64,000 bases of DNA from Opitutales bacterium (GTDB taxonomy: Bacteria > Verrucomicrobiota > Verrucomicrobiia > Opitutales > JABSRG01): the NCBI GenBank assembly GCA_049599475.1, contig JBMYOQ010000007.1:49800-113799 (forward strand), read 5' to 3'. The notes under the pieces were generated by a model that was not told where the DNA came from, did no database searches, and worked only from the letters and a program-made list of their open reading frames with translations. Shown here in pieces: positions 1-64,000 of this stretch. Numbering within the stretch: position 1 is the first letter of the stretch; each line of letters starts with the position of its first letter. The position numbers and the translations under genes are program-made.

Positions 1-321
1 TGAGTAATCCGTGGTGTCTTCTGGAATGGGAGGCTCGTCACCGCCTGATTGCGCCGCTGCGCCTTTCTCGAGTTTCCAGGCATTGAGATTTACATAGTAG
101 CGACCGTTGTATTCGCGCCCCGCGATATCGAAATGGACGGTCACCTCTTCGCCCTCCTTTACATCGTCGAGCATGGATGTCTTGTCCTTCAAAGCTCCGA
201 AGCACAGATCCTGCGGATACTTGTCGGGCACAGTTACCACGAATTCACGCTTCGTGAATCCGCTGTTGAAAGTCTGCATATCAAAAATCTTCTTTACGGT
301 ACCAGAGGTGGAATAAGCCAT
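1..321 (-). CDS. DUF3127 family OB-fold/SSB-like protein (3' end runs off window)
   Basis: Not in ORF track; my translation from ATG at 321: [41 protein letters not shown]...[26 protein letters not shown] plus acidic tail; typical DUF3127 pattern. Confidence 0.8.
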
Positions 322-487
322 TGGTCTAGCCAAGCAGCTTCACGAAAACTGCCAAGCGCGGAATCGTGAAAAATGAGTTTGCAGGGAATGGGCTAGCCGA
401 AGTGAGGCTAGGCTCCAGGTGTTCAGAAAAATCATTTTCGATCCAATTGATCGGCTAGAGCCGCATAAAACACCGATACGACACTTA

Positions 488-2389
488 CTAGTTGAGGTTT
501 TCTCCTAAAAACTCGAGCACGCGCTCGTAGTATTTGATCCGGTTTTTCATCGATGCGACACCATGTTGCTCTGCGGGAAGGTAGAGGGTTTCCGGCGTGT
601 TTCCGGCTGATTTTAGTGCACTCGCCATGTCTCGAGTTTGTTCTACGTCGACAACGCGATCCGCCTTACCATGAGCAAGGAGAACAGGCTTGTTTATTTT
701 GTGGGCGTTGTGCCTTGGCGAAATTGATCGGATGTAGTTTTGCTCCTCATCGGGATCTCCGAGGATTTCGACCCACTTGTCATAGGCGTAAGTCCCCTGT
801 CTATGTTTCCAAAACGAATCCTGCCAGTTCTCAATCTGTTCTTCCATATCGAACACTCCCGCATAGGAGATGGAGCACTGGAACAAACCGGGCTCGAACA
901 TCTGCGCGGCGACGGATGCGTAGCCTCCGAAACTGGCTCCCATGATCGCTAATCGATTACCGTCGATCCACCCTTTCTTCACGAGCTGTTGGGTGCCGTC
1001 TGCGACATCTTTCACCATGTCTTCGAAGTCACCACTATATCTGCCCGAATTCGATCTGCCGTATCCTGAGGATCCTCTAAAGTTTAGCTGAAAGACTGCG
1101 TAGCCTCTGTTTGCGAGCAATTGAACTTCCTCGTCATATCCCCATGTGTCGCGTGACCAGGGGCCCCCATGAACAAGTGCGACCATCGGATAGGGTCCTG
1201 CGCTGGGAGGACCTGGGAGCGTGAGGTAGCTTTGTAGTTGTACGCCATCGCGCATTTTCAGGCCGAGCGCGTATTGTTGATTTAAAAGAGCCTTATCGAT
1301 GTCTGAATTCTTCTCTAGCTCAAAAACCAGTGCTTTTTTCGATAGATCGATCACGCGATATATGCCTGGATGCCGATCAGACATCGAGTAAATCAAAATG
1401 CGATTCTTTGATTTAGAAAAACTGGTGATGCGATTGATCGTATCGGGAAACAGTTGGTCTACGGAATTTTGTATGGCTTCCATATCGCGATCGAACCAGA
1501 CGGTAGTAGGTCGTTTCTTATGGTAGTTTAATCCTAAAACTTCACCGGTGTATGGTGATTGTACGAGATAACTCGTATCCCAAATATCGAATTCTTCATC
1601 TGACCACACTTTGGTGACTTCTTGGTTGCCCGTTAGAGAGACGGAAAATAGGGAGGCATTGTTGGCGTCGCTCTCATAGGCGTTTATCCAAAATGTTTTT
1701 GCCTAGCGATCATAGCCGAGCGTTTCATATCGGGTTCCGACATCGTTGAGCTTGTCGAATAGGTGCCACGTCCCTTTCGCTTCATCGTGGTAGTAGACAT
1801 CGATTTCTCCTTCCTTGTAAATCACTGAACATGCAAGGTCGCCCTTTCCATCGGACCACCAGCTCAACTGTTTGCCGCCGATTTGATCGGCACTATCTAG
1901 TTTGCGAGTATGACCATTTTTTGCATTAAAGTTTACGGTTCTCGGGTTACCGGAGACTGTTGAGTAGAGTCGTGTGAGCAGAAGACTCTCATCGCCTGGA
2001 AGAGGCTCTAGAATACCCAGTCCATCATACTGATTAAGCATCCTTACTTTACGAGAACCTGCTTTGGCAACGAACAAGCCGCCTGCGTATTTGTTCTTTA
2101 AAAGCAGGTTGAACGCTACCAATTCGTCACTCACCCAGTGTATGGTATTTACATCATCGCTATTGCTGCCTTTTAGCTTCTGAGCATCATTTTTCTCGAG
2201 ATCCCAAATGATTGCATCGATCCGGTCTTTGGATGGGTATTTGAATGCAATGTAGTCTCCATTTGGGGACAACTCGGCCCCAGCAATTGAGTCGGGTTTG
2301 AACAAGTCCTCTAGCTCCATGGTTTTGGCGCTGCAGTGCAACGCCGCGCAGACTCCAAAGAGGTACAATAGTTTGTTAAAAGTTCTCAT
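488..2389 (-). pseudogene. S9 family (prolyl oligopeptidase/acylaminoacyl peptidase) with signal peptide, interrupted by one in-frame TAG at 1703-1705
   Basis: ORFs 1703..2389 and 488..1609 share a frame; the intervening codons are open (YDR*AKTFWINAYESDANNASLFSVSLTGNQEVTKVWSD). Motifs HGGPW, GASFGG (nucleophile Ser), HGKADRVV, EQHG. Confidence 0.85.
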
Positions 2390-2449
2390 AACTTTGTTTC
2401 GGGTTTTAAAGCAATACAGCTAGCTATTCGTCTGCCAAACCTTGGATTC

Positions 2450-3553
2450 TTAACCCAGGCAGCGTATTGCTGTTTCGCGCATTACGGTGTGTTGCTCTGT
2501 GGGTCGGCTGAGGATCTGCTCGAAGGCTTTGGAAAACTCTAATTGGAAGTCGATGAGCTTCTTGAGTTTGAGGCGTTCTGCGGTCTTTGCCAGCATGCCG
2601 ACATACCAGGCGTTTTGCGTGAAAATGTTAAAGCCGCTTTTGGTGTTATCCGATCCGAAAGCAGTTCCATAGCGGCGCTGAGCGGATTCCCAGGAGGATT
2701 TATCAACACCGCCGCGTGGGCCACCGCTGAGCCGGATGGCCTTGGCGTCGAGCAGGGTGCGGATCTGGATGAGCAGGCGGTTGCGGCCTTGGAGGTTGCT
2801 GATGAGGCCCCGGGCATCGCTAAATGTGAAGAAATGGCGATCGAGGGCTATCAGTGTTTTCTTGAGATCTAAGGTGTAGAAAGCTTCAGCCGCTTCGAAG
2901 AAATCGGTGTCTCCAAAAACGGGAACATGCTCGTGGATATGTTCTTCGCTCACAGTCCCTCCTGGGCCTACCATGGTGGCCACTTTCGCAGTCTCGTTTT
3001 CGACCACGCGGGCATTGCCGGAAACCTTGGCGATGAGAATTTCGCGCGCGTTTCCGGAGAAGGTGACTTTGGCTTCGTTTGCGATCTTCTCGATCAAAGC
3101 ATAGAGCGGCCCCAGGTTTTTGCCATCGAAAGCTAGGTGGTCGCCTTTACCCTGTTTAAAGAACCATTTGTATCCAGCTCTTCGGCGATCTACGGGGGTC
3201 GCTGAGATGAGTAGGCGAGCGCTTTCACCATCTAGAGTATCTATGGTTGACTTCAGGCGGTCCAGGAGATCTTGAGTTCCTTGGGCGCGGCCTGTTACAG
3301 AGTCGGCAAAAAAGTTAGCGTTGCGGATCCAGACAAGTTTTGCGCCTCCGAAAAGGGACATTGCTTGTAGGCTTCCGACCGCTTGAGATATGACGCTGTC
3401 GACGTCGCTCACGTTGTTCGCGCGTCCGTCGATGATCTCAATAGAGTATTCATCGGCACCCGTCTCGGCGATCCAGGTATCCCATGTCTCCTTCGCTCGC
3501 TGCGTGAGCAAGTAGTCATCATCGCCGGAATAAAACTGGAATCCATTCGCCAT
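2450..3553 (-). CDS. holA: DNA polymerase III subunit delta
   Basis: N-terminal FYSGDDDYL, SLFGGAKLVWIRNA, VDRRR, ENETAKV pattern; ATG at 3553 preferred over ORF start 3592. Confidence 0.8.
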   Translation of the reverse strand: MANGFQFYSGDDDYLLTQRAKETWDTWIAETGADEYSIEIIDGRANNVSDVDSVISQAVGSLQAMSLFGGAKLVWIRNANFFADSVTGRAQGTQDLLDRLKSTIDTLDGESARLLISATPVDRRRAGYKWFFKQGKGDHLAFDGKNLGPLYALIEKIANEAKVTFSGNAREILIAKVSGNARVVENETAKVATMVGPGGTVSEEHIHEHVPVFGDTDFFEAAEAFYTLDLKKTLIALDRHFFTFSDARGLISNLQGRNRLLIQIRTLLDAKAIRLSGGPRGGVDKSSWESAQRRYGTAFGSDNTKSGFNIFTQNAWYVGMLAKTAERLKLKKLIDFQLEFSKAFEQILSRPTEQHTVMRETAIRCLG

Positions 3554-3753
3554 TAGATCCAGAAGGCTGTGGATCGCTGAGTCGCCGATCAAGGATTAAG
3601 GGGCCGAATGCCGCGAAAACGCTTTTTCCACCGTTCGGAGAACCGCGGCTACCCTTATTTTGCTCTGATAGTATCCATATTCGAGCGTCCGTGCTTTTGC
3701 TCCGGCAATTACGGACATAGCTTCCGTTACGCGATCCGTGGACTCCAACAACC

Positions 3754-4812
3754 CTACGAATTGGGTTCTTCTTCTGGAGCTTCGGGCTCGGGCTTTACCA
3801 CAAATTGTTCGAGGCTCTCGGGGAGTTGCTCGAAGTTGAAACTGGTGATTTCCAGAGCGTATTTTGCGAAGATGTCTGTCCAGAGAGGTGATGCTTTGGT
3901 TTGCTCGACGATGAGGTAGGGGGTGCCGGCAGGGATGTCCTCTTGAGGATCCTCGGCTGATTCCTCCGAAGCGTCCGCTTCGTTTTCCTCTTTTTCGGGT
4001 GCTTTTACTTCGGGGCGACGGCCGAATTTGAAGGTGAAGCTTTCGCCGGATTCAAGGGTGACGGAGTAGGTCATCGCGTGTTCCATAGCCTCGGCCACTT
4101 CTGCGTTTCCTATGGGGGCGAGATCCTGGAAGCGGAGATTCGTTAGGCGGCTAAAGGCGGTTTTCAACTCGGTTTGCTCCAGTGCCGATTCAGATCCAGC
4201 AATAGAGAAATCGGTCTCTGCATTTTCCCTTTCGAATGTGTAGTCTGAATTTGAAATAGCGGTGACGGAATCCCATTCGAAATCCCAGGCGGTGCTCACG
4301 GACCAGTCTTCGGGATCTGTTTGGATGAAGGGTTTTTCCTCTGCGAGCACTACTTTGCTGCTTCGATCCACTCGAGTGAAGTAGCCTTGAGTGTTGCCTT
4401 CTTTGCCGAAGGAAATGTCGGCGAGCGTTTCTTCTCCCTTTTGGAAGACGACTCGGGTTTTGCCGATGTTGAGCGTTTGGATTCGGTCGGGATTGTCCGT
4501 GACCGCGCGAATGATTTTAGAGTCTGCAAGCTCGTTCACCAAATCGCTGATCTTGCTGAAATCTGCAGGGAGGCCATAGCGGCCGGGGACGGTCCAATCA
4601 TCGCCACTTTTGGTGATCTCCACAGAAGGGCTGTCTGATTGGTCTTCGAATACTTGAATCGTGTTGGCCTCGGCTATCGTCTGTGTGTCGAGCAGGCCTT
4701 CTCCAACGAGCTCAGATTGGATCGGGCCACCTTTGGACGCTTGGGCGATCCAGAGAATACCTGCGATCACGGCGAGCACTGCGGTTAGTATGCTGATGTT
4801 TTTCAGGTTCAT
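3754..4812 (-). CDS. DUF4340 domain protein (ABC accessory, N-terminal membrane anchor)
   Basis: N-terminal TM, 'W.V...GLPADFSKISDLVNEL' motif, last gene of a GldA/F/G-type operon. Confidence 0.7.
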   Translation of the reverse strand: MNLKNISILTAVLAVIAGILWIAQASKGGPIQSELVGEGLLDTQTIAEANTIQVFEDQSDSPSVEITKSGDDWTVPGRYGLPADFSKISDLVNELADSKIIRAVTDNPDRIQTLNIGKTRVVFQKGEETLADISFGKEGNTQGYFTRVDRSSKVVLAEEKPFIQTDPEDWSVSTAWDFEWDSVTAISNSDYTFERENAETDFSIAGSESALEQTELKTAFSRLTNLRFQDLAPIGNAEVAEAMEHAMTYSVTLESGESFTFKFGRRPEVKAPEKEENEADASEESAEDPQEDIPAGTPYLIVEQTKASPLWTDIFAKYALEITSFNFEQLPESLEQFVVKPEPEAPEEEPNS

Positions 4813-4845
4813 TTTCCGAAATTGGGTAAAGTGTGTAAGTGGGGT

Positions 4846-6741
4846 TTAACTTTCGCGCTTTCCGCGACGTCCGAAGTAGAATGCGCCTAGGGCGAGCACG
4901 ATGACGGGGCCTGCCACCAGGTTTATCGATGCGAGGGTAATCTCGAGGGCTTCGATATCCTCGCGCATGGTTTTGCGGATCTCACGCAGGTTGCTGCGGA
5001 GGTTGGCTTCGTCATTGCGCAGATTTTCTATGGCTTCGAGGACTTCGGGAGTTGCGATTAACAGGCGTTGATCTGCCTGCTGAGATTGTAGCTGCTGGAG
5101 CTGTTGCGTGGTCTCGCGCATCTTGTTTTCAATCTCTTCGGCGGCCGCCTGAAATTTCTCCTGTGCCGCGAGTTCCATTTCCTCAACGCGGGTAAACGTG
5201 CGGAAATTGCTCCCCTTACCTCGAATGCCCATGAGCTGATTGCCTCCGGCGAGGTAGTCGACGATGTTGGAGAAGAACGCCAAGTTGTCATTCATCGGTT
5301 GGTAGGTCTCCATGCCGGGAAGGAAGCTCACGCGCTGGGCGACAAACTGGTCGAAGATCAAGTCCGAGTCACTGAGTACAAAGATCTGCGCATTCTCGGT
5401 CGATTGCACGAAATCCATATCTACCAAGGGCTCGATGGTGAATTGCGTGAGGTCTTCGTCGCCAGTCTCTTCTTCCGGTTTACCTTCAGGAAATGCGGAT
5501 TTGAGTGACCCCGAAAACCGTGCGGCGACGACGCGTTGCTCACCATCGGTAAGAATCTGACGCGGCAGTTGCGATGGTTGCACGAACTGTAGGGCGTTGG
5601 CCATCATTTGACCCGAGCGTTCGGAAGTCTTTAGCAGAGCTTCCATTTCGAGGGTAGATTCGGAATTGAGCCCAAGGCTTCCAGCCTCAAAGACCCAGAT
5701 GTCCTGAAGCTGTGCCATGATGGGCGATTCGGAGTCTATATCGTTGATCGAAATAAAAGTCGGATTGCGGAATGGGAGACCATTGGCACCTGCACCTGTT
5801 TCCAAACCGTTGACGAGATCTCCGACAACATCGGAGCTCGAGAAATCAATTCCGTAGGCCTCAGTAAGTGCGTCCAGATTACTTGGACTGATCCCAGGAG
5901 GGCCGGCCATTGGATTGCTGGGCTGTTGGCTGAGGCGTTGATATGTGGACGAAGGATCGATCGCGAAGAGGGCAGGGCGACCGTTCATGATGTATTGGTC
6001 AATAGCGTAAAGGGCGGCTTCTCCCAAAGGCGACGGGTGTATCACTGCCAATACATCGATGTCGTTAGGAATTTCGGTGAGAGATGCTTCCAAGAATTCC
6101 AGGTCGTAGGTGCGCTGAAGCTCTTGAACGATGAGCCATGGTTCGCTGCCTTGCTGGGGCATTCCCATCATTGCTGGCATTTGTGGGGTGCCTTCCATTT
6201 CGCTGAGGCTGGTCAGAATCCCGAGTTTCGGCTTCAGCAGGCGTGTAGACTCGTAGATGATTCGAGAGATATCGTACTCTAGGTAGCTCTCACGCTGCGG
6301 CTGGAAGAAGGGAATGGTGGCCTCTTGGTCTGCCTGAAAGACATGCAGGCCGAGCATGATATTGTCGCCACTGGGCAAAGTCTGGCGATTGAGTCCAATG
6401 CGAATCGCAGCTTCCTCCTCTTCGGTGTCAGGGCGTGGGTCGATCGACTCAAACTCTACCATGGCTCCCCCGATGCGGGCGTATTGACCTAGCAAAGCCT
6501 TCACGCGCTCGGCGAAGTTTTGAAACGATACCGGCAGTCCCTCGGATGACTCCGTGTAATAAAGGCGGATGTAAACAGGTTCTTCCAATTCCTCGAGCAG
6601 GGCACGTGAGCCCTCCGAGAGCGTATATTGATTTTCCGATGTAAGATCCCATTGGCCAGGAATCATCCGGCCAATCCAGTTGAGCAGGACGAAGCAAACG
6701 AGCAACAGTCCCATAAGAATCCATTTTTGTGACTTATTCAT
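4846..6741 (-). CDS. GldG-family ABC transporter auxiliary component
   Basis: WDLTSENQYTLSEGS, FESIDP, LEYDISRII, IDQYIMNG, NLAFFSNIVDYL; C-terminal coiled coil and TM. Confidence 0.85.
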   Translation of the reverse strand: MNKSQKWILMGLLLVCFVLLNWIGRMIPGQWDLTSENQYTLSEGSRALLEELEEPVYIRLYYTESSEGLPVSFQNFAERVKALLGQYARIGGAMVEFESIDPRPDTEEEEAAIRIGLNRQTLPSGDNIMLGLHVFQADQEATIPFFQPQRESYLEYDISRIIYESTRLLKPKLGILTSLSEMEGTPQMPAMMGMPQQGSEPWLIVQELQRTYDLEFLEASLTEIPNDIDVLAVIHPSPLGEAALYAIDQYIMNGRPALFAIDPSSTYQRLSQQPSNPMAGPPGISPSNLDALTEAYGIDFSSSDVVGDLVNGLETGAGANGLPFRNPTFISINDIDSESPIMAQLQDIWVFEAGSLGLNSESTLEMEALLKTSERSGQMMANALQFVQPSQLPRQILTDGEQRVVAARFSGSLKSAFPEGKPEEETGDEDLTQFTIEPLVDMDFVQSTENAQIFVLSDSDLIFDQFVAQRVSFLPGMETYQPMNDNLAFFSNIVDYLAGGNQLMGIRGKGSNFRTFTRVEEMELAAQEKFQAAAEEIENKMRETTQQLQQLQSQQADQRLLIATPEVLEAIENLRNDEANLRSNLREIRKTMREDIEALEITLASINLVAGPVIVLALGAFYFGRRGKRES

Positions 6742-6760
6742 TTCTTAGGATAGATGGGTG

Positions 6761-7486
6761 TTAGCGTTCGAGAACCAAGATGTTGATGGACAGACACAGA
6801 AAGGTGACTGCTGCGAAGAAGCAGATACTGCCGGCAGTGATGAGACCCGAGGCCATAAGGTCGAAGTGGTAGGTCACGCTCAGGCTGGAAATCAGTCCGA
6901 CGATTTCGGCGGGCACTTGTAGGTTTTCCAAAAGGGAATTGAAGGGGCCAAAGCCTAGGAGGACCAAAACCAGGCAGATGATAACACTCAGGACGAAGGC
7001 AATGACCTGGTTTCGCGTGAGCGAAGAGGCGAGGGAACAGATGCTCAAGAAAGCAGCCGCAGTGAATGCCGCGCCTAGGTATCCGCTAAACATCGGGCCT
7101 AAATCTGGAGAACCGAGATAAAAGACGGTCGCCGGGACGGTGAGTGTGAGTGCTAGATTGATCCCAACGAATGCCCACGCTGCCAGGAATTTGCCGATCA
7201 CGGCTTCGGATGGACTGATCGGGCTGGTAAACAGGATTTCCCAGGTCCCTGATCGAATCTCTTCAGACCAGAGGCGCATACCGACCGCGGGGATCTTGAA
7301 CATGAAGACCCAGGGTAGGAAGGTGAAAAAGATCTCGAGCGAGGCTTGATTCGCGTCGAAAAAACGGCCGATGAACCAGGGCAGGCCCACTGCCGACAAG
7401 ATAAACGCGGCCATGAATACGTAGGCCACTGGCGTGCGGAAATAGCCCATGAATTCACGCCAAAAGATTGCAGAAACTCCGTTCAT
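6761..7486 (-). CDS. ABC-2 type permease (GldF-like)
   Basis: REFMGYFRTPVAY, MRLWSEEIRSGTWEILFTSP, GKFLA; about 6 TM segments. Confidence 0.88.
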   Translation of the reverse strand: MNGVSAIFWREFMGYFRTPVAYVFMAAFILSAVGLPWFIGRFFDANQASLEIFFTFLPWVFMFKIPAVGMRLWSEEIRSGTWEILFTSPISPSEAVIGKFLAAWAFVGINLALTLTVPATVFYLGSPDLGPMFSGYLGAAFTAAAFLSICSLASSLTRNQVIAFVLSVIICLVLVLLGFGPFNSLLENLQVPAEIVGLISSLSVTYHFDLMASGLITAGSICFFAAVTFLCLSINILVLER

Positions 7487-7516
7487 AATCGTGAAAAGGT
7501 TTTATATGATTGGCAC

Positions 7517-8446
7517 CTACGCGGCGTCTTTTTGGGTCATGCTACGGAAAACATCCTCAAGCCTTGGGCGTGCGAGTTCGACGCGCTCGAGCTGGATCTT
7601 CTTTTCCGTCACGGTCGAAAGCACTTTGCTCTGGATATCCTGACCATCTGCGGGTGAAAGCACGAGAAGCTGTTTCTTGGGGCGGCGGACTTTCTTGATC
7701 CAATTCACGCCCTGAATCGCAGTTTCAAAGGCTTTAAGGGACTCCTCACTGCCCTGAAGGGTAAGCTCGTTATACTGCGGGTGCTTCTTGAGAAGGTCTG
7801 CCGGAGTGGCATCTACCTTTACCGTTCCTCGGTCGATAATGATCACGCGATTACACATCGCGGAAACCTCTTCGAGAATATGCGTTGAAAGGATGATGGC
7901 CTTGTCTTTAGCCATTCCCGAAATCAACTTGCGCACCTCGTCTTTTTGGTTCGGGTCGAGGCCATCGGTGGGCTCATCAAGGATGAGACAGGGTGGATTG
8001 TGCAAGATAGCCTGTGCCAGCCCGACACGTTGGCGGTAGCCCTTACTTAAGGTATCTAGAGTTTGATAGACGAATCCATGCAGGTGGCAGGTCTCAATAG
8101 CCTCTTCGACTTTACTGGATTTCTGAGCCCCCGAAAGGCCACGCATATCTGCGGTAAAATTCAGAAACTCTGAAACGGTCATCTCTGGATAGAGAGGTCC
8201 GGTCTCCGGTAGGTAGCCAAGCTGACTCTTGGCGGATTTCGCTTCGGTCGCGACATTCTTCCCAGCGATGAACGCTTTGCCGGAAGTTGGGCGAAGGAAA
8301 CCGGTGAGCATTTTCATAGTGGTCGACTTCCCGGCGCCGTTGGGGCCGAGGAATCCGAGAATGTCACCTGGGTTTACTTCGAAGCTTACTTGGTTCACTG
8401 CGCGAAAGGCGCCGTAATCTTTGGTAAGGTTTTCTGCTCTTATCAT
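7517..8446 (-). CDS. ABC transporter ATP-binding protein (GldA-like)
   Basis: Walker A GPNGAGKST, signature LSKGYRQR, Walker B LILDEPT, H-loop STH. Confidence 0.92.
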   Translation of the reverse strand: MIRAENLTKDYGAFRAVNQVSFEVNPGDILGFLGPNGAGKSTTMKMLTGFLRPTSGKAFIAGKNVATEAKSAKSQLGYLPETGPLYPEMTVSEFLNFTADMRGLSGAQKSSKVEEAIETCHLHGFVYQTLDTLSKGYRQRVGLAQAILHNPPCLILDEPTDGLDPNQKDEVRKLISGMAKDKAIILSTHILEEVSAMCNRVIIIDRGTVKVDATPADLLKKHPQYNELTLQGSEESLKAFETAIQGVNWIKKVRRPKKQLLVLSPADGQDIQSKVLSTVTEKKIQLERVELARPRLEDVFRSMTQKDAA

Positions 8447-8788
8447 TGGGTATGTAGGGTCACTGAAACGTGGTATTGGACAGATGAAAATTTTCCTGTT
8501 CCGAAAAAAATCAACATTTTCTGTACGTTTTTTATCACCGAACAGACCGTTAGGGATTTTTCTGATTCTTTTTGCGAGTTGAGGCCAGTCGAAAACGAAG
8601 CCTCTTTTCGAAAGTCGCTGTTAGTAATCTATTTACGCGTTTCAGTAACGCTGAATCCCAGTGATAATGGTTTCTTAATACCTGATAATTAGGTGTTTAT
8701 GACAAATTTTTTAAGATTTAATGTTGTGCTTTCTTAAATTTTTTTTACGTTAGAGACAATCAAGCACAACCTCTGCTTTTTGCGAGTT

Positions 8789-9034
8789 ATGGGAAAACAC
8801 TTTAGCGAATTAAACGAAAAGATTAAAGCACTCCGTGGAATCAGCATGATCCAACGGACCTGGGCTGATGTAGCCTACATGATGAGTGAGGAAGATCGCT
8901 CACGCTACCTACTGATGCTAGACACCGCTAAGTTTTTCATGATGCGCAACAACTTTGTCCGTGTGAACCGCGAGTATCGCGTGATCCACAACTTTCTCCA
9001 GACCGTGCAGTCACGCGGTAAGGATACTGTATAA
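8789..9034 (+). CDS. small hypothetical protein (81 aa)
   Basis: ATG at 8789 after a long AT-rich intergenic region; ends 2 bp from lipB stop; no overlap with real genes. Confidence 0.6.
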   Translation: MGKHFSELNEKIKALRGISMIQRTWADVAYMMSEEDRSRYLLMLDTAKFFMMRNNFVRVNREYRVIHNFLQTVQSRGKDTV

Positions 9035-9036
9035 CT

Positions 9037-9717
9037 TTATCTCCAACTCTTCTCTCCCTCCAAAGCTCGCCTGAGTCCACTGAAGTGGCAGGCGAGCTTT
9101 ACTTTTGCCTCATTCAGAGTGGGAGCCTGGTCCATTTCTTTGGCCAAAGAGGTGACGGTGCCGTCGGTAATCCCGCAAGGCACGATGCCCGAAAAGTGGC
9201 CTAGGTTGGGATTCACGTTCAATGCGAAGCCGTGGTAGGTGATCCAGCTCTTCACGGCGACACCGATCGCGGCGACTTTGCGCTCACCAAACCAGATGCC
9301 TGTTTTGCCTTCGCGGCGCGTCCCCGATAGGCTAAAATCTGAAAGTGTCTGGATTAACAGGTCTTCAATGGCCCGCAGGACTGCATGAAGATCCCCTCGA
9401 GCTCGTGCATCGCAGATAACATACCCGACAATCTGTCCTGGCCCGTGGTAGGTGACATCTCCTCCGCGATTCGACTTGATGAGCTCAATTCCGTGCTGCT
9501 TGCGCGTGCTCTCATCCCAGATCAGATGCTGCTCAGCACCTTTCCGGGCTCCGAGCGTATACGTTGCAGGATGCTCGAGCAGAGCTAGGGTGTCTGGGCG
9601 TTTTCCCGCTTTGCGTTCCTCGACATATTGAAGCTGTCGAGACAAAGCTTCCGAGTAGTCCACGGTTCCCCAATCTTCGACAATCCACTCGTCTTTGAGC
9701 TGCTCAATTGTATCCAC
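9037..9717 (-). CDS. lipB: lipoyl(octanoyl) transferase
   Basis: LEHPATYTLG, RGGDVTYHGPGQIVGY, KVAAIG, HGFALNV, IVPCG. Confidence 0.96.
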   Translation of the reverse strand: MDTIEQLKDEWIVEDWGTVDYSEALSRQLQYVEERKAGKRPDTLALLEHPATYTLGARKGAEQHLIWDESTRKQHGIELIKSNRGGDVTYHGPGQIVGYVICDARARGDLHAVLRAIEDLLIQTLSDFSLSGTRREGKTGIWFGERKVAAIGVAVKSWITYHGFALNVNPNLGHFSGIVPCGITDGTVTSLAKEMDQAPTLNEAKVKLACHFSGLRRALEGEKSWR

Positions 9718-9803
9718 GGCTAAAGTGTCACCATGTCTCGCCGTGTTTCAAACATGAAACGAGGGCTTGTCCTTCATCAAACGCTACTACAAATTCCGCC
9801 GCG

Positions 9804-11090
9804 ATGCGTGTTCTGCTGACTTCCCATGGCTCCACTGGAGATATTTACCCTGTTATTAGACTGGGACGCGCTCTGGTCGACGCGGGCCACGAGGTAAAGT
9901 TTGCCACGGTTACGCTGTTTAAGGAGGAAATCGAGGCTGCCGGAGTCGAATACGTATATCTGCCCCCAGATTGGGACCAGTCGGGATTTGCCGAGGCGAT
10001 GCGCGATCTGGCTCAGGTGAAAGATAACCTCCAACTGTTAAAATCAATTTACGGGGAAGCAGTTCCCTATCTTCAAGAGATCATAACGAATCTCACTGAG
10101 CACATGCCGTGGTGTGATTTGATGGTGTCCAGCTACGTCTTTTCGCCGCTCAAATCTCTGGCTGATAAATTTCATAAGCCTTTTGCTACGCAGCTGTTTG
10201 TGCATGATTTTATCCCCTCCCGGCGCGTTACTCCGCACCCCATTTGGGGGCTACGAGGTTGGCCGCGGGGAGTGCAGGATGCCTGGAATGCGATGTGGTG
10301 GCGTATCATCGACCGGGTACTCGTGAGTGCGATTCATGAGGTGTTGGGCACTGAGCTCAAGGCCGCGGGTCTAAAACTACCTGAGAGTTTTCTGCAACAT
10401 CCGGCAAATTTGAGCCTTGTGACACTCTCCGGTGATCTCTTTCGCCCAGAATTTGAGGAGCATCCGGATCAGTTCCAGTATTCCGGCTACCTGCGCTGGC
10501 AGGCGAAGGAAGATCCCGAGTTGGATAAGGAAGTCGAAGCCTTCACTGAGGGCGAGCCCGTCCCGATTTTAACATTTGGTTCGGTGACTTTCGAAAAACA
10601 GCGCCGCGTGATGTCGCGCTTCATGAAGCATTGGCCCAAAGGCAAAAAGATTATCGTCCAGGAGGGCTGGGCGGGGCTGACTGTTGCTCGACCTCGACCC
10701 GAAATCAAAGTCGTCGGCAAGGTGTCGCACGACCAGTTGTTTAAGCACGCCTCAGTGATCATCCACCACGGAGGATCGGGGACGACGGGAACCGCCTTTC
10801 ACGCCGGGAAGCCACAGATCGTGATTCCGCATTTCGGCGATCAATACTTCTTTGGAGATGAGGTAGAACGCCTCGGCTGCGGTTATCATTTGAAGCGCCG
10901 CCGCTGGCCAGAAAATCTACCGAGCGTAATCCGTAAAATTCACCGGCATACCCGGTTTGCCGATCGAGCTAAAGAAGTCGCCGACATCTTGGCCAAGGAA
11001 GATGGACCCGGAAATGCCGCTAAGATTCTCGAAAAATACGCCGAAGAAGAGCAGGAGCGGATCGACGAAGCGGTCGGGGAGGAAAGGTAG
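9804..11090 (+). CDS. GT1/GT28-type glycosyltransferase (sterol/lipid glucosyltransferase-like)
   Basis: MRVLLTSHGSTGDIYP, HHGGSGTT, PHFGDQYF; ATG at 9804. Confidence 0.88.
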   Translation: MRVLLTSHGSTGDIYPVIRLGRALVDAGHEVKFATVTLFKEEIEAAGVEYVYLPPDWDQSGFAEAMRDLAQVKDNLQLLKSIYGEAVPYLQEIITNLTEHMPWCDLMVSSYVFSPLKSLADKFHKPFATQLFVHDFIPSRRVTPHPIWGLRGWPRGVQDAWNAMWWRIIDRVLVSAIHEVLGTELKAAGLKLPESFLQHPANLSLVTLSGDLFRPEFEEHPDQFQYSGYLRWQAKEDPELDKEVEAFTEGEPVPILTFGSVTFEKQRRVMSRFMKHWPKGKKIIVQEGWAGLTVARPRPEIKVVGKVSHDQLFKHASVIIHHGGSGTTGTAFHAGKPQIVIPHFGDQYFFGDEVERLGCGYHLKRRRWPENLPSVIRKIHRHTRFADRAKEVADILAKEDGPGNAAKILEKYAEEEQERIDEAVGEER

Positions 11091-11163
11091 TGAAGGATGA
11101 AGGATGAGGGATGAAGGATGAAATTTTAGCGCGTCAGCCTTTCATCCTTCATCCCTCATCCTT
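11091..11163. repeat. inverted repeat built of tandem heptamers (GGATGAR)n; likely bidirectional terminator/mobile-type repeat
   Basis: Perfect 24-bp arms 11100-11123 and 11140-11163, 16-nt loop, between convergent genes. Confidence 0.85.
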
Positions 11164-11169
11164 TAAAAA

Positions 11170-11580
11170 TCACCCAGACTGCAGCCGGATGTCTCGGATC
11201 GCGTCGCATTCCGGGATGGCCTTGATCTTTTTAAGGATCGTCGCCTTCTGAAATAGGATTTCGTTGCGGAGGCTAGCGTTGCTTGTGGCGATGAGTAGGA
11301 CGCCTTGGGTGGTTATTTTCACGGGGCTGCAACGGTGTGCAAAGCGTCCCCCCATGATGTCTCGCCAGTGCTCCATGAGTACCCGTTCTGGTTTGGTTTG
11401 CTCGATGCCATACTGTTTAAACAAAACATCTACCAAGTTCTCGATTTCCATGGTCGACCGCATACGTGCCCGGGTCGGCTTGTAGGACACGCCCTTAAAA
11501 TCCGCGATAGTCTTGATCGCAGATTTTGAGAAGGGCAGGCCGCCTTCGGGGCTATGTTGCGGATTCCTGTTTTGGGACAT
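11170..11580 (-). CDS. DUF721 / DciA family protein
   Basis: HWRDIMG..FAHRCSPVKI..GVLLIATSNASLRNEILFQK..ILKKI pattern. Confidence 0.8.
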   Translation of the reverse strand: MSQNRNPQHSPEGGLPFSKSAIKTIADFKGVSYKPTRARMRSTMEIENLVDVLFKQYGIEQTKPERVLMEHWRDIMGGRFAHRCSPVKITTQGVLLIATSNASLRNEILFQKATILKKIKAIPECDAIRDIRLQSG

Positions 11581-11760
11581 GTAGTGCAGGTGGGTTGAAA
11601 ATACTCCTCAGGCAACTTGTTGGAAGGACAAACGTAAATCGATTCGAGTGTCGCTTGAAATCGGTGAAAGAACTGCTGTAAAAATCTTGCTATGAAAATG
11701 CCTAGCTTTTGTGTCTGATCGAGGCCTTTGCCTAGACTGCAACTTACCAACTGATTCCTA

Positions 11761-12801
11761 ATGAAAAATATAATTCGAGCGTTAAATGTTATTATTGCTG
11801 GTTCGAGCCTAATGTTTGTGGGCTGTGTTACCACGTCCTATACCGAAGCCAATGTTTGGACGGGTTCCGGCTATCGAGATCAGAATATTCGGCACAATGT
11901 AGTGGCAGTATCGACGATAGGCCACGCATCGGAGCAACAGGGGCGTCTCAGTGATTTTGTCATGTTGCGCGGAGCTGAATTGGCGATAGAGCGCGGATAC
12001 GAATACATCACTGTTATTGCTTCTGAAGGCTTAGAAGGTGTCGAGCGTGAGGACGTCGGGGGTGATTCTTCTTTTCAATGGGGTGGTCGTGGCGCTGTGG
12101 CAGTCTTTGCGCTCTTGCATGAGCAGCATGCCCATTTTGAAAACGAATTTAATGCTAAACAGTTGGCGGCTACTTTGATTACTCGATGGGGGTTGGACGT
12201 ATCGCCCTCGTCCGGAGCCTTTGATCCAGGGACTGTCGAGCTCGAGGCTGAGTTGTTTCCAGGAATGAATGAACTGCCGGCGAAAGACGCAAAAGACGTC
12301 ATCGTCTTTACCGATCCGACGCTTGCGGGCTTTGAAGGCATATCTATAGGGATGGTCTCTGATTTCGAAAACCCGTTTGTCTCAGATTTTGATCTAGAAC
12401 TTGAATTGCGTCGCCTTGCAGCTGAGTCTGGTGCAGATGCTGCAGTTGTTGGCTTTCCCCCTTACGGTCCTGAAGCAATCGTGGAAGCGCCTGCACTTAC
12501 CATGAAAGCGAGCCTTTTGCTCATTCCAGATGCCGCGTTTGGTATCCAGTGGGAGCCGGGCGAACTTGCTCTAAGCAAATATGAAATACGTCGATTTGCT
12601 GAATACAGCCGTGCGGATGATGCAGGGCTGTTGATTGGTGATCGTGTGCTGCAGATCGAAAACGTTGATATGCTGGACACGCTCGCATTCCACAAATTGT
12701 GGTTGAGCTTGAAGCCTGATCAAGAGGTCACCTTTACGGTATCGCGCGAAGGCAAAGAGATGAAGATTAAAGCCCCAGTCACCGGGAATCTGATCAACTA
12801 G
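11761..12801 (+). CDS. lipoprotein with C-terminal PDZ domain
   Basis: Lipobox FVGC; GYRDQ..MLRGAELAIERGYEY N-domain; PDZ SRADDAGLLIGDRVLQIEN...VTFTVSREG. Confidence 0.7.
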   Translation: MKNIIRALNVIIAGSSLMFVGCVTTSYTEANVWTGSGYRDQNIRHNVVAVSTIGHASEQQGRLSDFVMLRGAELAIERGYEYITVIASEGLEGVEREDVGGDSSFQWGGRGAVAVFALLHEQHAHFENEFNAKQLAATLITRWGLDVSPSSGAFDPGTVELEAELFPGMNELPAKDAKDVIVFTDPTLAGFEGISIGMVSDFENPFVSDFDLELELRRLAAESGADAAVVGFPPYGPEAIVEAPALTMKASLLLIPDAAFGIQWEPGELALSKYEIRRFAEYSRADDAGLLIGDRVLQIENVDMLDTLAFHKLWLSLKPDQEVTFTVSREGKEMKIKAPVTGNLIN

Positions 12802-12824
12802 AGGAGTCGCCAGAATTTCAAAAG

Positions 12825-12855
12825 AAAAGGTCGCCCGATGATGGGCGACCTTTTT
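12825..12855. terminator. bidirectional intrinsic terminator
   Basis: AAAAGGTCGCCC-gatgat-GGGCGACCTTTTT between convergent PDZ gene and thrS. Confidence 0.85.
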
Positions 12856-12879
12856 CGTATTCAAATTTTGCTTACTATT

Positions 12880-14709
12880 TTAGTCTTCGGGAAGAGTTCG
12901 ATCAGCGATGATGCCGAGGAGTTCCGTGAGGAATTCTTCCGGTTTCTTGAGACCCTCGAGTGCTTTATTGGTTCGAGAGTTTACCTTTATGAGCCCTTCT
13001 TCAGCTTCCTTTTTACCCAGTACGAGGAACGTCGGCACTTTGTCTACGTGGCACTTGCGGATCTTCGCTCCTAGTTTGTCGGCAATAGCATCGACCGTTA
13101 CGCGAATCTTAGCAGCCTTTAGGAGCTTTTCGATTTCGCGTGCTTGCGGAACAAGGTCGTCATTCATCGGAAGGATACGCACTTGTTCTGGGGCCAACCA
13201 TATCGGGAAATTGCCTGCAAAGTGCTCGATCAATACTCCGGTGAAACGCTCAAGCGATCCGAACGGAGCCCGGTGAATCATAACCGGGCGGTGCTTCTCG
13301 TTGTCCGGACCAATGTATGTGAGGTCAAAGCGTTCGGGTAGATTGTAGTCGACTTGAACAGTACCCAACTGCCACTCGCGGCCCAAAACATCTTTGACCA
13401 CGAAATCGATCTTGGGACCATAGAATGCGGCTTCTCCAGGCTCCTCGGTGTATGGGACTCCGAGCTCGCGGACAATTTCGCGAAGCGCGTCTTCTGCTTT
13501 GTCCCAAGATTCGGGTTCGCCGACATACTTTGAGCTGTCAGGATCGCGCAGAGAGACGCGGACGCGGTAGTCACCCATATCTAGGGTTTGGAAAACGGTT
13601 TTGACCAAGTCTAGGCAGCCCCGAATTTCGTCGGCCAGCTGTTCTTCTGTACAGAAAATGTGGGCGTCGTCCTGAGTGAAGCCCCTTACCCGAGTCAGGC
13701 CGTTGAGCTCTCCAGATTGTTCCCAGCGATAAACAGTGCCGAATTCGGCGAGGCGCACGGGTAGGTTGCGATAGCTGTGTGGCTCCGAATCAAAGATCTT
13801 GATGTGCATCGGGCAGTTCATCGGACGGAGCATAAAACCATCCATTTCACCGCTCTCGAGCTGGCTAGCGTATTCGCCAGCAGTGACACCGCCTTCAGCA
13901 ACTTTGTCAAAATCATCGCGTTCAGGAATCGCTGCGAATTGGCTTTCCTTGTAATAAGGGAAGTGGCCAGACGTGCGGAATAGATCGAGTTTTCCAATGT
14001 GTGGGGTGTAGACGATCCCGTAACCAGCGTTGCGTAATTCCTCGGAGATAAAGTCCGTAAGTGCCTCACGGACAATAGCGCCTGCGGGTTTCCATAGGAT
14101 CAGGCCTTGTCCCACCTCACTATCGATTGTGAATAGCCCCAGTTCTTTGCCCAGTTTGCGGTGGTCGCGCTGCTTGGCTTGTTCGAGCTGTTCGAGATAA
14201 GTCTCCAGTTCTTCCTTTGTTGGGAAGGCAGTGCCGTAGATGCGTTGGAGCTGCTTATTGTTCTCGTCGCCACGGTGATAAGCACCTGCGATCGAAAGCA
14301 GCTTAAAGGCTTTGATCTTCTTTGTGTATCCCACGTGCGGCCCTGCGCACAGGTCGACGAATTCACCGTTTTGGTAAAAAGAAATGGTGTCGCCTTCGGG
14401 AATGTCGGCGAGACGGCCCAGCTTATAGGTTTCCTGGCCAGCTTCCTTAATGATAGCGGTCGCTTCCTCGCGAGATACTTCGCGGCGTTCAAAGCGCTGG
14501 TTCTCTTTCACCACCTTCTTCATCTGAGCCTCGATCTTCTCGAGGTCCTCGAAGGTCAGCTTGTGGTCCAAGTCGATATCGTAGTAAAATCCCGTGTCTG
14601 TAGGCGGACCGATATCGAGCTGTGCCTCGGGGAAGACCCGAAGAACGGCTGTAGCTAGGACGTGAGCGGCCGAGTGGCGAAGCTCCTCAAGCGGAGACAT
14701 GTCTTTCAT
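12880..14709 (-). CDS. thrS: threonine--tRNA ligase (no N-terminal TGS domain)
   Basis: RHSAAHVLA, DLCAGPH, RDHRKLG, PMNCP, GLTRVRGFTQDDAH, FYGPKID, MIHRAPFGSLERF. Confidence 0.98.
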   Translation of the reverse strand: MKDMSPLEELRHSAAHVLATAVLRVFPEAQLDIGPPTDTGFYYDIDLDHKLTFEDLEKIEAQMKKVVKENQRFERREVSREEATAIIKEAGQETYKLGRLADIPEGDTISFYQNGEFVDLCAGPHVGYTKKIKAFKLLSIAGAYHRGDENNKQLQRIYGTAFPTKEELETYLEQLEQAKQRDHRKLGKELGLFTIDSEVGQGLILWKPAGAIVREALTDFISEELRNAGYGIVYTPHIGKLDLFRTSGHFPYYKESQFAAIPERDDFDKVAEGGVTAGEYASQLESGEMDGFMLRPMNCPMHIKIFDSEPHSYRNLPVRLAEFGTVYRWEQSGELNGLTRVRGFTQDDAHIFCTEEQLADEIRGCLDLVKTVFQTLDMGDYRVRVSLRDPDSSKYVGEPESWDKAEDALREIVRELGVPYTEEPGEAAFYGPKIDFVVKDVLGREWQLGTVQVDYNLPERFDLTYIGPDNEKHRPVMIHRAPFGSLERFTGVLIEHFAGNFPIWLAPEQVRILPMNDDLVPQAREIEKLLKAAKIRVTVDAIADKLGAKIRKCHVDKVPTFLVLGKKEAEEGLIKVNSRTNKALEGLKKPEEFLTELLGIIADRTLPED

Positions 14710-14815
14710 GGCAATAGATGCAGGTTGAGTTAAACGCTAGGGCGTAACACAGGAGGACGCTTCTGCCAAGGATTGGATGCAAAGAAGCGCCGCTTTCAAG
14801 GGAGGGGCCTGTTCG

Positions 14816-14839
14816 GGAGGGACGCTGTCCCAGCGTCCG
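14816..14839 (+). repeat. GGAG-type REP hairpin
   Basis: GGAG-GGACGCTG-TCC-CAGCGTCC-G; same design as the REPs beside the RAYT at 23.5/24.3 kb. Confidence 0.7.
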
Positions 14840-14876
14840 TTCGGCGTGGTCATGGTCCGCTCGCACCCCCTCTTCA

Positions 14877-16055
14877 CTAGAATTGTGGGAAACCGGGGTC
14901 GTTATTCTCAACGATGGCTAGGCCCTCAACTTCGATGAGCCAATCTGGACGGCATACCGAGCCCGCGACGATGATACTGGGCGTATCGCCCATGCGTATT
15001 TTCCATTCTCTTTTGATTACTCTAGAATCTGCAGGGTCGCGTAAATAAATGAGCCAATGTTGCATGTCGCTGAGGCCTGCCTTGGCTTCTTTCAGGAGCG
15101 CATCCACATTCTCGATCGCACGTGCGAGTTGGTTCACCACATCGTTTTTGTGCAATACTTCGCCATTAGAATCTATACTTGCGGTGCCTGATATGAAGAT
15201 GTGTTTGCGGTCCTGGTAACTTATGGCTGTGGCTCGTTCAAAGCGCACGCCGTAGCGGTCTGTTCGGCTAAGGTAGTCCGCCGCTTGCAAGTATTGTATC
15301 TGGCCTTGAGATAGTCCCGATACGGAATAGGTATCCATGGATACACGGGCCTGTGGATGTGCGAGACGCGCTTCGATACCGGTGCTTGCGATGTAATGAG
15401 AATGCGGGTTCAATCCCTCTCGATCAAACACTTCATTGCGACCACTTACGACGCCGGCGTAATTGTGGTCGACATCGCGGACGTGTAGCCATGTGCGCAC
15501 CGCCTCGTTTAAGAGAGTGCCGCGGATATGAGAGAGTTCATGTGTGTATTGATCGAACACCGATACCGTTTGCTCGTGGGTGGAGTGTTCGCCGGGATCA
15601 GTGAGTCCGGTGCTCCAAACGTGTTGCAACTTGCCCCGAGTGCGTTTCCAAGTGCTCTTTCCGATCTGAGTAATGTCCGAGTCATTATCTACGACATGAT
15701 ATGCTAAAAGCACCATCTTACTGCCATTCATGGGTGCCTGCCCGATCATTGAGACCGCACATTCCTCTCTCGAGCCTAGAGGGTGTCGCTCTAATTCGAT
15801 ACACTGGTTAATCACATCGCTTAGGAAAAAGCGTCTCCAGATGGCAGATCCATTTTTAATGCCCAGTTGTTCAAGAGTCTTTAAATAGACGGTCTGAGTC
15901 GTGTCTAGTTGCTCGGAAAAACTCCCTGTAGCGAGTGGTTTTACGATAATATGAAACTCATTCGCGGTTGAGGAATTTCCGAATCGTGAAATCTCCACTT
16001 CGGCTCGAGGGTCATCAAATTTTATGCTGAGCTTCATCTTTTTAAACGGATTCAA
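14877..16055 (-). CDS. Rid/YjgF-fold protein, chorismatase (FkbO/Hyg5)-like, two-domain
   Basis: HYIASTGI, FERAT, IFISGTASID, IYLRD, VCRPDWLIEVEG; no signal peptide; start TTG 16055 or ATG 16037. Confidence 0.8.
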   Translation of the reverse strand: MNPFKKMKLSIKFDDPRAEVEISRFGNSSTANEFHIIVKPLATGSFSEQLDTTQTVYLKTLEQLGIKNGSAIWRRFFLSDVINQCIELERHPLGSREECAVSMIGQAPMNGSKMVLLAYHVVDNDSDITQIGKSTWKRTRGKLQHVWSTGLTDPGEHSTHEQTVSVFDQYTHELSHIRGTLLNEAVRTWLHVRDVDHNYAGVVSGRNEVFDREGLNPHSHYIASTGIEARLAHPQARVSMDTYSVSGLSQGQIQYLQAADYLSRTDRYGVRFERATAISYQDRKHIFISGTASIDSNGEVLHKNDVVNQLARAIENVDALLKEAKAGLSDMQHWLIYLRDPADSRVIKREWKIRMGDTPSIIVAGSVCRPDWLIEVEGLAIVENNDPGFPQF

Positions 16056-17842
16056 AGAGTGTGGACGTATTCAATAAGTTGATCCAATTCTTCGGAAGAG
16101 AGTTGATCGGTCTCTCCGTGCATGTGCTCTGGGTTAAATCGTGTCATGGATTCATGGATGCTTGTTGCGCGCCCGTCGTGTAGGTAGGGGGCTGATCGCC
16201 AAACTTCTCGTAGAGTAGGTACATCGAATTTTAACTCACTTTCATCGTCGATTCCGGTTCCGACCCACTCGAGAGCCTTGTTTGTGTAGTTGTTGCCGTT
16301 GTGGCATTCCGCACATCCCGCTTTACCGCGAAAGAGGCGTTTCCCTTGTTCAGCGCTTGGGCTCAGGTTTCCGTCGATTAAATAGGGGCTAGGTGTTTGG
16401 CTGAGTGAGCTCAGGTAAAAGTCGATCGCCTGGGCATCCGACTCAGGCATAGCACTCCTTAGGAACTTGATTCCAGCACGCACGGAAGTCTCTGCATTGG
16501 GTCTGATCCCAGTGACGGTTGTCGGAGGCGTCTGGTGTGCAAGCAGGAGAGATTTTGCCTGGCGTGGGGTGCCTACGCCGTCATTCTCTAAGTCCCAGTT
16601 CAAGGCATCGGTTCGAGCATCTGGGTGGCAGCTCGCACATGACATCCAGTTCTGAAAACTATGCATAGCGTTGTGAAAATGAAATTCTCCCTGACGCGAA
16701 GCTCTTAGAGCTTTGGGCGGAAGTTCAAGTGATATTTCGGATTCAGACGAGCTGAACCTTTCGACTGCGTTGTTAAAGTAGGACGCGATTAGTAGACTAT
16801 TACTTTGAGGGTCGAAGGATAAGGCTCTTGGGCCGAGGCCCTTCAGGTCGAAGCGCCTCTTCCATGCATAGCCGAGGCGTAAATCATAGCCCATTTGCTC
16901 GCGCTCTTGCTCGGAGAATGACTCTAGAGTTTGAATAAGTGCGGGATAGTCTATCTCAATGATCTGGTGCGTCCCAGATAGGCTTACCCAGGCTTTTGTA
17001 TCGCTTATTTGAATATCCCATGGATTGGCCGCGCCACGATACAGATCATCCAGTAACAAGGTGCCGAGCATCTTAGCATTGTCTAAATCGATTACGGACA
17101 AGCCGTTTTTAATGATCCATCCACGTTCGATTTGCGTGGCCGGCACGCGATGGCTTCCGATCGTCATGGCTGATAGAGCGTAGCGCTTGTCAGGAGTGAG
17201 TGCGAGTTTGCGGGCACCAGAGCTGCCATCCTCGAGTGGGATTTCCGTTATGCGACCATTGCGTGTATTGAGCTTCGCGATACTCACGCCGGTCCAGTCT
17301 GCATTTGCGGACCGATCGCTGAGGTGATGAAGTACGACGAGTTCACTATCGTGTCTCCAATGGAGGTCGACGGGTTCGCGCAATACGGGGTGCTTTGCGC
17401 TTATTTGCCAGGTGCGCGCATCGTAGATCCAAACTTCGTTTTTAAAGCGCTGAGAAATTGCGAGCTGAAATCCGTCGGGACTGAAACAGGGGGCCTGAGG
17501 GCTGTGTCCAGCTTTGAAGGATTTCTTAGTCTTAAGCGATTTTGATTCGAGAATGTGTATATATCCGGTTCCTACGCCGCCGGTGACAATCAAAGATCCC
17601 GAATCTTGGGAAAGAGTCATACCCATTGGAAGGGCGGGCAGGGTGGTCCTGGCGATTAATTCATTGTCCCTGGAGAACCGATAGATCTCGTTGGTCAGGG
17701 ATGCTGCAAGATAGTATGATCCATCCGAAACCTGCAGAATATTTTCGAGACCCCAGTCGCCCTCGTATTCCGTATTCCCGTAAAGGCCAGCGAGCATGAG
17801 CCCGAAGGATAAAGCAGTGACCTGGAGCCATTTTAACATCAT
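16052..17842 (-). CDS. secreted YVTN-type beta-propeller + dihaem cytochrome c (CCP/MauG-like); hydrazine synthase beta/gamma-like architecture
   Basis: Signal peptide; propeller repeats; CASCH (16625-16639) and CAECH (16301-16315); FDVPTLREVWRSAPYLHDGRA. Confidence 0.82.
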   Translation of the reverse strand: MMLKWLQVTALSFGLMLAGLYGNTEYEGDWGLENILQVSDGSYYLAASLTNEIYRFSRDNELIARTTLPALPMGMTLSQDSGSLIVTGGVGTGYIHILESKSLKTKKSFKAGHSPQAPCFSPDGFQLAISQRFKNEVWIYDARTWQISAKHPVLREPVDLHWRHDSELVVLHHLSDRSANADWTGVSIAKLNTRNGRITEIPLEDGSSGARKLALTPDKRYALSAMTIGSHRVPATQIERGWIIKNGLSVIDLDNAKMLGTLLLDDLYRGAANPWDIQISDTKAWVSLSGTHQIIEIDYPALIQTLESFSEQEREQMGYDLRLGYAWKRRFDLKGLGPRALSFDPQSNSLLIASYFNNAVERFSSSESEISLELPPKALRASRQGEFHFHNAMHSFQNWMSCASCHPDARTDALNWDLENDGVGTPRQAKSLLLAHQTPPTTVTGIRPNAETSVRAGIKFLRSAMPESDAQAIDFYLSSLSQTPSPYLIDGNLSPSAEQGKRLFRGKAGCAECHNGNNYTNKALEWVGTGIDDESELKFDVPTLREVWRSAPYLHDGRATSIHESMTRFNPEHMHGETDQLSSEELDQLIEYVHTL

Positions 17843-18739
17843 CTAGAAATTTTCTTCTGAGAACGGGTGCCCGTTGGGCAGATAGGCGATGCCTGCGACT
17901 TTGTCATACCCGTCTAGGTACCAAGAGTGCACGATCTTTTTGAGATTTGGATCGAATTCGAAAAGGTCAGGAAGGTCTTTGTGCTTATGCCATGTGGCGA
18001 CTAAGAGATTGCCCCCTGGAAGTAATGTAATCCCTGTCGCCGGCACCGCTTTTGCCAGCCCGAGGTCTTCGGAGAACTTTAGCGTCCATTCGTGATTTCT
18101 ACGCTTATCGAAGCTGGCTAGTGCATTGCGGTAAGCGATGAATGTGCCGCCATCTTCCCGGCGAAGAGCTGAGGTGATTGTAGGGAGGTTTCGAATCTCC
18201 CATATTACCTCGTGAGTGTCGGGGGCGATCTCGCGAAACACGCCTGCATTTGTCATGGGGACGAGTAAATTGCGACCTCCTTTAACGACATAGCGGAATT
18301 GACCGTGGGTCTTTGATTTGAGTGGGGACACACGAGTGGTTCGAATTGCCGCGCCATTGTGATCGAGCGTGACCAGTTCACCTTTACCCTCATGGGCAAT
18401 GAGGTATTTCCCTTTTTCTAGGGTGAGGGCAGTCGCGTTTTCAGCTCCGGCAGGGACATGGTAATTCCAAATGGGTGAGCCATCTCTTGCGAGAAGCCTG
18501 GCACCGTCGATAGTCGCACAAAAGATCTCACCTGTTTCGGTGGTGCTGACCTGCTGCGGGTGCTTGAGGCCCTGCTGAGAGCGCCATACGACATCTCCTT
18601 CTCTATTTATTGCGAATAGGGCATCTGGACTATGGCTCGTCAGTAATATGTGGTCGCCTTCAATTAGCTGCCCCTCATACGCCATAGCGGAAGTAATCCA
18701 TAAACAGGCGGCTCCGAATAGATGCTTTAGCATGCTCAT
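17843..18739 (-). CDS. secreted beta-propeller protein (PQQ/arylsulfotransferase-like repeats)
   Basis: Signal peptide ending AMA; repeated 'G.VVW', 'GSPIW', 'EVIWE', 'HEW' blades. Confidence 0.65.
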   Translation of the reverse strand: MSMLKHLFGAACLWITSAMAYEGQLIEGDHILLTSHSPDALFAINREGDVVWRSQQGLKHPQQVSTTETGEIFCATIDGARLLARDGSPIWNYHVPAGAENATALTLEKGKYLIAHEGKGELVTLDHNGAAIRTTRVSPLKSKTHGQFRYVVKGGRNLLVPMTNAGVFREIAPDTHEVIWEIRNLPTITSALRREDGGTFIAYRNALASFDKRRNHEWTLKFSEDLGLAKAVPATGITLLPGGNLLVATWHKHKDLPDLFEFDPNLKKIVHSWYLDGYDKVAGIAYLPNGHPFSEENF

Positions 18740-21700
18740 TTGTTATCTTTCTCTTCGATGACTATACGGAAGCCCACGTCGTGAACTTTTTGCCAAGCAT
18801 GGTATGCTAGGCGGTAGGAGGCTGTGGCTCTGTAAGGGCGATCTCGATACGAACCACCACGCACGACTCGACGCAATTGGGGATCGTCAGCACTGGAAGA
18901 ATTTGAATCCACAAAGGGGTAAGGGCGATTTACAGAACGGGTCCATTCGGCTACGTTGCCGTGCATGTCGTAGAGACCCCAAGGGTTGGGTAGGTATGTG
19001 CCTGGAGAGGTCTGTATTTGCTGACCGTCGTTTACTCCTTCGATATAGGGTATCCACATCTCATGGCGGTTGGGATTAGTCATAGTCACGATCTTGGTGT
19101 AGCGCGGGCTGCCGGAAGCGGTATTTTCCCCGAAGCGTTTCATGCTCGCGTCGCTCAGGTTCGCAAATGTCGAGAAGTCTGTATTCAATTCCCCATACCA
19201 AAAGCTGCTCTCCCGACCCGCTCTTGCGGCCCATTCCCATTGTGCTTCTGAGGGAAGGCTTACACAGTAGCCAGTTTTCTCGCTTAGCCACTCACAGAAC
19301 GCCATTGCGGTTTTCCAGGAGACACGAACTGCTGGAAGTTCATCGCCATTTACAGAGATGCCCTCTTGTCCAAACTGTAGATTCAGGCGATCTTCCATGC
19401 GAGAATTGTGGTCTAATACGAAGTGACGCAATTGCTGGTTCGTAATTTCCTTGGAGGACATCCAAAATGCCTTTTCGATTTTTACGGAATGGCGAGGAGC
19501 CTCAGCTTGGGTCTCAAGATTAGACCCCATTGTGAAAGTGCCTGAAGGGATTGGAAGCATGTCGATCAGCTCGCCATCGCCTAGGTCGATTTGAATCGAC
19601 GTTGATTGAGTGTCCGTTACTTCAACGCTGAAATCTGATTGCTCCGCACTTGGAGTATTGGGGGCAGTCACTGGGTTCTGTATATGTTTTACCAATACAG
19701 CTTTTGCCTCTGGAGGATCTAAATGGACGAAATTGTCTCGACCCGCGTATTTTTGGCTGAGTTCATTGCCTCGTGCAAAGGTCCGCTCCAACTTTTCGCG
19801 ATTGATGGTACGGTGTTTTATATCCTGAACGAGATCTCTGCGATAGCCGTGAAAGGGAGCGTTGTAGTCCATCCACGTTTTGAGATGAAGCAGCTCCTTT
19901 TCAGTCAGAACAACACCGTGGTGTCCTTTTTCTAGAATTTGGGTCAGCTCAGAGACAATTGCACCGTACTCACCCGGATTGGGGACATCCATTGGGCTCT
20001 CGGTCCCAGGGTGGCGAACGAGGCTATGAAGGGTCATGTAACTCTCTGTGAATTTGCCTCCGTAGATGGGGTTTGCAGCACCACCCGAGCGGTTTTCGTA
20101 ATCGTTTATAGGGGTTGCTCGGAGGTCGGGTATGCCATCCGCGAATTCTGGACGCCGGGTGGTGAATCGCCCATTGCTGGCTTGGCCGTCGTGACAGCTT
20201 ACGCAGTTTGCATCGAGTATGGGCTGTATTTCATGGGCGAAGCTTATGGGACGTGCAATATCGAGCCAGGTAGTGAGGGGCTTGGGCTCTTGGATGCTTG
20301 CTAGAGTTGCTGTGGGGCGCGGCATATCGCTCGCAGGTTCGTGACAGCCGACACAGCTCATGCGTTCTCCTCCCATTGCTGTGGCCCAAGAACGCATGCC
20401 TTGCAGGGCCTGACCATGTTTATCCAGGGGTTGAAAAAACAGAGGTGTTTTCGAAGGGATTTTTGCCGTGAGAGAACCGTCTTCATTGACAGGGGTTACG
20501 CCGATCACCGTTTTTACATCCCAACCGCTATCAACACCGATTGTCCCCGGATGACCTCCGGCTCCGCCATGGGGTGAGAATTGATAGGTCCCGATACGGA
20601 GTTGTTTTACGGTGCCTCGAGGAATGTCTTTGAGGCCGGGGCCGTGATAGATGTCTTGGACGTAGATTGTAGCCTCGTCGCTATCGGGTTTTATGAGGGA
20701 CGGAATGACCGGGGGCTTTGTTTGCTTGCGCAAGGGGATCGGTTCCAGAAAGCCTTTACCTTCTTCTTCCCAGAGTAATACCGCATTGTCATAGATATCT
20801 ACGAGATATATGCCGCGAAGCAGGTCGAAATCACGTTGCATGCTTACGAGAAAAAACTCGCCTGCGCCCGCATGCGTCCCTTCCTGGGCGAGTGGGAAGG
20901 GGTGTAGGATTTGAGGCATCACATCGTGCATAAGGGGATCCTTTACGACACGCTTTACCTTCTTGTTGTAACCAGGTAGCTCCCGGACGACTGCTTTTTC
21001 ATTTTGAGTGTGTACCGCAGGATCAATTACAATCATACGACCGACACGCATGGGCCCGTGGTGACCGCTGATCGTGCCAACAATTTGACTCGGGTGTCCT
21101 GGAATGGGGCGAGCGTAGAAGAAGCTCGCGGGGAAATAGCTGTTGCTGAAAGCGATACTCTTTTGGCCGGAACCGTCGGGATTCATGACCATCAAGACGC
21201 GATTATTACTGTGCTGCATATCGCTATATTCCCAGCGCGTATACATAACACGCCCGTCTTGGAGCATTGTAGGATACCATGATGTGTCTTGGTCGAAGCC
21301 CAGCTGTCGGACTGTTTGACGATCCTTTTCCATGCGATAGAGGCTCGCCATTCTCGGTATCCCGTTGATACAGGGCATGCCTAAAAATGTGGCGGTGGAT
21401 GCGAAAATGATGCCGCCATCTGGAAGATATACACCGTCGAAGTGGTCTACGTCGCTTCCATCATCGGGGCCGAGCTCCACAGGGGAACCTCCGCGTAGAT
21501 CCATTTCGAACAGGCGGTAAGCTCTGTCCTTCGGTCGTGACATGGAAAACATAATACGCTCTGCATCGTAGTGTAGGTCGACGTAGTTAATGTTTCCTCC
21601 GTGTTCAGAATGATAAACCGTCTCACGCTCAACGGTATCCGAAAAAACGTTCTTCAGCCGTATAATACTCGTGTCCCACCCATTGCGCTGGGACTGGGCG

Positions 21701-22080
21701 AGGCTATTGTAATTACCCTTAGCTAAACCTAAGTTCCTTCCATCTGCTTCGCGGGCTCTCTCTCCCAATACGCGTTCGATTAAAAGAATGTCTGTGAAAT
21801 CGAGGGATGGATTGGAGAGAAGTGCCTTACGTTGAAGGTTTTTAATGGCATAATAATCCGCGTCGGAGAGCGTCGCGAGTTCTTCGAGGAAGCGTTCGCC
21901 AGGATAGGCGTCTTTATGAGTTTCTTCGATAGCGAGAATGGCTCGTGTCAATGTGGTCCTAATTTCAGACGCGGTTCGTGCGAAATAGTAGCCGTCAGCT
22001 GCTCGCGTTGAGCCTGCGGCGATCAGGAATATGGCCCACAGCGCACATATGCTTTTGGGGCTTCGATACATAGCTAGCAT
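18736..22080 (-). CDS. secreted hydrazine-synthase-alpha-like dihaem protein fused to C-terminal FGE/SUMF1-fold domain
   Basis: Signal peptide; TolB-like propeller (DGVYLPDGGIIFAST, PTMLQDGRVMYTRWEY, MNPDGSGQ); middle domain VNEDGS...FFQPLDKHGQALQGMRSW..GGERMSCVGCHE; second CVSCH; FGE domain FTMGS, LPSEAQWEWAARAG, NPWGLYDMHGNVAEW, RGGSY, GFRIV. Confidence 0.82.
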   Translation of the reverse strand: MLAMYRSPKSICALWAIFLIAAGSTRAADGYYFARTASEIRTTLTRAILAIEETHKDAYPGERFLEELATLSDADYYAIKNLQRKALLSNPSLDFTDILLIERVLGERAREADGRNLGLAKGNYNSLAQSQRNGWDTSIIRLKNVFSDTVERETVYHSEHGGNINYVDLHYDAERIMFSMSRPKDRAYRLFEMDLRGGSPVELGPDDGSDVDHFDGVYLPDGGIIFASTATFLGMPCINGIPRMASLYRMEKDRQTVRQLGFDQDTSWYPTMLQDGRVMYTRWEYSDMQHSNNRVLMVMNPDGSGQKSIAFSNSYFPASFFYARPIPGHPSQIVGTISGHHGPMRVGRMIVIDPAVHTQNEKAVVRELPGYNKKVKRVVKDPLMHDVMPQILHPFPLAQEGTHAGAGEFFLVSMQRDFDLLRGIYLVDIYDNAVLLWEEEGKGFLEPIPLRKQTKPPVIPSLIKPDSDEATIYVQDIYHGPGLKDIPRGTVKQLRIGTYQFSPHGGAGGHPGTIGVDSGWDVKTVIGVTPVNEDGSLTAKIPSKTPLFFQPLDKHGQALQGMRSWATAMGGERMSCVGCHEPASDMPRPTATLASIQEPKPLTTWLDIARPISFAHEIQPILDANCVSCHDGQASNGRFTTRRPEFADGIPDLRATPINDYENRSGGAANPIYGGKFTESYMTLHSLVRHPGTESPMDVPNPGEYGAIVSELTQILEKGHHGVVLTEKELLHLKTWMDYNAPFHGYRRDLVQDIKHRTINREKLERTFARGNELSQKYAGRDNFVHLDPPEAKAVLVKHIQNPVTAPNTPSAEQSDFSVEVTDTQSTSIQIDLGDGELIDMLPIPSGTFTMGSNLETQAEAPRHSVKIEKAFWMSSKEITNQQLRHFVLDHNSRMEDRLNLQFGQEGISVNGDELPAVRVSWKTAMAFCEWLSEKTGYCVSLPSEAQWEWAARAGRESSFWYGELNTDFSTFANLSDASMKRFGENTASGSPRYTKIVTMTNPNRHEMWIPYIEGVNDGQQIQTSPGTYLPNPWGLYDMHGNVAEWTRSVNRPYPFVDSNSSSADDPQLRRVVRGGSYRDRPYRATASYRLAYHAWQKVHDVGFRIVIEEKDNK

Positions 22081-22096
22081 AGGGGAAATTTTTGAG

Positions 22097-23248
22097 TTAA
22101 GCGGCAGATTCTAAGATTTTCATTACATCTTGGTGACTGTAGTCGCTGATGCCCCAACGTTTACCTAAATCGATTGCGTCGGTGGCAATCGATGGAATTT
22201 CGTTAATCGGAATTTTACCTTCTGTGAGCGTAGTTGGACTGTCGATACTCCGGAACCATGCTTCCAGAGCGTCGATGCCCGCTGCGGCCGAATCCAGACC
22301 AAACACTTCACGGGCGAATTGTGTCAGTTTTGAGGCATAGCGGTCTTGGACGTATCGCATCCACGCGGGCATTACGATAGATAGCCCCGCTCCGTGAGCG
22401 ATATCGTAGCGACCGCTTAGAGGGTGCTCTATCATGTGATTTGGGAAACCCATATTGCCGACCCCGGATACGCCCAAACCATTCCATGCAAGCGTGGCAG
22501 CCCACATCATTGTGGATCGTGCTTCGATGTCTTGCGGATCCTTCATTATGCGGTCGGTGGTTTCGATAATCGTTTTCACGAGCCCTTCCACGTATCGGTC
22601 TTGAATCGGTGTCCACCGGGCATCTCCAGTGAAGTAGCCTTCAATGAGGTGCGATATCGCATCGACTCCAGCATAAGCGGTGTAGTCTAAGGGAATGGTG
22701 AGCGTGAGCTCAGGGTCCATCAATGCTGCTTTAGGGAACAGATGCTCGGAAAAGAACCCAAATTTCTCTTTTGTATCATCATTGGTGATGACTGAGCACG
22801 AATTCATCTCGGAAGCCGTCGCTGGAAGGGTGGGCACTGTGATAATGGGCAATCCGGTTTGTGGTGTAGCTTCGCCGCTGTAGAAATCCCAAGGATCTCC
22901 CGCATGGTGAACGCCTACGGCTATTCCTTTGGCTTCATCCATTACGCTGCCACCTCCTACAGCGATGATGACATCGACTTGAGAGGAGCGTGCACGATCA
23001 ATGCCTTCGCGTAAATGAGAGAGCGACGGGTTCGATTTTACACCGGAGAATTCTGTTACCTGCCCGAAGCCTACTGAACGCAGCGACTTTAATATTTTTT
23101 CGTAGGTACCATTCTTTTTGATACTCTGTTTTCCGTAAACAAGCAACGCGTGGTTACCGTAGCTCGCTGCGATGGGGCCAACTGAATCGGATGCGGCACC
23201 TTGTGCAAAAACAACTTTGGTGGGATTATAGAACTCGAATGCTTTCAT
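22097..23248 (-). CDS. iron-containing alcohol dehydrogenase (BdhA/YqhD-like)
   Basis: FEFYNPTKVVF, AVGGGSVMD, TLPATASEMN, DAISHLIE, HMIEH..S..YDIAHGAGL. Confidence 0.93.
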   Translation of the reverse strand: MKAFEFYNPTKVVFAQGAASDSVGPIAASYGNHALLVYGKQSIKKNGTYEKILKSLRSVGFGQVTEFSGVKSNPSLSHLREGIDRARSSQVDVIIAVGGGSVMDEAKGIAVGVHHAGDPWDFYSGEATPQTGLPIITVPTLPATASEMNSCSVITNDDTKEKFGFFSEHLFPKAALMDPELTLTIPLDYTAYAGVDAISHLIEGYFTGDARWTPIQDRYVEGLVKTIIETTDRIMKDPQDIEARSTMMWAATLAWNGLGVSGVGNMGFPNHMIEHPLSGRYDIAHGAGLSIVMPAWMRYVQDRYASKLTQFAREVFGLDSAAAGIDALEAWFRSIDSPTTLTEGKIPINEIPSIATDAIDLGKRWGISDYSHQDVMKILESAA

Positions 23249-23495
23249 GAGATCATGGGCTTATCGGGGGGATTGGATATATGCTGTGGATTGTGCGGTG
23301 TGTCCTTGTTTCACCACTTACACAGGAAAATAACCCTATGATCTTACTCTTGAGACATTGTGTTTTACATCCGCGAGCGTTGTTAATTGGCTTAATTTAT
23401 TTGATTAGTATGGCTAATCGTGAAGCCCTACTTGATAAGGCTTATGAATGCGGTGCTCGTCGAACTGAGTCTGAGAATTTCGGATGTTTATGAAG

Positions 23496-23565
23496 GGAGG
23501 GGCGATGTCCTCAGCGCCTTGGTTCGTGGCAAAGGTTCAACGGACCATGAGGACATGGTCCCTCC
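23496..23565. repeat. inverted doublet of GGAG-type REPs (REPIN/BIME-like)
   Basis: GGAG-GGGCGATG-TCC-TCAGCGCC (23496-23518, +) and GGAG-GGACCATG-TCCT-CATGGTCC-G (23541-23565, -). Confidence 0.78.
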
Positions 23566-23586
23566 CGATGAGATCTTGTTAATGTA

Positions 23587-24057
23587 TCACCAACGAAGCT
23601 TCGTAATTTCCCCATGGTAGGGCCATTCATCAGGTTCATCCACTAACCCGGCTCGAACTGGGTTCTGTTTAGCGTACTCCCATTGAGTCGAATAGTGTTC
23701 TCCGTTGCGCATCTGCGTATCCCAACAGCCTTTCAGCCAAAGGTCTCTCTGGCTTTGGAATTCAGATGCCTTCGAAACAAGGGTTTTCCAATATTTGATC
23801 CAAAGGTTGAGCGGTACTCTATCTACCCTCGAAGGTGAACAGAAAAGGTGGATGTGATCGGGCATTAAAACATACTTTCCTACAGCCCAGTGGTCCGCTA
23901 TTGCCCACGCTTCGACGAGGCATTTATGAGCTTCTCTGTTATTGAATGCGGGTCGACGATTTTTCGAGCATACCGTGACGAACAGAATATTCGGTCGACC
24001 TGCGATATCTAGAATCGAATTTTTAGAGGGGCTTTTTCGTTGAACGCTCTGACTCAT
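23587..24057 (-). mobile_element. REP-associated tyrosine transposase (RAYT, Y1 HUH family)
   Basis: FVTVCS, YVLMPDHIHL (HUH), W..GCWDTQMR, Y..QNPVRAGLV...WPY; REPs on both sides. Confidence 0.88.
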
Positions 24058-24188
24058 GCAAATTGAGACGCCGGCGCTCTTCTGAATTTCAGTTCAATTT
24101 CAATCCCACCCAAAGGTCGCTGGGGACTTCGGACGGAGGCTTGCCGGAGATGGCGAAGCAATGGCGCTGCATTTAGGGTGATGTCATC

Positions 24189-24316
24189 GGTAGCGGCCGA
24201 TTTCCGAGCGGCCGAATGCGGCGTATCAGCTGGGCGAGATTGCTGTCTTCCACCGCTCGGAGATGGGTGGCTACCCCTATTTTTCTCTAAAGCGCTATTG
24301 GGGACAGCGACCCTCC
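24189..24316. repeat. REP cluster: inverted GTAG-type doublet plus degenerate GGAG-type REP
   Basis: GGTAG-CGGCCG-ATTTCCGAG-CGGCCG (24189-24214, +); GGTAG-CCACCC-ATCTCCGAG-CGGTGG (24250-24275, -); GGAG-GGTCGCTG-TCCC.. (24292-24316, -). Confidence 0.72.
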
Positions 24317-24395
24317 CTGGAATTCTCAAGGGCGCAATGTATCTTTCGGACAGCCTAAGAGACAGTCCCTTTCAAAAGGCACTCTTACCCCTGTT

Positions 24396-25457
24396 TTACT
24401 TTGTAGCGACGTAGGCTGGCTCGGTGAGGCGCTTGGGCTCAAATTCTCCTGCGGCCCAGCTGCTGATTTTGCCTTTGAGGTAGTCTACCCATTTGGGGTG
24501 GAGGTTGAGGCAAGGGATCATTTCGAAGGATTCACCGCCCGCTTCCATAAAGGATTCTGCACCTTCCTCGGCGATTTCTTCGAGGGTTTCCAGGCAGTCT
24601 GCGGTGAACGCTGGGCACATGATTTTGACCTTTTTGATCCCTTGCTCAGGTAGCGACTCGAGAGTCTTGTCTGTATAAGGTTGGAGCCAGGGTTCGCGAC
24701 CGAGTCTAGATTGGAAAGTAACCATGTATTTTTCCTTCGGCAGCCCAAGCTTTTCCACGAATTTCTCCACCGTCATAACGCATTGATGGCGGTAACAGGT
24801 GGCATGCGCGGGGTGGCACGTATTGCAGCAATCAGGAGTCTGCATGCAATGCTTGTGTGAAGGGTCACCCTTTACCAAGTGCCGTTGAGGGATACCGTGG
24901 AAAGAGAAAATAAGTTTGTCGTAATCCTCTTCGAGATAGCTCTTCGCGTTCTCGACCATGGCATCGATGTAGCCAGGATCATCATAGTAGGGTTGCAGCA
25001 GCGTTGTCTTGAGATCGGGTTTTATCTTACGGATCTCGTCCATCGCATAGACAACTGCGGTCTCATAGCTAGACATTGCATAGTGAGGATACATCGGCAT
25101 GATGTAGAGCTCGTCTACGCCCGCATCGAGGAGCTTCTTCACGGCGTCTGGAGTGGATGGGCTTCCATAGCGCATGGCCATCTCGATGGGGAAATCGAAG
25201 TCTTTTGCGACGAGTTCACGGAGCGCCATGCTCGTAATGATCAAGGGCGAGCCTTCCTTTTGCCAAATGCTTTCGTAGGCCTCTGCTGATTGCTTCGGAC
25301 GAAACGGCAGGATAAAGGCGTTGACGACCAGTTTCCGTATCAGCTCTGGAGAATCCAGAACCCGTTCGTCCATCAGAAATTCTTTGAGATAGCGTCGCAC
25401 GTCAGCCACGTCAGTGGAGTCCGGCGAGCCAAGGTTGAGCATAAGTACGCCACGCAT
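24396..25457 (-). CDS. hemH: ferrochelatase
   Basis: [61 protein letters not shown]. Confidence 0.97.
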
Positions 25458-25661
25458 TGAGAGAATGGAGATTCAGAAACTTATGAAGTTCAAGATTTAA
25501 AGGTGGTTTCCGGGGAGCTGGGAAGCGCTGAGCTTAGAATTGGAGGAGTTTATTAAAGGTGAACGAAGAGCGGGCGATTTTTGGAGCGTTCTGCGATGTT
25601 AATCTGTGTTCGGTTCTAGGGAAAATTCAATTTTCTTACCGCGCATAAACTTGATCGTATC

Positions 25662-27704
25662 ATGAACATTAGACAGACCAGCCTCCTTCTATCTTCGATT
25701 CTCGCCCTATCCTTTGTCTCGATGATCAGCTATAAGCTGGTGGGACTCTATAACTCGAAACTGGAAAGCCGGGACACACAGTCGAGTATCCAGGCGACGA
25801 GTATTCTCAGCAAAGCAATCATTGAGCTGTCGTTGGAACGTTCCGTGATGCAGGTAGCTTTGAATTTGGATGAGCCGATAAACTCAACTTTCGAGAGTCT
25901 TCTCAGCCAACAACGGCGAATTTCGGATGAAGGGTTTGACGAAGTCGAAGGAATTGTCAGAAGGGATGATTCTTTCGACTCTGCTGACTCATTCCTAGAG
26001 AAATTGAATGATCTGCGCGATCGGATTGGAAGCATTCGTGAGGCAGCAGATCGAAATATTCATTCTAAACTTGAGAGCCGGGCCGCTGATGCTGTTCGCT
26101 CACTTCCAGTTGATATGAAGGATTCTATAGCGGAAATGGCTTCGCTTCCTCTCAAGTTAACTCCTCTCAACTCGAGTATCCCGGCGGAGATTAATGCTCT
26201 TAAAATTGTCCAACAGTCTGCTTGGGAAATTCGTGAGTATGGAGGCCGCGAGCGCACTTACCTCGCGATTGCAACAGCTAGTGGAAAGCCATTTAGCGAA
26301 ATCGTGCGTGAGGAAATGATCAAAGACCACAAGAGAGCACTTGAAGCAATGTCGCGCCTCGAAAAAATTGCTGAACGCGGAAAAGTCTCTGAAGAAGTCG
26401 CTAAGGCAATTCAAACCACGAAGTCTACATACTTTGAAGACTATAGAGTGACCCGCGAATCGATCATAAATGCATCGGAACGTGGTCAGCCTCTCCCGAT
26501 AGGTTTCCAGCAATTTTTTAATGAATCCTCCGATGCCTTGGCAACAGCTGTGAGTTTATCTTACCTGGCAGGGGATGTTATGACAACGGCGGTCGAAGAG
26601 GAGAGGGCTGCATCGACTACGCTCTTCTTTGTATTTCTTGCAGCGCTCTTCGGGGTAATAGGGATCTGTGGGTTTCAGATTTATTACAGTCAATTTCGAG
26701 TTTCGAATCGAATTCTCACCTTGTCGGACCTTATGATGGACCTATCTCGAGGTAATGTTGAAATCGATTTGGAAGGACTAAAATCATCTGATGAGCTTGG
26801 CCAGATTGCACGTTGTGTGGAAGTCTTTAAGGAAAACGCCATTGAGATGAAGCGACTTGAGAACGCGGCAGATGAGATGGCCAATGAATTTGAGGAAAAT
26901 GTCTATGGTATCGTGAGACGTGTTGAAGAAGCATCCAAGCGGACAAACGGGGTTGCACTTGAGCTTTCTGGAAAAATCACTGAGTCAGCTTCTCTGTCCT
27001 CGACTGCTGCGATGGCCTCTGACAGTGCTGCCAAAGACGTTCAGACTGTAGCAGCTGCCGCTGAGGAAATGTCATGTTCACTATCAGAGATACCTAATAC
27101 AGTGTCCCAGACCGCGAGTCGGGCTCGAGGGTGCTCTCAACTGGCTAGTTCGACGCAATCTAAACTGGCTTTATTGAAAAGCGCGATCGCTGAGATTGAC
27201 AATGTGACCCAGACTATAAGTGGGATTTCTTCGCAGACCAATTTGCTCGCATTAAACGCATCGATCGAAGCTGCTAGTTCCGGTGAAGCTGGTAAGGGAT
27301 TCGCAGTGGTTGCTAATGAGGTGAAAACTTTGGCAAATCAGTCACATCTGATGACTGATGAAATTTCTAAGAAGATCGAAAGTATCAAAGAGAGCGCCGA
27401 ACAAACCATCGCAGGGGTAAATGATATTATAGGGGAAATTACTTCTGTTGATCAGCAGACAAATGAGATGTCCTCAGTGATAAGCGAACAGGTTCAGACT
27501 ACATCAGAGATTAGTCGGAGTGTGACCTCTGCAGCTTCACTGACCGATGAAGTATCTCAAAACATAGGCGTAGTATGCCAAGCTTCAGGCAACAGTGAGA
27601 GTGCTACCGCAGAGTTGAAAAAAGCAGCGACCGAAATGATCCAAGAGTCCCAGAACCTGAAGACATCCGTCGACGCGTTCTTAAAGGGTATTCGAAGTAA
27701 ATAG
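25662..27704 (+). CDS. methyl-accepting chemotaxis protein (2 TM, large periplasmic sensor, HAMP, MA domain)
   Basis: [43 protein letters not shown]. Confidence 0.93.
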
Positions 27705-27729
27705 TAAATACCTTTGGGGACCGACTGTT

Positions 27730-28266
27730 CTAGCTCTGAGGCTTTGGTGATAAGCGACCTAAGCTGAGCCTGTAAGGCAGGAGAAGGAATGCCGCCATGA
27801 ATAACTTGGCCACAAGGTCGCCGCCTGCGAGGGTGAGCCAGTTGAGCCCGGTGCCTGCAAAAGCTAGCGAGAAGAAGATAAAGGTATCCAAAATTGAGGC
27901 CAGGATCGACCCGAGTAGTGGGGCCTGCCACCAGATTCGGCCCCTGAGTTTATTAAAGACCAAAATATCTAAGAGTTGGGAGCAAATGAATGCGGTGCTC
28001 GAGGCCAGAGCTATCCGCATCGGTGCAATGATAGCTGATATGATGAGTCCGATTACCAAGCCGGCGTAAGCGATCTTACGTGCGTCTTTAGGCCCCGCCC
28101 AGCGGTTGGTGAGGTCGGTGACATAAAACGCGAGCGGATAGGTGAATGCCGCGATAGTCAGCCATTCGTTTATGGGGAACTGAACGAGGAAGTTGGAAGA
28201 GGCGATGACTGCGGCCATGCCCACCAGTGGAATCCAAAGGGGCTTTGTTTCGTATTTGGCTGTCAT
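27730..28266 (-). CDS. queuosine-precursor transporter (YhhQ/VUT family)
   Basis: SNFLVQ, FTYPLAFYVTDLTNR..G, RIALAS..AFICSQLLDI.VF, LDTFIFF; ATG at 28266. Confidence 0.88.
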   Translation of the reverse strand: MTAKYETKPLWIPLVGMAAVIASSNFLVQFPINEWLTIAAFTYPLAFYVTDLTNRWAGPKDARKIAYAGLVIGLIISAIIAPMRIALASSTAFICSQLLDILVFNKLRGRIWWQAPLLGSILASILDTFIFFSLAFAGTGLNWLTLAGGDLVAKLFMAAFLLLPYRLSLGRLSPKPQS

Positions 28267-28277
28267 GGGACGGACTG

Positions 28278-29312
28278 TTAAACGACGAGAACTTGTTCGC
28301 GTGCGGCTTCGAGCCAAGACTTTTTGGTGTCTAGACCTGCACTTATGGGAAGCTGCGCGACTCCGATAACGCGCCGTAATACCTCGATGCCGCGCAGTGC
28401 CTGAACGATACTCAGATCGAGTTCAGTTTTCAGCCGGTAGGCATTTAAGAATGTTTGCTCCAGGGAATTTTGACAGCCAGCCATATCAAAGTGGGCCAAT
28501 GCTACCGCGACATCGAATGACGAGTGACCGTTAAAGGCGAATTCGGGGTCGATCACCAAGATTTCGTTTCCTCTGCGCAACCAGCTTCCGGGGAAATAAT
28601 CGCCGTGCAAAAGGGTTTCGCCGTCGGCCAAATAGTATTCCTGGCCCAGCTCGCGGGCTTTATTCGAAAGTTGACCATCTTCGGTGATATCTTGAGCGAC
28701 CTTTTGAAGGCCGGGGGTGATCGCATCCAGATCGATTCCGTTGTGCGGCCGGAAGGGAATATCGAAAATGTGCTCGTGGTTCAGCGCGCGCATATCTCGA
28801 TTGGTGATTCGAGGCACTTTTTCGTGATCGAATTCTGTGCTGTGTAGCGTCGCGAGCCACTCGGCTGCTGCGATAGCGTGCTCCTCTTTGAACACCTCTG
28901 GGTTGCTGTAGATGTCTGAGCAATCCTGAGTGTTCGGTTCGAAGCGGAACAAAAGGGTGCGATTTCCCAGATCCATATCGAGCAGCTGAGGCATTCTGCG
29001 CGAAAGTTCCTCGATTGGCTCGACCGCCTGATAAAAGGATGCTTCGCGAATGCTGCGATCCCACGGGGCGGTAATTGATGGATATTTGGCGACCCAAGGC
29101 ACGCTCTGCTTCATGACCAATGTGCCCACATTTGTCTTCAGGAGACGGGTGATGTTCATATTCCCGTCGCCGAGCGATTGCTTGGACTCCACTGCTATAT
29201 TCTCCAGTCCAGAGATTTTCCTGCGTCGCAGATAGTCGGTCAGCTGGTTGGCTTCCATTTCATCAATGAATAGGAAGCCTGGGAAATCTGAGTGAAGAAT
29301 TTGGCGGTTCAT
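28278..29312 (-). CDS. APH-fold phosphotransferase, 5-methylthioribose-kinase-like
   Basis: LGDGNMN, KQSVPWVAKYP, LLHGDYFPGS, VIDPEFAF.G, RRVIGVAQ. Confidence 0.8.
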   Translation of the reverse strand: MNRQILHSDFPGFLFIDEMEANQLTDYLRRRKISGLENIAVESKQSLGDGNMNITRLLKTNVGTLVMKQSVPWVAKYPSITAPWDRSIREASFYQAVEPIEELSRRMPQLLDMDLGNRTLLFRFEPNTQDCSDIYSNPEVFKEEHAIAAAEWLATLHSTEFDHEKVPRITNRDMRALNHEHIFDIPFRPHNGIDLDAITPGLQKVAQDITEDGQLSNKARELGQEYYLADGETLLHGDYFPGSWLRRGNEILVIDPEFAFNGHSSFDVAVALAHFDMAGCQNSLEQTFLNAYRLKTELDLSIVQALRGIEVLRRVIGVAQLPISAGLDTKKSWLEAAREQVLVV

Positions 29313-29381
29313 GCGGAAATTGAACCGGAACGCTCACTGATTTCTGGGAGAAAGCAAAGACTATATCTTCAAAAAGGTCGA

Positions 29382-31466
29382 TTAACTGACCGGCATCGGG
29401 GGTCTTGTGAGCTTTTCGGCGATTTCTTCGCGCTCAGATTCTTCGATATCTCCCAGGATGTCCATGATCGTAATGATGCCGACAGTCTTCGAATCCTCGG
29501 TGACCATCACTTTGTTGGCCCCCTCGCGTACCATGATTTCGAGGGCTAGGCTCACCTCGGACATGGGGTGAACCTGTGGTACATCGCGCAGGTTTAGCGC
29601 GCTCAGATCAGAAGTCTGTGTGACGCCTTTTTGCTTGATGTAGTCGTAGAAATCGTCGCGACGGAAGACGCCTAGAAGTTTCTCAGTCTCCGGCTCGGTT
29701 ACGGGATAAATAGTGTGGCGGGTTTCTTTGAAAATCGAGAGGGTCTGCGCCACGGTAGTATTGCTCGGGATCGAGCTGACCTTTGGAATCATCTGCTCGG
29801 AAACAGGACTGCTCAGGAGGCTGTCGGGCAGCTGCTCGAACATCGATTGCAGATCCTCGGTAGTGCGATATTGCTGGGCTGAGCGCTTAAGTAGGCGTTG
29901 GAAATAGGTAGAGGTGCCCATGACTGCCTTGAACTCTCCACTGCTCAGGGCAATGAGGGTTGTCGCTTGTTTGGCTACAGCCTGGAAGCGCCAAGTGTCG
30001 TCTTCGAAAAGGGCACGTTCACCGAAGAATTCTCCTGCGCGGATCGTCTTGATCAGCTCGTCGCCATCGACGATGTCAATGCGTCCTGTCTTAACGACGT
30101 AGAAGGAGAATGCTGGTTCGCCCGGGTTGAATAGAATATTGCCTTCTTCGAGATAGACTTCTTGAAGCGAGCGGGTGTAGCGCGGACTGATTACATTTAT
30201 GTCGCGCGGGAAAAATAAGTCCAAGGTCCAGTCGATCATGACCCGTAGCTTTCGGTCGACACCTGGCAATTTGCTAAGGTAGATACTCCGCCACATGAAC
30301 CAGGCGATAAATCCTGAGAAATTGATGCCCATCACACTCGCCACGGCTGTCCGGTGACCAATCGCAGCCAATTCTCCAAGTCCGGTGAATTTGAAAGGCT
30401 TCGGCTTCTTGTCCCGTTGTAGGGCTACAAGGTTCTTTCCGAGTAAAACGCCCTGACGCATCGCGAACTGAGCGGTGGGCGCACAGGTTTCTTCCGATTT
30501 CCACAAGGGTACTGCGGCGCAGTCCCCGGCAGCATACACATAATCGGTGCCGACCACCTTCATGGTGTTGTCGGTCTCGATACGGCCACGGAAATTTTTA
30601 ATATCAAATTTGTCGCACAGGTCGCGGATCACGGAGTGAGGTGCAGTACCAACCGTCGATACGACACAGTGGCTCTCAATGATATCTCCATTATCCAGAT
30701 ACACCTGTTTGGAGGTCAGCGCTTTCACGCGTCGGTTCAGAAGGATATCGAGGCCGCGTTGCCGCAGCATCTTTTCCGCATAGCGGCCCAACTTCTCTGA
30801 AAGGGTCGGCAAAAGGACGTCCCGACTGTGTATCAAGACAACTCTAAATTCATCCTCCGAAATGTTTGTATAGAATTTGGTGATACCATGAAACAAGTCT
30901 ACGATCTGTCCCGCTGTTTCGACCCCTGAATATCCCCCGCCAACGACGACAAAGGTAAGCAGGCGTTTTTTGATCTCCGGATCTGTCTGGATGTTTGCCT
31001 CTTCAAAACGCCCAATGATGGTGGCGCGCAGTTTCATAGCATCACCCACGTTTTGCATCAAAAAGGCGTGTTCGGGCATGCCGGGCACGCGGCTCAGGTC
31101 GATTTCTGCGCCGAGCGCTAGGACAAGGCGTTTAAATTTTAGGCTCACCTTGGGCGAGAAGCTACCTGCGTTGAGCAGGACTTCCTTTTTCTCGTAATCG
31201 ATTTCCTTAACGCGACCTTTGAAAACACTCACTCCGCGGCAGAAGGTCCTCAGTGGATTGACCACAGCATTCGATGCCAGGGCCGATCCCGCGACCTCCG
31301 GTAGCATCGGCTGGAAGACGAGATAATTGTCTTCAGAAATGAGCGCCGTAGTCTTGGCCTCTTCAGGCGGGAGCATCTGACCAATGGTCTTAGCGCAGTA
31401 TGCACCCGCGAACCCGCCCCCCAGGATTACGGTGTCCATAGTAATCGTCTTAGTCGAATCGCTCAT
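29382..31466 (-). CDS. type II NADH dehydrogenase-like FAD oxidoreductase fused to cNMP-binding and CBS-pair domains
   Basis: GGGFAG, FQPMLPEVAG, VVGGGYSGVE, AAGDCA, APTAQFA.RQG; cNMP GEFFGERAL; CBS TIYPV..LLGVF, VGIITIMDI. Confidence 0.88.
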   Translation of the reverse strand: MSDSTKTITMDTVILGGGFAGAYCAKTIGQMLPPEEAKTTALISEDNYLVFQPMLPEVAGSALASNAVVNPLRTFCRGVSVFKGRVKEIDYEKKEVLLNAGSFSPKVSLKFKRLVLALGAEIDLSRVPGMPEHAFLMQNVGDAMKLRATIIGRFEEANIQTDPEIKKRLLTFVVVGGGYSGVETAGQIVDLFHGITKFYTNISEDEFRVVLIHSRDVLLPTLSEKLGRYAEKMLRQRGLDILLNRRVKALTSKQVYLDNGDIIESHCVVSTVGTAPHSVIRDLCDKFDIKNFRGRIETDNTMKVVGTDYVYAAGDCAAVPLWKSEETCAPTAQFAMRQGVLLGKNLVALQRDKKPKPFKFTGLGELAAIGHRTAVASVMGINFSGFIAWFMWRSIYLSKLPGVDRKLRVMIDWTLDLFFPRDINVISPRYTRSLQEVYLEEGNILFNPGEPAFSFYVVKTGRIDIVDGDELIKTIRAGEFFGERALFEDDTWRFQAVAKQATTLIALSSGEFKAVMGTSTYFQRLLKRSAQQYRTTEDLQSMFEQLPDSLLSSPVSEQMIPKVSSIPSNTTVAQTLSIFKETRHTIYPVTEPETEKLLGVFRRDDFYDYIKQKGVTQTSDLSALNLRDVPQVHPMSEVSLALEIMVREGANKVMVTEDSKTVGIITIMDILGDIEESEREEIAEKLTRPPMPVS

Positions 31467-31581
31467 AGTAGTTTGTATTTGCAGAATGGTGTCGTCGAAA
31501 CGCCGGGAAATCTCAGCAGATAAAGGCCCAAAGGCTGGGCATCCAGGATATAAGTGCGATTAATGAGAATAATTTCGCATC

Positions 31582-32433
31582 TTATGATACTTTGTATTTC
31601 GCCAGGTCATGAATGATCTTATTCTTGGCTTCTGTAACGTCGCCGATGATGGAAAATAGGTCGGTGTCTTCCGGTGAAATGACTCCCCATTTTTTGAATT
31701 TGTCAAAGTCGATTAAGTCATTCCAGAAGTCCGAACCGTAGAGGATGATCGGTAGCTTCTTGGTGATCTTCTGAGTCTGTATGAGGGTGAGTACCTCGAA
31801 GAGTTCGTCCATAGTTCCAAATCCTCCGGGGAAGACGACGATCGCCTTAGCCGGGTAGAGGAACCAATACTTGCGGACGAAAAAGTAATGGAATTCGAAA
31901 TTCAGCTCTTGGGGGATATAGGCATTATTGGATGCTTCGAAGGGTAGGGAAATGCCGAGGCCGATGGAGCGCCCGCCCGCTTCGTGGGCACCGCGATTGG
32001 CGGCTTCCATAATGCCAGGTCCGCCACCGGAGCATACGTAGTAGCGGTCTTTGGGCTCGTGGGCTTCTTGACTCCATTGGGTGAGTTGTTTCGAGAGCTC
32101 GCGTGCGTCTTCGTAGTAACGAGACACTTTCAGCTGTCCCTCTAGAAACGCTTTCTCTTCAGAAAGGTCGGAGTCGCCTCCCTCCTTTTCCAGAGTCTCG
32201 AGTTTTTCTTCGATGGTCGCGATGGGCTGGATCCGTGCCGAACCGAAGAAGACGATGCTATTGTTTACCGACTGGTTTTTGAATCGGTAGTAGGGCTCGA
32301 GTAACTCGCATTGGACGCGGATATGGCGAGCGGCTGTGCTGTTCAGAAAATCTGCGTTGCGGTAGGCTTTAGGTGGTTTGCTCCCAGAGGAATCTGAGAT
32401 GCCGAAGGGTTCAGAGCTAGAGTAATTATCCAT
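31582..32433 (-). CDS. LOG family protein (TIGR00730-like nucleotide phosphoribohydrolase)
   Basis: FFGSAR, SGGGPGIMEAANRGA, FHYFFVRK, PGGFGTMDE. Confidence 0.92.
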   Translation of the reverse strand: MDNYSSSEPFGISDSSGSKPPKAYRNADFLNSTAARHIRVQCELLEPYYRFKNQSVNNSIVFFGSARIQPIATIEEKLETLEKEGGDSDLSEEKAFLEGQLKVSRYYEDARELSKQLTQWSQEAHEPKDRYYVCSGGGPGIMEAANRGAHEAGGRSIGLGISLPFEASNNAYIPQELNFEFHYFFVRKYWFLYPAKAIVVFPGGFGTMDELFEVLTLIQTQKITKKLPIILYGSDFWNDLIDFDKFKKWGVISPEDTDLFSIIGDVTEAKNKIIHDLAKYKVS

Positions 32434-32475
32434 AGCTCCAAATGTCGGCAGAATACCGCCTAAATTGAATTGGTG

Positions 32476-33378
32476 CTATTTCGCAACTTTCTCAAGCTCA
32501 GCAAAATAGAGACTCGCCAATGCTTGAGTGCCTTTCATCGCATAGCCCGACTCTGCGAGGGCTTCATATTGGGAAAGAGAGAGCTCTAAACCTGGGAGAT
32601 GTAGGCCCATATCCTGCGCGCTCGATAGAGCAATACGCATGTCCTTGATAAAGTGATGAACGAAGAAGCCTGCCTCGAGATCGTCCTTCAGAATGCGCGG
32701 TGCAAGGTTGTCCATGCTCCAGCTCCCGGCAGCGCCTTTTGAAATGCTCTTAAGGACTGTCTCGGGATCGAGCTTGGCAGATTTTGCAAAAGTGAGCGCC
32801 TCGACCATTCCCAGCATTCCGCCACCGATGGCGATTTGATTGCACATCTTGGTGTTTTGGCCTGCGCCTGCGGGACCTTGGTAGACGATGTTGGCGCCCA
32901 TTTTTTCAAAGAGCGGCAGGGTCTTTTCAAAAGATGGTGCCTCGCCTCCGACCATGATGGACAGCTTGCCATTGCGCGCTCCGAGGTCGCCGCCAGATAC
33001 CGGGGCATCGAGCACGCTGACTCCCTTTGCCGCCCCAACTTCGGCAATTTTCTTAGCAAGTGCCGGGGACGATGTGGTCATATCTACCGCGATGGCTCCG
33101 CTCTCAAGGGCATCGATGATTCCTGGCTGGCTCAGGTAGACGGATTCAACATCAGTCGGGTCCCCGACGATGGTAAACACGAAATCAGCACCTTTGGCAG
33201 CTTCAGCGGGACTGTCTTTCCAAACTGCGCCTTTTTGAATCAAATTCTCGGCCTTGCTCGACGTGCGTGTAAACACCGCCATCTGGCAACCTGCATCCAG
33301 TAGATGTCCGGCCATTGAGTTTCCCATTACGCCGAGTCCAATGAAGGCGACGCGTGTTTCGCTAAAATCGATGCTCAT
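32476..33378 (-). CDS. 3-hydroxyisobutyrate/2-hydroxy-3-oxopropionate reductase family oxidoreductase
   Basis: FIGLGVMG, DAPVSGG, GAGQNTKMCNQ, FIKDM. Confidence 0.92.
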   Translation of the reverse strand: MSIDFSETRVAFIGLGVMGNSMAGHLLDAGCQMAVFTRTSSKAENLIQKGAVWKDSPAEAAKGADFVFTIVGDPTDVESVYLSQPGIIDALESGAIAVDMTTSSPALAKKIAEVGAAKGVSVLDAPVSGGDLGARNGKLSIMVGGEAPSFEKTLPLFEKMGANIVYQGPAGAGQNTKMCNQIAIGGGMLGMVEALTFAKSAKLDPETVLKSISKGAAGSWSMDNLAPRILKDDLEAGFFVHHFIKDMRIALSSAQDMGLHLPGLELSLSQYEALAESGYAMKGTQALASLYFAELEKVAK

Positions 33379-33427
33379 AAAAACGAGTGAGCACGGATCA
33401 TTCGCGTTTGAAAGGAAGAAAGAGAAA

Positions 33428-34021
33428 TTAGTGAGAAATTGGGCTCGCGGCCGGGGCTGGGCTAAAGGTCCATTCCTTCAGGAGGTCTATTGGTGCACCG
33501 AGTTTGCATGCTTGGGTCGCGCGGCCTATGGCCATGGTGCCCTGTAGGGTATTATTCCAAAGCTCGGCGAGGGTTTTAGCATCGTAATCTGCGGAAATCT
33601 CGCCGGCTTGTTGAGCTGCTTCAATGATATCTTGAATGCCCTGTGCAGAAGCGATGATGAAAGTTTTTAGCTCTTCGCGGACATCTTCGGGGAGTCCGTG
33701 GAATTCTCCAGACATGGCTCCGCAGATGCAAATTTTACTACATCCTAGGGTGCCATCGAAAATGTCCAAAAGTGCCTCAAATTGGGCTTTGGGACTGTCG
33801 TGATTGGCCTTTACCTCGGCAATCAAATTTTCAAAGCAGGCACGGTAGCTCTGGATTAAGGCGATGCCCAGATGTGCCTTGGTGGGAAAGTGGTAGTGAA
33901 TGCTCGCCGTTGTAATGCCCACAGCCGCGCTCAAATCGTGAAAGCTAAAGCCTTGATACCCTTTCTCCTGAACGAGGGTCTGGGCGACTTCGAGAAGCTT
34001 GTCTTTGTTTTTGGAAGGCAT
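33428..34021 (-). CDS. TetR/AcrR family regulator
   Basis: N-terminal HTH GYQGFSFHDLSAAVGITTASIHYHFPTK; CICG in ligand domain. Confidence 0.92.
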   Translation of the reverse strand: MPSKNKDKLLEVAQTLVQEKGYQGFSFHDLSAAVGITTASIHYHFPTKAHLGIALIQSYRACFENLIAEVKANHDSPKAQFEALLDIFDGTLGCSKICICGAMSGEFHGLPEDVREELKTFIIASAQGIQDIIEAAQQAGEISADYDAKTLAELWNNTLQGTMAIGRATQACKLGAPIDLLKEWTFSPAPAASPISH

Positions 34022-34043
34022 GAATGGCTTGGATTAGGATATA

Positions 34044-34874
34044 TTAGGCGGATGTTGCGGCTTCGACTTTATCATTAGATCCCGCTGGCTCGCTTTCCTT
34101 CCCGGCAATTTTCTGAAGAATCTGAGCTGCGGCCATAAATCCCATAGTCCCAGTGATTGCTGATAGGGTGCCGAAGCCGTTGTCGCAGTTGAGTCGGTAG
34201 TCTGCGCCTTTTTCCCGGCGTTCACAGACGGTGCCGTCCTCTTTTGGGTATTTCGGCTCTTCGGGAGTGAACACGCAGTCTACTTTGAAACGCCAGCGGC
34301 GCGCGCGTGGAAAGTCGTGTTTTTGGCGAAGCCGCTTACGAGTCAGGCTGAGTAGGGGGTCGTTAAAACTCTTGGAAAGGTCGACGATCTGAATCTGCCC
34401 GGGATCGGTGCGGCCTCCTGCGCCGCCCGAGGTGATGACAGGGATGCCCCGCTTTCGGCATTCGACGATCAAATGGCATTTGTGCGGGATGCTGTCTATC
34501 GCATCGAAAACGTAATCGAAGCCCGGCTCCAGAATCTGGTCTGAGGTGGATTCGGTGTAGAAGGATTCTTCTAGGTGGAGATCGATCACCGGATGGATGG
34601 CACGGATGCGGTCACCCATGGCCTTTACTTTGGGCTGACCAATGGTGCCATCCATTGCATGGATCTGGCGATTGACGTTGGTGATGCATACTTCGTCGGC
34701 ATCCACAAGGGTCAGGTGGCCTATCCCAGAGCGGGCCAAGGCCTCCGCAGCCCAGGTGCCTACGCCACCGATGCCGATCACGCACACCCGCGCAGACGCA
34801 ATGCGCTCAAAGCCTTGCATACCATACAGGCGCTGTATGCCACCGAATCGGAAATGGGTCTCGTTCTCTGTCAC
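34044..34874 (-). CDS. tcdA: tRNA threonylcarbamoyladenosine dehydratase (ThiF family)
   Basis: RFGGIQRLYG, GIGGVGTWAAEALARSG, TNVNRQ, DAID, GGAGGRTDP, LNCDNGFG. Confidence 0.92.
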   Translation of the reverse strand: MTENETHFRFGGIQRLYGMQGFERIASARVCVIGIGGVGTWAAEALARSGIGHLTLVDADEVCITNVNRQIHAMDGTIGQPKVKAMGDRIRAIHPVIDLHLEESFYTESTSDQILEPGFDYVFDAIDSIPHKCHLIVECRKRGIPVITSGGAGGRTDPGQIQIVDLSKSFNDPLLSLTRKRLRQKHDFPRARRWRFKVDCVFTPEEPKYPKEDGTVCERREKGADYRLNCDNGFGTLSAITGTMGFMAAAQILQKIAGKESEPAGSNDKVEAATSA

Positions 34875-34894
34875 TTGGGTTTTGGTTTCATTCG

Positions 34895-34973
34895 ATTTGT
34901 CCGCAGATTACGCAGATTACATGGATTCTAAAAAGGAAAAATCTGCGTCCATCTGCATAATCTGCGGATAAAT
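34895..34973. repeat. imperfect inverted repeat of tandem ~9-mers (GCAGATTAC)
   Basis: ATTTGTCCGCAGATTACGCAGATTACATGGATT ... AATCTGCGTCCATCTGCATAATCTGCGGATAAAT. Confidence 0.78.
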
Positions 34974-35058
34974 ACCCATAGAGGGGGGGATATTTGATTC
35001 TTTTAATAGATTATACTTTACCTTGAGCGGCAAATCTGGCTTTTTCTTCCGCTTCATC

Positions 35059-35256
35059 ATGATCAAGACACGCAAATCCATCGCAAAGCGATTCAAGGTA
35101 ACTGGAACAGGCAAGCTCAAGCGCCGCAGCCCCGGTTTCCGTCACTTGTTGCGTAACAAGTCAACCAAGTCGCGTCGCCGCGCAGGTCAGGACAAGATCC
35201 TCCCTGAGAGCCACGCACAGGTGCTTCGTAACGCTATCAGCCCAGGACGCAAGTAA
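35059..35256 (+). CDS. rpmI: 50S ribosomal protein L35
   Basis: KTRKSIAKRFKVTGTGK, RHLL..KSTK..R; ATG at 35059. Confidence 0.97.
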   Translation: MIKTRKSIAKRFKVTGTGKLKRRSPGFRHLLRNKSTKSRRRAGQDKILPESHAQVLRNAISPGRK

Positions 35257-35346
35257 TCGCTGGTCATCAAGAGAAACTAAACGCACTGGGTAAAACGAAC
35301 AGGCGACCCAGCCGTTTCATTAATCATACTAGAAAGAGAGTAAAAC

Positions 35347-35718
35347 ATGCCTAGAGCTACTAATGGACCCGCGACGCTGAAGCGCCGCAAACGCACGGTC
35401 AAACAAGCCAGCGGACAGTTCGGCAACGCAAGCCGCCTTTACCGCTACGCACGTCAAGCAGTCACACGCGCTGGACAGTTCGCATACCGCGACCGCCGCA
35501 AGAAGAAGACTGAAATGCGTCAGTTGTGGATCGTCCGCATCAACGCAGCATGCCGCGAAGAAGGCATCAGCTACAGCCGCCTTATCAATGGCCTCAAGCT
35601 CGCTAGCATCGAGTTGAACCGCAAGGTTCTCTCAGAGATCGCTATCCACGAGCCAGAGCAATTCAAGGCACTTTGCGAAAAGGCAAAAGCTGCTTTGGAA
35701 GCAAAGACCGCTGCTTAA
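35347..35718 (+). CDS. rplT: 50S ribosomal protein L20
   Basis: AYRDRRKKK..MRQLWIVRINAA, SYSRLINGL, LNRKVLSEIA. Confidence 0.98.
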   Translation: MPRATNGPATLKRRKRTVKQASGQFGNASRLYRYARQAVTRAGQFAYRDRRKKKTEMRQLWIVRINAACREEGISYSRLINGLKLASIELNRKVLSEIAIHEPEQFKALCEKAKAALEAKTAA

Positions 35719-35743
35719 TCGACTGATCTAAGCCAAAAATTTC

Positions 35744-35777
35744 AAAGCCCGCATCTTTCGAGATAGCGGGCTTTTTT
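35744..35777 (+). terminator. intrinsic terminator after rplT
   Basis: AAAGCCCGC-ATCT-ttcg-AGAT-a-GCGGGCTTTTTT. Confidence 0.85.
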
Positions 35778-35805
35778 GTGTCTGAATAACTGGGTGGCTT
35801 TTTAA

Positions 35806-35881
35806 ACCACAGATTACATTGATGGCACAGATTGAGTAGCTTCTCTAAAACCGTATCCGTGTTTTCTGTGAAATCTGTGGT
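35806..35881. repeat. imperfect inverted repeat of tandem ~9-mers (CACAGATTA-type)
   Basis: ACCACAGATTACATTGATGGCACAGAT ... ATCCGTGTTTTCTGTGAAATCTGTGGT. Confidence 0.7.
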
Positions 35882-35895
35882 CAGCCAAGATAATC

Positions 35896-36258
35896 TTAAG
35901 CAAAGGGCTTATAGATGCCGGCGAAGGAAGCGACACCTCCCAGGACGAGTAGGGTGAAGAACCAGACTTTGTTCATCTCGGGCTTCTTATTGATCAATGC
36001 GACCATTCCTCCAAAAATGACCCAAACGACGACCTTGATGATCATCCAGATGGAAGCGTAGCTATATCCCATTTTGGCCATCATTCCGAATCCGCCTAGT
36101 AGGACCAGGAACAGTCCGATGCCACTGACTATCGCCCCGAATTTACGAAGAGCTTTGTCGTCGCTTCCCAGCGCTGCGCGAAAGATGAGACCACCGTAGC
36201 TGATGTAGATCGCGAAGATACCAATAAAGTGCAAGAGTTTGTAGAAAGGATAAGGCAT
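35896..36258 (-). CDS. small 4-TM membrane protein (SirB2/DUF2269-like)
   Basis: YKLLHFIG, GLFLVLLGGFGM, WMIIK, C-terminal YKPF. Confidence 0.75.
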   Translation of the reverse strand: MPYPFYKLLHFIGIFAIYISYGGLIFRAALGSDDKALRKFGAIVSGIGLFLVLLGGFGMMAKMGYSYASIWMIIKVVVWVIFGGMVALINKKPEMNKVWFFTLLVLGGVASFAGIYKPFA

Positions 36259-36411
36259 AGCCGTGAACGATGGAGGGCTTGAAATTTTAGATCCAGATCA
36301 ATCTGCGAATTAGTCGAGAATTCTTATCTCGGTATGCAGCTCAAGTGCTTTCGGTTTCTCGATTGCTGATACCGATTGCCAAACACGATATCTTTTATTG
36401 AATGGCGGTTT

Positions 36412-38175
36412 ATGGATGCCTTGGTCACCGCTCCCGCAATTGAGAAAATCGCCGTATTTAATGCCCGCAATTGGCTGGTGCTGCAGAGGCGTGTAGGCAC
36501 ATCTGAGTGGGGACTGATCCCTTTGGATTTAGAGAAGGTGAGCATTGATCGAAAAGGGCGTTCTATTCTGGAAATTAGTGAATCGATCCGCTCAGTGGTC
36601 GCCCTAGTCCCAGGGACAACAATCGGGTTCGCCAGGCTGGAAGATCCTTCAGACGATCTGCCGACTGCAGATGGCTGGGAGTCTCGTTGTTTTACTTTCA
36701 GGGAGCTATGGTTGAAATCCGAGCCGGGTGACGAATACCACTATTTGAGAGAGTCTCTTGAGAGCATGCGCCCAGAGTTGGCTAAGGTGCCTTATTTGAA
36801 TTTCGGCCGTCATGATTTCATCTACCGTTTCCGATCCGACAAGGAGCGCAACAGCGCCGCGTACACGATCGACGAGGAGTCCGCGGCTTTGTACCAGAGC
36901 CGGATATGTGCGTTGATCAAGGCTGCAAAGCGACAAAAGGAGAATTCTGCAGGGAAGCCGGCGTTTATAGATTTTGGACCCCTTCAATATGTGATTCCAA
37001 GCCACTTCGGCTTTTGTTTAGGAGTCCAGAATGCGATCGAGCGTGCCTATGAAACGCTGGCAGCCAATCCTGGTAAGCGCGTCTTCATGTTGAGTGAATT
37101 AATCCATAACCCGTTTGTGAACGAAGATCTTCAGAAACGAGGTTTACGTTACCTTCAATCAGATAAGGGCAAGCCTACGATCGATGCCGAGACGGGTCGT
37201 TTGGCTTGGGATACGCTTAGCTCGGATGATGTCGTGATTATTCCGGCATTTGGTGCGACTCGTGAGGACAAGGCGCGCCTGGTGGAGCATGGATTATCTA
37301 TTTCTGAAAATGATGCTACCTGCATGCTTGTTGAAAAAGTATGGAAGGCTGCGGCTCGCTTTGGGGAAGCCGGATATACCGTGGTGGTTCATGGAAAAGC
37401 AGAGCACGAAGAGACCAAAGCTACCTTTTCGCATGCGTCTCAGTGGGGGCCGTCTTTAACGATTCGCAACTTCGAAGAGGCGCTAGTACTTGAGAATATG
37501 ATACGCTCCAAAGTCGATGCAGAGAAGCGTTCGTTGCTGACATATTTTGCTGGGCGTCACTCTGTCGGTTTCGATCCAACGAAGGATTTGGAGAAAATCG
37601 CTTTTGTGAACCAAACGACCTTATTGCGCAACGAGACGCTCAAAATCATTGGGCACTTCCGAGATCTATTTACTGAGCTGTATGGCGCCGATGGCGCGGC
37701 TGAGCGTGTGAACGGTAAGGGGCAGGGAGACACGCTTTGCTACGCTACGCAGGTCAATCAAGATGCTTTGCACCTAGCTCTGGGTGGCGATGTTGACTTT
37801 GCTTTTGTCGTTGGAGGTAAGAATTCTTCCAATACATACCAGCTGTTTAGAGTGTGTGAGTCAAAGCTCGGAGAGGCTGCATACTTTATTCAAAACGAAA
37901 AAAATATCGGAGATACTGCGGTCCGCCATTATATTTTCCCTCAAGACCCTAAGGATAAAAAGCAGGGGGTTTATGTAGAGCGAGCATTCGACTTTGGAGC
38001 TAAAGTTCAGTCTCTCGGGCGCCCGTTGAAAGTATTGATAACCGGTGGGGCTTCGTGCCCAGATGGTATTATTCAGCAAGTAATCACCCGAATAAACGGT
38101 ATGCTGGCTTCCGACGGGCAGACGCTTCGCGCGGTTGATGAGGTCCTTGCTGATTTCGAAGAGACTGAAAGCTGA
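36412..38175 (+). CDS. ispH: 4-hydroxy-3-methylbut-2-enyl diphosphate reductase with long N-terminal extension
   Basis: FGFCLGVQNAI, ELIHNPFV, PAFG, DATC, HGKAEHEET, NQTT, DTLCYAT, VGGKNSSNT, GASCPD. Confidence 0.92.
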   Translation: MDALVTAPAIEKIAVFNARNWLVLQRRVGTSEWGLIPLDLEKVSIDRKGRSILEISESIRSVVALVPGTTIGFARLEDPSDDLPTADGWESRCFTFRELWLKSEPGDEYHYLRESLESMRPELAKVPYLNFGRHDFIYRFRSDKERNSAAYTIDEESAALYQSRICALIKAAKRQKENSAGKPAFIDFGPLQYVIPSHFGFCLGVQNAIERAYETLAANPGKRVFMLSELIHNPFVNEDLQKRGLRYLQSDKGKPTIDAETGRLAWDTLSSDDVVIIPAFGATREDKARLVEHGLSISENDATCMLVEKVWKAAARFGEAGYTVVVHGKAEHEETKATFSHASQWGPSLTIRNFEEALVLENMIRSKVDAEKRSLLTYFAGRHSVGFDPTKDLEKIAFVNQTTLLRNETLKIIGHFRDLFTELYGADGAAERVNGKGQGDTLCYATQVNQDALHLALGGDVDFAFVVGGKNSSNTYQLFRVCESKLGEAAYFIQNEKNIGDTAVRHYIFPQDPKDKKQGVYVERAFDFGAKVQSLGRPLKVLITGGASCPDGIIQQVITRINGMLASDGQTLRAVDEVLADFEETES

Positions 38176-38282
38176 GCTTTTGACATCAAAAAAGGTGAAA
38201 ATATCGCAAATTGGTCCGATATCCAGGGTGCGCTTCAACTTGGAGCTTCACACGAGGAAATAGTCTCTTTTTGTCTTTAAGT

Positions 38283-39380
38283 ATGTCCCCAATCGAACTC
38301 TTCGATCAGATCCTTACCCTTGCAGTAGAAAACAAGGCGAGTGATATTCATATAAAGACGGGCAAGCCCGCTTTTTTTCGCCTACATGGCCGACTTGAAT
38401 CAGTGGAAATGGAGGAGCTGTCTGCCGATGCGATTCGCGAGTTCGTCGACAATACGGTCCCCAATCAATTTGCTGACGATTGGAAGTTGAACGCTCAAGT
38501 GGACTATTCTTACAAGGTGGAAGGGTGTGGTCGTTTCCGTGTAAACGCCTTTCACCAACGTTCTACGCCGAGTATCGTTTTTCGGCATGTGAATGATAAG
38601 CCGCCAACATTTGAGGACTTGAACCATAAGCCCGAGGTCTTCGAATCTCTGTGCAACGAGAAAAATGGGATTGTTCTGCTCTGCGGTGCGACGGGCTCTG
38701 GTAAAAGTTCCACGCTCGCCGCCATGTTGGACTATATCAACCATAAGTATGATAAGCACATAGTCACTTTGGAGGACCCTATCGAGTTTACCTACACGGA
38801 TGACCGGTCTGTATTCAACCAGCGTGAAATCGGGATTGATACGCCGAGCTTTGAAATGGGAATGAAGGCAGTCCTGCGCCAGGACCCAGATATTATTCTG
38901 GTAGGTGAGATGCGGGATAAAAGTACGTTTGAGACCGCGATTAAAGCTGCTGAAACGGGGCACTTGGTCCTGGGGACCCTGCACGCGTCTAATTCGCAAC
39001 AGGCCGTCCAGCGTCTCTTTGAATTTTTCACTCCTGAGCAAGTCTCAACAATGCGCCGCCAAATCGCGGGTGCGCTCCGGGCAACCATTTGTCAGCGGTT
39101 GGTGCCTGCTATTGAAGGAGGTCGAGTCCCCGCGACCGAATTCTTGGTGGTGGATTCCTTGGCGCGGCAAACCATCGAAGAAGGTGAGTTCCAGAAAATC
39201 GGAGCGGTCATTGATGCGGGGGAAGACAATGGATCAAAGACTTTTAATAAGGATCTGTATCGCCTGATAAAAGACGGGACGATCTCCAAGGCTGACGGGC
39301 TCAATTTCTCCGATAATCCTAAGCAGTTGGAGATGAACCTGAAGGGTATCTTCCTGAGCTCAGGCGGTATTGTCAGTTAG
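38283..39380 (+). CDS. pilT: PilT/PilU family type IV pilus retraction ATPase
   Basis: ASDIHI, GATGSGKSSTLA, TLEDPIE, LRQDPDIILVGEMRD, AETGHLVLGTLH. Confidence 0.88.
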   Translation: MSPIELFDQILTLAVENKASDIHIKTGKPAFFRLHGRLESVEMEELSADAIREFVDNTVPNQFADDWKLNAQVDYSYKVEGCGRFRVNAFHQRSTPSIVFRHVNDKPPTFEDLNHKPEVFESLCNEKNGIVLLCGATGSGKSSTLAAMLDYINHKYDKHIVTLEDPIEFTYTDDRSVFNQREIGIDTPSFEMGMKAVLRQDPDIILVGEMRDKSTFETAIKAAETGHLVLGTLHASNSQQAVQRLFEFFTPEQVSTMRRQIAGALRATICQRLVPAIEGGRVPATEFLVVDSLARQTIEEGEFQKIGAVIDAGEDNGSKTFNKDLYRLIKDGTISKADGLNFSDNPKQLEMNLKGIFLSSGGIVS

Positions 39381-39465
39381 TGATCCGATTTTTGAGTAAT
39401 TCTCGTAAGGTTCGGCGGACTTGCAAAAGAGGGCGTTCTGGAACGGCGCTGGCTGAAAGCATTTC

Positions 39466-40077
39466 GTGGAAGAGTTAAACGCCATTATTGTCGGAATTGG
39501 GCTTGCTGCCTCATGTGGCTTCCGAGTTTTCCTGCCCATGTTCGTAGCAAGTTTGGCTGCGAATACTGGAATCGACGCGTTTGGAGGTTTTAATTTCGAG
39601 GACCTACTCGGGGAAAGCTATCAGTGGTTGGCAAGTACTCCGGTGACTATAACCTTGGGCGTGGCTACTGTTGTTGAGATTGGTAGCTATTATGTCCCGT
39701 GGATAGACAATTTACTGGATACGGTAGCGAGTCCATCTGCGGTGATCGCGGGCACCTTTTTATCAGGTGCGATGATGCCTGAGTTCGTGGGGGATGGAAC
39801 ATTCAAATGGCTCGTGGCTCTGGTCTCTGGAGGAGGAACGGCTGGAATCGTGCAGAGCGCTACTGTCATAACGCGCGGAGCTTCCTCTGCGACCACGGGA
39901 GGAATCGGGAACCCGGTGGTGTCCACTGCGGAGCTAGGTGGTTCGATTGTTACGGCGGTTCTCGCTGTAGTGATACCTATCTTGTGCGCGATAGTTGTAT
40001 CGATCTTATTGTTCTTCGTGCTGAGAACAATCTTCCGCTTTTTCAAGAAACGGAAAACCCCGGATCCTGCGGTCTAG
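39466..40077 (+). CDS. DUF4126 family membrane protein
   Basis: GLAASCGFRVFLP, EIGSYYVPWIDNLLD, GGIGNPVVSTAE. Confidence 0.85.
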   Translation: MEELNAIIVGIGLAASCGFRVFLPMFVASLAANTGIDAFGGFNFEDLLGESYQWLASTPVTITLGVATVVEIGSYYVPWIDNLLDTVASPSAVIAGTFLSGAMMPEFVGDGTFKWLVALVSGGGTAGIVQSATVITRGASSATTGGIGNPVVSTAELGGSIVTAVLAVVIPILCAIVVSILLFFVLRTIFRFFKKRKTPDPAV

Positions 40078-40085
40078 GCATCAGA

Positions 40086-41126
40086 TTACGCAAAGCGTCC
40101 GCAAATTTGTTCCCATAGAACAGCCGCGCGTTCGGCGAAAGTCGTGCGCACGCGATCGACTTCGGCCATGCGCGATTGAAGGTTTTGGTTCGCTATTTCT
40201 GCGAGATCTTTGAGATCATAGAGGAATACGTTGTCCATATCCTGTACGCTAGGATCGATGTCGCGCGGCATCGCTAAATCTATCAGAAAGTGCGGAATGT
40301 AGGGACGCTCGTTCTGCGCTTTTTCGATATCCTCACGGTGAAGGACGAGGTCTGGAGCGGACGTCGATGCCACGATGATATCGAAATCTGCCAGATGTTT
40401 GCTGAAATGTTTGAAGTCTAGAGCGGCTCCCGCAAAACGATCAGCCAGGGCCCGGGCGTTCTCATAAGTCCTGCTGCTCACTGTTATATGTTTCACGCCA
40501 CGGCCATGAAGAGCTTCGATCGTTTTTTCGGCGACTTCGCCGCTGCCGAGGACTAAGACGCGGCTCTTGTTGAGCTTGCCGTAAATGCGAGATGCCAGTT
40601 CGACGGCGACCATACCAATGCTGGTCTGTCCCTTGGCGATTCCGGTGTGCGTGCGTGCCCATTTGGCATGTTGGAATGACTTTTGAACAATGCGATTGAG
40701 GACAGGGCCTACTGCAGATGTCTTCTGGGCCTGAGCGTATGAATCCTTTACCTGTCCCAGAATCTCGTTCTCCCCGACCATCATAGAATCCAGACCGGCC
40801 GAGACTTCGAAAATATGCTGGATTGCGGCATCGTTTTGTAGGGAAAAAGCCTTCTGCTCAAGAGCTCTCGGGTCCAGGCCTCGGAAGGAAGGTAGGTATG
40901 AGGCGAAATCGCGTGGCCCTTCGCTATCGCGACAGACCCCGTAGAGCTCGACGCGGTTGCATGTGTTTAGGAGCATACACTCTTCTACTCCGTTTAGTTC
41001 GCGGAAGTAGGCGTAGGCGTCCAGCATGCGGTCGGGCTCGATACTCAAGCTCGCTCTCAGGTCCTCGGGGGTGGTCTTATGGGTGGCTCCCCAGGCAAAA
41101 AGGTGAAGATTTGCGCTGCTAGCCAT
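40086..41126 (-). CDS. hemA: glutamyl-tRNA reductase (short form)
   Basis: TCNRVE, GLDSMMVGENEILGQVK, LGSGEVA, DLAMPRDID. Confidence 0.95.
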   Translation of the reverse strand: MASSANLHLFAWGATHKTTPEDLRASLSIEPDRMLDAYAYFRELNGVEECMLLNTCNRVELYGVCRDSEGPRDFASYLPSFRGLDPRALEQKAFSLQNDAAIQHIFEVSAGLDSMMVGENEILGQVKDSYAQAQKTSAVGPVLNRIVQKSFQHAKWARTHTGIAKGQTSIGMVAVELASRIYGKLNKSRVLVLGSGEVAEKTIEALHGRGVKHITVSSRTYENARALADRFAGAALDFKHFSKHLADFDIIVASTSAPDLVLHREDIEKAQNERPYIPHFLIDLAMPRDIDPSVQDMDNVFLYDLKDLAEIANQNLQSRMAEVDRVRTTFAERAAVLWEQICGRFA

Positions 41127-41973
41127 TGGTTTCCAAGAGAGGTTGTTCTCCCAGTTCGTCCTTCGGATCGCCGCTTACGGGGCCGAGTGAAATGAGGAGA
41201 CCCGCAAACAGTGTAATGCTTGCCATTGCGAAGCGTTGCGGGCGGAGAATATTTCTCCACTTCAGGATAAACACGACAATGTAGGCAATCCAGAGGGCAG
41301 TCGTTACGCCAAACTTGCTAATCGACACCGTATCAGGGTCCTTCAAAATGAAGTTGAAGCCGACGCCCAGGGCGAATGTCATCAATATAATTCCGGTGAT
41401 CAGAAGACGGCTGCCCACCATATCAAGCTCTTGGATTGATGGCAGAAAATTGAAAATGGGTTTGGAGCGTTTGGCTTTCAGGCCGCGTTGCTGGATCAAA
41501 AACATGATCGAAATGAGAGCGAGCACTCCCAGCATTCCGTAGCTAAACATGGCTAAGGCTGCGTGTAGCTCGATCCATGGATTTCCACCGAAAACACGTT
41601 CTTCGTAAGAATAGTCCCATCCAGGCACAGCCAAAGATAGAATGTTCAAGATTGAGGCAAACCCTGCTACAAAGATCCCGAGCAGGTTTAATCGATAGAA
41701 GGGAAAGGTGACTAGAAAGAGAAAAACTGCGGACCAGGTCAGGAACTGAATGATTTCCATGGGATTGCCCAGGGGGCAGCCTCCTATCTCCTTGCCACGT
41801 ACGCTGAGAGCCATGAATTGGACAATGAATGCGCCCCAAAGTGCGATGTATTTTAGGGGCCTACCATAGCGTTCATTGCGGAACAGTTGCCCAAGCGAAA
41901 GCAGAAATACCCCAGTGTAAATAGCTGTGGATAAAACCAGGAGCGCTCGGTCGTCTGTGAACCAGTCTAGCAT
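41119..41973 (-). CDS. cytochrome c biogenesis CcsA/HemX-like membrane protein
   Basis: Multi-TM, GCPLGN, WIELHAA, LPSIQELD, TTALW; overlaps hemA start; alternative start 42009. Confidence 0.8.
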   Translation of the reverse strand: MLDWFTDDRALLVLSTAIYTGVFLLSLGQLFRNERYGRPLKYIALWGAFIVQFMALSVRGKEIGGCPLGNPMEIIQFLTWSAVFLFLVTFPFYRLNLLGIFVAGFASILNILSLAVPGWDYSYEERVFGGNPWIELHAALAMFSYGMLGVLALISIMFLIQQRGLKAKRSKPIFNFLPSIQELDMVGSRLLITGIILMTFALGVGFNFILKDPDTVSISKFGVTTALWIAYIVVFILKWRNILRPQRFAMASITLFAGLLISLGPVSGDPKDELGEQPLLETNG

Positions 41974-42163
41974 ACTTGTAATCGAGAATATTAGCTCAGC
42001 GTGGGCCAAGCTTCAATATGAAATAAGTGAGCGTGGGGAAGAGGTGCAATCCCCATCGATGTCATCTGTAGAGGTTAGCTTATTCGAAGGAAGGAGTTCC
42101 GCTGAGTTGGAAGAGGTGCGTTTTCGAAACTGCCACCCCTTGTGGTCCTGATCAAAAATTTGT

Positions 42164-42847
42164 CTAGCTACAGAATGTATCCCATACGGAATCGGTATCC
42201 TCTAGGTTTTGAAATGTCACGCTGGGGGAGTGTTTTTCGAGCTCTACAAAAGTGGATTTACCCGTGGCGACGGCGAGGGTGCGGGCTTTGATGTGTTTTC
42301 CACAGGATATGTCGTGGGGGGTGTCGCCGATCACCCAGATATCTTTGTCTTCGTTGAAGGCATTGCGTTCGGCAGCGGAATTTTTGGCTGCTTGAGCTAT
42401 CTCATCGCGAATCGGAGAGACATTTGCGAAGCCACCAAAGGGGAAGAATTCCCAAAGACCGAAATGCTGCAGTTTTACTTGTGCTCCGGCGACCATATTG
42501 CCTGTAAGCAGACCTTGGGTGAATCGGGGGTCGGACGCCGCACGCTCAAGAAGCTTACGCACGCCGACGAGTTCGATCGCGGTTCCGGCTGCCATTTCCT
42601 CTACTAGATATTGGAGATATGCATCGACGACCTGAGCGATCGTTTCTGCGGATTTGGGAGCCCCGATGTGATCTATCAAGAGTTCGGAGATCATGCGGTC
42701 GGTTCTTCCTGAGTAGTCGATATCAGCCATACTCACAGTTTTTCCGAAGACCGTCTTGATTGCGCGTTCGAAGGAGCGCTCACCGGCTCCGCCGCTCCAA
42801 ATGAGTGTTCCATCGATATCCCATAAAAGGCAAATCTTGCGTTCCAT
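42164..42847 (-). CDS. HAD family hydrolase (phosphoglycolate phosphatase-like)
   Basis: WDIDGTL, LLTGN, VIGDTPHD. Confidence 0.9.
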   Translation of the reverse strand: MERKICLLWDIDGTLIWSGGAGERSFERAIKTVFGKTVSMADIDYSGRTDRMISELLIDHIGAPKSAETIAQVVDAYLQYLVEEMAAGTAIELVGVRKLLERAASDPRFTQGLLTGNMVAGAQVKLQHFGLWEFFPFGGFANVSPIRDEIAQAAKNSAAERNAFNEDKDIWVIGDTPHDISCGKHIKARTLAVATGKSTFVELEKHSPSVTFQNLEDTDSVWDTFCS

Positions 42848-42876
42848 AAGCACTCACTACAAAGCTGCATGTAAAG

Positions 42877-43338
42877 ATGGGGACAACTTCGAAATGCCTG
42901 AGCTTAGGTTGTGGATTGGCAATTGGGCTCTTTTTTACCGCGTGTGGGACCACTCAGGACCACCGTCGACGTCAGTATTCAGGAGCGTTTTCCGAGCAAG
43001 CGGTGTCCGTGCAAAATCTTATCGAGCAGGGTAAGATCTCCGTGGGTATGTCCCCGGAGGCTGTGTATGTTGCGCTCGGAGCCCCATTGAAAAACGGCAT
43101 AGAGATGTTTATGCCCAATGTCCCGGAAAACGGATTTGATCGGTGGTATTACCGAGGCGTATTTGAACAGAGCGGGGAAACAGCAGGGGATGAGTGGATT
43201 CGTTTTCTGTCTCAATTCGAATCTGTTCTACCGCGTGCAGACGAATTACAATATCTCGTCGTCGACTTTTTGGACGCCGAAGTCGTGAAAGTTTGGTTGT
43301 TGGGGCAGGGAAGTGAGGTGATACGCGTTTGGGAGTGA
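42877..43338 (+). CDS. lipoprotein, SmpA/OmlA-like
   Basis: Lipobox FTAC; GKISVGMSPEAVYVALGAP, W.Y. Confidence 0.65.
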   Translation: MGTTSKCLSLGCGLAIGLFFTACGTTQDHRRRQYSGAFSEQAVSVQNLIEQGKISVGMSPEAVYVALGAPLKNGIEMFMPNVPENGFDRWYYRGVFEQSGETAGDEWIRFLSQFESVLPRADELQYLVVDFLDAEVVKVWLLGQGSEVIRVWE

Positions 43339-43344
43339 CTCCGC

Positions 43345-43836
43345 TTAGGACAGTTCCTCGATGGTATAGTGTCCCGGGCGCAATTCTCCGTCGCTTAAAA
43401 TGCGTGCGCGTAAGCCTCCTTTACCTCTAAGGAATTTTTCTGCTCCTTCGGCGACGGCGTAATCCATCCAATAGCAGGGACGGCATTCCTCGACTCCGAT
43501 AAACTGGATGCCTCCTAGCGAGAAAGTTTTACCGATTAGGGTATTTAGATCGATTCCGCGTGTTATGAGATTTCTGCGGAATTTGGCCGGGTCGATTTCT
43601 GGGATTTGTAATTCTTTCTCTAACACAGAAATTTGCTCGCGCTCAAGAAACGAGATTTGGCCTTTGTAGTTCTCCTTGTATCCAAAAAAACGATCACCTT
43701 CGATGCCCTGGCCTGTGCGGCATTGGACGGTTTTGGAGAGAACAGCAAGGTGTTGGCTGGGCTCCTTTCCGTGATGTCCAAAGAAATTATGACCGGGGGA
43801 GATGTAGCAGGCTTCTATCTCTATTTGATGGTTCAT
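43345..43836 (-). CDS. MOSC domain protein
   Basis: GIEGDRF, FRRNLITRG, EECRPCYWMD, GGLRARILSDG. Confidence 0.9.
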   Translation of the reverse strand: MNHQIEIEACYISPGHNFFGHHGKEPSQHLAVLSKTVQCRTGQGIEGDRFFGYKENYKGQISFLEREQISVLEKELQIPEIDPAKFRRNLITRGIDLNTLIGKTFSLGGIQFIGVEECRPCYWMDYAVAEGAEKFLRGKGGLRARILSDGELRPGHYTIEELS

Positions 43837-43848
43837 CTGAGAAATATA

Positions 43849-44463
43849 TTATGGGTTGGCTGGGTGCACCTGTTCCTTGATTTTTAGATACTCCTGGTGA
43901 GTATTGCATGAATGCAGCCACCTGGGATCCTCTGTATCAAGCATTAGAGTGTTCACTGATTGCAAGAACTTCCGTGGGCTGCGGAGGCCTTCTTGATAGG
44001 CTTGTTCTGCCGATTGGGTCGCTGAAGGTGTAAGGAGCGCTATTTGCGGGTCGGGAAACGAGGAATCGGTCGCTCGAAAGCACATTGCCTCCGCTGGTGA
44101 GGAATTGTTTTTTGGGGATTCGAGTAATTTAGATAGGGCTCTCGGGCTGACTAATGGGAGATCGCAAGTAAGCAAAAGCCAGTGTGCTGATGGAGCGATC
44201 TTATAAAGCTTGGACCAGGGATGAAACGGGCCAGCAGCTTCCTCAGTATCTATAATTGCCTTAGCGGTGGGTGCTGTGTCCCAACTCTGGCTGGTGTTTT
44301 TGGATATGAAAATATCACTACAGAATTTTTGAAGAATCTGTGCAGTCCATAGCCACTGTGCGGTCCCGTGGTAATTGAGTAATGCTTTGTCGTGGCCCAT
44401 TCTCAGCGATTGGCCACCGGCTAGCACGATGCCATTGAGAAGATAGCCCCGAGGTGTATTCAT
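43849..44463 (-). CDS. mobA: molybdenum cofactor guanylyltransferase
   Basis: VLAGGQSLRMGHDKA, GP, LTCDLP, CNT..EY; ATGA overlap with LysR gene. Confidence 0.85.
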   Translation of the reverse strand: MNTPRGYLLNGIVLAGGQSLRMGHDKALLNYHGTAQWLWTAQILQKFCSDIFISKNTSQSWDTAPTAKAIIDTEEAAGPFHPWSKLYKIAPSAHWLLLTCDLPLVSPRALSKLLESPKNNSSPAEAMCFRATDSSFPDPQIALLTPSATQSAEQAYQEGLRSPRKFLQSVNTLMLDTEDPRWLHSCNTHQEYLKIKEQVHPANP

Positions 44464-45398
44464 TGAAATACGACAATCTCTGGGGTGATGCGTTGTCTGC
44501 AGCAGTCGTGGGCTAGGCCGATGAATGTTTCCTCTAGGAGATTGAGCTGACGTCCCTGAAGGGAAAGAATACCCCAGGTGCGGCTAATATTACCGTATGG
44601 TGTGGGGATGGTGTCGATCGTGCCATCAAACATCTCTTGGCTCAAAACCCATTCGGGGAGCAGGGCCACGCCTTGACCGATTTTTACGAGTTCTTTGATG
44701 GTTGATACGTTTCCAATTTCGGTAAAATTACGGATGTTGACTCCGTTTTCTCGGAAGAAATTCAGCATTTTCCGGTGCGTAAAGCTGGATTGAGCGTAGC
44801 AGAGGAAAGGGCTGTTTTCGATGTCGCGTCGGTTCAGGCGTTTGCGTTCTAGCCATGGATGGTTGGGCATGACGGCAAACACTAGATTGTCCGTGAAAAT
44901 TTTCTGGAAGAAAAAGTCTTTATCTGCAGGGCCGCTCTCGAGCGATATGGCCAGATCCACTTCATTTCTCAGCAGGAGAGAAGGGATCATGGGAGAGTCC
45001 GCCGCGGTTAGCCGAATCTCGCATTGAGGAAAGCTCTCCTTGAATTCTCTCAAGATTTCAGGGACGAGATATTCGCAAATGGAGGCAGGTGCAGCAATGC
45101 GTAAGCGCCCAACTCCCCAGCTGTTGCGATTGCGTAAACGCTCTCGCGAGGAGTTCATCAGGTTCAAGATTTGCGTGGCGGAGCCGAGTAATGATTCACC
45201 CTGGACCGACAAAAACACCTTTTTTCCGATGCGTTCGAACAGTTTGCACCCTAGATCTTCCTCCAGTGATTTGATTGAGTGGCTGATCGCGGATTGGGTC
45301 AGATTGAGCAACTTAGCAGCTTGCGTGAAGTTCCGTGTTTCGGCGAGAGTGACGAAATTCACCAGCTGGCGACTATCTATGGGATGAAAGTTCTGCAT
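44460..45398 (-). CDS. LysR family transcriptional regulator
   Basis: NFTQAAKLLNLTQSAISHSIKSLEEDLGCKLFER; substrate domain ..IKELVKIGQGVALLP. Confidence 0.95.
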   Translation of the reverse strand: MQNFHPIDSRQLVNFVTLAETRNFTQAAKLLNLTQSAISHSIKSLEEDLGCKLFERIGKKVFLSVQGESLLGSATQILNLMNSSRERLRNRNSWGVGRLRIAAPASICEYLVPEILREFKESFPQCEIRLTAADSPMIPSLLLRNEVDLAISLESGPADKDFFFQKIFTDNLVFAVMPNHPWLERKRLNRRDIENSPFLCYAQSSFTHRKMLNFFRENGVNIRNFTEIGNVSTIKELVKIGQGVALLPEWVLSQEMFDGTIDTIPTPYGNISRTWGILSLQGRQLNLLEETFIGLAHDCCRQRITPEIVVFQ

Positions 45399-45443
45399 GG
45401 TAGGCTCGCTTAATTGGTTCGTTGCTTGCTAAGTGGGTGATCA

Positions 45444-45462
45444 ATCGATTCCACTCATGGAT
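45444..45462. promoter_or_regulatory. putative LysR box (T-N11-A) in the LysR/nasS divergent promoter
   Basis: ATCGATTCCACTCATGGAT, 16/19 identical to the reverse complement of 46580-46598. Confidence 0.6.
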
Positions 45463-45481
45463 TAGATTAATTACGACAAAT

Positions 45482-46492
45482 TTGAAGACTTTTCTCAATA
45501 TAGGATACATTCAGTTGTGCGATGCCGCGCCAATCATTATGGCGGGCGAGCTCGGATATTTCAAAGATGAAGGCGTCGCCGTGAAATTGACGCGGGAAGT
45601 GGGCTGGGCCTCCATCATCAATAAGCTGATCATGGGCCAGCTTGATTTCGCACACGCACTTGGTACCGCACCGCTTGCGGCGACGGTGGGGATGAACAAC
45701 CGTCCAGTGCCCTGTGGTACCGCTTTGGTGCTGAATGCTGGGGGAAATGGCATCACTCTGTCCAAGGCTGTTTGGGAGCGTGGGGTGAACAATGCGGAGG
45801 ATTTTCGGGCAGAAGTGCGCTCTTCGCGATGGTCTCGGACATATACTCTCGGGGTTGTGAGTCCGATTTCTACACACCGCTACATACTTTCCAAATGGTT
45901 GGAGTCCTGTAACCTGAAGGAAGGGGAGGATGTTCAGATTGTGACGATCCCCCCAGGGCAGGCTATGCGGAATCTGGCTGCTGGCACTCTGGATGGCTTT
46001 TGTGTGGGAGATCCTTGGCACTCTCTTGCTGTAAAGCAGGGAATCGGTTGGACGGTAGCGCTCGGCGAAGAGTTGGTGCCGGGGGCAGCGGAAAAAGTCC
46101 TGATGGTACGTAAAGAATTTGCCGAAAATAGAGCAGAGGAGCATGCCGCCGTCATCCGGGCTGTGCTCAGAGCCTGCGAGTATTGTCAGAATCCGGAAAA
46201 CGCTAAACACGTCGGGAGTACTCTTTCAAAGCGCACATACGTCCATGTAGATGCCTCGGTATTGTCTAATATTTTCCAGGGAAAATACAATTTTGGGAGC
46301 AAGCGAGAGCGAGAAATAGCTCCGCTGATCAAATTCCACCACCCGGATGTAAACCGGCCTACACTGCAGCAAGGCGAGTGGTTCCGCGATGTGTTACTTG
46401 CTTCTCCTCAGCAACAGTTTGAGGAAGCCCTGAAAAACATCTCCCTTAAAGAAGTATTTTGGGAGTCTGTTTACGATTCTGTGTCAGCCTAA
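45482..46492 (+). CDS. NasS-like cytoplasmic nitrate-binding protein (CmpA/NrtA family, no signal peptide)
   Basis: GYIQLCDAAPII, L.REVGWASI, GQLDFAH, GNGITLS, IPPGQ, GFCVGDPW, EKVL; start uncertain (TTG 45482 vs 45422). Confidence 0.82.
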   Translation: MKTFLNIGYIQLCDAAPIIMAGELGYFKDEGVAVKLTREVGWASIINKLIMGQLDFAHALGTAPLAATVGMNNRPVPCGTALVLNAGGNGITLSKAVWERGVNNAEDFRAEVRSSRWSRTYTLGVVSPISTHRYILSKWLESCNLKEGEDVQIVTIPPGQAMRNLAAGTLDGFCVGDPWHSLAVKQGIGWTVALGEELVPGAAEKVLMVRKEFAENRAEEHAAVIRAVLRACEYCQNPENAKHVGSTLSKRTYVHVDASVLSNIFQGKYNFGSKREREIAPLIKFHHPDVNRPTLQQGEWFRDVLLASPQQQFEEALKNISLKEVFWESVYDSVSA

Positions 46493-46552
46493 ACCCCTGA
46501 TAAATAAAGGGATTAACAAAAGTTTATCAAAAATTAGGGCGAGGAATTTTAG

Positions 46553-46604
46553 TTTTACATGAATTTCACTCATAATAGTATCCATGAGTGAAATTCATGT
46601 AAAA
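46553..46604. promoter_or_regulatory. perfect 21-bp inverted repeat; each arm holds ATGA-N7-TCAT (LysR-type box)
   Basis: TTTTACATGAATTTCACTCAT-aatagtatcc-ATGAGTGAAATTCATGTAAAA upstream of the nitrate operon. Confidence 0.72.
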
Positions 46605-46647
46605 GATGAAATAGATCGAATGTGTTTATTTGCGCAATTGGCATAAA

Positions 46648-46663
46648 TGGCACTTCTAGAGCT
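46648..46663 (+). promoter_or_regulatory. possible sigma-54 (-24/-12) promoter
   Basis: TGGCAC-TTCTA-GAGCT (GG-N10-GC); -12 element imperfect. Confidence 0.4.
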
Positions 46664-46730
46664 AAAGTTGGCATTATCGCGGTCGACAATTCGCGCGAAC
46701 TACAACTGCAACCAAGCACTAGACAAATAT

Positions 46731-47891
46731 ATGAACACATCAAAATTCTGTGTATTCGGAATGGCCCTCGCGTCTGCGGCGTCTGTTCCTGCTCAGTCCG
46801 TTACTGAGTTCTTTACCGAGGGAGAATTCGGTTTTGGCATGCGCGCTCGTTATGAGTTCGCGGATATCGACGGAGCGAGCGATTCAAACGCATTCACGCT
46901 GAAGACTAACCTAAGCTACAAGTTCGCTGAGCAAAACGGTGTTGGCGGTTTCGTAGATGTTGCTGACGTTTCAGCTCTCGACTACGGTGACTATAATGCT
47001 GCTGGCTTGAACGGTGTTCCTGGCTCAGTAATCGCTGATCCAGAAACTACCGAAGTAAAGCAAGCTTACCTGTCTTACTCTGCTTCAGGAGCGACTGCGA
47101 AGCTCGGACGTCAACGCATCATCTATGACGGCGCACGTCACGTAGGTAATGTTGGATGGCGCCAGGATGAGCAGACTTACGATGCGCTCAGCGTAAGCTA
47201 CAAGCAGGACGCGATCACTGCAGACTATGCATATATCTGGGAAGTGAATCGTATCTTCGCAGAAGCGCGCGATGCAGACTCTGAGACACACCTTTTCAAT
47301 GGTAGCTACACTGTTGAAGGTCACAAGCTCAGCGCTTTCGCATACCTCTACGAGTTCGAAGAAGGTCTAAACCTCGACGCTGAAACATACGGTGTATCTG
47401 CTAAGGGTAAAATCCCAGTAGGCGACACTTCAGTGGGATACTACGCTGAGTATGCGATCCAGGACAACGACGCTGGCGAAGACACAGACTACTTGCACCT
47501 CACAGCAGACGTAGCGGTATCTGGTTTCACATTCGGTGCTGGTTACGAGCTGATCGGTGCTGACAGCGGAACTCGTTTCCTCACACCTCTTGCAACTGCT
47601 CACAAGTTCAACGGTTGGGCGGACACATACCTCAACAACGGTGGAGGTGAAGGTCTCGAAGACATCTACTTCTTCGTTAAGGGTAAGATCGCTGGCAAGG
47701 CTCCTTTCATGGTTGCTTACCACATCTTTGACTCCGACGACGGAAGCGCAAACGAAGGCGACGAAATCGACGCTAACGTTGCTTACAAGTTCAACGAACA
47801 CTTCACGGGTCTTCTCAAGGGTGCTTACTACAAGGGTGACACCATCGCTGACCGCACTCGTTTCTGGGCTCAAATCCAGTTCACTTACTAA
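46731..47891 (+). CDS. alginate-export-family outer-membrane beta-barrel (probable nitrate porin)
   Basis: Signal peptide, RARYE, ADPETTEVKQAYL, GRQRI.YD..RHVGNVGWRQDEQTYDA, TPLATAHKFNGWAD, C-terminal aromatic residue. Confidence 0.85.
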   Translation: MNTSKFCVFGMALASAASVPAQSVTEFFTEGEFGFGMRARYEFADIDGASDSNAFTLKTNLSYKFAEQNGVGGFVDVADVSALDYGDYNAAGLNGVPGSVIADPETTEVKQAYLSYSASGATAKLGRQRIIYDGARHVGNVGWRQDEQTYDALSVSYKQDAITADYAYIWEVNRIFAEARDADSETHLFNGSYTVEGHKLSAFAYLYEFEEGLNLDAETYGVSAKGKIPVGDTSVGYYAEYAIQDNDAGEDTDYLHLTADVAVSGFTFGAGYELIGADSGTRFLTPLATAHKFNGWADTYLNNGGGEGLEDIYFFVKGKIAGKAPFMVAYHIFDSDDGSANEGDEIDANVAYKFNEHFTGLLKGAYYKGDTIADRTRFWAQIQFTY

Positions 47892-47908
47892 GCTTTTAGT
47901 TTAACCAC

Positions 47909-47945
47909 GAGGAGCCTCACCTCTCTCGCGAGGCTCCTCTTTTTT
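47909..47945 (+). terminator. intra-operon terminator-like hairpin
   Basis: GAGGAGCCTC-11nt-GAGGCTCCTC followed by TTTTTT. Confidence 0.7.
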
Positions 47946-47968
47946 CTCCTCTCCTAATCTCTCCTTCT

Positions 47969-49348
47969 ATGAAAAATCTCACAAAAAGTATGCTCGGCAT
48001 CGTTGCTGGCGGACTCGTTTCTGTCGGCACTCTATCCGCTGAATTGCTTGATCTTGAAAAAGACGAGCTGAAATTCGGCTTCATTAAGCTGACTGATTGC
48101 GCGCCAATCGTCATCGCTAAAGAAAAAGGCTTCTTCGAAGACGAAGGTCTTCAGGTCGAAGTCATCGCACAGCCAAACTGGAAGCAACTCCTCGACAACG
48201 TCATCAACGGCGAACTCGACGGTGCACACATGCTTTCTGGTCAGCCAATCGCGGCGACCATCGGCTTCGGAACAAAGTCACACATCGTTACCTCTTACAC
48301 ACTCGACCTGAATGGTAACGGTATCACTGTTTCCAACGACATTTGGAAGCAAATGCAGGAGAACGATCCAGATTTGGATACAGACACTCCTGAGCACCCA
48401 ATCACAGCAGACGCTCTTAAGCCAATCGTAGAAGAAGCTAAGGACGAAGGTAAATTGCTGCCCATGGGTATGGTTTTCCCAGTATCGACTCACAACTATG
48501 AGATCCGCTACTGGCTCGCAGCTGCTGACATCCACCCTGGAATGTACACTTCTACAGACATCAAGGGCTTCACTGGCGGTGATATCGAGCTTTCTACAAC
48601 GCCTCCACCGCAAATGCCTGCGACTCTTGAGTCTGGTAAAAACGTAGCTTACTGCGTAGGTGAGCCATGGAACCAACAAGCTGTTGCTAAGGGTATCGGT
48701 GTTCCTGTTACAACCAACTACGACATCTGGAAGAACAATCCAGAGAAGGTATTTGGTGTTACTAAGGCATGGGCGGACGAAAATCCAAACACACACATCG
48801 CGGTTACTAAGGCCCTCATCCGTGCAGGTAAGTGGCTCGACGAGACAAACGCTTCTGGCGACCTCGTTAACCGTGAAGAAGCTTGCCGTATTCTTTCTCA
48901 GTCAAACTACGTAGGTGCAGACTACGACGTTCTCAAGAACTCAATGACTGGTTACTTCTACTTCCAGAAGACAGACAAGCGCGAGATGCCTGACTTCAAC
49001 GTATTCTTCAAATACCAAGCATCATTCCCATGGTACTCAGACGGTATCTGGTTCCTTACACAAATGCGTCGTTGGGGCCAAATCACTGAGCCTAAGCCAG
49101 CTGAGTGGTACCACGAAACAGCAAAGTCTGTTTATCTCCCAGATGTATACTTGGCTGCTGCCGAGCACCTCATCGAAGAAGGTCACATCACAGCTGACGA
49201 AGTACCAGCATTCGATGCGTCAGAAGAGTGGGCTGGCTACAAGCCAAAGACTCCTGCGTCTGACTTCATCGACGGCATCCCATACGACGGCCGCGATCCT
49301 ATCGGTTACCTGAACTCACACAAGATCGGTAACAAGGACGAAATTTAG
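47969..49348 (+). CDS. nrtA: nitrate ABC transporter substrate-binding protein (NrtA/CmpA)
   Basis: Signal peptide; [62 protein letters not shown]. Confidence 0.93.
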
Positions 49349-49474
49349 TGTATCCGCAGGGTATTTCATAACCTGCAGTTATTCGTGTAGTGGTTGCCTC
49401 TTGCCGTTCGTCGGCAAGGGGCTTTCTGGGCAGAACACTTACACAATTTATCTCCTTTCCAACAACCTTAAATC

Positions 49475-51103
49475 ATGGCTGGCAAAAGCTCAGACGAAAT
49501 CAAATATCGCATTCTGCGATTCATCGACGTAACGGGATTCACCGTATTTGATCCAATGGTACGCCTCGCATTTGGCGAGGATCCGCAAAAGCAGATCAAA
49601 TCGATTGTACAATTTTTTATAATCCCGATTATCTTTTTGTGCGCCTGTGTATGGCTCTGGTGGGTAGTCGCTCCCAACCACAAAACGAAATCGGGTGAGG
49701 TGCCAACTCCGGACATCATCGTCCGCTCCGCTGTAATTAATGATACTTTCAGCGATCGAGAAAAAACCAAAGAGACAGACTTCCTGCTCGTTGACGCAGA
49801 GAGAGAGTCCACCCTCGCTGAGGTAGAAGCCCTCATCGCGGAGAAAGAGGTCGAGCTGGATAAGCTCAAAGAAGAGCTTTCAGGACACGAGTCTGATTAC
49901 CAGGCGCAATTAGATCAGCGCCTCGCTCCTTTTCAAACTCAGCTAGACGAGCTGAAGGCAGAAAATAAGGTAACGCTTGATGAGAAGAAAGCTGCCATCA
50001 CTGCTGAAGCTGAAAAGATTGAAGCAGGAAATGGTTCTCCTGATGCGCTACTCGCTGCAATTCGTGCCGAAGGTGAGGCGAAAGACTCAGCGCGGGCTCT
50101 TGAGTCTGTGATCAAAGATGAGATCGATTTGATTCGTTCTGACAAATACAAGCCGCTTGAACAATCACGTCTAGAGGTTAACGCCGTTGCCGACGAAATT
50201 CAGTTTTTGAAAAAGCGTGTCGATTTCCTTTCGGATTCGAATCGCAGCATCCGTGTAGCAGAAGCTAAGGAAAAGCTCGCGGGCTACGAGGCTGATCTTG
50301 CAGAGGCAACGACGGCTAAAACATCGCTTTCCGTGGCGAAACGCGTGGTACGTTCTGAGGAGTCAATCGAACGTCTCGAGGGGCAGCAATATGCTTCTGC
50401 GATGACGGTTTACCTACAAATTAAGCGGAGTCTTTTCACGGTATTTGTCGGGTTTATTACTGCAGCCGTTATAGCGATTCCAATCGGTATTCTGTGTGGA
50501 TTGAGCCGTATTGCAATGGCATGTCTTACGCCCATTATTTCGGTCTTTAAGCCGGTATCACCTGTTGTATGGCTTCTTATTTTCCAAATTATCGTTGGAG
50601 CCTTTTTCCCAGATCCAGAGTCACACCCGTTCTTCCTTTTCTTGAATGGACTGCCTTTGATCGGTGCCCTGGGCATCAACCCTGCGCTGATCTTCTCGGC
50701 ATGCACCGTTGCGATGTGTGCGGTTTGGCCAGCTTTGGTGAACACAGCTCTGGGCGTATCCTCTATTGATAAGGACCACATCAATGTAGCCCGTGTATTG
50801 CGTCTCAACTTCTGGGAACGATTGACTAAGATCATCATTCCTTCCGCGATGCCTCTCGTCTTCGCCGGTCTCCGTATTTCTCTCGGTGTCGGATGGATGG
50901 TATTGATCGCTGCTGAAGCGCTCTCATCTTCGGATGGTTTGGGTAAGTTCGTCTGGGACGAATACCAAAACGGTTCTTCATTCTCTTTCGCGAATATCAT
51001 CTACGCATGTTTTGTAGTGGGAATCATCGGATTCTTCCTCGATCGCATGATGATCATTCTCCAGCGCTTTGTCTCATTCGACGGCGGCGGAACATCGCTC
51101 TAA
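49475..51103 (+). CDS. nrtB: nitrate ABC permease with long coiled-coil insertion
   Basis: [50 protein letters not shown]. Confidence 0.9.
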
Positions 51104-51142
51104 GGTTATCCACACTCCACAACCAAGCAAAATCTAAGAGCT

Positions 51143-52057
51143 ATGGCATTTTTAGAAATTGATAACGTAAATATCGGTTTTGGACCTCAGGATAATCGAT
51201 ACGAAGTCCTCGCGAACCTGAACCTTTCCGTTAAGGAGAACGAATTCATCGCAGTCGTTGGTTTCTCTGGAGCAGGCAAGTCCACGCTGATTTCTCTGTT
51301 GGCTGGATTGCTTCAACCCGATAGCGGAGAAATCCGCCTCGCGGGACAGAAGATCAAGGAGCCTTCTCCGCGCCTGGGCATCATGTTTCAGAACTACTCG
51401 CTGCTCCCTTGGCTGACCGTTTACGAGAATGTCGCCTTGGCGGTAAAACAGGTCTTTCCAAAATACTCGAAAGACGAGCTGCGTGAGCACGTAGAGCGCT
51501 ACGTCGCCATGGTTAAGCTGACGCCAGCTTTGGGTAAAAAACCGTCCGAGCTTTCGGGGGGAATGCGCCAGCGTGCTTCGCTCGCGAGAACATTGGCGAT
51601 GAAACCAGAGATTCTTCTGCTCGACGAACCTCTCTCAGCGCTCGACGCCTTGACCCGTGCCGAAATCCAGGACGAGATCATCAATATCTGGGAAAAAGAC
51701 AAACGTACCATTGTCATGATTACAAATGACGTGGACGAGGCGGTCTTGATGGCGGATAAGATTGTTCCACTTACCATGGGGCCCAGTGCTACGCTGGATA
51801 CACCATTTCCCGTGAACTTGGAGCGTCCGCGCAATCGCACAACGCTGAATACAAATCCGGAATTCCGCCGTCTTCGCAGCGATATTTCGAAATACATGGT
51901 AAGGCTCAATGATGAAACTAAGGCGCTGAGCGAAAATCAGACAGTTGTTGACCTGCCAGAAATCATGCCGGTCGATTTCACTGTAGTGCCTCACGCGAAA
52001 GCGAAAGGGCGTCGTCGCAGCAAGATCCAAAAGCGTGCGAACGCTGCCGAAAAATAG
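51143..52057 (+). CDS. nrtC: nitrate ABC ATP-binding protein
   Basis: [47 protein letters not shown]. Confidence 0.85.
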
Positions 52058-52139
52058 TCCTAGAAAGTCAAGGACGCCTCTTTTTGAGAGCGTCCATCTC
52101 CTCCACAACTTCAGTTAATTTCTAAAACATTTTTCTCGT

Positions 52140-52967
52140 ATGATAGACGAACGCTACGTCGAAATCTTTAATTTGGTAAAGGCTTACCCAAACCCGTTTG
52201 GCGATGAGATCAAAGTCGTTGACGGATTCGAGCTCAGAGTCCCCAGAGGGGACGTTGTATCGATCATTGGACACTCAGGCTGCGGTAAGTCGACTGTTCT
52301 CAATATGATCGCAGGGCTTATTCCGATTTCTGATGGCGGCATTATTGTCGCCGATAAGGAAGTGGACGGCCCGGGGCCTGACCGTGCCGTGGTATTCCAA
52401 GCCCCTTGTTTGTTGCCATGGATGACTGCATTTCAGAACGTCATGATCGGCGTGAAGCGCAGCTACCCACATGCGACCAAGGAGCAACGTATCGAAATGG
52501 TGGAGTCATCTCTATCCATGGTTGGCCTTAAGGACGCTATGCAAAAGTATCCGCGGGAAATGTCTGGCGGTATGCAGCAGCGTGTGGGAATTGCACGTGC
52601 CATCGCGCTGAAGCCACGCATGCTCCTCCTCGATGAGCCTCTCGGTCGTCTAGACTCTCTGACCCGTATGGAGCTTCAGGACGTGATCCTTCGTATCCTT
52701 GATAAGGAGAAAATCACTACAATGCTCATTACGCACGATCCGGATGAAGCTGTGTTCATGTCCGACCGCATTTGTATGATGACCAATGGTCCGCATGCGA
52801 AAGTGGGGGAAGTGATGGAAATCGAATTTGAGCGTCCCCGTAATCGTGAAGAGATTATGGAGCTCCCCGAGTTTTACGCATATCGCCAACGCCTTCTCAA
52901 GTTCCTTGATGACTGCGAGCATGAGAAGGAAGAGCGCAAGAAGAACAAGGAGGCAAAGAGCGCCTAA
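52140..52967 (+). CDS. nrtD: nitrate ABC ATP-binding protein
   Basis: [46 protein letters not shown]. Confidence 0.87.
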
Positions 52968-53041
52968 ACAATTTGGTTGTGGAGATACCAGGTCCCCTGA
53001 GCGCGGGTTTCTGTGCCGGGGGACCAAATTTTAGAAGAAAC

Positions 53042-55333
53042 ATGGTTGAGCCGATCCCAGACAATTCTACTAAGAGCGTTCGCTCGGTGTGCCCTTATTG
53101 TGGGGTCGGTTGTGGGATGGTACTCAACGTGAAGGACAATAAGATTGTCCGAGTTCTCGGGGATCGAGACCACCCATCGAGTGAAGGTCGTCTGTGCACA
53201 AAAGGCAACACGGCTGGGGTTCCGGTTGATAATAAAGATCGCCTTACTAAATTCCAATTTCGCGCATCCATAGACAGAGATTTCGAGGCAATAGCGCCTG
53301 ATGCCGCGCTAGACCAAGTCGCCGCGACTCTGAAAAAGATTCTGGAAGAATCTGGTCCCGACTCACTTGCGTTTTACGTATCAGGGCAAATGTCCACGGA
53401 ATCTCAATACGCCTGCAATAAATTGGCGAAGGGCTTCTGGGGAACGAACAATATCGACTCGAATTCACGCCTCTGCATGGCGAGTGCGGCTTCTGGGTAC
53501 AAGCAGAGTTTCGGGGCTGATTCGCCCGAGGCCTCCTACAGCGATATCGATCACGCCGACGCTTTCTTTGCCATTGGATCGAATATGGCAGATTGCCACC
53601 CGATCTTGCATCAACGTGTGATGCGCCGCATGAAAGACGGTGGGGCGAAGCTTATTGTTGTGGATCCGCGCTTCACGGATACCGCTAAGGGAGCTGATCT
53701 GTTTTTGCAGATTATGCCGGGGACCGATTTGGCGCTTTTAAATGGTCTGCTTAACGGGTTGATTCAACGCGGCAAGATTGATGACCAATTTGTCGCTGAG
53801 CACACTGAAGGTCTGGAAGAAACGATCCGCATCGTGGCCTCCTATTCGTTGAGCAAGACTTCTAAACTGACCGGCCTCTCTGTTGAGTCATTGGAAAGTG
53901 CTCTTGATATTCTCTGCGAAGCAAATGCGTGGATGAGTTTCTGGACTATGGGGCTCAATCAGTCGCGTCGCGGTACCGCTCATACAGCAGCAATTTGTAA
54001 TCTACATCTCCTTACAGGGCAGCTTGGAAAAGTCGGAGCCGGCCCATTCTCGCTTACTGGGCAACCCAACGCCATGGGAGGTCGCGAAGTAGGCTATCTC
54101 TCTGCAGGTCTGCCTGGACAACGTGCCGTAGCGAATGCCGCGGATCGCGCGCGTGTCGAAGATCTTTGGGGAGTAGAGCCTGGAACCATTCAGCCGAAGC
54201 CTGGACCCGTCGCACAGGATATGTTCGACAAGGTCCATGAAGGTAAGATCAGGGCGGTCTGGGTGATCGGAACCAATCCAGTAGCATCGATGCCACGTAA
54301 TGGTCTGGTAGCCAAAGCGCTCGAAAAGGCTGATTGTGTGATTGTTCAAGATGTCTTCGAGGGCAATGAGACTTCCAAATACGCGCACTACATGCTTCCT
54401 GGAGCGCTCTGGGCTGAAGCGGAGGGCACTATGGTGAATTCCGAACGCCGTATCACTCTCATGCAAGAGGCCGTTTCGCCTCCCGGAGAAGCGATGGCGG
54501 ATTGGGAGATTATCTGTGAAATTGCGAAGCGAATGGGTTACTCCGGTTTTGATTTCGCGAACGCATCCGAAGTCTTCGAAGAGATTAAAACTTTCCGCAA
54601 TGAAGCGACTCAATACATTTTGGATGGCGTGACCTATGATCGCCTGCGCGAGACATCATTGCAATGGCCCTGCTATGAGAAATCTAGCCTGGGTCTTTCT
54701 AAGCGGTATGGCTGGCGGTATGACACTGACTTTGCCGAAGAAGGTATCTCTGAGCAAGTGCTCCGGTTTGCGACACCTTCTGGCCGAGCGCAATTTGTTC
54801 AAACGCCTTACACACCGGATCCAGAAAAGAAGGATTCCAGCAGCCTTACACTGAACACAGGCCGTTACCCGCACCAGTGGCATACGCTGACGAAGACGGG
54901 TCGGGTAGATACATTGAATCGATTGAACGGCGGACCGAAGATCGAAATCAATGCTCAAGACGCTGAGCGAATTGGTATTGAAGACGGCACTGCTGTAGAG
55001 GTGAAATCGGAGATCGGAATATTTAAGATCCCAGCTTCTATCTCCGAAGATGTTTTGCCGGGTCAGTGCTTTGCTCCGATTCACTGGAACCAAGCATTCC
55101 AAGAGGACGGTTCGGTAAACGCGGCGACGATTGCTGAAAGCGATCCTGTTTCACTGCAGCCCGCCTTAAAGTCCGCTGAAGTATCCATCATTCCAACAGG
55201 TGAAAAGATACCGACCGCACCGAGCGAAACGAAAACAAGCGAAGAGATTGAATATGAAGACGGCTACGAGATGGCCAGCCGCTCTGTTCGCTTATTCCGA
55301 GGTGCGAAAGGTCCAATCGCCCTAATCAGTTAA
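53042..55333 (+). CDS. nasA: assimilatory nitrate reductase catalytic subunit (Mo-bisPGD, NasA/NarB family)
   Basis: CPYCGVGCG...LCTKG [4Fe-4S], DSNSRLCMASA, GSNMADCHP, SLTGQPNAMGGRE, GTMVNSERR, TGRYPHQWHTLTKTG. Confidence 0.9.
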   Translation: MVEPIPDNSTKSVRSVCPYCGVGCGMVLNVKDNKIVRVLGDRDHPSSEGRLCTKGNTAGVPVDNKDRLTKFQFRASIDRDFEAIAPDAALDQVAATLKKILEESGPDSLAFYVSGQMSTESQYACNKLAKGFWGTNNIDSNSRLCMASAASGYKQSFGADSPEASYSDIDHADAFFAIGSNMADCHPILHQRVMRRMKDGGAKLIVVDPRFTDTAKGADLFLQIMPGTDLALLNGLLNGLIQRGKIDDQFVAEHTEGLEETIRIVASYSLSKTSKLTGLSVESLESALDILCEANAWMSFWTMGLNQSRRGTAHTAAICNLHLLTGQLGKVGAGPFSLTGQPNAMGGREVGYLSAGLPGQRAVANAADRARVEDLWGVEPGTIQPKPGPVAQDMFDKVHEGKIRAVWVIGTNPVASMPRNGLVAKALEKADCVIVQDVFEGNETSKYAHYMLPGALWAEAEGTMVNSERRITLMQEAVSPPGEAMADWEIICEIAKRMGYSGFDFANASEVFEEIKTFRNEATQYILDGVTYDRLRETSLQWPCYEKSSLGLSKRYGWRYDTDFAEEGISEQVLRFATPSGRAQFVQTPYTPDPEKKDSSSLTLNTGRYPHQWHTLTKTGRVDTLNRLNGGPKIEINAQDAERIGIEDGTAVEVKSEIGIFKIPASISEDVLPGQCFAPIHWNQAFQEDGSVNAATIAESDPVSLQPALKSAEVSIIPTGEKIPTAPSETKTSEEIEYEDGYEMASRSVRLFRGAKGPIALIS

Positions 55334-55360
55334 TTTTCTAAAATCTCTCCACATCACATC

Positions 55361-57133
55361 ATGAGCACACTAGAAAACCAGGCTTTCTCGGTAGAGCAGA
55401 AAGAATATCTTCAAGGGTTCTTCTCGGGTGTTGCGCAACGTACGCACAACCCTTTCCTCGGTGAAACCGCAGGTGGACTCCTCACAAACGACCCAAGCCA
55501 AGCGGCGACAGGAAATCAAATTGACGAAGTTTACGGCGTTCCGATTGAAGATCTCTGTAAGGAAGAAAAAATTAAGCACGAGGAGCATGGGCTCGATGTG
55601 TTTAATAAAATCTGGGACCACGCCGATGCAGACAAATTTCCTGATGGTGGAGATGTATTCCGTTGGAAGTTCCATGGCTTGTTCTATGTGAAGCCTGCTC
55701 AGGAGTCTCTCATGCTTCGCTGCCGCATTGCCGGATGTGCGCTGAAGGATTACCAGATGGAAGGCCTTGCGGAGATCGCTGAAGACTGGGGCGGAAATTA
55801 CGCACACGTGACGACACGTGGTAATTTCCAGATTCGCGAGATCATGCCGCGCAACGCGATGAAGGTTCTCCTTAAGTTGGGCGAAATTGGGTTAACCTCA
55901 CGAGGCTCGGGCGCGGACAATCTTCGTAACATCACGGCGTCGCCAACATCAGGATTTGATCCGCACGAAGTCTATGACGTGCTGCCGCTGGCGCGTGCGA
56001 TGCATACTTACATCATGAATACTCGCATGATGTATGATCTGCCGCGCAAGTTTAATATCTCCTTTGATAATGGCGGGCCAATCAGCGTGTGTGCAGATAC
56101 CAATGACATCGCTTTCTACGCGGTTCGCGTGAGTGAGGGCCATGGGGTCGAGCCAGGTGTATATTTCCGAGTTCAACTCTGTGGTATTACTGGTCACAAG
56201 CAATTTGCCAAGGATTGCGGACTTCTTTTGAAGGCAGATGAATGTGTGCCGGTCGCTGCAGCGATGGTGCGCGTCTTTGTCAAAAACGGGTGCCGGACTA
56301 ATCGCAAGAAGGCTCGCCTCAAGTATCTTGTCGATGATTGGGGTTTTGAAAAATTCCTTGAGAAGACCCAGGAAGAGCTCGCCTTCACGATGGGCAAGCT
56401 ACCGTTGGAAGCCTGTGAGCCGCGGATGAATATTGAGCGCCACGGCTACTTGGGCGTGCATCCACAAAAGCAAGAAGGTTTCAATTACATCGGTCTTGTG
56501 GTACCAGTAGGATTCCTCACGCCAGATCAGATGAAGGGTATCGCACGTATTTCCCGCCGATACGGCAGCAGCGATATACGCCTGACGGTTTGGCAGAATG
56601 TCATCATCCCGGATATAGCGGATGCGGACCTTGAAACGGTTAAGGAAGAGATCAAGAAACTCGGCCTGAACTATACAACCAACTTTATTACCGGGGGACT
56701 CGTCGCCTGCACCGGAAACCGAGGCTGTAAGTATTCTTCTGCGGATACAAAAGGCCATGCTATGCTGATCAGTGAACGCCTGTCAGAGCGCGTTCCTCTC
56801 GACCAACCGATCAATATCCATCTCACCGGTTGCCCGCACTCCTGCGCTCAGCACTACGTAGGTGATATCGGCCTGATCGCGACACCTGTCAAAAAAGACG
56901 GCGTGAGCGTAGAGGGCTACAATATGGTAATTGGCGGCGGTGTCGACAACGAGCAGGGCATTGCTCGGGAGCTACAAAATGGCCTCGTTGGAGATGAACT
57001 CCCAGAAGTCATTGAAAACATCTTACAGCGCTACATGAGCAAGCGCGAGAAAGGTGAGAGCTTTTTAGAATTCGTGCGCCGTCACGATATCGAAGAATTA
57101 AAAAATCTGTTTTTTGACCATGTCGCAGCCTAA
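55361..57133 (+). CDS. nirA: siroheme nitrite reductase, NirA (ferredoxin-type)
   Basis: [46 protein letters not shown]. Confidence 0.9.
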
Positions 57134-58862
57134 CTCATTCGTCCCATATATTCCTGATAACGCACCATTCACCGTCGATCAACGCGCATGGTTGAATGGA
57201 TTCCTGGCTGGAATGTTCTCGCAGCAGGGTGGCGCTGCCGCTGAGGCCGCTGCTCCGGTAGTATCCGCTACGATTCTTTTCGGCACCCAGACAGGTAACG
57301 CCGAAATGCTCGCGAGTCAGGCAGCGAAGAAGCTCAAAGCCTCGGGAGTCGACGCTAAGGCAGTCGATATGGACGGCTTCGATGCATCTACGCTGACTAC
57401 CGAAGAGAACCTCATCGTGATTACGAGTACTTACGGTGATGGTGAGCCACCTGACAATGCAGCAGAGCTACACGCAACATTGATGTCTGATGATGCACCC
57501 AAGCTGGAGAGCACATCGTTTGCAGTTTTCGGGCTAGGGGACACCAGCTACCCGGACTTCAATCAGTGTGCTAAGGACTTCGATGCAAGTCTCGAGCGTA
57601 TGGGCGGCAAGCGGATCATCGATCGCGTGGATGCCGATGTTGAATTTGAAGATGTCTTTGAAGAATGGCTGAAAAAGCTGGGAGAATCTCTATCTAGCGC
57701 GGCGGCGGTTCCTGCTGCAGCCGATGCCGAAGAAGAGTCGCCTGCATTCGGTAAGAAAAACCCATTTCCTGCAAAGATTGTCGAGAATTACAATCTCAAC
57801 GGCGAAGGCTCGAAGAAGGAGACACGTCACGTGTCAATCTCTCTGGAAGGTTCTGGTTTGGAATACGAAGCGGGGGATGCTCTAGCGATCGTTCCGCAGA
57901 ATAAAGAAGAGCTTGTGGATGCCTTTATCGCTAAGCTCGGTTTTGCTCCAGACGCAGCCGTGAAGGGCGCGTCCGGTGAGGATACACCTCTCAAGTCCGC
58001 GCTTACGAATGACTACGATATCTGTAAGATTACCAAAGTCTTGGCAGAAAGCTTGGCGAGTAAGAGCGCAAAGGCTGATGAGTTGAAAGCTCTTTTGGAA
58101 GACGCCAAGGCATTTGATGATTATTGTTGGGGCAGAGATTTGTTCGACCTCGTGAGCGATTACGAGATCACCTTCGCAGATGCTCAGGATTTTGTCGGCT
58201 CTTTGAAGAAGATCGCGCACCGCCTCTATTCAATTTCCTCAAGCCCACATGCGCATCCCGGTGAAGTGCATGTAACGGTTGGTCGCGTCTCTTACGAAAA
58301 AGAAGGCCGCACGCGCTATGGCGTTTGCTCCGATTATCTAGCCTGCACACCCGAGGGCCAGGAGCTCAAGGTGTTCACTCACGCCAATAAAAATTTCCGC
58401 CCACCCGCAGATCTCACGAAAGATGCAATCATGGTCGGCCCGGGAACAGGGATTGCTCCGTTCCGCGCCTTCCTCGAAGATCGCATTGCCAAGGACGCGA
58501 CAGGCCGCAATTGGCTCTTCTTTGGAGACCAAAAAGCTTCCTGCGACTTCCTCTACCGCGAGACGCTCGAAGGCTGGTTCAAAGATGGTAAGCTGACACG
58601 TCTGGACACGGCGTTCTCACGTGATCAGGCAGAAAAAATTTATGTGCAAAACCGTATGCGCGAATATGGGGCAGAGCTCTTCGCGTGGCTCGAAGGCGGC
58701 GCTAGCTTCTTCGTGTGCGGGGATGCCTCTCGCATGGCCAAGGATGTAGATACGGCACTGCACGATGTGATCGCGGAGCACGGTAAGATGTCTGCTGACG
58801 ATGCCGCCGCATATGTCAAAGCTCTCAAGTCGGCCAAGCGCTACCAGAGAGACGTATATTAA
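57120..58862 (+). CDS. CysJ-like diflavin (FMN/FAD) NADPH reductase
   Basis: [68 protein letters not shown]. Confidence 0.92.
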
Positions 58863-58952
58863 CTCTAATCATTCTTTGCCTACGAAACAGAATTGAACTG
58901 CAAATAGGAAATTTCTGCGAAAATCGTCTCATCCTGCCTCATCTTACAATAG

Positions 58953-59393
58953 ATGGGGCAGGGTATTTTAGGAATCTTCCAAGCGTTAAAAGAGCGTGTT
59001 CAAGGCGGGCAGCGCACCGAGCGAAAGAAGCTCGGCGATGAGGGAGAGAGCCTCGCGGCAAAATACCTCAGGTCCGAACGAAAATACACGATCATCGCAA
59101 GGAATTGGCAGCAGGGCCACCATGAGCTGGACATTGTCGCCAAAGATGGAGACGTCCTTATTTTTGTAGAAGTCAGAGCGCGCAAAGCGGGAGCCAAAGT
59201 TTCCGGATACCAAAGTATTACGCGAAAGAAGAAAGAATCTCTTCGCAATGCCTGCCGAGCCTACCTAAACACTATGCAACGGCGCGCTCCGAATTTCCGT
59301 TTTGACATCGTAGAAATAGCGCATTCATCCTCCGAACCGAAACGGGTGCGTCACTTTAAATCCATACCGCTTTTTCACAGACACTTTTTTTGA
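58953..59393 (+). CDS. YraN family putative endonuclease
   Basis: [30 protein letters not shown]. Confidence 0.9.
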
Positions 59394-59407
59394 CACTAGA
59401 TACAGTA

Positions 59408-60955
59408 ATGACTGAACAAATCCGCCACCCCTTCCTCCAAGGGCTCAGCAAGCACCGCGGCGCTCCTCCCACCGTGATCGTAATTTTCGGAGCCTCCGGA
59501 GACTTGACCAAGCGCAAACTTGTGCCTGCCCTGTATAATTTGGGGCTCGATAATTTGCTACCTGCAGACTTCTGCTTGATCGGATATGGCCGCAAACCCA
59601 TCCCAGATGAGAAGTTCCAGCAAGTCAGTGAAGACTCTATTAAGAAGTATTCACGTCGCCCCTTGAACGACGAAGTCTGGGGGAAGATCAAGAAAAACAC
59701 CGGTTACCACGCAGGTGGCTACGATGAACTCGAAGCTTTTGTCTCACTCAAGGAGCGTATCGAAAACATCGAGAAGGAGATGGGCCGCGATGTCCAAGTC
59801 GTGTTCTACATCTCAACGCCTCCGACAGTATTTGTTCCGATTATTCAGTGCCTTGGAAAATCTGGCTTGTCCCGCATGCACCAAGACACGCCATTGGCTT
59901 CAAAGGTTGTAATCGAAAAACCATTTGGCCGAGATCTCGCATCTGCGCAGCACCTCAACGGTGTCATCAATGGCGAATTCAAGGAAAACCAAGTCTACCG
60001 CATCGACCATTACTTGGGTAAGGAAACTGTCCAAGACTTGCTCGTTCAGCGCTTCGCAAACTCTATTTTCGAACCGATTTGGAATCGTGAATATGTAAAC
60101 CACGTCCAAATCACAGTGGCAGAGAGTCTCCCTGTGGGTGATCGTGGCGGTTACTACGACACCAGTGGTGCGCTCCGTGATATGATCCAAAACCACACCA
60201 TGCAGCTGCTCGCGCTCACCGCGATGGAGCCGCCGGTGTCATTGGATCCGGAATCGATTCGCGATGAGAAGGTGAAAGTTCTCAAAGCAATCCAGCCTTT
60301 GGATCTCCGGGTAGACGGAGGAGATGTCGTGCGTGGCCGTTACACCGACGGCTTGGTGAATGGCCAGAAGGTCAAAAGCTATGTCGACGAAGTAGGTATT
60401 CCCGAGAGCTCCTTCACGGAGACGTACGCGGCCCTCCGCTTCTCTATCAACAACTGGCGCTGGAAGGGTGTTCCTTTCTACATGCGCTCGGGTAAGAGTC
60501 TGGCCTCAAAGGTCAGTGAGATCGCTATCCAGTTCAAGCGTCCTCCAGGCATCCTTTTCTCCGAAGGCGACAAGTATAACGTGGCGCCCAACACGATGGT
60601 GATCCGTATCCAGCCGGATGAGGGCGTTACCTTGGTCATGAATTCTAAGATTCCAGGTCTTGAGACACGCACTCAGCCGGTAAAAATGAGCTTTGGCCAC
60701 GCGACGACTTTTGGATCCAACACTCCAGAAGCTTACGAGCGCCTCATTCTCGACTCGATGATCGGGGACGGCACGCTCTTCATTCGTGGCGACGAAACTG
60801 AGGCCTCTTGGCGCATTTGCACGCCGATCCTAGAGTTCTGGGAAAAATGCGGCACTGAAGGCCTGGCGAATTATGTCGCCGGATCTTGGGGCCCGATCGA
60901 AGCGGACCGTATGCTCTGGGAAGATAAAAACACCTGGCGTTCTTCTGGGTCATAA
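59408..60955 (+). CDS. zwf: glucose-6-phosphate 1-dehydrogenase
   Basis: GASGDLTKRKL, EKPFG, RIDHYLGKE, RDMIQNH, WKGVPFY, AYERL. Confidence 0.98.
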   Translation: MTEQIRHPFLQGLSKHRGAPPTVIVIFGASGDLTKRKLVPALYNLGLDNLLPADFCLIGYGRKPIPDEKFQQVSEDSIKKYSRRPLNDEVWGKIKKNTGYHAGGYDELEAFVSLKERIENIEKEMGRDVQVVFYISTPPTVFVPIIQCLGKSGLSRMHQDTPLASKVVIEKPFGRDLASAQHLNGVINGEFKENQVYRIDHYLGKETVQDLLVQRFANSIFEPIWNREYVNHVQITVAESLPVGDRGGYYDTSGALRDMIQNHTMQLLALTAMEPPVSLDPESIRDEKVKVLKAIQPLDLRVDGGDVVRGRYTDGLVNGQKVKSYVDEVGIPESSFTETYAALRFSINNWRWKGVPFYMRSGKSLASKVSEIAIQFKRPPGILFSEGDKYNVAPNTMVIRIQPDEGVTLVMNSKIPGLETRTQPVKMSFGHATTFGSNTPEAYERLILDSMIGDGTLFIRGDETEASWRICTPILEFWEKCGTEGLANYVAGSWGPIEADRMLWEDKNTWRSSGS

Positions 60956-60978
60956 GGGCATTTTAAAAGAAGACCGCA

Positions 60979-61992
60979 ATGTCTACCATTTTTGATAAAT
61001 TACCCGGCCAAGAGCTCCCCGTTTCCAAAGTGACTCGCACTTTGGCCGCGATGTGGCAGGCCGAGGGCGGGCTCGCTAATCGTGAGAACTCCGGAATCCG
61101 TGCGTCTCAGCTGAACCTGGTGCTTCATTTCGGAGCAAGCACGCCGCCTGAAGAGGCACTCGAGCTTTTTGAAACCGCGGTTCAGTTTGGACAACGCACT
61201 CCATGTCGTATCATCGTCATGTGCCCGGAGTCCGATGCTACTGAAGAGGCCTTGATTCGTGGCAAGCTGTATACGCAGTGTTTCATTGGGGATAGCTTGC
61301 GCCAGTCTTGCTGCTGCGAGGCGCTCATCATGAACTACCAGCCAGGGGAGACTCAGTATTTGGAGAGCCAGATCAATCAGATTTCACTATGGCTCGAGGC
61401 GGATTTGCCCGGTTATTACTGGTTCCACCGCGTCCCACGCGAGATGATCGAAAACAAGTATCTTGGCTTCGTCAGCAAGTTTAACCGAATCGTCTACAAT
61501 TCTAATATCGAAGGCCCGGTCCTCGATGCGGTTGCGTGGCCTGACCGCTCTAAGGTAAAGGACTTTGCGCGCTCGCGCCTGTTGAAAGTACTGCAGTCGC
61601 TCGGACAATTCCTTAGCTCATATGATCCAGAGTTGCTGGTCGATGGCCTGAAAAGTGTGAAAATTGAAATTTTGCACGATCTTCAGGGCGAAGGACGCAA
61701 TCTGCTCGATTGGATGCAGTCGTGTGTTGGCAATTGCTTGAGCTTGGCAGGTAAGGAAGCGGGCAGTGTCGATTTTGATCTCTCCGAATTGGATGAAGAG
61801 CAGGCGTTCGTAGCAACGGTCACCTGGACCTACGATAACGACTACTTCTTTGAGTGGCGACTCGACCGCGCATCCCGCCTAACCAGCATCAAAGCTGACT
61901 TTGGTAAAGGCCCAGTCGAGAACACGCAGATCGTGACGAAGATGAAGCCGGTGGAAGTGCTGTCTGAGGCTCTCTTCTTTACACAGACCTAA
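60979..61992 (+). CDS. opcA: G6PDH assembly/activator protein OpcA
   Basis: Directly after zwf; RASQLNLV, PCRIIV, CCEAL, DLP..YW. Confidence 0.8.
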   Translation: MSTIFDKLPGQELPVSKVTRTLAAMWQAEGGLANRENSGIRASQLNLVLHFGASTPPEEALELFETAVQFGQRTPCRIIVMCPESDATEEALIRGKLYTQCFIGDSLRQSCCCEALIMNYQPGETQYLESQINQISLWLEADLPGYYWFHRVPREMIENKYLGFVSKFNRIVYNSNIEGPVLDAVAWPDRSKVKDFARSRLLKVLQSLGQFLSSYDPELLVDGLKSVKIEILHDLQGEGRNLLDWMQSCVGNCLSLAGKEAGSVDFDLSELDEEQAFVATVTWTYDNDYFFEWRLDRASRLTSIKADFGKGPVENTQIVTKMKPVEVLSEALFFTQT

Positions 61993-62017
61993 GGCGAAGC
62001 CGGAATTAGCAATTTCA

Positions 62018-62057
62018 ACCACGAATGGACATGAAGTCATTCCTGTCCATTCGTGGT
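62018..62057. repeat. perfect 14-bp inverted repeat between convergent genes (possible terminator)
   Basis: ACCACGAATGGACA-12nt-TGTCCATTCGTGGT. Confidence 0.75.
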
Positions 62058-62063
62058 GAGTCC

Positions 62064-63662
62064 TCATGCATTCGAAGTCCCAATAATCCACAGGACTCCG
62101 AAAATTAGCAGAGCGAAACAAAGCAAAGTAACCACGGGCGTTCGGGCTTTTCCCCAAGCAGTCTTTTCGTTTTCTCCCCAATAGAGCTCTTTGTTTTTAG
62201 GCTGAATTGGTTTTACGAGGGTTATTAAGAATCCTGTGCTCAGTGTTACCAAAGTTCCAATTGGGTTCCACCAGAGCCAGGATAGGTTCTCTACGAAGTG
62301 CCAGAGGAATAGATTGGTTCCGAATCCGGTTGCGAGGCCCGTGACTGCCGCCGCCATGCCTGCTCGTTTTACGAAGAACCCGAGGATAAAGACTCCTAAC
62401 AAGGGGCCATTCACGAGTGAGCCAATTTTGTTGATGGATTCGATTACGGTGTCTGCGATGTTTTCTACTTGGAAAGTAAATATAATGCAGACGACTCCCC
62501 AGAGAGCTGTGAGTGCTCGGTTGACGAAGGTTGTCTTATTTTTAGCGAACTTTCGGAAGGCGGTTGAGTTGTTGCTCAGGTCTTGAAAGCTCAGGAGACT
62601 CAGAGAGTTGATTGTCGAATCGAGTGATGACATCGCTGCTGCAAACAGGCCGGCGATGACGAGTCCCTTCAATACAAACGGAAATTGCTCGAGGACAAAA
62701 ATGGGAACGGATAGATTATAGGACACGTTGCCGTTGTCGTCGCTGAGTAGTGAAAGGAAATCTGGGTTCAGGCTCGCGTAGGCCCCGATACAGACCCCGA
62801 GGAAGCAGTAGCTTAAAACGATTGGAAAGCGTATGAGGCCTCCGATCAGCAGGGACTTTCGGGAATCGGAAACATTCTTCGTCGAGAGTTCACGCTGAGC
62901 CTGAGTCTGGTCACACCCATAATAAGACACGTAGAGGAACAACCCACCTATAAGCATCGGCCAGAAGCCATAAGGGTCACCCTCCAACCCCAGGTTGGAA
63001 AAGGCTATGGTTTGGGTGCCGATGGTTCCAGAAAATGTGTTCCAAGTGGCTTCGAACCCTCCATTCAGTTGCACGCCGATTGCACAGGCGATTAGGATGC
63101 TTCCTACCAGTACCAGTAATTGCACTACGTCGGACCAGATGACGGCCTTCATACCGCCGAGCATGTCATAGATTATCGTAAAAATGCCGAGTAGAATGAC
63201 GGATACGAAAAAGGAAAACCCGAGTAGGTGCTCGAGCACCAGGGAAATACCGTAGATGGTAACACCGGTAGAAAAGGCCCTGAGGAATTGAAACAACACG
63301 CTCAATATGAGGCGCGTGGGCTTTCCAAAACGTTGTTCTATGTAGTCGTATACCGAGAATAGCTTGAGGCGCCTGTAGACAGGAAAGAATACCAGGATCA
63401 GGACCGCCATTGCTAGAGGCACCGCAAGTTCATACTGGAGCCAAAGCAGACCACCCGTAAATGCAACAAAGGCTGGCGCTCCTAGGAGGCTGTTCGTCGA
63501 ACACTGTGTCGCCGCAGAGGACAAAGCAATGGGCCAGGGAGACAGGTCGTTGCCCGCTAAGTAGTAGTCCTTAGGATCTTTTTGCGATTTACGCATCCCC
63601 CAGCTCATCGCCATCATGGCGAAAAGATATATCGAGAGTGTAATCCAATCGAGACTATGCAT
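62064..63662 (-). CDS. sodium:solute symporter (SSS) family transporter
   Basis: YYLAG, SVYDYIEQRFG, GGMKAVIWSDVVQ, GCDQTQAQR, AAAMSSLDSTINS. Confidence 0.93.
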   Translation of the reverse strand: MHSLDWITLSIYLFAMMAMSWGMRKSQKDPKDYYLAGNDLSPWPIALSSAATQCSTNSLLGAPAFVAFTGGLLWLQYELAVPLAMAVLILVFFPVYRRLKLFSVYDYIEQRFGKPTRLILSVLFQFLRAFSTGVTIYGISLVLEHLLGFSFFVSVILLGIFTIIYDMLGGMKAVIWSDVVQLLVLVGSILIACAIGVQLNGGFEATWNTFSGTIGTQTIAFSNLGLEGDPYGFWPMLIGGLFLYVSYYGCDQTQAQRELSTKNVSDSRKSLLIGGLIRFPIVLSYCFLGVCIGAYASLNPDFLSLLSDDNGNVSYNLSVPIFVLEQFPFVLKGLVIAGLFAAAMSSLDSTINSLSLLSFQDLSNNSTAFRKFAKNKTTFVNRALTALWGVVCIIFTFQVENIADTVIESINKIGSLVNGPLLGVFILGFFVKRAGMAAAVTGLATGFGTNLFLWHFVENLSWLWWNPIGTLVTLSTGFLITLVKPIQPKNKELYWGENEKTAWGKARTPVVTLLCFALLIFGVLWIIGTSNA

Positions 63663-63858
63663 CGGAATTATTTAATCACGCGCGCGAGATTGACCTGCTA
63701 GATCTAGGCAGAGCATAACAGAAGAGCTGAAAAATTAACGAGTGATTGTTTTTACAACATAAATTATACCGATGCCGTATTCGCATTTAAATTTCATCAC
63801 GAACAGTTGGGACGACTCGAGAAAGTCTGGTGAGGTTGCATCGGATTCGAAACACATT

Positions 63859-63885
63859 GGTAGGGCGAATCGTCCCCGGTGAGCC
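63859..63885 (+). repeat. possible isolated GTAG-type REP
   Basis: GGTAG-GGCGAATCGTCCCCGGTGAGCC, imperfect hairpin with GTAG foot. Confidence 0.4.
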
Positions 63886-64000
63886 ACGATGGCGGAATTG
63901 GCTAACCGGAGATGGTAGAATGTTGCTTTTTTTTGGATGATGCCTTCGGTAGCAACTGTGTTTCTATGCCGAGCATAATATTGATTTTTTCAGTAAAGAT

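Follow-up and report, generated by a model that had tools for sequence, protein, structure and literature searches.

The window analysed here, a stretch of 64,000 nucleotides from a marine Opitutales bacterium, carries five reverse-strand genes that an earlier note described as co-oriented and tightly coupled, a description confirmed in open reading frame ends, junctions and domains. In gene order, they encode a YqhD-like Fe-dependent alcohol dehydrogenase (ADH; 383 aa, 22097..23248), a dihaem protein resembling the alpha subunit of hydrazine synthase (HZS) (1114 aa, 18736..22080), a Mala_s_1-like beta-propeller protein (298 aa, 17843..18739), a fused HZS beta-gamma-like protein (596 aa, 16052..17842) and a protein of the FkbO/Hyg5 chorismatase fold in the Rid superfamily, here called Rid-like (392 aa, 14877..16055). 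The junctions, as read from the sequence, are a 16-bp gap, an ATGA overlap, an abutment of TAG and ATG, and a TTGA overlap. The last hinges on a TTG start for the Rid-like gene, while the ATG at 16037 better matches the start of its homologue at a related locus (L002) and would make this junction a 14-bp gap. The ADH and Rid-like proteins are predicted to be cytoplasmic and the other three secreted: Kyte-Doolittle 11-mer maxima, a crude measure and not a signal-peptide predictor, reach 2.8, 1.65 and 2.0 at the hydrophobic N-termini of the alpha-like protein, small propeller and beta-gamma-like protein, and 0.8 and -0.07 for the ADH and Rid-like proteins. The profile matches anticipated for HZS_alpha (PF18582, 93 bits), CCP_MauG (PF03150, 38.5 bits) and FGE (PF03781, 147 bits) were all found.

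Positions 13796-24158 lie on a single contig from the likely source run, at even depth, and 29 of 30 bins of the region are covered, in pieces, in a second study. Locus L002 has the same five genes in identical order, with identities of 75, 55-65, 30, 54 and 53% for the ADH, alpha, propeller, beta-gamma and Rid-like proteins. In the window, the operon is flanked by housekeeping genes (ThrRS, ferrochelatase-like, transposase), with no gene for an electron acceptor close by.

The haem proteins and their predicted complex

The alpha-like protein consists of a helical N-terminus, a six-bladed-type propeller, the HZS_alpha middle domain, a second haem domain and an FGE-fold domain. The top Foldseek match of its AlphaFold model (pLDDT 91.9) is 5c2v_A of Kuenenia HZS (E 3.6e-26, TMt 0.62). 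The haem alpha-I motif is CVGCH (residues 576-580; 20341..20355), where Ser584 occupies the aligned position of the haem ligand alphaTyr591, with no tyrosine, and the zinc ligand alphaCys303 is replaced by Asn313. Cys303 is not universal even among anammox HZS (Hagglund et al., 2025; PMC12758564). For haem alpha-II (CVSCH, 626-630; 20191..20205), the likely distal ligand is His720, which is present in 89/89 and 54/58 copies and aligns within one residue of alphaHis772.

The alpha propeller also carries a conserved site of this alpha clade's own, with the codons of Cys237, Arg282, Trp283, Glu284, Tyr285, His340 and His341 lying within 21058..21372. Cys237, Tyr285 and His341 occur in 58/58 diverse cores and Arg282 in 57/58; among 52 further copies from metagenomes and named records, Cys237, Tyr285, His341 and Arg282 are found in 50, 50, 48 and 52, respectively. 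The Cys, Arg and His are missing from both of the two FG-GAP-linked alphas. By strand topology, Cys237 would sit in a loop on the far side of the propeller from the modelled beta-gamma contacts. At the C-terminus, the FGE/SUMF1-fold domain (18760..19563) has PvdO (5hha) as its closest fold. Formylglycine-generating enzyme uses a catalytic copper-binding cysteine pair near its C-terminus; here Cys929 and Cys939 are the sole cysteines past residue 800, none follows 939, the catalytic pair is absent, and the domain is likely a binding module.

The beta-gamma-like protein joins a seven-bladed propeller to a dihaem CCP/MauG-type domain. In its AlphaFold model (pLDDT 91.6), the propeller matches 5c2v_B with Z 42 and an rmsd of 2.1 across 333 residues, while the best sequence match of the gamma part is 5c2v_C. 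The conserved propeller insertion loop (229-245; 17108..17158), the counterpart of HZS beta 245-260, has Gln237 at the position of betaGlu253, as do 75 of 82 homologues. Haem gamma-I is bound by CASCH (402-406; 16625..16639) and haem gamma-II by CAECH (510-514; 16301..16315), with His575, a histidine in 68/82 homologues, as the likely distal ligand of the latter. All four haem motifs are invariant. The CCP/MauG inter-haem tryptophan position (Trp94/Trp93; gammaHis144) is Val443 and holds tryptophan in just 7/82. A 12-residue deletion removes the segment containing gammaCys165, the third haem link of HZS, Arg167 and Asp168, the last being the distal acid of HZS (10.1101/2023.01.22.525020).

Modelling and sequence suggest that these two proteins form an HZS-shaped complex. 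The alpha/beta-gamma interface that had been anticipated is predicted with a score of 0.64, against 0.00 for the best of three controls, and passes a mark reached by 116/157 solved pairs and 2/215 mismatched pairs, a pass that may stem from likeness to 5C2V. The runs have 85% or more of their contacts in common, partner pLDDT is at least 82, and the insertion loop contacts alpha 573-591 next to haem alpha-I in the model. A natural fusion of alpha, FGE and beta-gamma (3111 aa) exists at one locus (L066). Of the full HZS-like scaffold previously proposed, the resemblance of alpha and beta-gamma to 5C2V chains stands, while the scaffold comprises these two proteins and the small propeller is not its beta subunit.

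Partner proteins, distribution and neighbourhoods

The small propeller (PF22701, Mala_s_1-like, 47 bits; His145 and Arg149 invariant) was ruled out as HZS-beta, having neither the beta insertion loop nor an NCBIfam HZS match. Among its top 150 homologues, 11 are joined to an alpha core and 1 to beta-gamma, and we regard the small propeller as an extra accessory partner. The ADH matches PF00465 (165 bits) and PF25137, with a best NCBIfam score of 228 bits (NF011717) below the cut-off of 645. It had been cast as a product-handling part of the module, but it is linked in only 1/41 phylum loci (L002) and 0/53 metagenome groups, which puts it outside the conserved core.

The Rid-like protein scores 45 bits to PF01042 and 50.9 bits to TIGR04444 (cut-off 325), and the best PDB matches of its profile are Hyg5 (5ag3, E 7e-27) and FkbO (4bps). 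Tyr199, Arg206, Gly226, Arg274, Gly290, Cys368 and Glu375 are invariant in 35/35 sequences, and we take these positions to have the roles assigned to their FkbO counterparts. They include the catalytic Glu375, the Hyg5 acid Glu334 being kept, and all three residues named as the CH-Hyg5 subfamily signature, Gly226, Gly290 and Cys368 (PMC7170507); the ENP/Tyr stretch differs from that of true chorismatases. Hyg5-type catalytic residues are likewise kept in 20-21 of 21 Rid-like copies from other contexts.

Across 301 Verrucomicrobiota genomes, beta-gamma occurs in 63, PF18582 in 60 and both in 58, so the conserved co-occurrence that the earlier note looked for holds; 57 of these 58 have the Rid-like gene. 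More broadly, the Rid-like gene is found in 110/115 genomes with beta-gamma or a PPC protein (secreted, DUF1553/DUF1501-linked and unrelated to beta-gamma) versus 4/186 with neither, counts that come from related and not independent genomes. It is mostly single-copy and accompanies the low-copy beta-gamma rather than the alpha paralogues. In module-free genomes, 11/19 Rid-like loci lie by a haem-free DUF1553/DUF1501/PPC operon, and at one locus (L240) the gene accompanies an iron-uptake operon.

The family is very large, with 1344 and 4117 clusters among 7999 scored candidates, and alpha is expanded to 15-16 or more copies: where every beta-gamma candidate was scored, one genome (G226) has one beta-gamma and at least 16 alphas, with no Rid-like match, and another (G209) has one and 15. 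By hand count, 25 of 120 alpha homologues listed carry NPCBM, F5/8-type or LamG modules, and PA14 is also among the modules appended to related alphas. At one locus (L156) the gene order is sensor, SusC, SusD, beta-gamma, Rid-like, lyxose-isomerase-like, 104-aa protein, DhaK, DhaL, LsrF-like, propeller and alpha. DhaK occurs in 5/53 and LsrF-like in 4/53 metagenome groups (38-64% GC), and both in 2/3 named Bacteroidota records. One IclR subfamily recurs at 10/84 module loci, and CcsA/ResB adjoin beta-gamma at 6/41 phylum loci. The module also occurs in cultured gut bacteria, namely Akkermansia (Amuc_1291 and neighbours) and Parabacteroides distasonis.

Proposed function and alternatives

We tentatively favour, as plausible rather than probable, a carbohydrate oxidoreductase working in the periplasm, with cytoplasmic hydrolysis of its unsaturated product. 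Both haem proteins would be exported, loaded with four c-haems and assembled into the HZS-shaped complex, which would act on carbohydrates with no nitrogen chemistry. Alpha would be the substrate-specific subunit, through its Cys237/Arg282/Tyr285/His341 site and its appended modules (the FGE fold here; NPCBM, F5/8, LamG and PA14 in relatives), with the low-copy beta-gamma as a redox partner common to the alphas and the small propeller as an accessory subunit. The product might bear an enol ether or imine and, once imported, be protonated and hydrolysed by the chorismatase-like enzyme, giving a keto-sugar or aldehyde for the isomerase/kinase/aldolase cassettes of some genomes or the aldehyde reductase here. 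In favour of this reading we count the fold and sequence homology, the complex model and the natural fusion, the genome co-occurrence, the many alphas beside a low-copy beta-gamma, the carbohydrate-binding modules, the SusC/SusD locus with its isomerase, DhaK/L and LsrF-like genes, the recurring IclR and CcsA/ResB genes, the 109 sulfatase matches of the host and the Hyg5 residues of the Rid-like protein. Several results count against it. The operon lies among housekeeping genes with no electron-acceptor gene near, and the host genome has no match to the isomerase, DhaK/L, LsrF or IclR queries. CAZymes beside alpha (7/49 versus 7/87 random genes in the same two genomes, p 0.26) are not clearly enriched; adding sugar-catabolic enzymes gives 17/49 versus 16/87 (p 0.04), a post hoc and clustered comparison. 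The alpha-rich G226 has no Rid-like match, and on mucin removal Akkermansia beta-gamma (0.74-fold, padj 0.07) and Rid-like (0.77-fold, padj 0.16) genes show no significant response (PMC6538878 supplement).

Because the Rid-like gene also accompanies DUF1553/DUF1501/PPC and iron-uptake operons, it may do something other than hydrolyse sugar products. A chorismatase-like enzyme could instead act upstream, making a chorismate-derived acid (3-hydroxybenzoate-like) or other cofactor or mediator for export to unrelated periplasmic systems, with the haem complex doing redox or metal work outside sugar catabolism. We consider this unlikely, yet the retained Hyg5-type residues, the genome co-occurrence and the pairing with low-copy beta-gamma all fit it, as does a second Akkermansia Rid-family gene, beside an iron ABC operon, that goes up by 5.4 log2 with catechin (PMC12552655 supplement). 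The Akkermansia module genes themselves are unchanged in 6/6 polyphenol contrasts (every padj >0.2), the TIGR04444 score is low, the ENP/Tyr stretch is altered, the genomes are not independent, and the carbohydrate modules, SusC/D and DhaK/LsrF cassette would be left unexplained. Nitrogen-oxide chemistry, in which beta-gamma would act as an NO or peroxide reductase, passing a hydroxylamine-like oxidant by tunnel to alpha for N transfer, organic oxidation or detoxification, is quite improbable: the modelled HZS geometry, which puts the beta loop next to haem alpha-I, and the invariant haem motifs speak for it, but the gamma Cys165/Arg167/Asp168 segment, betaGlu253, alphaTyr591, alphaCys303 and the inter-haem Trp are gone, and scanned neighbours hold no recurrent nitrogen-oxide gene, with one prismane/Hcp among 104 alpha neighbours. 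Since neither HZS site keeps its catalytic residues, the N-N/N-O option of the earlier note and its channelling of a reactive intermediate are unsupported, and its sugar or organic-substrate option fares better. Sulfur chemistry, with Cys237 catalytic or haem-ligating (SoxA/TsdA type) and Arg282 binding a sulfo group for oxidative desulfation or desulfonation of sugars, is about as improbable. Both residues are conserved, the host has 109 sulfatase matches, sulfatases lie near alpha and one sulfatase-alpha fusion exists (P0472), yet random regions often contain sulfatases too (2/87), the SoxA/TsdA Pfam match in alpha is weak (E 0.075) and Cys237 probably faces away from beta-gamma. That the operon encodes a genuine hydrazine synthase, from an anammox organism not yet recognised, is effectively refuted. 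Despite homology to all three HZS subunits, the operon is not hydrazine synthase as judged from its missing catalytic residues; NF052339-NF052342 score 43, 53, 87 and 120 bits against cut-offs of 800, 560, 625 and 1250, the host is a verrucomicrobium rich in sulfatases, with three matches to haem-copper oxidase subunit I, and such homologues received the same verdict elsewhere (PMC12758564). PF13447 (HAO-family hydrazine dehydrogenase) has no match in the 96.6% complete host genome, nor in any control genome.

A bolder form of the carbohydrate reading, which we regard as improbable, is a very large, so far unrecognised class of periplasmic haem-coupled carbohydrate oxidoreductases able to work without O2, present and transcribed in Akkermansia muciniphila, in which each alpha would have a protein-derived or metal site at Cys237/Tyr285/His341, one beta-gamma would serve many alphas, elimination set off by oxidation would yield the enol ether, and the chorismatase-fold hydrolase would be shared with the DUF1553/DUF1501 system. 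By analogy with galactose oxidase, the site could possibly hold a Cys-Tyr cross-link, with the MauG-like beta-gamma making or re-oxidising it. HZS would then be a specialised offshoot of that class's scaffold.

Comparison with known systems

No characterised function for the module appeared in the literature searched, in keeping with the earlier note. Non-anammox HZS-like operons are already in print, with co-located alpha and fused beta-gamma homologues whose HZS residues are not conserved (Suarez et al., 2023, PMC10732223; Hagglund et al., 2025, PMC12758564), and relatives are common in glycan-eating bacteria. We did not find described the co-occurrence of both proteins in Verrucomicrobiota, the alpha expansion with carbohydrate-binding modules, the clade's own site, the loci inside SusC/SusD units with an isomerase-kinase-aldolase cassette, or the chorismatase-like partner with Hyg5 residues. 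These bear on the origin of HZS and the role of its many non-anammox relatives, in a branch of thousands of members expanded in glycan specialists, and the site, the loci and the near-obligate partner offer concrete residues, substrates and genes to probe. The branch is directly testable because it occurs in cultured, genetically workable Akkermansia and Parabacteroides distasonis. The chorismatase-like enzyme connects the HZS-like and DUF1553/DUF1501 families, both of them large orphans, and PF18582 matches should not count as anammox markers.

Among dihaem peroxidases, bCCP, MauG and BthA share the gamma-like dihaem domain and have a distal Gln/Glu pair; here that pair (by hand alignment) and the inter-haem Trp are not conserved, and a propeller is fused. 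Galactose oxidase and quinohaemoprotein amine dehydrogenase are propeller enzymes whose protein-derived cofactor is Cys-Tyr or Cys-Trp, and galactose oxidase carries an F5/8-type (CBM32) module, as many alphas do. Any likeness of alpha to these enzymes would be convergent, neither copper radical oxidases nor the amine dehydrogenase being among the Foldseek or sequence matches shown.

Hagglund et al. place HZS homologues in clades I-IV. The operon resembles theirs in having alpha upstream of fused beta-gamma and no HZS catalytic residues, and differs in lacking FG-GAP or ABC-binding genes (clades I-III) at the window locus and the inter-haem Trp, and in apparently keeping the alpha-II distal His. 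Akkermansia and Parabacteroides names in their supplement indicate that this branch was probably sampled, most likely as clade IV; their main text contains neither the word formylglycine nor the word carbohydrate and mentions no Rid gene. With anammox HZS (Kuenenia 5C2V), the operon shares the folds of alpha, beta and gamma, four haems bound by CxxCH, co-located genes, the insertion loop in beta, likely bis-His coordination of haems alpha-II and gamma-II and a predicted alpha/beta-gamma interface, and with Scalindua HZS the beta-gamma fusion. Unlike anammox HZS, it has no equivalents of Tyr591, Cys303, Glu253 or Cys165/Arg167/Asp168, adds N-terminal helices, the FGE domain and its own Cys/Arg/Tyr/His site, is linked to a chorismatase-like gene, and belongs to a group whose alpha is multiplied in many genomes. 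The Rid-like protein, in turn, resembles FkbO and Hyg5 (4BPS, 5AG3) in fold over ~250-270 profile positions and in its Glu, both Arg, Tyr and Gly/Gly/Cys residues, whereas it scores far under the family cut-off, lies in no natural-product cluster and is linked to secreted complexes.

An HZS-like operon of a published kind

The minus-strand operon at 14877..23248 is a real and conserved variant of a published kind of locus that has no assigned function, and it is not a hydrazine synthase (HZS). Its five open reading frames, their junctions and their domains, as set out in the earlier note, were borne out in sequence and domain searches. The genes encode a 383-aa ADH, the 1114-aa dihaem protein alpha, a small secreted 298-aa propeller, a 596-aa fused beta-gamma protein, and a 392-aa Rid-like or chorismatase-like protein, the start of which may be an ATG at 16037 instead of the TTG at 16055. 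The idea of an HZS-like operon in a non-anammox bacterium holds, but its kind has already been published: the accessible part of PMC12758564 reports four clades of homologues in which alpha and a fused beta-gamma lie together, with HZS residues missing and no function assigned, and that of PMC10732223 puts forward a wider family with other substrates. The half-reactions of HZS are the subject of a further paper, to judge from its accessible text (10.64898/2026.02.25.707902). Within the literature searched, largely open-access papers, we found no function for this branch, as the earlier note had supposed, and no account of its links to carbohydrates or to FGE, Rid-like or DUF1501 proteins. The family is already known and common, while the question of its function can be tested through its residues, partner genes and cultured hosts.

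The operon is spanned at even read depth by a single contig of the probable source run, and is covered piecewise in a second marine study; a look for RNA datasets containing the window listed none. The host is a seawater bacterium, which shares its class with genomes that have proteins recorded under the name Akkermansia. Sulfatases account for 109 matches in its genome and haem-copper oxidase subunit I for three; the genome also has one CcsA-like gene and one gene with PF18582, the HZS alpha middle domain, and a search for NrfA returned no more than a 22-bit fragment. The gamma-like dihaem domain has eleven more matches in this genome (G000), at 24-28% identity, on contigs C14, C16, C18, C40, C41, C47, C54, C66 and C107.

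The domain scan of the window annotated genes within about 8-32 kb, where the neighbours of the operon are housekeeping genes, and promoter and terminator scans gave matches no better than chance. The alpha gene is found in 0/6 same-family genomes and 2/40 relatives, yet an operon of the same five genes is present in a Verrucomicrobiales MAG (L002), so the operon is a patchy unit that is probably mobile. A REP-associated tyrosine transposase (NF047646, at cut-off) and short inverted repeats lie at 23587-24057, 23495-23566, 24189-24317 and 14813-14831. GGGAGGG..TGTCC elements, related to the transposase repeats and present in 10-14 copies genome-wide, are on either side of the operon. The source run also has a common high-depth repeat at about 11000-11120 and 24130-24270, with a contig joint between both places, which is probably a repeated element rather than a trace of excision.

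Predicted folds and the alpha/beta-gamma pair

The predicted fold of alpha (pLDDT 91.9) has 5c2v_A, from the HZS structure, as its best structural match (E 3.6e-26, TMt 0.62), while its tail best matches PvdO/FGE. In the beta-gamma prediction (pLDDT 91.6), the propeller aligns to 5c2v_B with Z 42 and rmsd 2.1 over 333 residues, compared to Z 32.5 for the next fold, and for the haem domain, sequence comparison points to 5c2v_C (E 9e-25). The proposed likeness to HZS subunits is thus upheld for alpha, beta and gamma. The proposed full scaffold of three secreted proteins stands in part: alpha and beta-gamma match, but the 298-aa propeller lacks the beta insertion loop and is an extra partner. Of its own top 150 homologues, 11 are fused to an alpha core and 1 to a beta-gamma.

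An interface between secreted proteins, also anticipated, is predicted for alpha 94-602 with beta-gamma 27-490, where the model scored 0.64 and the best of three controls 0.00; the mark used is passed by 116/157 solved pairs and 2/215 mismatched pairs. Contacts agree at 85% or more between runs, with a partner pLDDT of at least 82. In this model, the beta insertion loop 229-245 contacts alpha 573-591 beside haem alpha-I, and the 245-260 loop of HZS makes the equivalent contact according to the accessible part of 10.1101/2023.01.22.525020. Because 5C2V is already solved, the pass may reflect likeness to that structure only. Independent support for the pairing is provided by L066, where alpha, FGE and beta-gamma are naturally fused. 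That 3111-aa chain also includes a PKD domain (alpha-FGE-PKD-beta-gamma). Other architectures include a 2538-aa sulfatase-alpha-propeller fusion (P0472), and a LamG-beta-gamma fusion accompanied by an alpha bearing PATR (L049).

Distribution and the chorismatase-like partner

The expected co-occurrence in other genomes was found: in an even draw of 301 Verrucomicrobiota genomes, beta-gamma is present in 63, PF18582 in 60 and both in 58. Alpha was scored on up to 16 candidates per genome, a number attained in seven genomes (hence at least 16 there), and beta-gamma on up to four, such that copy asymmetry (one beta-gamma versus at least 16 alphas in G226, and one versus 15 in G209) is firm only where every candidate was scored. 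Among 41 beta-gamma loci (L002 and 40 chosen for length of contig and family spread), a Rid-like gene accompanies 24, an alpha middle domain 19 and either one 34. Metagenomes gave 594 loci, the best 80 of which formed 53 groups; the 17 groups flanked by 4 kb on either side had alpha in 14, Rid-like in 6 and either in 15. The ADH, named earlier as a member of the set, drops out, being close in 1/41 and 0/17, respectively. The neighbours scanned were 104/124 of those of alpha, 64 hand-picked ones of beta-gamma, 62/175 of the metagenome ones and 30/107 of those of Rid genes; gene calling was incomplete, leaving alpha uncalled in 3/40 alpha regions, and the search of genome contigs with a single protein gave two loci only. 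The B. thetaiotaomicron genome has PF18582 and TIGR04444 matches, while the NF052342 genome search is uninformative on its beta-gamma because that search missed the window's own gene.

Operons of a separate type (L061-L063) combine beta-gamma with a dihaem cytochrome, a dihaem protein of 1039-1065 aa, a pair of stand-alone FGE-fold proteins and a chorismatase-like gene. The 1039-1065-aa proteins were considered as alphas and rejected as beta-gamma-like; no PF18582 gene was found in these genomes. At L054, L070, L047 and L036, beta-gamma and the chorismatase-like gene share an operon with ResB and CcsA, which suggests cytochrome c maturation dedicated to the module in small genomes.

The chorismatase-like profile best matches Hyg5 and FkbO, and in the protein the acid Glu is retained together with all three residues of the CH-Hyg5 signature, as these are given in the accessible part of PMC7170507. 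The gene is present in 114/301 genomes and accompanies the module in 57/58. Among 19 loci of module-free genomes, 11 (L223-L226, L228, L229, L231-L234, L241) place it in a conserved four-gene operon, with genes for haem-free DUF1549/1553, DUF1501 and PPC-domain proteins. The DUF1501 protein there has a Tat-like start, and no paper in the literature searched names both DUF1501 and DUF1553. Mutual exclusion of this DUF1501/PPC system and the HZS-like one was rejected, as 26 genomes hold both. Since the gene tracks beta-gamma or the PPC protein (110/115 genomes, versus 4/186 with neither, related genomes not being independent), the enzyme would serve something common to unrelated secreted systems, either a product that is imported or, as the main rival, a precursor that is exported. 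One genome (G210) has a second copy, at L240:6576-11530, with imelysin and dihaem DHOR genes on one side and FecCD genes on the other. This copy appears to match Amuc_1932, an Akkermansia Rid-family gene that adjoins the iron ABC operon and is strongly induced by catechin in published data (PMC12552655 supplement).

Akkermansia muciniphila carries the alpha/beta-gamma/Rid-like trio. Its beta-gamma, Amuc_1291, is transcribed, with no significant change with mucin (PMC6538878 supplement) or in six polyphenol contrasts (PMC12552655 supplement). The tags Amuc_1289-1293 are in no main text of the full-text literature searched, and the module genes were not found in the supplements of PMC4960237 and PMC7671984. 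In Akkermansia the module adjoins the sulfate-assimilation cluster (PMC8262928), an adjacency we judged incidental, since none of the other loci that we scanned showed it.

A proposed carbohydrate link and the comparison with hydrazine synthase

Of the readings considered, we tentatively favor a periplasmic carbohydrate oxidoreductase, whose cytoplasmic partner would hydrolyse an enol ether or an imine. NPCBM, F5/8-type or LamG modules are carried by 25 of the 120 alpha homologues listed. The module of Parabacteroides distasonis, like that of one Aureibacter record, is found with a D-lyxose-isomerase-like cupin (E 2e-9), DhaK, DhaL, an LsrF-family enzyme (471 bits versus a cut-off of 297) and a 104-aa protein with no family match, in which we read a possible glyoxalase-like pattern. 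An aldose-ketose isomerase, a ketose kinase and a class I aldolase/thiolase would together dismantle a keto-deoxy-sugar, the product expected if a sugar enol ether were hydrolysed. DhaK is present in 5 and an LsrF-like gene in 4 of the 53 metagenome groups, a sensor, SusC and SusD lie immediately upstream of the module cassette at L156, and one IclR subfamily occurs at 10/84 module loci. Against this reading, the isomerase/DhaK/DhaL/LsrF cassette was not found in the host genome by these queries, the operon in the window has housekeeping neighbours, and CAZymes are not significantly enriched beside alpha relative to random genes (7/49 versus 7/87, p 0.26), while a broader carbohydrate class, defined post hoc, gave 17/49 versus 16/87 (p 0.04).

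The alpha propeller has a site of its own. Cys237, Tyr285 and His341 are kept in 58/58 diverse cores (26-61% identity) and Arg282 in 57/58, while in 52 further copies Cys237, Arg282, Tyr285 and His341 are kept in 50, 50, 48 and 52, respectively; the site Cys, Arg and His are absent from the two FG-GAP-linked alphas. In the model, these residues would be placed on loops of one propeller face, that of HZS Cys303, opposite the beta-gamma contacts. Background for comparison comes from the residue roles in galactose oxidase, QHNDH, SoxA/TsdA, FGE and FkbO. The distal histidines of both electron-transfer haems are probably kept, as His720 and His575, judging from the sequence. The CCP/MauG Trp position is Val443 in beta-gamma, with Trp in 7/82. 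By PDB alignment and hand count, HZS alphaTyr591 and alphaCys303 become Ser584 and Asn313 in alpha, and betaGlu253 becomes Gln237 in beta-gamma, a protein that has also lost the gamma segment of Cys165, Arg167 and Asp168. With its catalytic residues replaced or deleted in both alpha and beta-gamma, hydrazine synthase was rejected as the identity of the module.
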